From: Okamejei kenojei
Lineage: Eukaryota
Length of the DNA: 64,000 nt
Direction: 5' to 3'
Assembly (NCBI GenBank): GCA_035221665.1
Contig: CM069139.1
Location: forward strand, 55,862,001-55,926,000
Positions 1-64,000 of the stretch are shown here, piece after piece (position 1 is the stretch's first letter; each line of letters begins with the position of its first letter). The position numbers and the translations under genes are program-made. The notes below the pieces were generated by a model. The model had not been told where the DNA came from and made no database searches. It saw nothing but the letters and a program-made list of their open reading frames with translations.

Positions 1-776
1 GGTGCAGCAGGCAGTGAAAAAAGCGAATGGTATGTTAGCTTTCATAGCAAAAGGATTTGAGTACAGGAGCAGGGAGGTTCTACTTCAGTTGTACAGGGTC
101 TTGGTGAGACCACACCTGGAGTATTGCGTACAGTTTTGGTCTCCAAATCTGAGGAAGGACATTATTGCCATAGAGGGAGTGCAGAGAAGGTTCACCAGAC
201 TGATTCCTGGGATGTCAGGACTGTCTTATGAAGAAAGACTGGATAGACTCGGTTTATACTCTCTGGAATTTAGGAGATTGAGAGGGGATCTTATAGAAAC
301 TTACAAAATTCTTAAGGGGTTGGACAGGCTAGATGCAGGAAGATTGTTCCCGATGTTGGGGGAGTCCAGGACAAGGGGTCACAGCTTAAGGATAAGGGGG
401 AAATCCTTTAAGACCGAGATGAGAAAGACTTTTTTCACACACAGAGTGGTGAGTCTCTGGAACTCTCTGCCACAGAGGGTAGTTGAGGCCAGTTCATTGG
501 CTATATTTAAGAGTGAGTTGGATGTGGCCCTTGTGGCTAAGGGGATCAGAGGGTATGGAGAGAAGGCAGGTACGGGATACTGAGTTGAGTCTGAAGAAGG
601 GTCTCGGCCCGAACGTCGCCTATCTCCTTCGCTCCTTAGATGCTGCTGCACCCGCTGAGTTTCTCCAGCTTTTTGTGTACCCTACTGAGTTGGATGATCA
701 GCCATGATCATATTGAATGGCGGTGCAGGCTCGAAGGGCTGAATGGCCTACTCCTGCACCTAATTTCTATGTTTAT
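1..776 (+). mobile_element. CR1-type LINE 3' end (ORF2 C-terminus and 3' UTR)
   Basis: ORF 2-583 has CR1 ORF2 C-terminal motifs (LVRPHLEYCVQFWSP, RRLRGDLIETYKI, TRGHSLRI, LWNSLP); 3' UTR ends in GGCCTACTCCTGCACC...TTCTATGT. Confidence 0.93.
588..682 (+). mobile_element. Short Penelope-derived terminal-repeat element with a degenerate hammerhead core
   Basis: CTGAAGAAGGGTCTCGGCCCGAACGTC; matches the 3' tails of the Penelope copies; 10-bp target-site duplication (TSD) TACTGAGTTG at 578-587 and 683-692. Confidence 0.85.
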
Positions 777-1471
777 TGAACTTAAGATTTGTTTGCACTA
801 TTTCAAATTTCAACACTATTTTACACCATTCTGCTGTTTTCATTTGTCGTTATATCTATCATTATCATGTATCCGTTTACTCTGAATCTGAATCTATACC
901 CCAGTGCCATTGTCCAGCAATATGCCTCGATGTTTACCGGTCCTTCCAGGGAGAATGCGGGTCGATAAATCTTTCGCTATTCGCTCCACGCAGTTGTAAT
1001 GATTAAATTAATGCAAGCGCTTACAGAAATTGAGCGCTGCACTGCAACGTCCCACAACCAGTGATCGAAATGAATGATAAGGTGGTGTTTGACGGATTAA
1101 CATTGCGGCGAGGATGAGAGCACTCCCCACTCTCCTTTGATTTATTGGGCAGATTAAAAAAGCAGACTGATATGATTATCGCCAAAGGCAGCTTCCCAAA
1201 TAGCTCCCCTTTCCCCTTTCCCCACTGCCCGGCTGCCGACTGCTTCGATGAATCTTCCATTAACACCTAACTAATAGTAATTCAGGTGCCTGAAGGTCCC
1301 AACCAGAAACATCACCTTTCCATGTTCTCCAGAGACTCTGCCTGACAATACTGAGTTACTCCAGCACCAAAGGACACAAACTACTGCATGACTCAGCGGG
1401 TATCTGGTGTCTACGAGTTACTCCAACACTGTGTGTCTTTTAAAAAACTAATTGTAAACATTCCTTTACCA

Positions 1472-2830
1472 GTGGGCGTGACGATGGGGGGCGTGGTTTA
1501 CGGGGACGTGACGCTGGGGGCGTGGTTAACGGGGGCGTGACGCTGGGGGCGTGGTTAACAGGGGCGTGACACTGGGGTGTGGTTAACGGGGGTGTGGTTA
1601 ACGGGGGCGTGACGCTGGGGGCGTGGTTAACGGGGACGTGACGCTGGGGGGCGTGGTTAACGGGGGCGTGACGTTGGGGGACGTGTGCACGGGGGCGTGA
1701 CGATGGGGGGCGTGGTACACGGGGGCGTGGTTAACGGGGGCGTGACGCTAGGGGCGTGGTTAACGGGGACGTGACGCTGGGGGCGTGGTTAACGGGGGCG
1801 TTACGCTGGGGGGCGTGGTGCACGGGGGCGTGACGATGGGGGGCGTGGTGCACGGGGGCGTGGTTAACGGGGGCGTGACGCTGGGGGGCGTGGAGCAATG
1901 GGGCGTGGCGCTGTGGGCGTGACGCGTGGGGGCGTGGCGCAAGGAGTATTTGCAGGGGGCGTGGCGTAGGGGCGTGGGCTGGGTGCGTGACGCTGGAGGG
2001 CGTGACGAAGGGGCGCGGGGTAGGGGTGTGTGGCGCAGGGGGCGTGGACTGGGGGCGTGACGCAGGAGGGTGTGACGCAGGGTGGGCGTGTCGTAGGGGG
2101 GCGTGACGCAAGGGGAGTGGCGCAGAGGGGCGTGACGCAGGGGGCGTGACGCAAAGGGGCGTGACGCAGGGGGAGTGGCGCAGAGGGGCGTGACGCAGAA
2201 TGGTGTGTCGCAAGAGGGCGTGGCGCAGTGGGAGTGGCGCAGAGGGGCGTGACGCAGAAGGGTGTGTCGCAAGAGGGCGTGACACAAGAGGGCGTGACGC
2301 AGGGAGGCGTGACGCAGGGGGTGTGGCGCAGAGGGGCGTGACGCAGGGGGGCGTGACGCAGGGGGAGTGGCGCAGGGGGAGTGGCGCAGAGGGGCGTGAC
2401 GCAGAAGGGTGTGTCGCAAGGGCGTGTCGCAAGAGGGCGTGACGCAGGGAGGCGTGACGCAGGAGGGTGTGTCGCAAGAGGGTGTGTCGCAAGAGGGCGT
2501 GACACAAGAGGGCGTGACGCAGGGAGGCGTGACGCAGGGGGTGTGGCGCAGAGGGGCGTGACGCAGGGGGAGTGGCGCAGGGGGAGTGGCGCAGAGGGGC
2601 GTGACGCAGAAGGGTGTGTCGCAAGGGCGTGTCGCAAGAGGGCGTGACGCAGGGAGGCGTGACGCAGGAGGGTGTGTCGCATGAGGGCGTGACACAAGAG
2701 GCGTGGGTTTGGGGGAGTGGCGTAGGGGGGCGTGACGCAGGAGGGTGTGTCGCAAGAGGGCGTGACACAAGAGGCGTGGGTTTGGGGGAGTGGCGTAGGG
2801 GGGCGTGATGCAGGGGGCGGGGGCGTGGCG
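1472..2830. repeat. GC-rich minisatellite of GGGGCGTGACG / GGGGCGTGG units with two sub-arrays
   Basis: Visible tandem units, e.g. GGGGCGTGACGCTGGGGGCGTGGTTAAC in the first part and GGGCGTGACGCAG / GTGTCGCAAGAG in the second. Confidence 0.95.
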
Positions 2831-3398
2831 CATGCGCGGGGAGGTAGCGAGCGTGGCTCTGGCGGTGCTGTCGCTCGGAGACCACCGGCCCCTGGCAGCT
2901 TCGCCCCGCAGCCCGCAGAGCAGAGAGCCAGCCCGGCCTCTGGATACGGACTGCTCGAGTGAGCACAGAACTGTTTACGGTTAAGTTTCTTCTTGCACAC
3001 CAGCCTGCCGGTAGGTTGGAGGGGATGGTGGTGAGTGAGTGAGTGAGGGGAGGGGAGGGAGGTGGTGGGGGCGGAGGGGAGGGGAAGGGAGTGGGAGAGG
3101 GCAGATGTGAAGTAGTGGGGAGAGGGTGGGAAGGGTATATGTGCGGGAAGATGGGTGGGCGGAGGGGTGGGTTAAGGTGGGTGGGTGAAGGCGTGGCGAG
3201 AGAGGTGGATGGGTTCGGGCTTGGAGAGAGGGGTGTGTGTGCAGGAAGATGGGTGGGCAGAGGTGGGTGTGTGCATGAAGGTGGTGATTGACTGTAAGCT
3301 GCGGCTGCAGTTTCTGATCACTTGCCGTTGGAGACTGGGGCAGCAAAGCAAAAGTCAACGGGAGCAGAACTTGGGGAAAGGAGAGGCGTTTGGTAAGT
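2820..3398 (+). promoter_or_regulatory. Candidate CpG-rich promoter and non-coding first exon(s), probably of STXBP6
   Basis: GC box GGGGCGGGG and NRF1-type GCGCATGCGC (2828-2837), followed by non-repetitive CpG-rich sequence; donor-like sites ACG|GTTAAG near 2980 and TTG|GTAAGT near 3393. The link to STXBP6 is inference. Confidence 0.45.
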
Positions 3399-5039
3399 CA
3401 GAAATCCTGCAAATTGCCCTGAACTTCTTTGAAAGACACGGATTAGAAATACAATCTTGCTCGGTGGCGGAACTGGTTTTTTTCTCGTCTGCCTGTTAAC
3501 AACAACATTTAGTCAGAGTCAAGACCGCTCAAACCCTCCCAGGAACGATGCAACACTTTCGAGACCGAAGGGGGGGGGGGGGGGGCAAAGTCAGCCGTGT
3601 TCAGGAAAGTGTGAAAAAAATAGTTCAGAGTGGATTTATAAACTCACCGGAAAAGTGTTGCGGAAATCAGTTTTCAGTTGAATGTTCGAGTCTGCTGGAA
3701 TAGTCGCGGAACCTGGTGCGTAGTGATTACTTTGAGTTTTCTAGTGACTGGTTGAAGGCTTTTTTTGCTAATCGTCAGTTCAAGACCATTGCAATTCTAA
3801 TTAATGAGCCTGTCAGCTGCATGCCTTGCATTCCTCTTCACAAGGCACCGTGATCAGAAATACAGCGGCGATTGTTAGTTTCCCAGTCTAATTGCAGCCT
3901 CTCACTTCAAACGAAAGCTCCTGTGTGTGTATGATCTGTCAAATTGCTCAATTTCCCTGCCGTTTAAAAAAAAAATCGGTTGCATGCATTAAACATCACT
4001 ATGTAATCTTATAAATCTTTACAATTTAAAAATCGAGTTATACTCATTAAAATGACAGTGCGAATGCTACAGATTCGGCATCCTGTGGATGTTCTAATTT
4101 CCCGTGTTATTCATTCCACTTTTGGATAATCAAATTAAGGGAATGGATCTGTCTCCCTTGAGTATGGAATATGATTTGGAGTATCTCATCAAATGTGACA
4201 AAATATCAATGGGCTATTGTTTTGTTTTTATCCCTTTTCCCAAAATACATGGGGTTATGAGTGCAGTATCCCAAGTGGGATAAGCAACATGAAAAATCAA
4301 GGAAAAATCCATCGACTGCTAAATCTGTAGTACTGACTGTGTCACTGTAAAAATGTAGTGCAACCAAATCATTAAACTGCATTAAGATTAACATGTTTGT
4401 GCAGTGATGTGATTGTGCACTCAATATTTTTTTTGTAAAATCAGGAAGGATAGTGTGCAATTTGATAAGTCAGGTGGCGGAATGGGTGCTGCCTTTTCTA
4501 AAATATTCTCAGGGTGATCACCACTTAGCTGACAAATGACACAAATGACACAACCCTTAGCTGACAAATGACTGCTTACCTGAACAACCTTCAGGCAGCT
4601 GGCTATCCAAAATAGAAATGCAGTGAAAAATACATTTACATTGATTCTAGCAGGTATTCACATATACTTCTCAAAGATTTACAAATTAATAATTTTTCTT
4701 TCGTATGTTTAGTATTTACCTATTTCACGGCAGTATAACAGTTTTTAATCGTCTAGACATAAAATAATAATTGTTTTTACACTGACTTCTTGTTTCGATA
4801 GCAAGGAAGCTGACTTGTTTTATAGTTTCAATTATCTGATTGTGATTTTAATTTGTTTTGAGTTTGACAATTGATCATGCAGGCAGGAAGCATTTTAATG
4901 ATTGTTAACTTGGTTTCAAGTTGTACATGCAGTTTAAGGTAAAAAATCAAAATGGTTGCAGGAACTTGGGATTGGGAGGAGGGGAGCTTGAAGGGGAAGG
5001 AATTATCATTTCGGATCAAGACCCTCAATTACACAAATA

Positions 5040-5222
5040 CAGCACCTTGACTTTACTTTGAAGATACAGCGCAGAAACAGGCCCTTCAGAGCCAAAGGAA
5101 ACCAGAACACTGAGAAAACCTGCATGATCACAAGGAGAACGTACAAACTCCATATAGACAGCACCCGTAGTCAGAATCGAACCAGACTCTTTAACACTGT
5201 AAGGCAACAACACTACTGCTGA
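5040..5222 (-). mobile_element. SINE fragment (same family as 55376-55665)
   Basis: AGATACAGCGCAGAAACAGGCCCTTC... tail and ...CTGTAAGGCAACAAC head shared with the other copies. Confidence 0.6.
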
Positions 5223-8199
5223 TAGAACGAGCCAAGTTCTTTGCGTGTCAACAGCGTCTCGTTGAAACTGTTGAACAATTTATCTGTGATTTAAAATATA
5301 TGGCTCAGCGTTGACGCTTCGGCAATATGTCTAACGAGTTAATACGTGACAAACTCGTCCGTGGCATGACTGATCAAAAGCTAAAGACTGAGCTGCTGCG
5401 GAATGCTGACCTAACCCTGGAACAAGCTGTGCATGCCTGCCGCACGCCCGAGATCGTGGCCCCACTGGGCGACCAGTCTGATTCTCAGAAAAAGAGTATA
5501 AATCTGACAGGCTTCAATAAACGAGCTCTGAGCTCTGCATTAACCGAAGAGACCTAAACACTGCCATCAAGCGACCACATTATCCCATGAGAACTGTCGA
5601 AGACGTTGCCCAAATCGGTCAAGCAACACTGTTTTCTGCACTAGACGCAAAAAGCTTGTTCTGGCAGATACCTCTGCATGACACGTCCTCGAACCTCACC
5701 ACGTTTTGCACACCATTTGGCAGATTCAAATTTCTCAGAATGCCATTTGGTATCAATTCGGCCAGCGAAGTTTTTCAGTAAACCATGGAACAGCAGTTCA
5801 CAGGCTTCCCATGTACCATCATCGTAGATGACATCCTGGTTTATGGCAAAGACATTGCGGAGCACGACCACAACCTTAAGCAGATTCTAGACAGGGCACG
5901 CGAGATTAACTTGAAGTTCAACCCCAAGAAGTGCAAGTTCCGCGTCACGGAGGTCACCTATGATGGACATGTATTCACTAGCAATGGTCTGAAGCCAGAT
6001 CCGAAGAAAACTGCAGCCATCCGGGAAATGCCTGCTCCTGCCGAAGTCCACATCCTACAACGATTTCTGGGTATGGTGAACTATCTGGGAAAGTTCATAC
6101 CCAACCGCAGCGCGCTCAGCTCACCACTGAGACAGTTCACCCGCAAGAACACTGAATGGACCTGGTACCAGCAGCACCAAAAGGCGTTCAACCCTTTAAA
6201 ACTACAGCTGGCCAGCACTCCTACATTGACATACTTCGACCTGAAGCGACCTGTCACAGTAACCTGCGATGCCTCACAATACGGGCTGGGCGCAGCCTGC
6301 CTTCAGACATCTGCCGACGGCATTATACTACCGGTATCATGCGCCTCTCGCGCCATGACGGACACCGAACAACGCTATGCCCATATCGAGAAGGAGCTAC
6401 TAGCCGTGGTCTTCGCATGCTCCAAGTTTAAAGACTTCATCCATGGGAACACTTTCACGGTTGAAACCGACCACCAACCTCTCGTAACCATCCTGAACAA
6501 ACCCATCCGCACGGCACCTGCACGTTTGCAGCGTATGATGATGCAGCTCCAGCGGTTCGACTTCAGAATAGTTTACAAAAAAGGAAAGGACATGCTCGTT
6601 GCCGACACTCTCTCTCGTGCACCACGTGCATCCAGTGAACGACATCCATATGAGTGTGATGAGCTCACTGTTCTTAAGGTTGACTTCGGTCCCACGGAAC
6701 GCCTGCGTCGCTTGGCTGCTCACACAGCCGCTGACGGGACTCTACAGCTGCTTTCATCCATCGTTAAAAAAGGCTGGCCTGAAAGACAATCCAGCACCCC
6801 ACTGGAGGTACAGCCATTCTTCCTTGTCCGCGATGAGTTAGTAATACAAGGGCCATCATCGTCAAGGGCCACAAAGTCGTGATCCCATCATCCTTACGAG
6901 ACAAATACTACAAAGAGGTACACAACGGTCACCCAGGCACCGAAGCCACACTTGCTCATTCACAGAGCATGTTCTACTGGCTGGGGATGTCTACATACGT
7001 GACAGAACAGCATCCTGCCCACTGCAACAGCTAGACACCTCACCAACAGAAACAGCCTTTATTACAACAACCTCCTCCAGCACTACCTTGGACATCCGTT
7101 GCAGTGGACCTTTTCGAATGGCACGGCACACACTACTTAGTCCTAGTAGACTCATACTCCAACAGGAGTGCAAAACAACTGATGGAACTTTCTCATCTTG
7201 CCAAGTCTGATGTCTACCTCGAACTCCTTAATTTGAGAAACATTTCCAGGGACGGGATCCTGGGCTCTCCTGCTCAACGGCTGATGTCTCGTGCAACACG
7301 GCCTCCACTGCCCGTTGCCCAGCAACAGCTGAAGCCTCAAGTGTTTAAACCAGCGACGGTCCAGAAGCGCATTCAGAAGAGACACGATATTCAGAAGCGC
7401 TCATACGACAATCCAGCAGACCACTAAAGCCGCTGATACAGGCTCAAGTGGTCCGTTTTCAGATTGCTGTGGGACATTCCCATTTGGGACATGAGAATTA
7501 AGGGACAGAAGTTTCGGGGTAACGTGACCTTTATTAATCAGGAACCGATTTTAACTGTAAAGTGGATAGGTATATGGACCTACCTTGTCAACGCCGATGA
7601 TGTCCTGTATCGGCGCAGCCGTCAACATCTCCTGCTTGTGAAAGAACCTCGACCAGCTCCCACCGGCCCATATGCACCGCCTTTGCTGTTTAAACCTTCT
7701 GCTGCCCCTGCTCTCCCCGGTCCCAGCATGCCACCTCCGCCTCGGTCGATTACTCCGTCCACCCAGATTAACACTCCTGCATGCCCACCGGTCTCCGCAT
7801 GTATCGCCGACCGCCGTACCCCTTCCTGGTTCCCTGCCTGCCAGCCCCGCTAACTTTCTGATGTGGAGGGAGAGGGGTTTGTCCGTACGCATTCGGGTCG
7901 CATCAATAGACCACCTGACAGGTTTGGCGAGTATGTTTAACCGTATGCGTTTAACATATGTTCAGCAACCTTTCTCTTTACGGAGAAGGATGTAGATTGG
8001 TTATTGCATGTGAACCCATCAGAATAGTGTAGCACCACTAACTCCACCTCACTATACACTTTATATTAACACCCATTTCCTATGTTACGTTAGTTATACC
8101 AGCGGTTACAATGAACTAACAACCTGCTGTACTGTTCTATTACACCTTATGATTAAAGATGATTTAAGATCCAGACCTGTGCCTGTAAGATCATTTACA
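5223..8199 (+). mobile_element. Decayed, 5'-truncated Ty3/Gypsy LTR retrotransposon
   Basis: gag fragment (LIRDKLVRG...LTLEQAV), RT (LDAKSLFWQIPL, RMPFGI, IVDDILVYG), RNase H (CDASQYGLGA, EKELLAVVFA, TDHQPL) and integrase remnants (HNGHPG, VDLFEW, LVDSYS); stops and deletions present. Confidence 0.92.
7991..8199 (+). repeat. 3' LTR of the Gypsy element
   Basis: Purine tract GGAGAAGGA directly before TGTA...TACA termini; internal ATTAAA. Confidence 0.7.
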
Positions 8200-9022
8200 G
8201 TTTATTTGTCTACATTCATTTTCACCTACATTTGAAACTTGCTGATGTATGGAAACTTTTAATAAGTATATTGTATGATCATTTCAATATGCTATTGTGC
8301 CTGGTATGCATCATCACTTAGTTTAATAAGAGTAGTACAGTTGGCCATTTGTATTTAACATGCATCTTCTTCTGTTCAGCATGTAGAGATTTCTTGTGGG
8401 CAAACCTAGTGTGTTTGCATTTGACATAGTTCTTTGCATGAAGTCCACAGTGGAATGCTTGAATTTGAGGGAAAATTATGAAAAATGTTGATTGATTAGG
8501 TTATAATACTTTTCTCAATTTTATAATTTAGAAACTGATACCTTCCTGTACATTATTTTCCGAATAGCGTTTTGAATAACAAATTGGAGAGTGGCCACGT
8601 GTAAATTTGTTTAATATCAAAACAATAATAGATCTATTTAATGTCTTCAGTTTTGTAATGGGGTTTCAAAGAGCTTCTGAGAGATTGTTTTTGGCTGTTT
8701 TGTCAGGTTAAAGCCTCGTTCGAAGAAACAAAAATGGAAGCTACTGGTAGTTTGTTTCATTTTGAAGAACGCAAGGGGGTGATTTCAAAAGCATGTCATT
8801 ATTTACATATGAATGGTGGGACTAAAACCAAAATATTGTGCAAGATAAATCTTTAGCTTCAACATTGTATGTTTACATAGTCTGTTTCTATTTGGAAAAA
8901 CAGCTTTAGTTTCTTTTCTTAGCCTCCCAGGATTCGCTGCCATACATTCCTTTGGTGTATGATGTTTAAAATTATTATGTATGATTTTCCTTGAATTCTG
9001 TTTGACGCTTTAAAGTATAATA

Positions 9023-9444
9023 CTAGGCTAAGTGGGACCCGTTGGGTCCCAGCCACACAGGAGGCCTGGTCCCCCCAATGCAACCCATTCCCCAAATTCA
9101 ATATTCCACCACTCACATGTTCCCCCAAAGCAATATTCCACCACCCGGGAGGGGGCGTGTGGGGGTGTGGGCGTGTGGGGGAGGGGGTGTGGGGGGCAGT
9201 GGGGAGGAGTGTGTGGGGAGGGGGGGTTCGGGTGGGGGGTTGTGGGGAAGGGGGGGTTGGGGGAATGGGTAGGGGGGTTGGGGAAGGGGGTTGGGGAGTG
9301 AAAGGGAGGCACCTGGGCCTCATGCAGCAGGGGATTCACTCAGGGTTTCGGGGTGGGGGAGTGGTCGAAGCAGACTCAGCTCTCACTATGCTCACCCCGC
9401 ACCTGGAAGTGGTCAAGTTGAGAGTTTCAGTAATAGAATAGAGA
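9023..9444 (-). mobile_element. Non-autonomous Helitron
   Basis: On the - strand: 5' TC terminus, subterminal hairpin GGGACCC-nnn-GGGTCCC, 3' CTAG terminus; sits between A and T with no TSD. Confidence 0.8.
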
Positions 9445-11437
9445 TGTTGCAAATAATTTTCAGTAATTGTATTGTTCCTTTACTGTTGAAAAGTTAATTT
9501 ATTTCTGTTATTAGTGCCCATTTTATGGATCGGAAAGATTGAGAGGGATATGGACAAATGTGCACATGTGGCACTAGTGTAGATGGGACCCTTGGGATTG
9601 ACATGGGCAATGTGGGCCGAAGGGTCTGGTTTCATGATGTAAGACTCTATACCTCTAAGTGCTTTAAGGACTGTTTTTTACCAAGGCTGGTCATATCGTA
9701 CAGCAGCAGATCTTCATGCAGCAAACCTCCACGGACACTCTAATTATGGCCAGATAGTCAGTTTCATTGATGTTGATAGGGGGATAACTCCATTCCTCTA
9801 TTTTGAAAATATGCTGTGGGCAACTTAACATTTACGTGAGAGACCAGAAGGGGCTATGGTTTAACGTCTTGTTTGAAACACACCATTTCCAACTGTGCAG
9901 TAAAATCCCAGTAATCTGGAAATGCTGAAGGTCGGGCATCTGGAATGTGAACTGTGGGTTCATTGCAAGCAGGATGTACAGTTGGTGATCTGGAGTGGCA
10001 GCTGAGCATTGGGCAATGGGCTGTGTTCAGGAACATGGACAATCTGGAAAAATCTGAGTTCTATTCTATCCAAGCCCCAGGAGTGCTAGGATTATTGGAG
10101 TGTTACTGTATTTACAAAATGGGGATTGGTCCTTGCGACCCAGAGTCCTAGGCCGGTGCCTCTGCACTAGCGGTGCCTCCTCTCATGCCTTTTCATCAAC
10201 TCATCAATGAAATGTCTTCCTTTCCTTTCTCCCTCTCCTTTATCCCTTGACTATCTCTTCATCCAGCTTTGCTTTAATGACATCTGTGATAATCAGCTCA
10301 GTTACTTTTTGATAGTGAGCTTCCCCTAATCATCCTCCTCTCACCCTATGAGTAAGATCTGAATTTATAATTACATTTGTTTGTGACTGTTTTGCATTTA
10401 AGGCCCTTGTTCCAGTTTTTCCTGCTAATATGAATATCTTCTCTGGCTGTACTCCACAAAGCTCTTCATCTTAAGCACAAACCTCTATCAGATAAACCCT
10501 CAGTCTTTTATTTAATGAGAAGAGCCTGACTCACTGACATATTGTTTGGCCTTTCTGGGTAGATATAGTATGCCAGTTCGGGTGTCATCTTCGTGGATTA
10601 TTATTGTGCCTTCAGTGCTTCCTATGTTGTCTTTTTAACATGTTTGTCAGGACTGTTTATGGGGGAATTATTTCTGCGCCCATAAGTGGGCATGTTGGGC
10701 CAAATTGCTCCCACCAATGCTGCAAATTTCTCTGAAAATGATTTTGGTTTTTGTGTACCTGATAGATTTTGAGAAGGTCTGAAAGATTTTTAACACATAT
10801 GGGTAGACAGAATTAAGATACAGAACAGCCATGATCTAATTGAATTATGGACCCGATTCAAATGGCCATGTGGCTGGCTTCTGTTCTGGTGTTCTGAAAT
10901 AGGCACACAACTGGAGAGTCAGTCTCTGCCAAGTCTCTCAATCCACAAACTTTTGGCTTGTTTAGGATGCTTTCACTGAAACTGCACAATTGAACTTGGA
11001 GTAGGATAAACTTGATAGATTGGTATATTTGACATTTTGTTTGTTTTTACCCTTTTGAACACTTGAAACAGTAATCCCCATCGGATTCTGTACAGCAGCA
11101 CACGGTCCTGCTTGTTTTTTTCCAGTAGCTGCATTATTCAGTAGAATTAATGTACACACATCATTAATACAAAATAGGTTTGAGTCTTTCACTAACAAGA
11201 AAGAAATTCAAGTTCAAGTTCACATTTATTGCCACATGCACAATTGCGGTACAGCGGAATTTAACTTACCATGCAGCCATACAAACAAAGGAGAACAATA
11301 CACAATAGAATATAACATGAACATTCACCACAGTGGAATTCTTCACTGTGGTGGAAGGCAATAAATTTGTCAGTCCTCCTCCGTTGTTCATCCGTGGTCG
11401 GGGTTGTGGTCACTAATAACAGAAAGAAGATTTACTA

Positions 11438-11660
11438 GGGTAGACAAAAATGCTGGAGAAACTCAGTGGGTGCAGCAGCATCTATGGAGCAAAGGAAATA
11501 GGCAATGTTTCGGGCCAAAACCCTTTCTCAGGCTGAAAAGGGGTTTCGGTCCGAAACGTTGCCTATTTCCTTCGCTCCATAGATGCTGCTGCACCCACTG
11601 AGTTTCTCCAGCATTTTTGTCTACCTTTGATTTTCCAGCATCTGCAGTTCCTTCTTAAAC
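11438..11660. mobile_element. Penelope-derived element with about 95-bp inverted arms, each carrying a hammerhead-like core
   Basis: GGTAGACAAAAATGCTGGAGAAACTCAGTGGG... mirrored by ...CCCACTGAGTTTCTCCAGCATTTTTGTCTACC; 14-bp TSD AAGAAGATTTACTA at 11424-11437 and 11661-11674. Confidence 0.88.
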
Positions 11661-12699
11661 AAGAAGATTTACTATCTGTTTTGTTGACGGTGGCTTTATG
11701 CTTGGAATTGAAATAAAAGTCTCAGTATAATGAGCTGGTAACCAGAGGAATTTTGGAGGCATTAACACTGCAGGATTTTATTTATTGCAGCAGAACCCGT
11801 CTCTGTGTGCATGTGTAGTATTTATGATTGGACCACAGCAGTCAGATTTTAGTCAAGATTCTTGAAATGCATTCACCCTAATCTTCAGGCGAGAGTTTTG
11901 TGGTCTGCTGTATGTATGTCTGGTGAATGAGGAAATCCAGTGGGAGCTGTTTATAGTGCTTCTAGTTTGGAGCGACTTGCATTTTTGTCATTCTTTCGTT
12001 TCAACGGGTTCTTGGATTACAACAGGGATTTGAATGTTGTCTGTTTTCTTTCGTAAGTATGGAAATATGTAAATAAATATGGTTTCTTCTTTGCCAGGTA
12101 TTAGGGAATGGTAGTTCACTGTAATTGAGGCTAGTAATTTTAAACTCAATTTATTTTTGTTACAGATATTTTTCAGTCTCTGGTTGTTTGCTGCACTTAC
12201 GCCTATTGCTCCGAGAAAATTGACAACTATGCTTTCATTGTGATAGGCAACTGAATGGAAATATTAAACTCATGGGGCACACAGTCTTCTTTCACATCTA
12301 ACCCCATCAAAGAGGAGAACCCACCTTCAGAGCTCAATTGCATTGTCTATGACTCGAGTGGCCGAAACCCTTTAAATGTTAATGCTCCTAAGGTTGATAA
12401 TTCTTTATGTTAATTTTGGTACTTTTTTTTTCTCCCCTTCCTTGACCCAGCCTCCATAATAGTACTTTGTTCCTGCTATGCGTAATGAAAATGAGTAGGA
12501 ATGCAACTTTTACAGATACAAGTGAATTGCATTAACAAGGATCTGTTGTTGAATGCAGCCGTGTGTGGAATTGCTTTGTTCTTTTAACTGCTATTTATAA
12601 ATGTGCAAATAAGAAAGACTTTGATACTTTACTGGCAGTAGTGGATTTCATCAACCATGCCTGCCTTGGCTATGGATACTGGTGCATGTTTTATCGGGT

Positions 12700-14234
12700 C
12701 TTACTGTCACGGTAGGGGGAGGTGGTGGAAGGGGGGTGGTGGGAAGGGTGTTGGGGCTGGGGGAGATGGGGGAAGGGGCGGTGTGTGTGTGGGAAGGGAG
12801 GGGGGTGGTCGCAGCAGACGCAGCTCGCACTCTGCTCACCCCACACCTTCAGCTTTCCGCCTCATGCAGTAGCTCCTGGTCCCACTCCGACTTCACTCAG
12901 ACGCTTCCGGTTCAACTTACAGCTCCCGGCTCGTCGTGCTGGTCGCCACAGAAGCAGCCGCCACGCTGCTCTGCCAGCACGCTGCTCACGGACTCAGCCC
13001 CGCCTCTGGGACTTTATTCTCAGCGGGTGTCGGAAGGAGCGTTACCTTCATGGTAACTGACAGGCGAGAAGACCAATCTGCTGATCTCACGATTTTTTAA
13101 ACCTTCATACATTTTCTAATATTTCACCGATCGGAACAAAACTTGGTGCACTTGGAGTAGAGGTGGCAAAAAATCCTAGAGATAGAGGGTACTGTTTTTG
13201 CGTAAATTTAAAAAAAAAGCAAACCGGAAGAGGGCAAGATGAGTTTTAGTAATAGTATAGACTAGACCAAGTGGGACCTGTTGGATTGGGGGGGGGGGGG
13301 GGGGGGGTTGACCTGTGGTGTCACACACACACTAACCACCCCCCCACACACACACACACACACACACACGCACTAACCACACACCCACACACACACACAC
13401 GCACTAACCACACACCCACACACACACACACGCACTAACCATACCACACACGCACAAACTCACACACCAACCACCACCCTTGATATTATATTAATATTAT
13501 TAATTTGCTCCTTTTATGCCATCCCCCACCCTATCCACTCATAGCCCACAACTCGCAAGCACGGCTAGAGAGGGAGAGGGAGAGAGGGCTGGGGCAGAGG
13601 GAGGGCTGGGGCAGAGGGAGGGCTGGGGCAGAGGGCAGGGACGGGTGGCAAGGGCAGAGGGCGGGTGCAAGAGCAGAGGCAGAGGGCAGGGACAGAGGGC
13701 AGGGACGGGTAGAGGGAGCGGGGGGAGGCAGAGTGGGGGGGGCAGAGAGGGAGCGGGAGTGGACAGAGAGGGTGGAGATAGAGTTTGAGGGGTGGGGGGG
13801 CGTGCGGCATCACAGAGGAGGGCTGGTTCCCGAACACAATAGTCCCTCAGCCTGGCTCCAGGCTCTGCTTCTGCCCAGGTCCAGTCGCCAGGCGCTGACC
13901 TGGGGCGAGTACAGGGCTCGACTTGCTCGTTCTTTCTGTGTCTTTTGAATAACCGGAGGGGGGACTGGTCGGGGGGGGGGGGGGTGACGTCACTCGCAGC
14001 GCGAAGAAGACGGCACGCGGAACAGACCCATTGTGATGTCAGCAGCAAAAGACAGTCGTTTTTAGATTAAATGTTTTGTCAGATTTTTGAACACTTTCAT
14101 TAATAACTCGAGAAATAAAGGATGAAATTTTCAGATAAGGCGATTTTGGACTCCATGGGAAAAATATATATAAATATGAAAAACTTTAACTGTTACCGCG
14201 TCGATTTTTTGCGAAGATGTGATTTCAGTCTCGT
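12700..14234 (-). mobile_element. Two abutting non-autonomous Helitron segments; the second runs into an assembly gap
   Basis: Junction ...TTTTAGTAATAGTATAG|ACTAGACCAAGTGGGACC at 13260; internal sequence homologous to 34620-37309. The left boundary is approximate. Confidence 0.7.
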
Positions 14235-14388
14235 NNNNNNNNNNNNNNNNNNNNNNNNNNNNNNNNNNNNNNNNNNNNNNNNNNNNNNNNNNNNNNNNNN
14301 NNNNNNNNNNNNNNNNNNNNNNNNNNNNNNNNNNNNNNNNNNNNNNNNNNNNNNNNNNNNNNNNNNNNNNNNNNNNNNNNNNNNNNNN
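14235..14388. other. Assembly gap (N run)
   Basis: 154 N bases. Confidence 1.
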
Positions 14389-14889
14389 TCGAAATATAGA
14401 TGGGTACTGTGGTGCAGCAGGAACAGGTTGGTAAAGGACACTGGTCTAACAGATATTGATGATTATACTCTAGCAGCTTTCATGAATGGTTGAGTTGTTG
14501 GAGTTTAGCCAAATATAAGCATTGTCTGTATAGTGTAGCTCGCCTACCCTTTGGTTCTGAAATGTGGTTGCTGTGTTTGCACACCGCACCATTGATTCTG
14601 AAGATTACTATCACATCCAACGATGATGGTGGTGGTGAGGTATGGTATTGCAGCAATAAAGATAGAGGTAAACTTTGGATTAACAATACAACCTTGTTTA
14701 TCACCCTCTTTCATTGATTGATAGTATCATGGCTTGCATTGGAAGGGAAAAGGACTCTCTGAACTGCCTCATCGCCAATGACTCTGGGGAATTTCTGGCC
14801 CCTCTTCCTTCTAAATGGAGAAAGAGCATTAAAGATGATATTGAAAACTTCCAGGCCTTATTTTGAGACCATACATCTCATTCCATAAG

Positions 14890-14977
14890 GTAGACACAAA
14901 ATACTGGAGTAACTCAGTGGGACAGTCAGCATCGCTGGAGAGACGTTTCGGGTCGACACCCTTCTTCAGACTGAACG
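14890..14977 (-). mobile_element. Short Penelope-derived element with a hammerhead core
   Basis: The - strand reads CTGAAGAAGGGTGTCGACCCGAAACGTC; TSD TTCCATAAG at 14881-14889 and 14978-14986. Confidence 0.85.
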
Positions 14978-16714
14978 TTCCATAAGAAGTGGATTGTCTC
15001 AAAAATTATTCACACTCCAGTCTACGGAAGAGTGGCGGTTCCCACAGCTTTCTGATCAAAACCTGTACATGTCATCTTTGACCTTGAGGGACTGTGCAAG
15101 AAGAAAAATAAATTCCCTTACATAGAGGAAACTTGAAGGGCTTTGTCATCATACCCATCAAAGAGTTAGACGATAATGAAGTTTGTAAGTACAAGATTGA
15201 TGTGAAATTTATTTTTAATGACACACTTTTGTTTTTGTTTTGCTTAAATATTGTTTCAGTAATTTAGAATATTATTAATTATCATATGGTTTTTTTGCAG
15301 TAACAGTATTTTCTTGAAAAACCTGGGGGGAATAGTCCCCCTGGTCTCACATCCGGGAACTGTGACGTTTCATGTATTTTGTATTTTTATGACTGTTGGC
15401 AGATTAATTTCCCTCATGGGAGAAATAAAGTTCTATCGTATCATGGCCTTCAAGAAAGATAGACATAAACTATTGCCGTCAACTTTCCCAGTGAATGCAC
15501 AGCAATCCACGGTCAGGAGTGTAATGAGTCAAGTCGTACACAGGTGAAGATACAACACATATTTATTAAAGTCCACTTACAGCATTGGTCTGCAGGACAT
15601 TACAGTAACTAGCAGCTAAGACTGAATTACATAAGCAAGATCTTGGTAATATAAATCGCATATTAGGCGGAGCAACTACTAACAAGCACTACAATTGGTT
15701 AGTAGGAAATAACCAATCTACAAGGAACAGTGATGTATGCATAATGGCTGGCTAGCCAGTCACATTCAATAATTGTCATTGAACAAATTAGGAAGGAGAG
15801 AGCAAAATTGTTAACTAACATTTAAGTATGTAGCAGTGTACCAAATAAAGAGTAAGCAATTAGGTTATCTCCATTTTTTTTAAAGAACCATTATTCTAAA
15901 ATTTGTTCTCTTGTAATGCTTAACTGACAGCTATTCAAACCACTGATATAAAGTTAGATTTGGAGGGACTGACAGGTTACTTAGTAATAATTATGGTTTA
16001 TTATAATATTAAAAAATCACATAGACACTGCAATAAAACAAACATTTTGTGATATTTTGCAGTGAGGATTATTTCGTTTATAGCTCTTTGATTTGACTGG
16101 TGGAGTGCTTTGCTACTGACGGGAATCTCTGAACTTATTAGTTAGAAACTGGATGCAGAAATGTACATGAGTCTTTTTACACTACTGGAAAGATTTTGAG
16201 GAACAATATCATTATTCAGGTTTTTACATCATTACACTGTTCTTAACAAAAATCTACCCATCATGTGAAACCTTACAAATAACAGATATAAATTAGATAA
16301 CTTCAAGACCGAAAGTCAAAAACTTTTTTCATAGCAGACAAATTTTCATCATTTTACCACCATTTTGGACACCAAAAATGTGACATTAAAAACTCTGCCA
16401 CATTTAATCATGAATATTTAATTCATAAATAAACTTCATATGGCCCCTCATACATATACGTTTTGATAATGATCCAGGGAAATATCTTCATCAATACCAG
16501 GAGAAAAATACAGTAACATGTCTGGTATTCCGCCCAGCAAAGATCCCGTAACGGTCGTTGTGCTTGGTGTCCATTGTCACAACAACCGTTATTGGGGTCC
16601 ATACATCCGTAAGTTAAACCACAGATGTTCCAAACCTCTAATGTTTTTCAAAAACCCAACGAGGTGTCCTACGGTAGTAGCGATTTTTGGGCGAGTTAAT
16701 TATTCCATTTAACT

Positions 16715-17200
16715 CCGACCTTGACTATCCCATTTGACTCCCACCCCTCTCCTTATTTAGGTTATACCACCCGTGTAGCAGTGGCAAACCTGCCTGCCAG
16801 AATGCTAGTCCCCCACCTGTTAAGGTGAAATCCGTCCCTTTTGTACAGTTCCCCCTTACTCCAAAGCAGATCCCAGTGGTCTAAGAATCTAAATCCCTGC
16901 CCCCTGCACCAGTTCCTCAGCCACACATTCAGGTCCTGTGTCTCCCTGTGCCTGCTCTCGCCAACACGAGGAACTGGAAGCAAACCGGAGATAACCACCA
17001 TGGAGGTCCTGCTTTTCAGCATTTTTCCGAGCTCTCTAAAGTCACCCTGCAGAATATTCATCCCCTTCTTTCCGACATCGTTTGTGCCGACATGCACTAC
17101 CACTTTTGGCTGTTCACTTCGCCCTTGAGGATTTTCTGCACTCTGTCCGTGACATCCTGGATCCTGGCACCAGGGAGGCAGCACACCATCCTCTGCACAC
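16715..17200 (-). mobile_element. CR1 ORF1 fragment (SGNH esterase-like)
   Basis: CLPGARIQDV, VVHVGTND, VISGLLPVPR and DGFHLN motifs; frameshifted. Confidence 0.85.
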
Positions 17201-17614
17201 CACGCTCTGCCCTCCCTAGGGTCATGGGGTACCACCTGTGCCACCCCGTCTCACTGACCCTGAGCGCCGCTCCCGGGGCTGTCGCGCCGTCACCCCGTCC
17301 ATCTACTCGCCCGGAAGCACAGTGATAAAAGGAGTGGGCGCGGGTGCCCGGTAACCAGGACCTCAGTGGCCTGTCGCCACTTTTGGGGGGGATATATCCC
17401 CCCATTGTTTGAGGTGGGAGATGGCCTGTATTATTATCGCCCAGTTTTTGGAGGTCGAGCAATAATCACCTGCTCCTATCTCTCATGTAGGCTCCACATT
17501 ATCTAAAAAATACTTCAAACAAAAAACATTGAAATCAAACTTCTACACTGCACTAAAACATGATTTTAATACATCAAATATCAAAGTCCCTACTGTGGGA
17601 CCCCCCTCCCCCCC

Positions 17615-17687
<73 letters not shown>

Positions 17688-19059
17688 AGGCCAGTGATCA
17701 GTGATTGCTCAGCCCCCCCACTTTCAAAAATGCTCCACGGCCCCTGTAGGCTGCCAACAGCAGCCTAAAACCCGAACTGGATTACTAGGTGGAATGTGTG
17801 GCATGCATATAATATGTGTAGTGGGGATTATATAGGCATGGATTAATATAGTTAATCTACAACTATGTTGGTCATGAACCCAATAAAGTGCTTGTCAACA
17901 TTTTTGGCGGAATTTGAAATTTGACCCCCTTTGTCACATTAATGTGTGCAGTATTGTAAATAGACACACGTACATTGGCCTTGTTGTGGTGTAATAAATC
18001 TATGTGCCAATAGCTTTGCTATCTTTACACCTGCAAAGTCTGGACCTTTTAGGTATTACATTTGGGATGAAGAACAACTGGTCATTTAACAGAGTGAATG
18101 AAATCTGTTGTAATGTGATGTGTTGACTTCACCATTCCATTTTCCACAGAATAGCTAAAACAATGGATGAAGAAGTCAACATATTATTCTTGTTCATGTT
18201 CATTAGACTTGCATGCAGTTTGTGTATTGAGTCTTGAATGCAACTGGTGTTGCTTAGAATTTGCTAAACTACTACTCTCTAATTAAAAATAACTATTGGC
18301 AATAGGCATGAATATTTGCAAAGTAATTGAGTGACTTTAATTACCTTTCTGAGCTTAATGTATGAAAATGCCCCACCAGCGCAGTTCCCCGAACCAGTTC
18401 GGCTGGTTCCACGAATTCAGTGTTCTTCCAATTATTGGTTCTTTTTCAAGACAATTGCACTGATTTTGTTTCAAAAATCATAACCTTAGCATTTATTTAT
18501 TGCTTCTTCCAAACTGTATTTCAAACTGTATACTATGTCGTGCAGATTTTTGTGAAGAGTTTAAAAAAAAAGAAAGTTTGCAAATAAATACGAGTTCCAT
18601 ATAAGTGTTCTTGCCTGTCAGCATTGCTTTACCAATTTCTTTCAAATAATCTTTGGTTTAAACCAGCATCTGCAGTTCCTTCCTGTACATTCTTTCAAAT
18701 AAATTTGTGTTCTGTATGAGTGAATTCAGTCTTTATTTTTGATTACAACAACAAAAAAATTCTGACATCAAATAGCAACTAACTCTAAAAAAACATTCTT
18801 TACAGAGAGTACTGTTCTGAATACATTTTGTGCATGGTTTTTGAAATTGCACAGCTGACTCTTATTTTTATGCAAGGGTGACATCATACTCCATTGCATG
18901 CAATACAAAAATTATTGTTAATATGCCTTATCTGCTTGCACAATCCCATTCTTTCCTGACAATCAAAATTAAAGGTTCCCAGAATCAATTTGTCATAACC
19001 AAATGTTTGACGAAAGTTGATGATTGGCCTGATCTACTAAATTAATTGGTCATGCAACA

Positions 19060-19740
19060 TAGAAAGAACCCCTTCGGCCCAACCTGTTCATACTGACCGA
19101 GGTGTCCATCTAAGGTGTGGCATTTGCCTGCATTTGACCCTTATTCCTTGAAACATTTCCTATTCGTGTACGTCCAAATGTCTTTTAAATATGATCATTG
19201 TACCAGCTTCAATCAATTTCTCTGGCAGATCGTTTGGGATACATATTACCTACTATATAGAAAAAGTTGCCCATTGGTTTCCCACTAAATCTCAGCTTAA
19301 ATCTACACCCTCTAGTTTTTGAATCCCCAACCCCGGAAAACAAAAATTGTGTGCATCCACTGATACTCTGACCCTCCTTATTTTATATTCTTATATAAGA
19401 TCATTAGTCTCCTGTGCTCCAAGGAATAGAGTCCTAGTCTTCCTATAACTACTCCCCCCCGAGTCCTGGGATCATCCTCTTGAATCTTTTCTGCACTCTT
19501 TCTAGCTCTATGTCATCTTTTTGTAGCTGGGAATACGCCTAGTGCATCTTGTACAAGTGCAACATAAGTTCCCAATGTACAATCAATGCCATTACCGGTG
19601 AAGACCAGAATGCCGAAAGTTGCCTTCATCACCCTGTCCACCTGTGACACCACTTTCATGGAACTATGTACTCACGATTCCTCATACATTCTCATCCAAA
19701 TCCTTAATACAGATGACAAACAACAATTGGCCCAGTACCA
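19060..19740 (-). mobile_element. Old, degenerate CR1-like LINE 3' fragment
   Basis: CCCTTCGGCCCAAC tail plus AAAAAGTTGCCCA and TATATAAGATCA segments resembling the CR1 3' end. Confidence 0.6.
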
Positions 19741-20164
19741 AGCCACGGGATAATTATTTTAAAGCTAATAAAACTAAGGTTACTGGTCCCAAAAGGCTTG
19801 CCCACCAACGCTCCAGTCATTCTTCCCAATTTCCTTAGAGTAGGTCAGGTTTTGCCCTCTCCCTCGTGGGCCCCTCTCTACATATGGCTTAAGGAGATTT
19901 TTCTGAACATATCTGACAAATTCCTTGTCTAAGCCCTTGGCACCATGGCAGTCCCTGCCTTTCTTGGGAAAGTTATGACAACCCTATTTGTCTTGCAACT
20001 GCCTTCAATCACGTACGCTCGCAAGTTATAGGAGCAGAATTAGGCCATTTGGCCCATCAAGTCTTCTCCGCCATTCAATCATGGCTGATCTATCCCTGTC
20101 AACCCCGTTCTGCTGCCTTCTCCCCATAACCCCTGACACCCTTACCAATCAAGAATCTGTCAAT

Positions 20165-22254
20165 GTAGGGAGATTTTCTCTACAAAGCGGAGGCCGCGCG
20201 CCAACTCTCGGACACCTCCTCCTACTTACTCCTGGACCATGACCCCACTGACGAACACCAGGCCACCATCTCGAGCACCATAACCGACTTCATCAGCTCC
20301 GGCTCCCTACCCCCACAAGCCTCCGACCTCATCGTTTCCCAGCCCCGCACGGCCCGATTTTACCTTCTCCCCAAAATCCACAAACCCGACTGCCCTGGCA
20401 GACCCATTGTCTCTGCCTGTTCGTGCCCCACCGAACACATTTCCACATACCTTGACGCCATCCTATCCCCCTTTGTTAAATCCCTCCCCACCTATGTTCA
20501 AGACACCTCAGACACTCTCCGTCGGCTCCGTGCATTCCATTCTCCAGGCCCCCATCCTCTCATCTTTACCATGGACGTCCAGTCACTCTACACCTCCATC
20601 CCCCACCAGGACGGTCTCAAAGCCCTCCAGTTCTTCCTCGACCAGAGGAGCAAACCATACCCGTCCACTGACACCCTCCTCTGCCTAGCAGAGTTGGTCC
20701 TCACCCTCAATAACTTCACTTTTGATTCTTCCCATTTCCTCCAAACACAAGGCGTAGCTATGGGCACACGCATGGGCCCCAGCTACGCTTGCCTCTTTGT
20801 TGGGTACGTCGAACAATCCTTATTCTCGGCGTACCAGGGCCCCATCCCCAACCTCTACCTCCGTTACATCGACGACTGCTTTGGTATCACCTCCTGCACC
20901 CACACACAACTGACTGACTTCATTCATTTCACCACCAACCTCCATCCGGCACTCAAATACACTTGGACCATTTCCGACATTTCCCTACCATTCCTTGACC
21001 TCACCATCTCTATTGCAGGTGATACGCTCCTGACCGACATCCACTACAAACCAACTGACTCCCACAGCTACCTGGACTACTCTTCCTCCCACTCTGCTTC
21101 CTGTATGGACTCCATCCCCCCTATTCCCAATTCCTCCGTCTACGCCGCGTCTGCTCCCAGGATGAGGTGTTCCACACCAGGTCATCACAAATGGCCTCAT
21201 TCTTCAGAGAACGGGGATTCCCCTCCCCCACTATTGATGAGGCTCGCACCAGGGTCTCCTCCATACCCCGCAACACTGCCCTCGCTCCCCATTCCCCCAC
21301 TCGCAAACAGGGCAGAGTCCCCTGGTCCTCACATTTCACCCCACCAGCCGGCAAATACAACACATAGTCCTCCGCCAGTTTCGCCACCTCCAACGTGACC
21401 CCTCCACCCGCCACATCTTCCCATTTCCCCCCCTGTCTGCCTTCCGCAAAGACCGCTCCCTCCGCAACTCCCTTGTCAATTGTTCCCTCCCCTCCCGCTC
21501 TACCCTTCCCCGGGCACTTTCCCTTGCAACCGCAAGAAATGCAACACTTGTCCCTTCACCTCCCCCCTCCACTCCTTTCAGGGATCCAAGCAGTCCTTTC
21601 AGGTCCGACAGAGGTCACCTGCACCTCCTCCAACCTCATCTACTGCATCCGCTGCTCCAGATGCCAGATGATCTATATCGGTGAGACCAAGCGGAGGCTT
21701 GGCGATCGTTTCGCCGAACACCTCCGCTCGGTCCGCAAAAACCAACCCGACCTCCCGATGGCTCAGCACTTCAACTCCCCCTCCCATTCCGCATCCGACC
21801 TCGGTCCTGGGCCTCCTCCACGGCCAGAGTGAGCAACACCGCAAGCTGGAGGAACAGCACCTCATATTCCGCTTGGGGAGTCTGCATCCTTTGGGCTTGA
21901 ACATTGAATTTTTCTCAATTCTGTTAACCCTTGCTGTCTCCTCCCTTCCTACCTCTCCCTCAGCCCTCGGGCCCTGGCATTCCCTCTATCTCTATCTCCC
22001 TCCCCCACCCTAGTCGCACCAGCTTCTCATTTTCACACCACAAACAGCTTACAATGGCTTGTTCCCTTTATCATCGATACTTTTTTGCATATCTTTCATT
22101 CATTGTTCCTTATCTCTCCACATCACCGTCTATATCTCTCGTTTCCCCGATCCCTGACCGGTCTGAAGAAGGGTCTCGACCCGAAACGTCGCCTATCTCC
22201 TTCGCTCCTTAAATGCTGCTGCACCCGCTGAGTTTCTCCAGCTTTTTGTGTACC
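20165..22254 (+). mobile_element. 5'-truncated Penelope-like retroelement (RT and GIY-YIG endonuclease), frameshifted
   Basis: LPKIHK, MDVQSLYTSIP, QGVAMG, YLRYIDD, NLIYCIRC...YIGETKRRL...EH; 15-bp TSD CAAGAATCTGTCAAT at 20150-20164 and 22255-22269; inserted in a CR1 3' fragment (about 20025-22330). Confidence 0.94.
22160..22193 (+). ncRNA. Minimal type I hammerhead ribozyme motif in the Penelope terminal repeat
   Basis: CUGAAGA core, stem II GGGUC-UC-GACCC, then GAAAC-GUC with palindromic ACGU; minimal hammerheads are an established feature of Penelope-like elements. Confidence 0.8.
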
Positions 22255-23962
22255 CAAGAATCTGTCAATCTCCGCCTTAAAAATATCCATTGACAACCTC
22301 CACAGCTGTCTGTGGCAATGAATCCCAGCATATTTGTTCTTCTTATTCCCATTTACTATTGGGGGGGGAGGGGTAACTGTACACTCCCTACGAGGTGGTC
22401 ATTCTTTTTTTTCTCAGCCTCGCCCATATTGTCCCACTGGATGAACCTTCAGCAATGTTATCTTGGACTACTGCCGTGATGTTTTCCTTAATCAGTAAAG
22501 CAACTCCCTGCTTTTACTTCCAGCTCTATCAACATGGTAGCATCTGTGCCTTGGTACATTAAGCTACCAATCCTGTCCCTTAGTCAGGTTGCAGTTGCAG
22601 CTATAACATCCCTGTCCCATGTTCCTATCCACGACCAAAGTTCATCTGCCTTACCCATCAGCCCTCTACCATTGAAATAAATGTAACTTAATCCAACTGT
22701 CCTACCTCGCTCCCTGCTGCGCTACTGTCTATCTTGTCTGCCTATTTGATCTGATGGTTTTCCTATTGGCTTGCTTTAAGTTGAATCCTGTAACTTTTAT
22801 TGGATGCGGCCGAGGAGAGTTTTCATCCAATTCTACAAGTTCAAATCCATAATTTTACATTTAACAGGATTTTTTGTGTAATGATTCTTTGCACTTTATT
22901 ATCCTCACTGCATCTGAATTCTGTGTGGGGACAAAAATTAGGAGCAGGAGGAGATTACTCAGCCCCGAAGCCAATTCTGCCATTTAACAGGATTATGGCT
23001 GATCTAATTGTAACTGCAACTCTGCATTTCCATCAGCCCAAAATAATATTTCACCCTCTGAGCAAGAATCAGACTCTTGGCTCCACCTCCTTTTGAGAAG
23101 GACTGTTCTAAGAGAAAAATATTTGCCTCATTGCCCAAACCCCTTTTAAATGTTGACCCTGAGTGCTCTCTCAAGAGCAGTGACCTACCCACATCCTCCC
23201 TATCAAGATCCTTCAGAATGTTGTATATTTCAATCAAGTCGGCTTAACTCCAGCGAATACGTCTGGTGTCTCTAATGTTCCTTCTAAGACAACCCATGTG
23301 TTCCAGACTAAATACAGTAAGCCACCTCTGACTGGTTGCAATACAATGACTGCCTCTGTGCTCTGTATTTCAGATGCTGTATATGACTGAAGCACAGCTC
23401 CTCTACTTCTGTATTAAGTTGCCCTGGCGATAAATGATATTCTGCCGGCATTCCTAATTACTCACTGGAGCTTTATTGTACTCATGGGCATTCATCTCCA
23501 TTTCAGAGCTCTGCAAACTCTCATTATTTATATCATATGCTCAGTTGTTCAAATGAGTTTAAGAATAAAACACACAACCACATAAAAGTTAGCATGAAAG
23601 CAACAAGACACACAACCATATAAAAGTTAACATAAACATCCACCACAGCGGATTCCACATTCCTCACTGTGATGGAAGGCAATTAAAAATCCTCCAACAT
23701 AAAGAGTTATAGAACTCACCTAACTCTTTATGTTGGAGGATTTGGTACTTGTGACAATAAATTGACCATGAAACGTTGAAATTAAAAAAAACTTGGGACA
23801 GCTTCAGGTATTGGAGGGATTAGGTACAGCGTAATTGCTTGTCGGTGCGGACTCGAGCTAAGGGGCCTGTTTCCACGCTGTAGCTCTAACGTCTGAAGTA
23901 AAGTTTAAATCTTGGGGTTTCTACGTCTGCATTCCTTCCCTGTCTTCAATACAATTGTTGTC

Positions 23963-24671
23963 ATATAGAAACATAGAAACATTGAAAATAGGTGCAGGAG
24001 TAGGCCATTCGGCCCTTCGAGCCTGCACCGCCATTCAATATGATCATGGCTGATCATCCAACTCAGTATCCTGTACCTGCCTTCTCGCCATACCCCCTGG
24101 TCCCTTTAGCCACAAGGGCCACATCTAACTCCCTCTTAAATATAGCCAATGAACTGTGGCAGATAATTCCAGAGACTCACCACTCTCTGCATGAAAAATG
24201 TTCTCCTCATGTCCCAAAGGAACTTCCCCTTATCCTTAGACTGTGACCCCTTGTTCTGGACCTCCCCAACATTGGGAACAATCTTCCTGCATCTAGCCTA
24301 TTCAACCCCTTAAGAATTTTGTAAGTTTCTATAAGATCCCCCCTCAGTCTTCTAAATTCTAGCGAGTACAAGCCAAGTCTATCCAGTCTTTCCTCATATG
24401 AAAGTCCTGACATCCCAGGAATCAGTCTGGTGAACCTTCTCTGTACCCCCTCTATGGCAAGAATGTATTTTCTCAGATTTGGAGACCAAAACTGTACGCA
24501 ATACTCCAGGTGTGGTCTCACCAAAACCCTGTACAACTGCAGTAGAACCTCCCTGCTCCTATACTCAAATCCTTTTGCTATGAATGCTAACATACCATTT
24601 GCTTTCAATGATTGGTGTACCATGACACCCAGGTCTCGTTGCATCTCCCCTTTTCCTAATTTGCCACCATT
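23963..24671 (-). mobile_element. CR1 LINE 3' fragment
   Basis: ORF 24207-24677 is nearly identical to ORF 2-583; TAGAAACA microsatellite tail at about 23966. Confidence 0.92.
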
Positions 24672-24784
24672 AAGCATGCTTCAAGCTGAATGTTGCTCCA
24701 GCTATCCATGGCATCAATGTCACTGAACTCATCCTTTCCATGATCTTTTTTTGTAATATTGGAAACCCTGCATAGTTTCCTGGT

Positions 24785-25690
24785 GACACAGGAACTGCAA
24801 ATGCTGGAATCTTGAGTAAAACACAGTGTTGGAGTAACTCAGTGGGACAGACAGCGTTTGTGAATGGAAAGGAATATTTTGAGTCTGGACCATTCTTCAG
24901 ACTGATAGTAGTAGGGGAATGAAAGCTGGAAAAGAGGAGATGTTTTTCCACTCCTACTGTATGTCCTCTTTCTTTAGTAAACGTGGTTTCCCCTCTGCTA
25001 TAGTGATGGAACCTTTGCCTGTGTCAACTGTGTCCCACAATTAGACTCTTGTTCCCCCTCTCTCCAGAGGGAATGGGTAGTTTTCCAGATCCTTGCCTTT
25101 CATATCGCTAGCCTGCATCCAACACATCATTCTCCAACACTTCTGCCACCTTCAATGTGATGCCACCACCAGTCACATCTTGCCATTCCCATCCCCACCC
25201 CTTTCCACTTTACACAGAGACCACTCACTCCACAACTCTTTGGATCACTCATCACTCCGCACCCAAACCACACACTCCCCAGGTACTTTCCCCCGCAACT
25301 GCAGGAGATATAACACCTGTCCAGACATCACCTCTCTCATATCCATCCAGAGATCCTACATGCCCTTCCAGATGAGACAGAGGTTAACATGCACCTCTTC
25401 TAATCTCATCTACTGCATGTGGCCTCCTTTACATCGGCGACTACTTTTGTTTTGTGCAGAACACTAGTGCCCGGTCCAACATGGCATGGATCTCCTGCTT
25501 ACTAACCATTTTAACTCTCCTTCCCAATCCCATACTGAGGTTTATATCCTGGGCCTCATTGCCAGAGTGAGGTGATATGCAAACTGGAGAAACAGAATCT
25601 TGTATTCTGTGTGGGTAGCTTACATCCCAATGGACATTGAATTCTCCAATGTTAAGTAACACTCCTACTCTTCCTCCTTTTACATCTTTC
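24785..25690 (+). mobile_element. Old Penelope fragment (GIY-YIG region) preceded by an inverted terminal-repeat piece
   Basis: QHIILQHFCHLQ, GTFPRNCRRYNTCP and TCTSSNLIYC are homologous to 21350-21900. Confidence 0.8.
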
Positions 25691-26061
25691 AAATTTGATA
25701 TAATTGTTAGTAAATTGGAAATTTTAATAAAAGCACCAGTTTTACATCATCTCCCAGTTCTGTAACAATTGAGGAAATAAATTCTTATGATCCACAATGG
25801 TATTAACAAGATTTTTGGAATATAATTTAACACTTTAACACTGCAATCTTGCTCCACAATATCATTATTGCTCTAGCTTTGTGTTTAGATGCTCCTAACG
25901 TGAGCATTTAAATTTGTTGCATTTTATTCTGTTTGAATGCCGGTCATCTATTGGGCACTCAGCACAGAGAAATTGCACATGGCTCTGGGCATATTTTGTT
26001 TCAAATCTTTTCAATGGACAAGACAGCAATAAATTGAAACAAACATGCATGCGCAGGGTAA

Positions 26062-26715
26062 AGGGCCTGTCCCACTTGGCCGTCATTTGCGCCTCATGTA
26101 CGCGTCATATGTAAAATAGGTCGACGCGTCGTGACGCGCGACAACGCGTGCAAATCACGCGTCATCATGCGTCAGCACAGCCACCTGGTGCGCGTGACGT
26201 CATTAGAATACCCTGCTTCACTATTCTGCATCATGACCATCATGGAAGAACTACAGATTTTATTGCTACAGCAACAACAGAGACGTCTGTTAGCAGCAGC
26301 CTCATACTTACAGATCAGCCAGGCAGGAATACAACAAGAAAGGCAAGAAACCCAGGAAAAGGTCTGTGTGGACGAGGTTAGAGGTTACATGACGCTTAAA
26401 AGGTGCGCCGACTGCGTATGGGCGGCGCGTGGCAGCACATGTTTACGGACGTTGCCGTAACCATGCTTCACCACGCGATACAGCATGCAACGTCAATGCA
26501 TCAGCGTGTGTAGCCAATGCGTCAGCGATACGTCACGCAGGTGGCGCGCGAGGATTTCATTACACTACGAAATCCTGGAGCGCCGAGCGATACCACTCGC
26601 TGCTGCACGCGATTCCACGCCTCACCACGCGCAATGCGTGTGTCACGACGCGTCGACCTATTTTACATATGACGCGTAAATGAGGTGCAAATTACGGCCA
26701 AGTGGGACAGGCCCT
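26062..26715. mobile_element. PIF/Harbinger-type non-autonomous element (MITE)
   Basis: Long terminal inverted repeats (TIRs) AGGGCCTGTCCCACTTGGCCG...CGGCCAAGTGGGACAGGCCCT; 3-bp TAA on both sides. Confidence 0.88.
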
Positions 26716-26952
26716 TAACTGTAAACAACCTTGATTTGATAAGATCATTCAGATCCTGTTCAAGACAGCTGCCACCAATTCAACAACAAATCAAACACTT
26801 AATTCATGTTTCTTTTGTCTTTAGTTGTTTACTGAGTAAATTAAGAATCCAGGTCACCTTTGACTTTCCCCATGTGCTAAATTCCATTGTCGAGTTATAG
26901 TAATATGTGGGATAAGGTTTTGTGTGTGGAACAAGACAACTACTTACCAGGG

Positions 26953-28190
26953 TTAGTTTGAGTTTAGTTTTGTTTATTGTCACGTGAACAGAGGTGCAGT
27001 GAAAAGCTTTTTATTGTGTGCGAACCAGTCAGCGGAAAGACAATACATGATTACAATCGAGTCATTCACAGTGTATAGATACACGATGAAGGGAATAACG
27101 TTTAGTGCAAGATAAACCCAGTAATGTCTGATCAATGATAGTCCAAGGGTCTGCAATGAGGTAGATAGTAGTTCAGGACTGCTCTCTAGTTGTGGTGGGA
27201 TGTTTCAGTTGCCTGCTAACAGCTAGGAAGAAACTGTTCCTAAATCTGGAGGTGCGTAGGAAAGAACTGCAGATGCTGGTTTAAGCCGAAGATAGACATA
27301 AAAAACTGGAGTAACTCAGCGGGACAGGCATCTCTGGAGAGAAGGAATGGGTGAAGTTTCGAGTTGAGATGTGTTTTCACATTTCTATACCTGTTGCCCG
27401 AGGGAAGAAGTGGGAGTGGCCAGGGTGCGACTTGTCCATGATTATTCTGGTGGCCTTGTTGAGCTAGAGTGAGGTATAAATGGAGTCAATGGAAGTGAGG
27501 TTGGTTTGTGTGATGGTCTGGACTGCGTCCACTATTCTCTGCAATTTCTTACGGTCTTGGATGGAGCTGTTCCCAAACCATGTTGTGATGCATCCCGATA
27601 AAATGCTTTCTACAGCGCATCTGTAAAAGTAGGTGAGAGTTGTTCGGGATATGTCAAACTTCCTAAGCCTTCCAAGGAAATAGAGGTGTTGGTCTGTTTT
27701 CTTGGCCATTGCTTCAATATGGGTGGTCCAGGAGATGTTGTTGGTGATATTTACTCCTAGAAATTTGAGGTTTTCAACCATCTCTACTTTGGCGCGTCAA
27801 TGCAAACCGGGGTGTGTGTACCGCTTCGCTTCCTGAAGTCGATCGCTATCTCCTTTGTCTTTCTGACATTGAGAGAAAGGTTGTTGTCTTGACACCAGGT
27901 CTCAAGGTTCTCAGTCTCCTTCCTGTACTCCGTCTCACCATTATTTGATATCTTGCCCATGATAGTAATTTTGTCTGCAAAGTTATGAATTGAATTAGAT
28001 TTGTACAGGGTTGCCCAGTAGTGGGTGAGCGAGGAGAAATGAAGGGGATTGAGAACGCATTCTTGCGGAACACCAGTGTTGAGGATTATCGCAGTGTATA
28101 ATTCTTCCCCCATATCCTCACGCGGGCTGTTGGTCAAGAATTTGAGGATCCAGTTGCAGTGATGAGTGCTGACTCCAAGTTCCAAGGGTT
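26953..28190 (-). mobile_element. Rex1/Babar-like LINE RT fragment with an inserted Penelope terminal-repeat piece (about 27255-27370)
   Basis: LNTGVPQECVLNP, FADKIT, LNVRKTKEIAIDFRK, KFLGVNIT, FYRCAVESILSGCITTWFG. Confidence 0.88.
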
Positions 28191-29805
28191 ATAGATAATA
28201 AATGCTAAATTTCATTCAGGCCCACCGTGAAAGAAAAATGCCACTGAGAAAACGATGACGGTGCACTCCAAGTTATTTCATTCTGAACAGCATTTGCGTT
28301 GTTGGAGACTTTTATAGAGAGGCCACGCAGTCAGAGTTTACCACAGAACGGGCCTATTGGCCCATCACGTAAAAGCCGAGTTTTGTTTTGCTCATCTACA
28401 CTAGTATTTGCCTGCATAGGTGTGGGGCTTTCAAATACAAGATTGTTGCCTTTGAAAGCCTCTGGAATATGCCTCAGCAGGGTAACCAACATAATCAAGG
28501 ACTTTTTTCATCTTGGGCATTCCTTTTTTTCCCCTGCTCCTGTCCGGCAGTAGTTACAGGAGCTTGAAATCGCGCACCACCAGACTCAGGAGCAGCTTTT
28601 TTCCCTCTGTTATCAGACTATCCCATAAGCGAGGGTACAGTACCAATCTTCCAACCTACGTCATTACCAACATTAAACTTTTTCTATCAAACTGTAATGC
28701 CATAATGCTGAAAACCATTCTGCACTCTTTGCTCTACCTGTTGTGCTTGTGTCTGGCTTGATTGTATTCATTATAGTATGATCTGATTCCACTGGATAGC
28801 ACGCAAACAAATGCTTGGTATGTGACAATAGTGAACCAATACCAATAGGATGCACAACAAATGTCTTGTCAAATGTCAACAAAAGTGCTTCATTTAAAAA
28901 AAAACAGTGTTGGGTCTGCTTTGGCTAAAGGTTTGATCTGACAGTGTCATGTTTATCCAATCGATTCAACAGTAATCTATGTAAATGGTGGAAAGAGATA
29001 CTGTTCCATTGGACAGACTTTGTCAGCCAAGACTATTTAATAGTTTTTGTTATTTTGGTTGATGACTTGAGCACTTTGGGGTTCCGTTCCTGCAAGACCA
29101 GATTTCAGATGAAGAATGATGACACTTTTGTGTTATTTTCAGCATTTGATTCAAATAGTCATTTTGCTAAATGTGGTCAGTGTAGCTTGAAATCTTAAAG
29201 CATAACTTTTTCTATAACTGACATATTGAAATAATTGAATAGAAATATTAACATTAGCTTCTGCCAAATTTTTGCTCAGATGACAGACCAGTCATAGAGC
29301 ACAATACAACAATTTAAGACTAGCAATGCATGCTGAAGGGAATTTAGCCTGATGCATGCTATGATTCACCACAGTAAATTCTCAGTTGGCCATTCCATAT
29401 TAATTTGAACAAAAATAGACCCATTCGTAGAAATGTCATAGTCATAAAGTCATACACCACGGAAACTGGCCCCCTCTTTGGTCCAACTTGTCCAGGCCAC
29501 CCAAGATATCTCTAAACTAGACACAAAATGCTGGAGTAACTCAGTGGGTGAGGCAGCATCTCTGAAGAGAAGGGATTGGCGATGTTTTGGGTCGAGACCC
29601 TTCAGTCTCTAAACTAGTCCTGTTGGCTCATATTTGACCGATATCGCTCTTAATCTTTCTTATCCATGTACAGTTCCAAGTGTCTTTTAAATTCTGTTAT
29701 AGTATCTGCTTCAACTACTATCTCAGGCAGCTTGTTTTTCACATATCCACCAACGTTTGTGCGGAAAAAGTTGCCCCTCAGGTTATTAACTCTTGATTAA
29801 ACATA

Positions 29806-31757
29806 CAGTGCCTTCCATAATGTTTGGGACAAAGACCCATTGTTTATTTATTTTCCTCTGTACTCCACAATTTGAGATTTGTAATAGAAAAAAATCACAT
29901 GTGGTTAAAGTGCACATTATCAGATATTATTTTAAGCCATATTTATACATTTCGATTTCACCATGTAGAAATTGCAGCTGTGTTTATACATAGTCCCGTC
30001 CCCCCCCCATTTCAGGGAACCATAATGTTTGGGACACATGGCTTCACAGGTGTTTGTAATTGCTCAGGTGTGTTTAATTGCCTCCTTAATGCAGGTATAA
30101 GATAGCTCTCAACACCTAGTATTTCCTCATGTCTTCCCATCACCTTTGGAAATGGTTATTGCTGTTTATCAACATGAGGACCAAAGTTATGCCAATGAAA
30201 GTCAAAGAAGCCATTATAAGACTGAGAAGCTAGAATAAAACGGTTAGACACATCAGCCAAATCTTAGGCTTACCAAAATCAACTGTTTGGAACATCATTA
30301 AGAAGAAAGAGAGCACTGGTGAACTTACTAATCACGAACGGACTGGCAGGTCAAGGAAGACCTCCACAGCTGATGACAGAAGAATTCTCTCTATAATAAA
30401 GAAAACTCCCCAAACACCTGTCCGAAGATCAGAAACACTCTTCAGGCGTCAGGTGTGGATTTGTCAATGACCACTGTCCGCAGAAGACTTCATGAACAGA
30501 GGCTACACTGCAAGATGCAAACCACTGATTAGCCGCAAAAATAGAATAGCCAAGTTACAGTTTGCCAAGAAGTACTTAAAAGCAGGGGCGAAAAACACAG
30601 GGGGGGCCAGAGGGGACACATCCCCCCCATGTTTTGAGAGGGCCCATAGCCAGCGCAGAGAAGCAGCGCTAAACCCAGCTCAACTTGCCTGGTTAACCTG
30701 CTTGGGCTTGCGGAAAATATGGGCAGCGCGGAGAAGCGGCGCTGGTGTCGCCAGTCAGGGCTGTAGTTAACCCGGCGAGACAGGCAGAGTTGAGCTGCAT
30801 TTAGCGCTGGATTGAGCCTCCGTAGCCTTGCGCATGTGTGTGTGAGTGTGCGCATGCGTGCGTGGCCGCCAAAAAATTGTGACTCTCCTGTCCCCCGGTC
30901 CCCTCCATATTGTGATAGCGAGTTCCGCTCTTGCTTAAAAGAGCAACCATAGTTCTGCATAAAACGTATTGACGACAGATGTGGCGAAGATTAACATATA
31001 AGAGTGATGGCAACAGCAAAGTATAGAGAGATGGAACTGCCCAAGATCCAAAGCATACCACCTAATCTGTGAAACACAGTGGTGGGGGTGTTATGGCCTG
31101 GGTATGTATGACTGCTGAAGGTACTGACTCACTTACCTTCATTGATGATAGAACTGCTGATGGCAGTAGCATAATGAATTCTGAAGCGTACAGACATCCT
31201 ATCAAGTTCAAACAAATACCTCAAAACTCGTTGGCCGGCAGTTCATTCTACAGCAAGACAATGATCTCAAACGTACTGCTAAAGCAACAAAGGAGTTTTT
31301 CAAAGCTAAAAAAATGTCAATTTTTGAGTGGCCAAGTCAATCACCAGATCTGAACCCAATCGAGCATGCCTTTTATATGCTGAAGAGAAAACTGAGCCCC
31401 CAAAACAAGCATAAGCTAAAGATGGCTATAATACACCAGATAGCAGAGCATCACCAGAGAAAACACCCAGCAACTGGTGATGTCCATGAATCGCAGACTT
31501 CAAGCAGTCATTGCATGCAAATGATATGCAACAAAATACTAAACATAACTAATTCATTTATATGACATTGCTGTGTCCCAAACATTATGGTGCCCTGAAA
31601 TGGGGGGATTATGTATAACACTGCTGTAATTTCTACATGGTGAAACCAAAATGTATAAAAATGGTCTTTATTGAAATCTGACAATGTGCACTTTAACCAC
31701 ATGTGATTTTTTTCTATTGCAAATCTCAAATTGTGGAGTACAGAGGCAAATAAATAA
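29806..31757 (+). mobile_element. Decayed Tc1 DNA transposon
   Basis: TA|CAGTG left end; inverted repeats at about 29840-30040 and 31570-31757; transposase remnants [32 protein letters not shown]. Confidence 0.92.
30583..30933. mobile_element. hAT-type MITE nested in the Tc1
   Basis: Imperfect TIRs CAGGGGCGAA...TTCCGCTCTTG; 8-bp TSD CTTAAAAG at 30575-30582 and 30934-30941. Confidence 0.85.
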
Positions 31758-33134
31758 CCCTCGAGTTCTTGATTCCCCCTACACACATTCAGCCTCCATA
31801 TAGTTCAGGCTAATGTGTATCAAAAACAAAATCAGTCTTCACTGCAAGCAATCCAATTTTCATATGATAGAAACAAGGTGGTGCTGGGTCACTAGAATCA
31901 GCAAAATAAGCAATGAGCAAGTGTGGCAGTTTGGTAGGAAATAGTGGCAAAATCATGAGGGGAATAGTCGGGTAGCCGCGCAGTCTCTTGGCAGAGTAGG
32001 GGAATCAAGAACAGAGCGAAGAGGTTTAAGGTTAGGGGGGGAACCTGAAGGGTAACCTGTAACTTTTCCACAAAGCTGCTCAGGTACTATCGCAACATCA
32101 TGATTCGACTCAGTAAATTGATGAAGGGCCTGTTTCATTGTACTAATGACAATGCTTCAGGAATACTCTGCTTGTAAGTGCTTTGGGGTAACCTGAAATT
32201 ATAATATATACTATTTATAGAGTAGGGTCATTATCTGATTAATCTCTTATTTGAAAGAATGATCTACTGCTGGACAACATGTTATGTAATTTTAAGGAAA
32301 TGAATGTATATTTTTTACCAAGCTTAACAAATGGATCTTGTTGCACAATTCTGGAGCATTAATCTACAGGGAAGTAAAAAAAATGTCTTCTGATTTCCAG
32401 CCTTTTTAAAAGGATCTGTTCTCCAATCATTAATTGAGGCAGAAGGTTTGAGAAAGTGTTTCTTATAACCAATTGTGTCTGATGCCTTTTCCATTTGTAC
32501 ACATAAATAATTTTGTGTCATAAGAACATATAAACTAGGAACAGGACTAAACCACTTGCCCTTTAAGCCTGCTCCAGCATTTGGTAATTGTAAACACCTC
32601 TGCATTCCCATCTAGAAGCAGAATCCTTGTCTGATCAACTATCTACCATTGTCTTAACATTGTTCAGACTCTGCTTCCACCAAGGATGCAGTGAAGAACT
32701 GTTCCAAATTCATCTTCAGAGAAAAAAAAGTCCCATCTCTATCTTAAGTGAGTAACCTTTATACATTTCCCCCTCATTCTTGATTCTCCCACACAAAGAA
32801 AGCCTCTCCTTATCTGACCCTTAAAAAGTATTTCAACATCTTATTTTTTAGCCATGCCACTCCCACTCCTGTCTCCAGCAGGTGCAGGCCTAACCTGTCT
32901 GTCCACTCCATATTTGGTAACTTGTTCCTTCCAAGAATATATCCAGGAAACCTTCCGTGAATTGCCAATGTATTATCGTAGCAAAGAAGGTAAATTTGAT
33001 TTAATTTGCTTTGAGGATAGATTGTAAAAATGTTTACATTAAACATATGATCAAGGAAGGATGGTGCTGCGCTGTTTAAACATGCAGACCTACCAATAGA
33101 TCTGTGCATAATTCTATGAAGGTAAAGAACTACA

Positions 33135-34600
33135 GATCAAGGATCAAGTGTGTTTAATTGTCATATGCACCAGGCATGGAGCGGCAAACTTCTTACTTGC
33201 TGCAGCTTTACAGACACATTAATGCAACAACACAATGATTAAATATACAATAATCAATAAACTATCAGTAACATTAGGTAACAAACACCCAAAATTGCAA
33301 ACCAAAGTATATAGTGTGACCTATACAAAGTCCATAGTAGATTGTGGTTGAAGTAGGATTGTGCAGTTTGGTTCAAGAGCCTGATGGTTAACAGGAAGAA
33401 GCTGCTCATAAACGTAGAGGTCATGGAACTCGTGCTCCTGTATCTTCCTCATGGTAACAGCGAGATGAGATTGTTGATAGGGTGGTGTGGGTCTTTGATA
33501 TTTGCGACCGATCAGAGGCAGCGCTGTCTGTAAAACCATTTGATAGTGTGTTGGTCAATACTTGTGATGGACTGGCCAGTTTCTGCAGTCTCCTTCATTT
33601 TTGGGTGTTTGTTGCAATGATGCAGGCCATGATGCAATCAATGACTATGCTCTCCACTGTAAAAGTTTAATAGAGTATTCGCCAACCTGTCAAATCTCAT
33701 AAATTTTCCAAGGAAGTAGAAACATTGATGAGAATTCTTTGTGATTACATCATTGTGCTGGGCCTGAGACAGATCCTCAGAGATTGGTAAGGCCAAAAAC
33801 TTGAAGGCATTGACTCTCTCTATTGCCGTCCCATTTTAGAATCCTCTGCCCAGAGGATAAGCCTGCATTCGTTTGTTTATTTGTCCGTCGGTTGCGGTTA
33901 AGGCGCTGTGCACACGGCAGCCAGCCAACAGTTGCTTGTCTGTTTTTTTTCACTTTTAATTTAATTTTAATTTCAAGTTGTTGTGTGCCTTATGTGTTAC
34001 GACTGTTGGCAAGCCAATTTCCCTCCGGGGATGAATACAATTCTGTCTTATTGTATCATCCCAACAATGAAGACCTGTTCATGGGTCTACGACTGACCCT
34101 TTCTGAAATCAGCAATTAGTTCTTTTGTCTTGCTAACAATTAGTGCAAGATTCTGGCACCATTCAACTAGATTGGCAATCTCCCGCCTGTCCTCTAACTC
34201 ATCATCATTCTTTGTTCATCCAAACAACGGTGGTGGCCTTGGTGAGTTTACCGATGCTGTTCAAACTATGTTCAGCCACGCAGTCATGGATATAGAGTGA
34301 GTAGAGGGTAGCGGGTACACTGCCTTTAAGTGCCCTTTTGTTCTGATTGAGGTTTGCCAATTGGAAAGTTGAATATGCAATTGCAGAGGGATGAGCAGAG
34401 ACCCAGTTCTGAGTTTGATGATAGGTGTTGAATGGTGAGCTCTCATTGATAATCCAAGTGGTAGTGGAAAGCCAGTGAGATCATATCTGCTGTTTATCCA
34501 TGGTGGTGCTAGGCAAATTGTAGTGGGTCCAGATCCTTATTAAGGCAGGTGTTAATATGCATCATAATCAACTTCTCAAAGCACTTCATTACAATGGACT
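33135..34600 (-). mobile_element. Old Rex/Babar-like LINE remnants
   Basis: Degenerate similarity to 26953-28190, e.g. TTCCAAGGAAGTAGA, TTCTTTTGTCTTGCTAACAAT, CAGTCATGGATATAGAG. Confidence 0.6.
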
Positions 34601-34619
34601 GTGACAATTTTATTAGTAG

Positions 34620-37309
34620 CTAGACCAAGGAGGACCTGTTGGGTCCCGTCCCCTCAAAGCTCGGTTGCGGTGGGGTGGCCTGCAGCATCACACACACACG
34701 CTAACCACCCCCCACACACACATCTTTGAGGGAGGGGAGTGGGGTAGAGAGGGAGAGGGAGGAGGTAGAGTTTGAGGGGTGGGGGGCTCACGGCATCACA
34801 GGGGGCTGGTTACCGAACGCAATACTCCACCACTCACCCATAGATCCCAATACTCAATAGTTCCTAGAGAGGGAGGGGGCAGAGAGGGAGGGTGGGGCAG
34901 AGAGGGAGGGTGGGGCAGAGAGAGATGGTGGGGCAGAGAGGGAGGGGGGGCGGAGGGGGGCGGGGAGGGAAGGGCGTCAGAGAGGGAGGTGGGCAGTGCG
35001 GGGGGCAGAGAGGGAGGGGGGCAGAGAGGGAGGGAGAGTGGGGCAGAGAGGGAGGGAGGGTGGGGCAGAGAGGGAGGGGTGTCATAGAGGGGCAGTGCGG
35101 GGGGGGGCAGAGACGGAGTGGCGAAGAGAGGGTGGGGTAGAGAGGGTGGGCAGAGAGGGAGGGGGGAGAGAGGCGGCGCAGAGGGAGGGGGGCAGATAGG
35201 GAGGGGGGCAGAGAGGGAGTGGAGGACAGAGAGGGAGGTGGGGTAGAGAGGGAGGGGAGCAGAGAGAGAGAGAGGGAGGGGGTAGAGAGGGAGGGGGAGG
35301 AGATAGAAAGGAAGGGGGTAGAGCAGCACCTACCCAGGTCGTAGAACAGCGCCAAGGCCTGGGAGGCTGCGGGTGGACGTGGACTTGAGGGAGGCCGCGG
35401 GTGGGCGAGCGTCGACCCGAGGGCCCCGAGCGAGGTGGCGGACGGGCGTCAACCCGAGGACCGCAATCTCCAGTCCAGGGGCCGACTTCATCTCCGGGCT
35501 CGTCCTTTCTTCCACCGGCGCCATCTTTTGAATAACCCGGGGGGGCGAGGGAGGAGTCAGGGGGTGACGTCACTCGAAGCGCGGGGAAGATTCAGTGTGT
35601 GAGATGGCCATTGTGACGTCATCAGTGAAAGCTCGTTGTTTAAAATTCAAAGTCTTTTCCTACTTTTAAACTTTTTCAGTAATAAGTCGAAAAATAAAGC
35701 ATGAAATGTTCAGATAAGGTGATTTTGGATTAGACGGGAAAACAGTCAACCAAAATATGTCAAAATGTTATCCTTACCATGGTGGTTTTTCGTGGAGAAG
35801 ATGTAAAAATGCACATATTCACACATACAAGATCAGAATGATAGAGTTATACTAGACCAAGGGGGAATCCGTTGGGTCCCGTCACATCAACGCACGTTTG
35901 TGCGGGGGGGCAGCCTGCGGCGTCTCACACACACACTAACCACCCCCCTCCCACACACTAACCACCCCCCCACACACTAACCACACCCCTCACACACTAA
36001 CCACACCCCCACACACACACTAACCACTCCCCCACACACACACTAACCACCCCCCCACATACTAACCACACCCCTCCACACACTAACCACCCCCACACAC
36101 ACACTAACCACACCCCCACACACACATCACCCCCCCCCACACACACACTAACCACCCCCCACACACACTAACCACCCCCACACACTAACCACACCCCCAC
36201 ACACACACACTAACCACCCCCCACACACACACTAACCACCCCCCCACACACACACCAACCACCCCCCCACACACTAACCACACCCCCCACACACTAACCA
36301 CACCCCCACACACACACCAACCACCCCCCACACACACACTAACCACCCCCCCACACACTAACCACCCCTCCACACACTAACCACGCCTCCCACACACACA
36401 CTAACCACCCCCACACACACACTAACCACACCCCCACACACACACACTAACCACCCCCCCACACACACACTAACCACCCCCCAGACACACACTAACCACC
36501 CCCCCACACACACACTACCCACACCCCCCACACACACACTAACACCCCCACACACACACTAACCACACCCCCACACACACACTAACCACCCCCCACACAC
36601 ACACTAACCACCCCCCCCCCACACACACTAAACACCCCCCCCCCCACACACACACTAACCACCCCCCACACACTAACCACACCCCTCACACACTAACCAC
36701 ACCCCCCACACACACACTAACCACACACCCCCAACACACTAACCACCCCCCACACACACACACATTAACCACCCCCCTTGATATTATTTTACTATTATTA
36801 ATTAGCTCCTTTTACCCCATCCCTGCCTATCCACTGACACATAGCCTCTAACTTGCAGGTGTGTCTAGAGAGGGAGGGGGGGGATAGAGAGTGAGGGAAG
36901 AGAGAGAGGGGGAGAAGGGGGAGAAGGGGAGGGCAAGAGGGGGGGAGGAGGGATGGGAGGGGGAAAGGGAGGGGGAAAGAGAGATGGGGAAGAGGGCAGG
37001 TGAAAGTTCTTGACAGTTCTCGGGTGCTCTCAGGAAACCGGAGCCGAGGAGCGAGCGTGCTTCGACCAAAGCTCGTTAACTTTAAAAAGATTTCAGATTG
37101 GTGAACAATTTTAATAAATAACTCAAGAAATAATTAATCAAATTTTCAGATAAGGCTGATTTTTACATCATGGCGTGAATCTCTATTGGAATATGTAAAA
37201 ATGACACAGCGCATCGTATTTTTGAGGTGATGTGAATCGCAGACAAACACACAAATAAATAAATCCACATCCAAGATCAGAGTTTTATAATTATAGAGAT
37301 ATAGATAGA
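34620..37309 (-). mobile_element. Head-to-tail pair of non-autonomous Helitrons (34620-35850 and 35852-37309) with internal GA-rich and CACACACTAACCACCCC arrays
   Basis: Each unit has CTAG plus a degenerate GGACC...GGGTCCC hairpin at its left end; the right end ...AGTTTTATAATTATAGAGATATAGATAGA|T gives A|TC on the - strand. Confidence 0.78.
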
Positions 37310-38244
37310 TGGGATTCAAAACTGGCCATTCTTGAGTCAGAATTTTTTAGGCATTTTACTTTTGTGCATGATTTGACGAAAATAATGTTTTAAATATTTA
37401 AATAACTCTAATCTATATTTGGATTAGGACTATTATTTCATCTTAAAGTTCAGCCTGACTTACACACTTCCGATTTAAGCCTGATTATTCTGCAGTCTGG
37501 TCTCATAGACCTTAAAAAGTTCTAACTCTCTATTCTCAGTTTTAGATATTGAATTCTTCCGCATTGAGTCCATTTATTGTGAATTTAGTAAATTTATTTT
37601 AGCCTGAACACTGATCTCGTCTGTAATTTTTAAAACTTGTGATTGTTTAAATATGCTTTGAGCTTAATGGCCTGTTTTGTTCACATGGAGCACATAAGTG
37701 CCTATAATTAATTATGTTTACTGTGATCGTATTAACATTTATGATCCTGATGGCCTTTCATTGCTTTCCAAAGTAATTCCTTAAATGAGCCTTCAAAGTT
37801 TGTCAGGATATCTGAATTAGCTTGCCTAAGCCACGGCTTCTGACTGCCTGGATGTACACTTTACAATAATGTGTTTTGCAAAAAATCAAATGTTTTGCAA
37901 GTAACCAGGATGTTACCACTGACAGTTTGCTACATAAGATGCTGTAAGTTGTCAGTGCTTGGATGATTTGAGAAAACGACAGGATTTTGCAACTGACCGC
38001 ACAATGTTTTGAAGATGATAAGCTCTTACTGCACAGCACAACCTTTCTGATGTCGATTCTGAGAATTTCAAACTGGAAAGATGTATTAATTAAGCGATCA
38101 GTTTTGTGATGATGCCTTTGTTCAGATGGATGATTATGTGAATGTGCAGGAATGTAAATCAATGCAGGGTGCTGTTTCGTCCGCTGTACTGCAGAGCCTC
38201 TAGAGTGCTGAAAAACAGCTTTGGGCCTTGGTCCAGTAGTTCAT

Positions 38245-38540
38245 AAAATCATAGAATCATAGAAAATAGGTGCAGGAGTAGGCCATTCGGCCCTTCGAGC
38301 CTGCACCGCTATTCAATATGATCATGGCTGATCATCCAACTCAGTATCCTGTACCTGCCTTCTCTTCATACCCCCTGATCCCTTTAGCCACAAGGGCCAC
38401 ATCTAACTCCCTCTTAAATATAGTCAATGAACTGGCCTCAACTACCTTCTGTGGCAGAGAATTCCACAGACTCACCACTCTCTGTGTGAAAAATGATCTT
38501 CTCATCTCGGTTCTAAAAGAGTTCCCCCTTATCCTTAAAG
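38245..38540 (-). mobile_element. CR1 3' end fragment
   Basis: Reverse-complement match to positions about 385-770. Confidence 0.9.
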
Positions 38541-39197
38541 TTGTCTTGAAGAATTAAATATCTTTGGGTAATCGCCCATCTTTCTCTATTGCCATCAAAG
38601 TGAAAGGTCCTGCTTAGAAATGATTTACAGGTCCCGTAACAATTTATTTACTAATTACTGTTTTAACAGTTGTGATTTTGAAAACTTTCATTAAATTGAC
38701 AAAGGTGTTTGCTAAAATAGTGTTAATTTTTGTGGTAACCAAGGCGTAAAATTTTATTTAATATTACAAGCATGAAGCTACAGTGTGGAAGATTTGATCA
38801 TATGGACAATATGGCCTCCGGACCTCCATCAATTAGCATTAGGTTTCGCTGAAGCTATATGGAAATATGGCTGGATATTTAGTACCTTCTTTACTGAGCA
38901 GATGACCCTTTTGTTATTTTTGTGATTTTGTCTAACCAAGGACTGGAAGTATGATTTTTTTTTTTAAGGAATATATTGCAGAAACAGAAATAGCTATGAC
39001 CATCAATGCAGCTGGTCCTGATTCTCCACTACTGAGTACACATAAGAGTCCTTAAATACATAGAAATTAAAAGCAGAGCACTAATTCCTTTGTCGACTCA
39101 CCAGCGATTTTCCCGTTTGGTCTTCGATTTTTGTCTCTTGTCATAGTTTTGCTGTTTCCCATTCTGATGCGTTCCGTGGCAGTTTTAAGATCTTGTT

Positions 39198-40592
39198 AAG
39201 ATTAGATTAGATTCCTTTATTGTCATTGAGACCTTTTGGTCTGAACGAAATGTTGTTACCTTGCAGTCATAACATATAATAAATTAAAACAAACACACAA
39301 TAAACACATATTTAACATCCACCACAGTGAGTTCACCAGACAGCTCCTCACTGTGGTGGAATGCAAAAATCTTAAAGTCTTTGTCTTCTTCCCTACTTGT
39401 TCTCCCTCTGCGTTGAGGTGATCCAGGCCTCCGATGTTATCGTCCACTAGGCCCGCGACCGAGCCTCCGTAGCCGGGTTGCCACCACCGCCGTCGCCGGA
39501 ATGCTGGAACACTGCCACAGCTCTGAATCAGGGTCCACCGCTGGAACGCTGGAGCGCCGGTGCTCTGAAGCCGTGCCGCCGCTGGAGCACCGCTGGAACG
39601 CCGCTGGAGCACCGGAGCACTGAAGCCGGGCCACCGCTGGAGCACCGCTGGAACGCCGCTGGAGCACCGGACCTCTGAAGCCGTGCCGCCGCTGGAGCAC
39701 CGCTGGAACGCCGCTGGAGCGCCGGAGCACTGAAGCCGGGCCACCGCTGGAGCACCGCTGGAGCACCAGAGCTCTGAAGCCATGCCGCCGCTGGAGCACC
39801 GCTGGAATGCCGCTGGAGCGCCGGAGCACTGAAGCCAGGCCGCCGCTGGAGCACCGCTGGAGCACCGGAGCTCTGAAGCCGTGCCGCCGCTGGAGCACCG
39901 CTGGAACGCCGCTGGAGCGCCGGAGCACTGAAGCCGGGCCGCCGCTGGAGCGTCGGAGCTCTGAAGCCGTGCCGCCGCTGGAGCACCGCTGGAGCGTCGG
40001 AGCTCTGAAGCCGTGCCGCTGCTGGAGCACTGCTGGAACGCCGCTGGAGCTCTGAAGCCGTGCCGCTGCTGGAGCACCACTGGAAAGCCGCTGGAGTGGC
40101 GGAGCTCTGAAGCCAGGCTGCCACCGGAGCACCGCTGGAGCAACTGCTGGAGCAACGGAGCTCTGAAGCCGGGCCACCGCTGGAATGCCGCTGGAGCAAC
40201 TGCTGGAGCACCGGAGCTCTGAAGCCGGGCCGCCGTTGGAGCATTGCTGGAACGCCGGAGCACTGATGTCGGGCCGCTGCCGCCGCTGGAACGCTGGAGC
40301 TCTGAACACTCGCCACAGCTCCGAGGCTGCCAGCTCCGCCATTAGGTCTCCACCATTAGGTCTCCACTATTAGGTCTCCACCATTAGGCCTCAGCACAGA
40401 CGGAGACGGTGACGGTGGACACGACAAGAAAAGGTCGCACCCCCCCGAAGGGAGAGACTAAATCCTTGTTCCTCCCACCCCCCACCCCCCCACAAACACA
40501 ACCTAATGAACCAAAATTCCAACTAAAACACACAAAAAGACAAAAAAAAGAAAAAAAAACAGACGGACTGCAGGTGAGCCGCAGCTGCCACG
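39198..40592 (-). mobile_element. SINE-like retroelement with a LINE-type 3' tail and an expanded internal minisatellite (39520-40320)
   Basis: AGATT microsatellite plus TTTATTGTCA tail at the left; tandem CCGCTGGAGCA / CTCTGAAGCCG units; (CCATTAGGTCTCCA)n at about 40338-40390. Confidence 0.6.
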
Positions 40593-40844
40593 CATAGTTT
40601 GACATGAAACGTAGCCAGCCTAACAAATGGAAGTGTACTTAGGACTTCCCCCTTGTAAATTACAAACTGATCACTACACATGGGTTGTCTAGATCAAGAG
40701 CCATCTTCAGGACAATAAATTGTTACAGGATAATGTGGATGAAGTAAATGTGGAGAAGTAAAGAATGAGAATGGATAGGCAGGAGGATGTATTTGATATA
40801 TGTCAATCGCAGTAAAACATCTGCTACTTCAGCTCTGCTTTTAT

Positions 40845-41982
40845 CACAATCATTCCGCAGCAGCTGGTGGAGAAGTTGGAGTTATTGGGGGTTGATGCTG
40901 GCACATGTAACTGGGTCCTGAACTTTCTATCTCAACGGCAGCAGACAGTCAGGGTGGGATTAGGACATCAAAATCCATAGCCGTGAGCACTGGCTCGCCC
41001 CAAGGCTGTGTCCTAAGCCCTCTGCTGTTTAGTCTGCTTACACACGACTGTACTGCTAGACTCAACAGCAACTTCATCAACAAGTTCGCTGATGACACAA
41101 CAGTGGTGGGTCTCATCAGTGACAATGATGAGTCGGCGTACAGGATGGAGGTGGAGCTGCTCACAGGTTGGTGCAAATCCAACAACCTCATTCTCAACGT
41201 GGGAAAAACGAAGGAGATGGTGGTTGACTTCAGTAGGGCGGGAAAACAACGCCATACACCTCTGCACATCGATGGAGCTGATGTGGAAAGGGTCAGCAGT
41301 GTGAGGTTCCTAGGAGTCCACCTGTCAGATGACCTGACATCCACAACCAACACCACAGCACTGGTCAAGAGAGCCCAGCAGCGACTATACCCTCTCCGAA
41401 GACTACGGAAAGCAGGTCTCCCCACTGCACACCTATAAACCTTTTATATGGGGGCCATCGAGAGCACATTAACCTACGGCATCACATCCTGGTTCGGGTG
41501 CTGCAAGGCGTACGAATGGCACCAACTGGACAGGATTGTGAAGACCGCCAGCAGGATTATTGGTGCTCCACTCCCTTTCCTGCTGGACATATACAGGAAG
41601 AGATGTATCAGCAGAGCCATCTCCATCATCAAAGACCCCTACCACCCATCGCATCACATATTCTCCATCCGGCCATCTGTGAAGAGGTACAGGAGCATCA
41701 GCTGCAAAACCAGCATGACTCCTCGGCTTCTTCCCACAGGCTATAAGACTGATAAACGGACTTTGCCCCCTGTCAAAGTGTCGCGCACCAACCACCAACC
41801 TGGACACACTGAAGCAGAGCCATTGTCGTGCCACTGCCGATTGGAACTCATGATATATGTATTTTTATTTTTATTTCTATTTATTTTTTACCGCGCACTG
41901 AATGGACACTGGTTGAGCAACGTTTTTTCGTTTCCTCTGGGTACTCAGGAAAAATGATAATAAAGATATACATACATACATA
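40845..41982 (+). mobile_element. Rex1/Babar-like LINE, 5'-truncated
   Basis: GSPQGCVLSPLLFSLLTHDC, KFADDTTVVGLI, KTKEMVVDF, FLGVHLSDDL; AATAAA followed by a (CATA)n tail. Confidence 0.92.
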
Positions 41983-43734
41983 CTATTCAATTGTTTGGAA
42001 ATAGTGATGGTTTGGCAACTGGCTCTCTGGGATTTTGATTTTGGATATAATTGGTCAACAGTTTCAGTAGAATGGAAGATGGAAGGCCACTATTGGGATG
42101 GTAAAGACATAGAGAGAGAATTGCAGTGGCAGTGTTGTTTAATATGGTGCTTGTCTGATGTCCATTACAGTATCAAGGTGGCAAATGGTTGAGCATATTG
42201 AGCTAATCTATCAAGCCTATGGCCCATTAATTCACAAGCTGTCAGCCAAATCACTTCCAGGTGCAAGCAAGTTTTGTTTGTTTCCTCAGGATATTATATG
42301 AATTTGCTAGCCTGCAGATTGCAGATACTTCATGTCATGGAAGCCTCAGACACCTTAAAAAAAGATGCAAGCATCCAGCTTTAATCCTGAAAAGTATATA
42401 AACTTTAAATGATTGCGCACATTTCTCCCAAAGATTTTCTGATGAACTACCATAGTTCATCTGAAATTGTGTGCGTGTGTGTTCTTAATTTTTTTTAAGT
42501 AATGTTGGAACCATGTTGCAACTATCATATCATTTATATCTCAAATTTGTATTAGCATATAGGTTAAGCACGAGAGTACTTCAATAATTCACTTGTTAAA
42601 TTATGTTTTGCACATATCTGAGGGATTAGAACATCCTAAGCAAGTTCAAGACACGAGACTGGAATCTGGAGCAACAAACCATCTGCTGGAGGTATTCAGC
42701 AGGTCAAGCAGCATCTATAGATGGAAAGGGAAATTCAAATGTTTGACTCAAATCGTCGACCATTCCTTTTTATCACCATTCCACCATCAAATTGTTGTTC
42801 CAAACCAAGTTTCCTTGTAAATTAATAAATAGACTCTAATTTCTCACAGAAATACTGACATATTAGGCTTTCCCTAGCTTGCCGTATTTCTTCCATTCTA
42901 ATGCTGTGTAATCAACAGCAGCAGCAATAAATGTCTTTCTCTTCTGCAGGTCTGGCCTGACTTCAGCAGTACATTTCTGATTTCATTCTAGCCATTTTCC
43001 AAATTGGCATAAGATTCTGAGAATTTGTATAGTGCAACGATGTCTTGATCCTGGTTAGCTGCATTCTGCCTTTTCACCAGTGGAATATTATTTCTAGATT
43101 GCTCATCTCCAGTCTACAGATTATGAAATTGTAATGCTCTTTGCTATTAAAGACTGCGCTTTCAGTACAGAATGAAACTGTTTTTCGCTCATGTTAAATT
43201 ATTCAGAGTGCAGAAATATTCTTGATTAGTAAAGGGTCAAAGCTTATGAGGAGAAAGCAGGAGAATGGGGTTGAAAGGGAAAGATAGATCAGCTCTGATT
43301 GAATGGTGGAATAGACCCGATGGGCCGAATGGCCTAATTCTGTTCCTAATACCTAAAGCCTTATGATCATTCTTTGTGCAATCTCCATTCTGCATAATTA
43401 TTGGATGGCATAATTCGAGCCTTAACATCTCTCTAAAGTGGATATAAAGGATCGCATAAATGGGAAAGAAGTACTTTTGGTGCTTAATTATCTATCCTGA
43501 CCCCTAATGAGGATGATGAAGCAACATAAAGGGATACTAAATCTGGATAGAGGGGTTGGAGAATTTAAATGTTGTGCTTCTTATCCATGAGTGAGCAGAC
43601 ATGGTATGTCAAGGTGGTCGGCATTTGGCTTGAGTTAGGGCATGGCCAATGGTGCATGAGCTTACCAGAGAGCAAAATGAACCTAGTCTGCTGTGAGGTC
43701 AATTAAGTGAGGTCATACTTCCAGTCCTCGGTTA

Positions 43735-44165
43735 GACATAATCACAAAAATTAAGAATTTGCCTTGGTGCTCCGCCCACAAGTAACAAGATGACGTACCG
43801 TGACAGTTACAAATGACTCAGAAAACACTAAACATTAATAATAATAAGACATTATTGATAAATCACCATTGATCAAGCATGTGAAGCAACAAAATACCAG
43901 ATCGGAGGCTACAGATTTTTGGCTGTTGAGTAGAGCAACTACTTGTGGATAAAAACTGTTTTTATGTCTGGCTGTGGCAGCGTTGACAGTCTGGAGTTGC
44001 CTTCCAGAGGGAAGTGATTCAAAGAGTTTGTGGCCAGGGTGAGAGGGGTCAGAGATGATCTTGCCCACTCGTTTCCTGGCCCTTGCAGCATACATTCCTC
44101 AATGCAGGGAAGGTTGCGGCCAATAACCTTCTCTGCTGATCGGACGATTCGCTGCAGCCTCCAGA
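43735..44165 (-). mobile_element. Rex/Babar-like LINE 3' fragment
   Basis: IISDPSHPGHKLFESLPSGR...NSFYP C-terminal motif. Confidence 0.85.
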
Positions 44166-44186
44166 TTCATTGGGAATTGAAGGGGT

Positions 44187-45530
44187 TGTAGTGGCACCAG
44201 CTAGTGCCCACAGGTAATCGAACACTGCGGTCGGGTGCCTCGGACATGTGACTGGATCAGTGTTGTGGCTAGTTCTGTGTATTGGCTGTGTTGAGTCACT
44301 TTGTTGATTTTATTGTTTTGTTAATAAAACTCGTTTGGAAAATTGACTATCGTCTCATCCACCAAATTGGTGACCCCGACGCATCCAACCGAAGATTGGA
44401 CGACATCATGCAGAACAATTACCTTCCTGCCGCCGCTCCCGACGGCCATCAAAACGTTGTCAGCCTGAAATTGCCCGGGTTTTGTCTGGATCAGCCTCAG
44501 GTGCGGTTCGCCCACATTGAGGCGCAGTTTCATCTGCACCACATTGTGGCAGACGAAACAGAGTACTTCCATGTGGTGGGAGCCCTGCCGCAGGACTCCC
44601 GTTTACTGCCTTATCTTTGGGACCCTCCCGCAACCGCTAAATATGACGGCCTCAAGGCCCTCCTATTACATACCTTGAGACTCAGCCGCCGGGACCATGC
44701 CGCCCGCATCCTTCCCATGGACGGTTTGGGAGCTCGCCGGCCGTCCGTTCTCATGGCCAAGATGCTCACACTTATGGACTGCCACCGCCCGTGCCTGTTG
44801 TTCGAACAGGCGTTTCTCGAGCAGATGCCTGACGATGTCCGCCTAATGCTCGCCGGCGCAGACTTCACCTATGCCCTGCAGCTCGGGGAGCGGGCCGCCG
44901 AACTCTGGCCAACCAGACACCAGGATATCTGCGCCATCAACCGCGTGCCCGCACCAGCTGCCTTTCACCTCGGCAGCTCCACGATGAAGGCACGCCCTCG
45001 CCTCCCACCGAAGAACCGCAGCAGCGTCCCGAGACTCGCGGTAGGCACCGTTTGTGTTATTATCACCTCTGCTATGGCACGGAGGTTCGACGCTGCCGCC
45101 GTCCATACCCGTTTCAGGGAAATGCCTCGGCCGATCGTCTGTAGAGGCGATCGCGACCCACCCAAACAACTGCCTCTACGTCCACGACCGCCATTCCGGC
45201 CGCCTTCCTGGTAGACTCCGGTGCGATCGTCAGCATCCTTCCCCCGACCAGCCGTGACACTCGTGCTGGTAAGAAGGGCCCTGTTCGTACGCGGACTCTT
45301 ACGCTCACTTAGACTCCCGCCCGTACAAGTGGACATTTATCATTGCGAACGTTGCCCAGCCGCTCTTGGGAGCTGATTCCCTCCGCGGCTTCTTCCTCAT
45401 CGTCGATTTACGGGGCGGTCGCATGATTCCGCAGTCGGCCATCGGCCGCTTTGCACCGCACAACCCGCCCCCACCTGTCCCGCAGTTTAACCCTGTCGCC
45501 GAGGTCGAAAGCCCGTCCAGTTTTCTGCTT
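44187..45530 (+). mobile_element. 5' portion of a second Gypsy element: LTR (44187-44364), primer-binding site (44368-44380), gag, protease
   Basis: TGTAGTGG...CCACCA LTR with AATAAA; TGGTGACCCCGAC; gag motif VSLKLPGF...QVRFAHIEAQF; degenerate zinc knuckle CYYHLCYG; protease LVDSGA at about 45208. Confidence 0.88.
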
Positions 45531-46699
45531 CTTCCAATGGCCAATTTACAGAATATGCGTCTTCCTTAAATTTAACACTATCCTTGATTTCCCTCGTTAG
45601 CCATGGTTGAGCCGCCTTCCCTGTTTTATTCGCCAGACAGGGATGAACAATTTTGGGAGTTCATCCATGCAGTCTTTAAATCTTTGCCACTGCATCTCCA
45701 CCGTCAACCCTTTAAGTATAACTAGATTAAGTGGGACCCATTGGGTCCCAGTCACACGGGAGTCCTGGTCCCCCAATGCAACCCATTCCCCAACGCAACA
45801 TTCCACCATTCACCCATAGCCCCTAAATGCACAGGGGCGGCTCATTTCCCCTCATCCCCGACTACTCCCTCCCCCTCCTCTTCATGTATGGGAGGGGAGG
45901 GGGGAGGGAAGTGGGGTGTGTGGAGGGGAGGTGGGGGGAGTGGAAGAGGGGTGTGTGTGTGGACGGGGAGGTGTTGGAGGGGGGAGTGGGTGGTGTGGGG
46001 TGAGGGGGAGGTGTGTATGTGGGTGGGTGGGATGTGGCATGAGAGGAGGAGGGATGTGGGAGGGGATTGTGTGGAGGAGGGCATGTGTGTGGGAGGGGTG
46101 TGTGTGTGTGGGGGGGGGGATTTGGTGAGGAGGGGTGTGCGGGAGGAGGTTGTGGGCAGGAGGGGTGTGTGAGTGGAGAGGGGTGTGCAGGAGGGGTGTT
46201 TGGCCGGTGGGTTTGGAGGGGTGGTGTGTTTGTGGGGGGTAGGAGTTTTGTCGTGGGGTTTGTCGTGGGGTGGTTGTCGTTGTGGGGTTGTCATAGGGGT
46301 GGTTGTCGTTGTTGGGGGGTTTCTGGGGTGTGTGGGGCTAGGGGGTGTGGGCGCGGGGGTAATGGGCATGGGGGGAGTGGGCGCAGGGTAGTGTGGGGTT
46401 ATGGGGGCACGGGGTGGTGTGGGCGCAGGGTACTGTGGGCGCAGGGGGGTATGGGGTGGGTGTGGGAGTGGGAGTGGGTGTGGGGGGGTGTGGGCGCGGG
46501 CTGTGTAGGTGGTGGGGTGTTTGGGCGGGGGAGTGTGGGTGGGCGGGTGTGTGTGTGTGGACGGGGGGCTTTGTTCTTCAGCTTGGCCTCAGATGCTGTT
46601 AGTTTAGCCTGAAGATCGGCGCAGGTGCTGACAGCTGAGCACTGCTCCTCCCTCTCTCTCTCCGTGTCCGTCAGCAGTCTTTAAACGGACCTGGGGAAC

Positions 46700-46766
46700 C
46701 CAGTAGCCTGCATAACCACTTTCCTCCAGACTAGGGGAAGTTTTTTTTAAATTAACAAATGCATTC
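46700..46766 (-). pseudogene. gag: ERV gag matrix region, continuation downstream of the FCHO2 insert
   Basis: (CQA)LNAFVNLKKTSPSLEESGYAGYW continues the WWP*LGSDED frame from about 49430 once the insert is removed. Confidence 0.7.
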
Positions 46767-46825
46767 AGTGCCTGACACCTCTTCCATTGTCTTTTTATGT
46801 GCCTTGGTCTGTTCATCTCCATATT
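46767..46825 (-). pseudogene. FCHO2: FCHO2 retrocopy segment C (YGDEQTKAHKKTMEEVSGT)
   Basis: Matches recalled human FCHO2 [20 protein letters not shown] and continues segment B across the Penelope TSD. Confidence 0.85.
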
Positions 46826-48796
46826 CCATAACCGACTTCATCAGCTCGGGCTCCCTACCCTCCCGAGCCTCCGACCTCATCGTTTCCCAGCCCCGCACGG
46901 CCCGATTTTACCTTCTCCCCAAAATCCACAAACCCGACTGCCCTGGCAGACCCATTGTCTCTGCCTGTTCGTGCCCCACCGAACACATTTCCACCTACCT
47001 TGACGCCATCCTATCCCCCTTTGTTAAATCCCTCCCCACCTATGTTCAAGACACCTCAGACACTCTCCGTCGGCTCCGTGCATTCCATTCTCCAGGCCCC
47101 CATCCTCTCATCTTTACCATGGACGTCCAGTCACTCTACACCTCCATCCCCCACCAGGACGGTCTCAAAGCCCTCCGGTTCTTCCTCGACCAGAGGAGCA
47201 ACCCATACCCGTCCACTGACACCCTCCTCCGCCTAGCAGAGTTGGTCCTCACCCTCAATAACTTCTCTTTTGATTCCTCCCATTTCCTCCAAACACAAGG
47301 CGTAGCTATGGGCACACGCATGGGCCCCAGCTACGCTTGCCTCTTTGTTGGGTACGTCGAACAATCCTTGTTCTCGACGTACCAGGGCCCCATCCCCGAC
47401 CTCTACCTCCGTTACATCGACGACTGCTTTGGTGTCACCTCCTGCACCCACACACAACTGACTGACTTCATTCATTTCACCACCAACTTCCATCCGGCAC
47501 TCAAATACACTTGGACCATTTCCGACACTTCCCTACCATTCCTTGACCTCACCATCTCTATTGCAGGTGATACGCTCCTGACCGACATCCACTACAAACC
47601 TACTGACTCCCACAGCTACCTGGACTACTCTTCCTCCCACCCTGCTCCCTGTAAGGACTCCATCCCCTATTCCCAATTCCTCCGTCTACGCCGCATCTGC
47701 TCCCAGGATGAGGTGTTCCACACCAGGTCATCACAAATGGCCTCATTCTTCAGAGAACGGGATTCCCCTCCCCCACTATTGATGAGGCTCGCACCAGGGT
47801 CTCCTCCATACCCGCAACACTGCCCTCGCTCCCCATTCCCCCACTCGCAAACAGGGCAGAGTCCCCCTGGTCTTCACCTTTCACCCCACCAGCCGGCAAA
47901 TACAACATATAGTCCTCCGCCAGTTTCGCCACCTCCAACGTGACCCCTCCACCCGCCACATCTTCCCATCTCCCCCCCTGTCTGCCTTCCGCAAAGACCG
48001 CTCCCTCCGCAACTCCCTTGTCCATTCTTCCCTCCCCTCCCACTCTACCCCTTCCCCGGGCACTTTCCCTTGCAACCGCAAGAAATGCAACACTTGTCCC
48101 TTCACCTCCCCCCTCCACTCCTTTCAGGGACCCAAGCAGTCCTTCCAGTCCGACAGAGGTTCACCTGCACCTCCTCCAACCTCATCTACTGCATCCGCTG
48201 CTCCAGATGCCAGATGATCTATATCGGTGAAACCAAGCGGAGGCTTGGCGATCGCTTCGCCGAACACCTCCGCTCGGTCCGCAATAACCAACCCGACCTC
48301 CCGGTGGCTCAGCACTTCAACTCCCCCTCCCATTCCACATCCGACCTCTCGGTCCTGGGCCTCCTCCACGGCCAGAGTGAGCAACACCGCAAGCTGGAGG
48401 AACAGCACCTCATATTCCGCTTGGGGAGTCTGCATCCTTTGGGCTTGAATATTGAATTTTCTCAATTCTGTTAACCCTTGCTGTCTCCTCCCCTCCCACC
48501 TCTCCCTCAGCCCTCGGGCCCTGGCATTCCCTCCATCTCCATCTCTCTCCCCCCACCCCAGTCGCACCAGCTTCTCATTTTCACACCACAAACAGCTTAC
48601 AATGGCTTGTTCCCTTTATCACCGATACTTCTTTGCATATCTTTCACTCATTGTTCCTTATCTCTCCACATCACCGTCTATATCTCTCGTTTCCCTGATC
48701 CCTGACCAAAGAAGGGTCTCGACCCGAAACGTCGCCTATCTCCTTCGCTCCTTAGATGCTGCTGCACCCGCTGAGTTTCTCCAGCTTTTTGTGTAC
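46826..48796 (+). mobile_element. Penelope-like retroelement inserted into the FCHO2 retrocopy
   Basis: RT (YLRYIDD) and GIY-YIG motifs; very similar to 20165-22254; TSD CATCTC[C/G]ATATT at 46814-46825 and 48796-48807. Confidence 0.95.
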
Positions 48797-48990
48797 ATCT
48801 CGATATTTCTGTACTTCTTTAATTCATTCTTGTAGTTTTTGTACAAGATCTAAGCTGGCTAGTTTTTCCATTGACAATTTTAAAACATCCCATACTGGTG
48901 CAAATGTTCCCAACTGACTGTTATTTTTGTTGATATTTGACCATGTTTCGTATTATGGTAAAGAACATCAAAGCCATTGTTCTTCTCTCC
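48796..48990 (-). pseudogene. FCHO2: FCHO2 retrocopy segment B (N-terminal F-BAR exons)
   Basis: [22 protein letters not shown], then an 85-nt deletion relative to the recalled human sequence, then [39 protein letters not shown]. Confidence 0.9.
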
Positions 48991-49427
48991 CAGGTCTGTC
49001 TTTACCAGTGCCTTTTGTTTCAGAAAACCTCTGTATCAAACTTTCAACTTTAGTATTCTCAATATTTTGCACTAACTCCTCATGTACCTGACCAATCTGT
49101 ATATGAGTTTCTTCTATAGATTGTGTGAAACAACTCAATATTTCTTTCATGTGCTTAAGATGAGCTTCTTCAATTTCCTGAAATTGCTTTGAGGTTTCTG
49201 TCAATTTTTGTTCAAAATCTGTTCTGGCCACTGCATATTTTTCCACATATAATTTATAGGTTTCTGTAGCTTTTTTAGATTTGACAGTTGCCTTTTCTAT
49301 TTCTTTCTGTGTTGCTCCTTCCTTCTTTAACTTTTCGTACTCAAAGCATTTGGCATAGTCATTTTCCTTAGATTTTTGCAATGTTTGAGTGATACTCTGA
49401 ATATTCTGTATTGCATCCAAAGTGCCT
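48991..49427 (-). pseudogene. FCHO2: FCHO2 retrocopy segment A (C-terminal half of the F-BAR domain, intronless, open frame)
   Basis: [22 protein letters not shown]...[32 protein letters not shown]...QIGQVHEE...KGTGKDRPG; closer to recalled FCHO2 than to FCHO1. Confidence 0.92.
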
Positions 49428-49676
49428 AATCCTCATCGGAGCCCAGTCATGGCCACCAGACTGAACTCCCCCTTATTGGTCCTTTGGTCAATCAAAATAA
49501 CAGAACTTAATCATAGTCTCCTTATCTTTACCCCCGGTGCTTCCTTCTCCCCAAGATTGCCACATTCGCCCCAACGGACTATCGGGTGGAATGTGAGGAC
49601 CCTCTTCCCTCGGTCCCTTTTTCTTAGCACCCTGTTTATCTCCAGGGTCATTATTCTTAACACATTGATTCCCTGT
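49428..49676 (-). pseudogene. gag: ERV gag N-terminus (matrix), decayed
   Basis: GNQCVK...IPPDSPLGRMWQSW...GKDKETMIKFCYFD*PK / PIRGSSVWWP*LGSDED; resembles class I (gamma/epsilon-like) ERV Gag N-termini; lies downstream of the primer-binding site and leader. Confidence 0.75.
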
Positions 49677-49930
49677 CCGACCTTCCCCGTCCGACAGAAC
49701 CCAATCGCCCGAGTAATACTTAATAGTCAGTTTTCTCACTCGGGTCCTGTGCACAGGAATTGCTCGATTGATCCCTTCCTTACTCCGGATTCCCTCTTGT
49801 TTCTCGAGTCTCTTGTCTGGATATCACTCGCTCAAACCGCTGACGGCAAGCAAGGAGATCAGAGACTGCTGAAATCAGCAGGGTGCACCTTCCCTTCCTT
49901 CCGCGCCTCCGCCGAGCGGCCGAATTGGCG

Positions 49931-49948
49931 ATCTCGGACGAGCCCCCA
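49931..49948 (-). promoter_or_regulatory. Retroviral primer-binding site, tRNA-Pro type
   Basis: TGGGGGCTCGTCCGAGAT matches the MLV PBS-Pro TGGGGGCTCGTCCGGGAT at 17 of 18 positions; 4 nt after a ...CA LTR end. Confidence 0.92.
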
Positions 49949-49952
49949 AGCT

Positions 49953-50160
49953 TGTGAGATGTATTTCAGTGCCCACAATCACAATGCCAGAGACAAAGTC
50001 GTGGAAACAAGAAATGCGTTTATTTACGAGTCTGCAGAGCCGGGTGCCTCTCCAAACCAAGACACACCTAGGTCAAGAAAATACCCCCCTTTATACAACA
50101 CAATTTCACTGAATCAGCCTCCCCTTCTGGCTCCTTCCAATTGGAGCGATGAGGTGCACA
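49953..50160 (-). mobile_element. ERV 5' LTR, probably 5'-truncated
   Basis: On the - strand, in order: CCAAT (in 50137-50144), TATAAA (50090-50095), AATAAA (50019-50024), terminal CA (49953-49954). Confidence 0.8.
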
Positions 50161-50327
50161 CTCTGTCGCAAACCATTTTTGCGCAGACAGACCACGCAAC
50201 CAGAAGATAACACGATCAGTTTTAGGTATGTATAGATTTGCCCGTCTAACATAGCCATTTCCCGCCTCATATCTTCAAAGTCTCCTTTTTTAAGTTCAGG
50301 ACCCAAGTCTCTGAATTAACCGTGTCA

Positions 50328-50602
50328 AGGGCCTGTCCCACTGTACGAGGTAATTCAAGAGTTCTCCCGTGTTTTCCCCTGATTCGAACTTGGAGAATGT
50401 CCGTAGCGGGTCCGTAGGAGTTTGTGGATGTCTCGTAGCGGCTCGTACGAGTAACGGTAGGTACTCGGGAAATCCGGTAAACTCGTGACATTTTTTCAAC
50501 ACTGTGAAAAATGTCCACGAGTAAGTAAATACTCTTGATGAAAAAAATTGTTACTTTTTACTCGTTTGAGCCGCTACGAGACATCCACAAACTCCTACAG
50601 AG
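50328..50602. mobile_element. Truncated PIF/Harbinger-type MITE
   Basis: AGGGCCTGTCCCACT TIR as at 26062; internal inverted repeat TAGGAGTTTGTGGATGTCTCGTAGCGGCTC / GAGCCGCTACGAGACATCCACAAACTCCTA. Confidence 0.75.
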
Positions 50603-50833
50603 TTTTTTTTGTTAAAATGTTCCACACAGTCAAGTACTGAATATGCTTGATTTTCTAAAACAAATTGAAAAGGTTCCAGTTTGTGCAAAAGGTGACTTTT
50701 TTTTAAAGATTTTGGCTAGATTATTGTAATTACAGAGAATTTAATTTAGGACTGAGTTATATTTAGAACTTAATTATATTCTTTTTCCTATAGATTCCAA
50801 TAACTAAGCTGCTCTCCCTTCTCCCCATCCACG

Positions 50834-50987
50834 ATGAGTGCCAAACCTGCTATCAACAAGGAGATTTTTGCTCCACACAATGAGAGAATGCTTGCGGCCG
50901 TCCAGGTCAAACGAAGAACCAAAAAAAAGATTCCATTTCTATCAACAGGAGGTCAGGGGGAATACTTGACCTACATCTGTTTGTCAG
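50834..50987 (+). CDS. STXBP6: Syntaxin-binding protein 6 (amisyn), first coding exon (exon about 50794-50987)
   Basis: MSAKPAINKEIFAPHNERMLAAVQVKRRTKKKIPFLSTGGQGEYLTYICLS closely matches the recalled human N-terminus; polypyrimidine tract and TAG acceptor ending at 50793; phase-1 donor CAG|GTAAAG after 154 coding nt. Confidence 0.96.
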
Positions 50988-53719
50988 GTAAAGTTAATGT
51001 GACAGTTGTTATACTTCCTTCATTGACTTAATTAAAAGCCATCATCATCTTCTGGAAGAGATGAAGTAATTTTTAACATAAAACGAGACTGGCAAATCTC
51101 CATCTTCAATTTGGGAGAAAATAAAAGGTGGCTGACTTGATGTTGTTATGCCGTACAGTCGATTTGAAACACCTCAAGAACATATATTAAGAGAATTGGT
51201 ACCCATTCATGGAATGAAGGTTATGCAGTTGCAAAACGACTTAACAGGAAGATGTTGTGCCACCATGCACTTGAGTAAATTTGGGCTCAATTTAAATGTG
51301 CAGGGGTGGAGTATTTGTTGTGTTCCTTTCTTGCGTGCCATCCAATGACCAGTATGAAAGCAAGGATGATCTGTGTTAATAACGACATACTTCATAATGC
51401 AGGACAATGATAAAAGGGCAGGAGAAACCATGTTATAGTGCTGTGATATAGGGTTATATCAGACTCAGACTGCAAGCTCAGATTTTGATGAGAAAAATGA
51501 ATAAATAAAGTAAACGTCATCACTTGGAGCTGTCGTAAAGTGAATTCACTAAGATTTGTTATTACTATGATAAAAATTGGTTAATGTCCTTTCTGTGGGA
51601 ATCTGTGTTCACACCAAATCTATAATAGGGCCCAATCTTTCCGTGGATATTTACTGCAATCCTACAGTGGTTGCCTTTTAATAACCTTATGCCATGAATG
51701 GAACATTGTTTAAATCTAGATGCATAAAATATTAGGATGGGGTTGCTATTTTTCCTGCTCTATTTTCAAACTAATGGACCGTTATTGACCGCAGCTTGTA
51801 TCCTCTGAAGGGTAATATAAGGAGATAAGATAGAAGAGACATGAATTGTGAAGCCTGAGGAAGGTGGAAAGGGAGGGTACATGGAGAAATAGGTACACAT
51901 CCAGGTGGGGCATAGGGAAGTGAGGGGGATAAAGGGGAGATGAGGTCGGTTGTAGATTATTTAGTTAATGAATATTGAATTCAACATTTTAGGTAATTAA
52001 CCTAGAAACTACCAAAGAAAGTACACTTCTCTGTGTACTACATGGATAGATACCCATTTTTTGTTGACTTTTACTTATTTTGTGCACTCTATTGCACTTG
52101 TCTCAGCCCTCTTATTCTTTTATTATCTAACTCAGTTTCCAGTGTTTGGTGTCACCGATACATTTTTTAATAGTGGGCTGTACCCTGAAATGCAAGTTTA
52201 TTAATGTGCATTGGTGGCACCAATGCTTCAAGTATTCACACATGGGCCTTGTAATTATCTTGCATCCTTGTATTGGGGGGAGAATAATGTTTTTGTTCTT
52301 TTACATAATTTAAATTGCAGCCGTGTGTGGAGCTATTCAGTACTAAACAATGGTAATCTTTGTTCCTCCATCAGCTAGCTTGGCCCTTACTCTCAAATAA
52401 TTTTATTGAACCTCTAATTTATAAATCTTTTCCATAATTAAAGGTATTCCTGAAAATCTGTCTTTTGTACATTCTCTTTGTCAATTGACCTAATGTCTCT
52501 GAAGCTCGTTGTAATATTTCTTTGGTAGCATCCTGTGGTGTTTCTCCCAACATGCATGCATATTTTACCATCAAAGGTGCTGTACAAATACTAGTTATTG
52601 ATGAAATCTATAGTACAGTGGTCACATTCAGTGGATGAGATTCAATTTTACAGATATCAAAGCTTGTGATCTATTGAGGAAATGTTTAGTTGGTGTTGTC
52701 ACCTCCTCTAAAAAATATATTAATCTATCCATGAGATTTGAGAAATATATTTATGATTTAACTATGAGAATTGCAAAGGGAAAGTCTCTTGCCAGCCCCC
52801 TGGTTTCTTTATACATTCAGTGCCACATTTAAGGTTAATTGTCAAATAATTGGATGATTAATTAATTATGTAATGGCACCACCTGCATAGTAACCCAGTA
52901 AATGGTTTTGTCAGAAAAATGTATTTAAATGGTGAACTCTGTCAGATTTAGAAAGCAGTATTAAGAGGACAAGTAAAATGCTTTATCTGTTTCCTCATAA
53001 TGCCAAAATTATTAAATTGCATTTTCCGTGAGTTAGAAGGCATCTTAATTTTTAGTAAAAGCATAAGAAGCATTTTTGAAAGAAGTGTATTCTCCAATCT
53101 TATAGTATAATTAATTTCATCCTTGCATGTTAACCACCACCTAAATAGGACAAATAATTCTGTTTCTCGAATTCTTCATAATTTCTTTCAGATGTCAGTT
53201 TTATTTCTTGTGAAAACATGTCATGGCACATTTGAATATTGCCCGCGTTCTCTTTTCCTGGATCCCTGTTAAACTTGAAGCATTTTATTTTTATTGCCTA
53301 TTTTCCTTCCACCAAAATGTGACTTCACTGCTCTGTTTCAGTATTCCGTCCCTGTCCTCCTGACATCTGTTGCTATCCTGTTCTTTTATTCACAACTGTC
53401 CCTGGTTTTGTATTGTTTCCAAGTTATGAATGTATATCATAAAGGGGAATGATCTTAATATGACCCTGGTGAATACCATATAATTCAATTTCAAAATCAA
53501 TAATTCACCTCTATGCTGTGGCTTAACCAATCCTGTATTGATCCTGTCACAGTCCTTTTTATCCTTTGGCTATAATTTTGCTAGTAAAATTATATGTGAT
53601 ACTTCAGATTGCCCAAATCCACATTAACCAAATGAACTTTATAAATCCTCTCCACTATTTCCTGAAAAGAATGCGACCAGTGTAGCCAAATGGATTTGCA
53701 TTGTCAAATCCAAATGCCA

Positions 53720-54660
53720 ATTATAGAGTCAGAGTTGTACAGGCTATTTGGCCTACTCTGTCCATGCTGATCAAGTTGCCCAATCAAACGTCCCACTTCT
53801 CTGTTCCTGGCCCTGTACATGTTTGGAATGTGGGATGAAACCAGAGCTCCCGGAGAAAACCCACACAGTTACGAGGAGAATGTTTCAATGTCATGGCACT
53901 CTCTGCTACCTGGGAGATATTACAATAATCACGCAAGCTTCGTACATTGGACAACCCTTCTGTTAATGCTCTGAAGCTTTCCTAACCATGTACCTGTCCA
54001 AGTCTCTTTTAAAAGTCGTAATTATATCCGCCTCTAGCACTTCCTCTGACAGCTCTTTTGATGTGCACCCCACCCTGTGAATAATTTATGTGTAATTTAT
54101 GTTTTATGTTTGATGTGTTGTCTGAGTCTATGTGCCTGCAATGCTGCTGCAAACAAGATTTTCATTGCAGCTCTACCCAGCCATACTTGTGCAGATGACA
54201 ATAAATGTGCCTTTACTCTTCAGCAATCATTTTCTATTTATGTTTATAAATTGTTAGGTTGGTTGCTTATCTGTCATTATCTGTCGTCTTTGTTGCTCCA
54301 ACTCCTATGTTAAGAACCCCTCGTCCTATTTACTTTAAACTTGGGTTTTAGCTATTATTAGTCATATTGTCAAAAACCTGTTCTTTGTTTCTTTACTTGT
54401 CTCGTTTTATCATCTATCTTTTAGACATACAGGCCCTTCGGCCCACCGAGGCCACTATCCTCCACACTGGGGGTAATTTATAATTTTTTACTGGAGCCAA
54501 TTAACTTACAAACCTGTACGTCTTTGGAATGTGGGAGGAAACCAGAGCCTCTGGAGAAAACCCACACAGTTACGGGGAAAATGTTTGAATGTAATGGCAC
54601 TCTCCACTACCTGGGAGATATTACAATAAACACACAATCTTTGCACATTGGGCAGCCCCT
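53720..54660 (-). mobile_element. Cluster of SINE/CR1-tail fragments including a local duplication
   Basis: 53815-53960 and 54512-54660 are similar to each other and partly to the SINE at 55376. Confidence 0.65.
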
Positions 54661-55365
54661 TATCAAGCGTGAAGAACTTTCTCAAGTCAAGCAGTAAGCA
54701 AAAATAACTTATTTGGCCTCATCAAACATCTTAGAGGCTGGAAATATTTAATAGAATATACACAATGATTAAAGCAGACGATTAAAATATCACTTAAATT
54801 AGTTTAAAATTCAAAATATTTTGAAATCTTTCTCTGCAGAAATCTTTATCCACATACATTAAATTGTTCGCTTGGTCCAGAGAGCTTGCGAAGTAGGAAT
54901 TATAGCTTCATATGGCATTAAAAAGAATTTTAGTATTTTGTATCGACCTAAGATTTTGGGATATTAAGCAGCCACAATAGTATGCCTTTGCAATGTCATT
55001 GCTTTACATTGATACCACAGCAAAGATTGAAAAACAGTGCTCCCTGTTCAGAAGCAGGGAGTGACTGCAGCTTCTGAGTTTCTGTTTAACTGCATGTATG
55101 TACTCCAGATGTTAGTGCCAGTGTTAGGATGTAAACATGCAGTTTGCTGATGGTTGTTGCAAAGCCAGAAGATCACTAGTGAGCAAGATTTGAAAAAAAA
55201 AGTCCCAATTGAGAGCAGTATTTGTATATAACCTTTGTTCATAAATTTTGTTCACCTTTGAAATTTTGGTAACATTTTACATTCCTCCAATTGTAGCAGC
55301 GTGTTTATGCTCCATCTTGGGTTGTGGAGTTTTCACCCATCTAAGCTATATGACTCAAGTCTTAA

Positions 55366-55665
55366 GTTTAGTTTTAGTTTAGAGATACAGCACGAAAACA
55401 GGCCCTTCGGCCCACCAAGTTTGTTGCGGCCAGCGATCCCCGTACATTAACACTATCCTATACACATGAGGGATAATTTACAATTTTACCAAGCCAATTA
55501 ACCTACAAACCTGGATGTCTTTGACGTGTGGGTGTAAACCGGAGATCCGGCAGAAAACCCACGCTGGTCACAAACTACATATAGACAAGCAGCCATAGTC
55601 TTGATTGAACCCATGTCTCTGGCATTGTAAGGCAGCAACTCTACCGTTGCGCCAGCGTGTCGCCC
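55366..55665 (-). mobile_element. tRNA-head SINE with a CR1-like tail
   Basis: The - strand begins GGGCGACACGCTGGCGCAACGGTAGAG (A box) and has GGTTCAATC (B box-like); AGTTT microsatellite tail. Confidence 0.8.
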
Positions 55666-56634
55666 AAGACCTTAGTAAAAACATTCAACAAGTCAGGCAA
55701 CCCATGTGGAAAAAGTAATAATTAATGTTTCAGGTGAAAGATTCTTTGTAAGACCTGAAACTCTTTACCTGCTTCTCTATTGTTGTACAGACCCCGTTTG
55801 CTGATTGAGTGTTACTAGAGTGCAAGTTAAATGTTAATTTGTAGCTCGAGAATTGTTTGCATATAGTGCTTGTTCAGTGCTTATTAAATCTTTTGAATCC
55901 AAACTGAAAGTTCAAGAGCACTGTAGCTGAATTTGTATGTGGTCAGTATGGTAAGATTTTGACTAATCAGAAGCATTTAAATCAACTAAGGCTTCTAAGC
56001 AGTAATAAGATTAGCTTACATCTGCATTTAAAGTAAGTGAAGGAAATTGTACAGGTTGAGCCCCATTGGATATCTATTTTCAGCATCTAATAAGACTTGA
56101 CTCGCTAATAAGCGAGTTTGGTATCTCGATAAACGCAAGAAATCATGGGATTTATCATAGGTCATTTGGGATTAAAAAAAGCGAACACAGCGCTGTATAC
56201 ACTGGATATAAATTGTTAACTATTCTACCAAGGAATTAATCTAGAATTCGGTCAACTTAATAGCTTCCTTTCTTGTTCTTCTGTTCGCACACTACTCACA
56301 CAATCCCAGTTCTAGTTCAGTTCATCAATCTGTAATTATGAAGATATGAAGATGAGATATTCAAAAAGTTAAAGATTTTATTATTTTCATTTAATCCTTA
56401 ATGTGTTTGCTACTGGGATAAGAAAATCTTACTTGTATTTGAAACTTTCTTATCTTTCTTCATAATTTATGTATAAAAATATATTTAATGTGAGGCAGGC
56501 AGCGATTGTATCAGTGTGATGCAGGCTGATGCTTTACCTACTGGTGGTGTGAAGGTACCGTTAAGGCAAAGATTAATCTCAGAGGAAAACTGAGTACAGG
56601 GTTAGCCCTGTGAAGGAGTCACCAATCCGGTATA

Positions 56635-58213
56635 CAGTGGCTTGCAAAAGTATTCATACCCCTTGAACTTTTCCACATTTTGTCACGTTACAACCACAAA
56701 CGTAAATGTATTTTATTGGGATTTTATGTGATAGACCAACACAAAGTGGTGCATAATTGTGAAGTGGAAGGAAAATGATACATGGTTTCCAAATTTTATT
56801 ACAAATAAAAAACTGAAAAGTGTGGCGTGCAAAAGTATTCAGCCCCCCTGAGTCAATACTTTGTAGAACCACCTTTCGCTGCAATTACAGCTGCAAGTCT
56901 TTTGGGGGTATGTCTCTACCAGCTTTGCAAATCTAGAGGTTGAAATTTTTGCCCATTTTTCTTTGCAAAATAGCTCAAGCTCAGTTAGATTGGATGGAGA
57001 GCATCTGTGAACAGCAATTTTCAAGTCTTGCCAGAGATTCTCAATTGGATTTAGGTCTGGACTTTGACTGGGTCACTCTAACACAAGAATATGCTTTGAT
57101 ATAAACCATTCCATTGTAGTTCTGGCTGTATGTTTAGGGTCGTTGTCCTGCTGGAAGGTGACCTGTTAGAGTCTCAAGTCTTTTGCAGACTCTAACAGGT
57201 TTTCTTCCAAGATTGCCCTGTATTTGTCTCCATCCATCTTTCCATCAACTCTGACCAGCTTCCCTGTCCCTGCTGAAGAAAAGCATCCCCACAGCATGAT
57301 GCTGCCACCACCATGTTTCACAGTGGGGATGGTGTGTTCAGGGTGATGTGCAGTGTTACTTTTCCGCCACACATAGCATTTTGCATTTAGGCCAAAAACT
57401 TCAATTTTGGTCTCATCAGACCAGAGAACCTTCCTCCACATGTTTGCTGTGTCCCCCACATGGCTTGTGGCAATCGGGACTTCTTATGGCTTTGTTTCAA
57501 CAATGGCTTTCTTCTAGCCACTCTTCCATAAAGGCCCGATTTTTGGAGTGCACGACTAATAGTTGTCCTGTGGACAGATTCTCCCACCTGAGCTGTGGAT
57601 CTCTGCAGCTCCTCCAGAGTTACCATGGGCCTCTTGGTTGCTTCTCTGATCAATGCTCTCCTTGCCCGGCCTGTCAGTTTAGGTGGACGGCCATGTTTTG
57701 GTAGGTTTGCAGTTGTGCCATACTCTTTCCAATTTCGGATGATGGATTGAACAGTGCTCCGTGTGATGTTCAAAGCTTAACCTAACCCTGCTTTAAACTT
57801 CTCCACAACTTTATCCCTGACCTGTCTGGTGTGTTCCTTGTGCTTCATGATGCTGTTTGTTCACTAATGTTCTCTAACAAACCTCTGAGGCCTTCACAGA
57901 ACAGCTGTATTTATACTGAGATTAGATTACACACAAGTAATTAGGTGACTTCTGAAGGCAATAGGTTGCACTGGATTTTATTTAGGGGTATCAGAGTAAA
58001 GGGGGCTGAATACTTTTGCACGCCATACTTTTCAGTTTTTTATTTGTAAAAAAAATTGAAAACCATGTATCATTTTCCTTCCACTTCACAATTATGCACC
58101 ACTTTGTGTTGGTCTATCACATAAAATCCCAATAAAATACATTTACGTTTGTGGTTGTAACGTGACAAAATGTGGAAAAGTTCAAGAGGTATGAATACTT
58201 TTGCAAGCCACTG
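56635..58213 (-). mobile_element. Near full-length Tc1 transposon (IR/DR type) with a frameshifted transposase
   Basis: About 210-bp near-identical TIRs starting CAGTGGCTTGCAAAAGTATTCA; TA on both sides; [32 protein letters not shown]. Confidence 0.96.
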
Positions 58214-60717
58214 TAAGACATTTAACTGTGAAATGCCTGCCCTTTAGCATTGGATCGATTGAGTGGAGGATCTGTGCTGTTCCGTGGTTGCAGTGCGTTT
58301 CCCCCAGCCATCTCGCCCAGTGCACGTTGACCAGCGCAGTTCACCAGCCTTTGTTAGCAGAGGTTCTTTGTGCAGGTGTTACCCGAAGGTGTTATCCGGT
58401 TTTGTGGAGGTTCTGCATTAGGATCCGGCATGCAGATCAGATCAGTCCAGGTTGCCGAATGGCCGAAGGGCGGATTTTAATGGGTCGTTATTAAACTGTT
58501 CCATCTGTGCGGCATCGCCAGCTCTCTCTCTCTCCCAGATCCCCCACCCCAACTGTCGACAAAGTCTGACTGAGAAATTACGGGTTGGCTCCGCATTTTG
58601 CCCACTCGCTGGGGTGGGAAGCTCCTCCTTCAAAGAGAGCGAGAACAGGTCCCGTCAGCTGGGGAGCTGCAACCCACTCCTCTAGTTTGGCTGCGGTTCA
58701 AATGGCTGCAAATTTTCATAATTATCACCGCCCAGTCACCCGGACCTGGCTCCCAACTGTGTGCCCTGAGAGACTGGAACCAACCCTAGAGGTTAAAGCA
58801 ACAGCATCTTTATTTAAGCCAACCCACCTCACAAGTTTACCCAGCCTGTTCTAATCCAATCTGAACTTTCCAACCTACCCCCCACACAGCACATTCTCCT
58901 CGTATCTTTCAATCCAGGAAAGTTGTTTAGATAGGAATGCAAGGACTGTCTCAAATGGGTTGACCACACAAATTGTAATTCGTGCAAATCAATATTACAT
59001 TTGAATGACTGTGACTCAAGCTAATGCTAGGGATTTGATAAATGACAGGTTCGTTCCAGGCATTCTTGCGTTTTCAAGGCTGGTGCTGTATTGAGTCAAT
59101 AATTTAAATAGACACAAATGTGGATTTGTGCAGCCTGCGGTACGCTGTGGCCTACTGCTGACATATTTGACGGATAAATGTATTTATAAATCTCATTGAA
59201 ATGAATACGCAGGTCTGTACACACACAGTAGCTCAGCTGACGAGAATGTTTATCCCGAATGACCCATGACCTGGGCATGCGCAGATGTAATACCGAACTC
59301 ACTTATTCTCCTTTTGAGAAATGCCGGTTGTCCACTCAGTATTCTGGAAATGTTCCCGCTACCTCTCCACCCTACCTTAAAGTCTTGCGTTTTTATTTTT
59401 GCACTGATTCTGGTTAAAACATGCTTCGATGCATTTAATTTGTACATACTGATATTTTACTGTTCAGTTTTCTTTTCATGAGCTGTGTAAGCAAGCAGGT
59501 GAACATTTAGACTAAAGAGCATTTCAAATAGACAGTGATAAGCTAATTGAAATTTATTAAAGTTTTTTCATTATGTTAATTGAAAAGGGACAAGCCAGAT
59601 ACTGTGAACATTTAAGAAGCAGGTAACATTAGGAATAAAAAACAAGAATGGGGCATTTGGCTCTTTGTATCTAATTCATTATTCAGTACGATTGTGACTG
59701 CGACAGCTGATGAAGAAATTGCTGTGACCAGATATTGCAAATTTTCAGGTACATTGTAAATGAATTACTTGAGATAACTGAAGATGAATAACCAGAATAT
59801 TATTGACTCGTGTATACGTAGTTACTAAGGATAAAATAACTATACTTGAGAAATGTGAGTTGATTTGTGTCATTGCAATGAACGTTGACAAATGGATCAC
59901 TTTTCTGCAAAGTTTTTTATACTTTAGTAATGTATTTATTGTATATATTTGCAGTTGTTTATCAAGTTACAAGTCTTTTAATATCCCAATCTACTTTATG
60001 CTGTTGGCTTCATAGATCCATTGAGATTGTTTAATTCTGGCCTCAAGTGTATCATTTGTGAATCCATTCTAAAATTTCAGCTCATTGATCCCAATACTCT
60101 GCTTACAGCTGGCAGATCCTTTATCTTTCAGTACAACAGCTGCAGTAAGGAAATCAATAAATTACTTGTACCCATTCTTCTCTGCTTTATTTCTACTGTA
60201 CTAATTTCTAACCTGTGTTTTAGATTAATCCTCACTACTGTCCTTATCTTTCTTTCATTATTAGCCCTAAAACATCCTGAATCCCAGCTTTTTTTCCTAT
60301 CCCTTCTAAACACAGTTCCCTATCTTTTACATTTTTATAATCTAATAAAAAATATAGATTACTATAATCTGTAACGGTTTGAGATCAAATCCATCTATCT
60401 CTAATTGTTGATCAACTTGGCAAACTTGATATGAATGCATTGTGCATTGAGATAAATCTACATTAATTTTTGTTACATTTTTAACACCTTTCTTTGATTT
60501 AACTTTCTTCTTTGCTATTAAACTTTTCAAACATGTTGCACGTGTAATTAAATTTCTACTTCTTTAGTCGACTAGATTTTTTAGGATATTTTTTTCTTCT
60601 GAGCCATACATTTCTTCCTCAATTTTTAATTTTAAAGCAGTATCTAATCCCTGATTATCAGATTTACCACAATATTGCTCCCAGCCCTTCCCAATGACAC
60701 AGCTTCTCATTTTTAGT

Positions 60718-60920
60718 GTAAGGAGGAACTGCCGATGCTGGTTTAAACTGAAGTCACAAAATGCTGGAGTATCTCAGCGGGACAGGCAGCATCTCTTCTG
60801 AAGAGAAGGAATGGATGGCGTTTCAGGTGGAGACCTTCAGAAGGGTCTTGACCCGAAACGTCACCCATTCTATCTCTCCAGAGATGCTGCCTGCACGCCG
60901 AGTTACTCCAGCATTTTATT
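60718..60920. mobile_element. Penelope-derived inverted terminal-repeat pair
   Basis: AAAATGCTGGAGTATCTC...GAGTTACTCCAGCATTTT surrounding GGGTCTTGACCCGAAACGTC. Confidence 0.75.
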
Positions 60921-61019
60921 TCTATTCTCATTTGTATATCATTTCTCACTTTTAGTGTTCTGCTGTCAATCCTTAAAATGAAACCCTTTGCCTCTCTCAC
61001 CGTGCCTGGTGATAAGTTC

Positions 61020-61742
61020 AAAACACAATCCCAAGACTGTCAGTGCGACACACACACACACATACACACATCGCTTCCTTCACCAGCCAGTTATGCAGGC
61101 GGGGGACAGGGCAAGCGGGGGGAGCACTGTATGAGTGAAATTCACACGGTGCAAACCCAATGTGATACAGACACACACCACGATGAACAGGAAGGTTGGC
61201 GCTGTAGTTAAGACGGTGAAAACACAGTGTACGGGAAGGGTCACATAAGCCCTTTAAAAGAGGGGGGGGAGAAGGTGGAGACGGGGTGGGGAGAAGGAGT
61301 AGAGCCAATTTCTAAGAAGCCAGAGATACACGGCTGTGAAGCTCAGCGGACATTAACATTACTGGTTGGTTATTCTTGGTTCTGAAAACTACTGTTTACG
61401 TTTTTTTTCCCAATGAGCCAATGAAATTCACCGGTCAGCACCAGCAACAACCTACGACAACCTACGACCCCCTAGCGACCCACTACCACTGCACCTACGT
61501 CATGAGAATTCTCGCTACTCTCCTTGGCGTAAAAATTCTGGTCGCCGCTAATTTTTCAACGTTGAAAATTTTTAACGAATTTTTCAACGTTGAAAAATTA
61601 GCAGCGTCCAGAATGAAGCCGCGACTAGTTACGAGAATGCGGGAACTACTCACCACCATGCAAGTGACACCCTGGCAACTCTGGCGACCTTGTGGCGACC
61701 TCATAGCCGCCTAAAAAGTCGCGAAAGTGGGACAAGCCCATA
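61020..61742. mobile_element. Harbinger-type MITE remnant
   Basis: Right end AAGTGGGACAAGCCC resembles the TIR at 26715; internal palindrome GCTAATTTTTCAACGTTGAAAATTTT...AATTTTTCAACGTTGAAAAATTAGC. The left boundary is uncertain. Confidence 0.55.
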
Positions 61743-62429
61743 AACAATAGAGGTAATTAGCCAGCTGATTATACTCCATTATAAGTTGTGATGTTCAAGA
61801 AATCCAGGAATATCTTCGGACTGATGGAGTAAAATGATTTGCCTATGTATCTTTTGATGACCTCACTGGTGACTGAACAGTCTTGCACAGTAGCAAGAGA
61901 AGGTCTGTTGATAAGGAAGAGCCAGGCCTTTGCAAGGAAACAACATAGTGGTGCAATTGGAAGGTTTCTATTTTGCATCATTTCCTTCCACTTGCAGCAT
62001 CTCCTTCCTCTGAATACAAGCCCTCCTGCCACACTTTCCTACATCAATAATGTCACTGTACCTTCAGCCACGAGCAATTAAGAACAGATCGTAGATGATG
62101 CAGATCAATTTGTGACAGACTATTGAGCTAATTTATTTAAAGGCAGATTCCATGAATGCATATTAGGATGCAACTTCACAGAGAGTTTGTGATACTATAT
62201 AGCATAGGTGTTAACTCTAATGGTGAATTGAAGTTACAAATTAATGGATTCTAGTACATTGTTGTGGGGGGGGGGGGGGGGGGAGGGGGGGAGGTTGAGG
62301 AGGGGGGGGGGAGGTTGAGGAGGGGGGGGGGGGAGAAGGCCAATACCGAGAAGATGGAACAGTTAACAGCTCCATATTCATAAGCTTGTAGAATGAGAAA
62401 ATGATTGACAAACTAAGTTCAACATAGAT

Positions 62430-63965
62430 AGTACAAAAAGGAACTGCAAATACTTGTGCTTGGTGACAAAATGCTGGAGTACCTCAGCGGGTCAGGCAGC
62501 ATCACTGGAGAAAATGGTTAGGTGACATTTCGGGTTTTTCAGACTGATTGTGGGGGGAGGAAGGTCTGTAAGCAAGAAAAGACCAGGACAAACCAGGGCC
62601 GACAATAGAGGACTTCAGGCAGGGTGGTTTCCTGATAGGCTAACTGTTGTCTAGGGACAATGTGATCCTAAGAAGGAATTCTTGCAATCTATGGAACTGG
62701 TTGACTGACTTTTAGTGGAGGTAGGGGAAGAAAAGCGAGGAGGGAGGGGAGAGAGGAAGGCAGTGTCTGTGGAACTTACCTAAAATCAGGGGCGGAAAAC
62801 CCGGGGGGGGGGGGGCAGAGGAGACACGTCCCCCCCCCCCATGTTTTGAGAGGTGGGGGACATCCCCCCCCCCCCCCAAGTTTTTGTCATCGGGATTTTA
62901 AAATCTCCGCTTTCCGCGAGACAGTGGAGGTGGGACTGCTGATCGACGGCGCCGATTGGACGAGAGAGACGTCGGTCAGCAGGCAATGGGGGCAGGACAT
63001 GATGATTCAGGGTGATGATTGGAGGAGAGAGGAGTGGGGGGGCGGTGGGACTGAGGATAGAGTGCGGTGATTGGAGGAGGAGACGTGGCTGTGCCTCATC
63101 CGCAGCCAGGAGCGATCCCGGCTGGGTCTCAAGCACTGTCCCATCCGCACCTGAGTGCCGCCCCCCCCCCCCACGGGTGGCCAGAGATGTCAGCAGTCAG
63201 ACAGGTGGGGCGCCCCAAGGCCCACAGCCAGCGCAGAGAAGCAGCGCAAAACCCAGCTCACTCTGCCTGTCCTGCCAGGTGAACCTGCCTGGGCTTGAGG
63301 GAAATATGGCCAGCATGGAGAAGCAGCGCTGGTGTCCCATCAGTCCAGTCAGGGCTTGTAGGTTAACCCGGTGAGACAAGCAGAGTTGAGCTGCATTTAG
63401 CGCTGGATTGAGCCTCCGAAGCCTCGTGCATGTGTGTGTGTGTGCGCATGCGCGCGCGGCCGATAAAAAATTGTGTCCCACCTGTACCCCGGTCTGATCC
63501 ATGTTTTGCTAGCGAGTTCCGTGCCTGCGGAATATCAATATTCATATGGCTGGTTTGTAATCTATCCATGTGAGATACGAGTTGCTGTTCCTTCAATTTG
63601 CGTGAGTCCTCATTCCGGCAATGTCTGGGAGGACAGAAAGGTCAGGATTGGAAGGGGAGTTAAAATGGTTAGCAACCGGGCAATCCAGTAGACCTTGGTG
63701 GACTGAGTGCAAGTGTTCCACAAAATGGTCACCAAGTCTGCGATTGGTCTGATGTATAAGAGCCCACATTGGGAGCATCGGATGCAGTAGTTGAGGTTAG
63801 AGGGAGGTGTATGTAAACCTCTGTTTCACCTGGAAGGGCTGTTGGTGTCCCCGGATGGAATCGCAGGAGGAGGTATAAGGGCAGGTGTTACATCCCCTGC
63901 AGTTGCAGGGGAAAGTACAGGGGAGGGGGTGGTTTGGGTGGGAAAGGATGAGTGAACTAAGGTGC
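62430..63965 (-). mobile_element. Old Penelope 3' fragment interrupted by a hAT-type MITE (62787-63527)
   Basis: QTNRRLGDHFVEHLHSV...PVANHFNSP; the MITE CAGGGGCGGAA...TTCCGTGCCTG is homologous to 30583-30933. Confidence 0.82.
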
Positions 63966-64000
63966 ATCTACTGCAATTGCGGGGAAATTTAAAAACAAAT

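Follow-up and report, generated by a model that had tools for sequence, protein, structure and literature searches.

How can a spliced piece of a host message enter a genome with its exons in permuted order and without a poly(A) tail? This question is raised by a 64,000-nt stretch of DNA (here called the window), in which the minus strand at 49425-48808 and 46825-46767 carries FCHO2 F-BAR sequence without introns (Table 1). The sequence matched residues 123-267 of PDB 2v0o (E 1.8e-61), in agreement with an initial annotation that had recognised it from the letters alone. The exons follow each other in the order 5 (nt 20-153), 6, 7, 8 and then 2, 3, 4 and 5 (nt 1-24). Exon 1, exon 9 onward, introns and a poly(A) tail are all absent from the window insert, as had been annotated for the first residues, the downstream exons and the tail, and its 3′ end continues into gag. 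The earlier residue numbering, which started from MVMAYFVENFW, proved wrong for the host, where exon 1 reads MSHFVDNFW. Two gaps of 85 nt and 6 nt are genuine and leave 672 of 763 nt in place. A splicing product was ruled out for the 85-nt gap; its ends lack GT/AG, and two other copies retain the 85 nt.

Table 1. Features of the window copy and its surroundings (positions within the window).
Feature	Position	Strand	Basis or remark
5′ LTR, 3′ part	49953..50164	-	90-92% identity over 213 nt to 3′ LTRs of two copies
LTR landmarks	TATA-like 50095-50090; AATAAA 50024-50019	-	
Primer-binding-site-like motif, directly after LTR	49935..49948	-	position
Leader and broken gag 5′ part	49426..49934	-	~85% identity to insert-free L056, L060
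FCHO2 exon 5 (nt 20-153), 6, 7, 8, spliced	48991..49425	-	93-99% identity to parent exons, G000:C3
Back-splice junction, exon 8 donor to exon 2 acceptor	48990..48991	-	parent splice-site mapping
FCHO2 exon 2 (nt 1-65), 85-nt deletion, exon 3 end, exon 4 to Penelope insertion	48808..48990	-	6-nt deletion inside
Penelope-like retroelement, later	46826..48807	+	RVT_1 E 9.8e-7, GIY-YIG E 3.9e-4 (both slightly below Pfam cut-offs)
FCHO2 exon 4 end and exon 5 start, turn closed	46767..46825	-	last 8 nt common to viral target
gag resumed, ~90 nt	46678..46766	-	85% identity to insert-free L060
RRBP1-like second cargo, start	46568..46677	-	window copy ends here in C-rich low-complexity DNA

When the 2.76-Gb genome was searched for the acceptor followed by the start of exon 2, a single place was found (G000:C3:19338833), and the muHD exons of the parent locus lie 140 kb downstream of it. 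Parent exons 2-8, each with AG/GT ends, add up to 763 nt (92+75+142+153+105+99+97), which equals the annotated sum of 672, 85 and 6 nt. At 48991|48990 the last base of exon 8, followed in the parent by GTAAG, is joined to the first base of exon 2, preceded in the parent by CAG. The jump proposed at this point is therefore an exact join of the exon 8 donor to the exon 2 acceptor. In the present-day assembly each of exons 2-8 gave a single match in 260 kb of the parent locus, with no tandem duplication of these exons, and they alone matched when the window insert was compared with these 260 kb. Entry into and exit from the cargo lie within 5 nt of the same exon-5 position, which, independently of the junction, again speaks for a circle. 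In all 762-768 nt were captured, the exact figure varying with the crossover point chosen in the shared octamer, and this corresponds to one turn of a 763-nt circle. We consider it very probable that the FCHO2 template was circular.

The insert was later interrupted by a Penelope-like element. Its target duplication, already noted in the annotation, is 12 nt long with one mismatch (48807-48796 repeats 46825-46814). The end of the element resembles its target (GAGATG-ACA), which suggests an insertion primed by homology. This element was rejected as the capturing agent; it is present in one of the 17 longest copies, and the others are continuous there. A related RT frame lies at 20169-21395. The window also contains a 313-codon open frame at 44273-45211 with a DUF7041 match (E 1.2e-10), likely a gypsy-type gag, as well as, at 5782-6879, a different LTR element recognisable by its RT and RNase H-like domains.

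The flanks of the insert are retroviral, and the initial annotation made no mention of them (LTR, primer-binding site, gag). FCHO2 sits inside gag of a gamma-like endogenous retrovirus, in the sense orientation relative to the viral RNA. The primer-binding-site-like motif presumably resembles the tRNA-Pro site of gamma-type retroviruses. No more of the retroviral element was found elsewhere in the window, and the window copy is truncated at both ends. In other copies a single element with an LTR at each end surrounds the cargo. Complete cargo-bearing elements measure ~5.5-5.8 kb when they hold the full turn and 3.9-6.9 kb in a truncated class, and their LTR pairs diverge by 0.040-0.042 in three full-turn elements, as against 0.016-0.019 in three of the truncated class. 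Target duplications of 4 nt were seen in five of seven elements with both ends called, four of six with cargo; 20 elements were fetched for this scoring, 13 of them not scorable automatically. L071 and L082 failed the automatic test, L071 having CCAT on both sides (an internal start was taken). The insert-free relative L060/L084 matched Gag_p30 (PF02093), zf-CCHC (PF00098), MLVIN_C (PF18697) and TLV_coat (PF00429) over the cut-offs, and the cargo-bearing L068 has an integrase core (PF00665). Because of the L060/L084 domain matches, the carrier is assigned as a putative class I, gamma/epsilon-like retrovirus. Since an enveloped relative of the carrier exists, a germline circRNA is not required, and the virus could have made the capture in a somatic cell and reached the germline only later. 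The earlier reading as a fossil of germline circRNA thus keeps its circle but loses its need for the germline.

Insert-free relatives, including L056 and L060, are continuous across the insertion site, and contigs of runs X17, X20 and X21 are likewise without insert there. In the filled copies ~5 viral nt are replaced. Compared with the insert-free relatives, gag is not duplicated around the insert, and neither poly(A) nor non-LTR sequence was found at either end; the poly(A) and the 7-20-nt target duplication of a LINE-made processed pseudogene are both lacking. The AGGCACT that had been annotated at both ends is present in the window copy, but its 5′ occurrence is private to it. Among the 30 copies with a readable 5′ junction, 23 have GGGCACT and one, that of the window, AGGCACT, and the parent reads AAGCACT. 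The terminal overlap common to both ends is GCACT. AGGCACT was rejected as a target-site duplication, as insert-free relatives show nothing duplicated.

At the 5′ end host and virus agree in three of four nt, and the fourth position may represent a G-U pair between the new DNA and the viral RNA. The viral letter was found at this junction in 2 of the 30 copies, so that the crossover can be placed only to within 3 nt. Of the 15 copies readable at the 3′ end, 11 have CAGGCACT versus CAAGCACT in the host, alike in seven of eight positions; a 7/8 match at a random junction has a frequency of 7.4e-4. In the closest insert-free copy of this genome, ~85% identical to the family, the host octamer is matched at six of eight positions; the true target is bracketed, not seen. 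At the landing codon (G000:C3:19363066-19363068) the host has Ser (AGC) and the human chain in the PDB has Gly. The host letter was also found in contigs of two other organisms, and the virus is therefore the probable source of the G in the copies.

A 620-nt piece of the insert was found at no fewer than 40 genomic places (40 of 655 candidates scored). In the 30 copies fetched, the match continued upstream through a gag-like stretch and mostly also through the leader and LTR. The virus-FCHO2 5′ junction occurs at 158 places and the back-splice motif at 14, each against a control of 0. Segmental duplication was rejected as the source of the copies; their flanks differ and the ends carry 4-nt duplications. 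The 32 copies differ from the host exons by 3.4-5.2%, with one at 9.6%. At 17 positions, 14 of them synonymous, 70% or more of the copies depart from the host. These shared differences show a single origin of all copies, and they are what a host gene evolving on under selection after one capture would leave. The 191 private changes include 43 synonymous ones (22.5% versus 26.8% under neutrality) and 15 stops. The cargo decays neutrally and has no coding role. What had been described as a circRNA-derived pseudogene very probably does go back to a circular template, but it is neither stand-alone nor one-off; it is retroviral cargo amplified by the virus.

The derivatives share the same 5′ junction. 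Among the first 30 copies, 17 are of the type with a full turn minus 85 nt, some of them damaged, and 13 end in exon 8. L121 and L122 have kept the 85 nt and lost the back-splice junction. The junction-less copies are best explained as deletion derivatives of the same capture, and they would look like ordinary linear captures. The most numerous and youngest class (L018-L030, L080-L083) holds only 372 nt of FCHO2 and has a different LTR type. It continues in sequence common to ERV subfamily L052-L054 and looks like a later recombinant. L066 (G000:C6:51115654) has full-turn cargo, with LTRs that are ~73% like those of its siblings and ~85% like those of the truncated class; it is an LTR swap between subfamilies. 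L062 (G000:C26:40886852-40889871), of a more distant subfamily, has an insert-free gag site, and FCHO2 exon 7-8 with the tail of the truncated class lies ~1.1 kb downstream of it. This is another recombinant with part of the cargo.

FCHO2 is followed by further host sequence. About 90 nt after it, joined via short homology, a spliced series of ten exons in colinear order begins; it stems from a PF05104 gene on C8 (G000:C8:43659511-43685949), which we take to be RRBP1-like rather than kinectin, a protein that also has PF05104. Next come a C-terminal piece of a PF07111 (CCHCR1-like) protein (E 4.7e-17) and a pol remnant with integrase core. For this third cargo the ESM Atlas gave nothing above 0.86. 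At ~2275-3600 of L068 and L073 (G000:C605, C13) RRBP1-like exons with internal deletions and the CCHCR1-like piece were seen. The RRBP1/CCHCR1 block replaces most of gag-pol, unlike FCHO2 with its ~5 nt, and the window copy breaks off ~110 nt into the RRBP1-like cargo. A single-cargo intermediate was not found, as all 17 true gag-RRBP1 junctions have FCHO2 upstream (20 matches, from which three unrelated repeats were left out). Judged by these matches, three host genes would be joined in one defective ERV.

We think it likely that the viral reverse transcriptase switched to a co-packaged circFCHO2 and copied one turn, and that the product later spread as a defective element. The evidence consists of DNA fossils throughout, from which we infer that the enzyme changed template, that the circle was packaged with the virus and that RNase H ended the copying. 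Minus-strand synthesis would start from the 3′ side of the viral RNA until the new DNA end stops on the octamer. This end would then anneal to exon 5 of circFCHO2, where the octamer is nearly the same, and copying would go round the circle through exons 4, 3 and 2, the back-splice and exons 8, 7, 6 and 5. RNase H trails the polymerase during reverse transcription. A nick a few bases inside the landing duplex would cause run-off after one turn, with GCACT copied twice, and the run-off strand would re-pair with unread viral RNA a few bases from the departure point. Such a nick would account for the single turn, the 5-nt overlap and the return near the point of departure. Later copies would have been mobilised in trans and have lost parts of the cargo. 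We lean slightly towards a general rule: the landing site is where RNase H would open the circle, so that one turn is captured, a few nt overlap at its ends and hardly any viral sequence is lost. In the accessible text of Tan et al. 2016 (PMC5131818), short homology lets retroviral RT change template to host RNA packaged alongside, and the multi-cargo element described here matches the multi-gene pattern of LTR-mediated retroposition given there. The accessible part of a recent preprint (bioRxiv 10.64898/2026.01.21.700838) has host circRNA packaged by HIV-1 and MLV particles.

The same circle might instead have been inserted into a resident provirus, by a non-LTR RT (CR1/L2/Penelope) or by RNA-templated break repair, and then copied on with it. 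We regard this as unlikely. An interrupted gag with a loss of only ~5 nt is how such an insertion would look, and the window is rich in non-LTR elements. CR1-type insertions are frequently without target duplications; here, however, a tail and non-LTR sequence are missing at either end along with the duplication. Moreover, the cargo lies in viral RNA sense and is accompanied by two more host pieces, the first joined via short homology, and a chance strike on a small, still mobilisable target is improbable. When the deleted 85 nt were searched for, they were found in the parent and two viral copies only, with no free-standing copy. Enzymes without RNase H would also have no clear cause to stop after one turn.

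Less probable by a clear step is a linear template, either an exon-repeated mRNA (from trans-splicing or a tandem duplication since lost) or an RT jump that left exon 2 and landed at the end of exon 8. CTGG occurs at both the exon 1|2 and the exon 8|9 border, one base off the back-splice register, and a homology-led jump on linear mRNA would yield this junction too if the founder then lost one G. Several homology-led internal deletions in the element also indicate that RT jumps readily. However, the best local homology at the junction (4 nt) would yield four Gs, and this product was found in none of the 15 readable copies (32 examined), which all have three. A message of exons 1-9 allows 244,393 distinct backward jumps, of which 28 join a donor exactly to an upstream acceptor; when at least 2 nt of homology are demanded, the figure is 16 of 19,603 (8e-4). 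A linear template offers no cause for entry and exit within 5 nt of one exon-5 position, and the exons are single-copy today. Between introns 1 and 8 there are 11 inverted matches of at least 100 nt, between introns 2 and 8 there are 0; these present-day repeats are weakly consistent with back-splicing.

That the F-BAR cargo was retained for a useful viral or host protein, like the KIT-ligand of crocodilian ERVs, is hardly credible in spite of a 145-codon open F-BAR stretch in the window and an abundant cargo-bearing family, as a stop precedes the stretch and gag is read in another frame, the frame changes at the back-splice (763 is not divisible by 3), the private changes are neutral with their stops, and the most numerous class is without half of the cargo. 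A Gag-F-BAR fusion protein was rejected on the same frame mismatch, preceding stop and neutral private changes.

Contigs of other organisms were also inspected. Those of four runs that we guessed to be RNA, and of X18, run linearly across exon 1-2 and exon 8-9. An exon 8-exon 2 join carrying parent alleles was not present among the contigs listed; contigs of this kind, from other organisms, drop rare forms. In X20 one contig spans the back-splice, with 29 letters on the short side (bar 31), and in X17 and X21 no virus-FCHO2 junction contig was among those listed. The virus-FCHO2 5′ junction was also found in organisms A and F, whose word share with the host stretch is at most 0.23, which suggests that they are other species. 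Because A and F carry this junction and have such a low word share, the capture probably predates the splits from them.

How circRNAs re-enter genomes without poly(A) was left open by the first description of such pseudogenes (PMC4897178). Here the parent gene and insert-free viral relatives are at hand together with the two switch points and a series of copies, so that the question becomes testable. It is also a dated record of FCHO2 exons 2-8 being back-spliced in a non-mammalian vertebrate, and it calls for caution in circRNA calling, where genomic copies of the junction will imitate back-splice reads. If the case is general, multi-copy families of circRNA pseudogenes such as mouse circRFWD2 in MMERVK10C would be single ERV-amplified captures, many 'linear' ERV cargoes would be deletion derivatives of captured circles, and retroviruses could shuffle exons in permuted order via circRNA.

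Both halves of this case, the circRNA pseudogene and the capture of host RNA by an ERV, are known already, and their link has been suspected. FCHO2 makes circular RNA in human as well, although hsa_circ_0002490 comprises exons 19-20, not 2-8, in the accessible text of PMC10838848. The crocodilian ERVs with KIT-ligand and nectin3 (Chong et al. 2014, PMC4299795) resemble our element in being multi-copy captures of host RNA in a non-mammalian vertebrate. In the accessible part of that report, however, they hold linear full ORFs, with KIT-ligand under purifying selection, whereas the cargo here is non-colinear, out of frame and neutral. LTR-mediated retroposition (PMC5131818, with maize Bs1 and HERV-K FAM8A1 cited there) likewise places host RNA in an LTR element, and the accessible text describes homology at both switch points, several genes per element and non-autonomous recopying. 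It differs in having linear mRNA templates ('circular' occurs 0 times in the main text) and in replacing part of the ORFs, whereas here the template was back-spliced, a full turn was copied and ~5 nt were replaced.

The closest case is that of mouse, where Dong et al. 2016 (PMC4897178) described 33 circRFWD2 pseudogenes with the junction and nine without, beside MMERVK10C-int, and called the mechanism 'mysterious'; the accessible part of a 2017 review (PMC5408686) merely suggested LTR mediation. Both families are dispersed and multi-copy, with a back-splice (exon 6-exon 2 in circRFWD2), no poly(A), ERV flanks and some junction-less copies. The mouse family differs in being mammalian, in its ERV-K-type element and in that the copies were not read as one ERV-amplified capture, although copy-level details may sit in Table S1 of that paper, which is barely text-searchable. 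Our literature search, with subscription papers mostly outside its scope, found no non-mammalian circRNA pseudogene, no junction-level dissection and no account of this element. As far as this search shows, the non-mammalian case, the insert-free relatives, both switch points, the one-turn length, the co-capture with linear messages and the tracing of junction-less copies to the same event are new. In the mouse study no empty site or junction homology was analysed, whereas the present case resolves the empty site and the two junctions, gives the captured length as one turn and shows how the junction-less copies arose.
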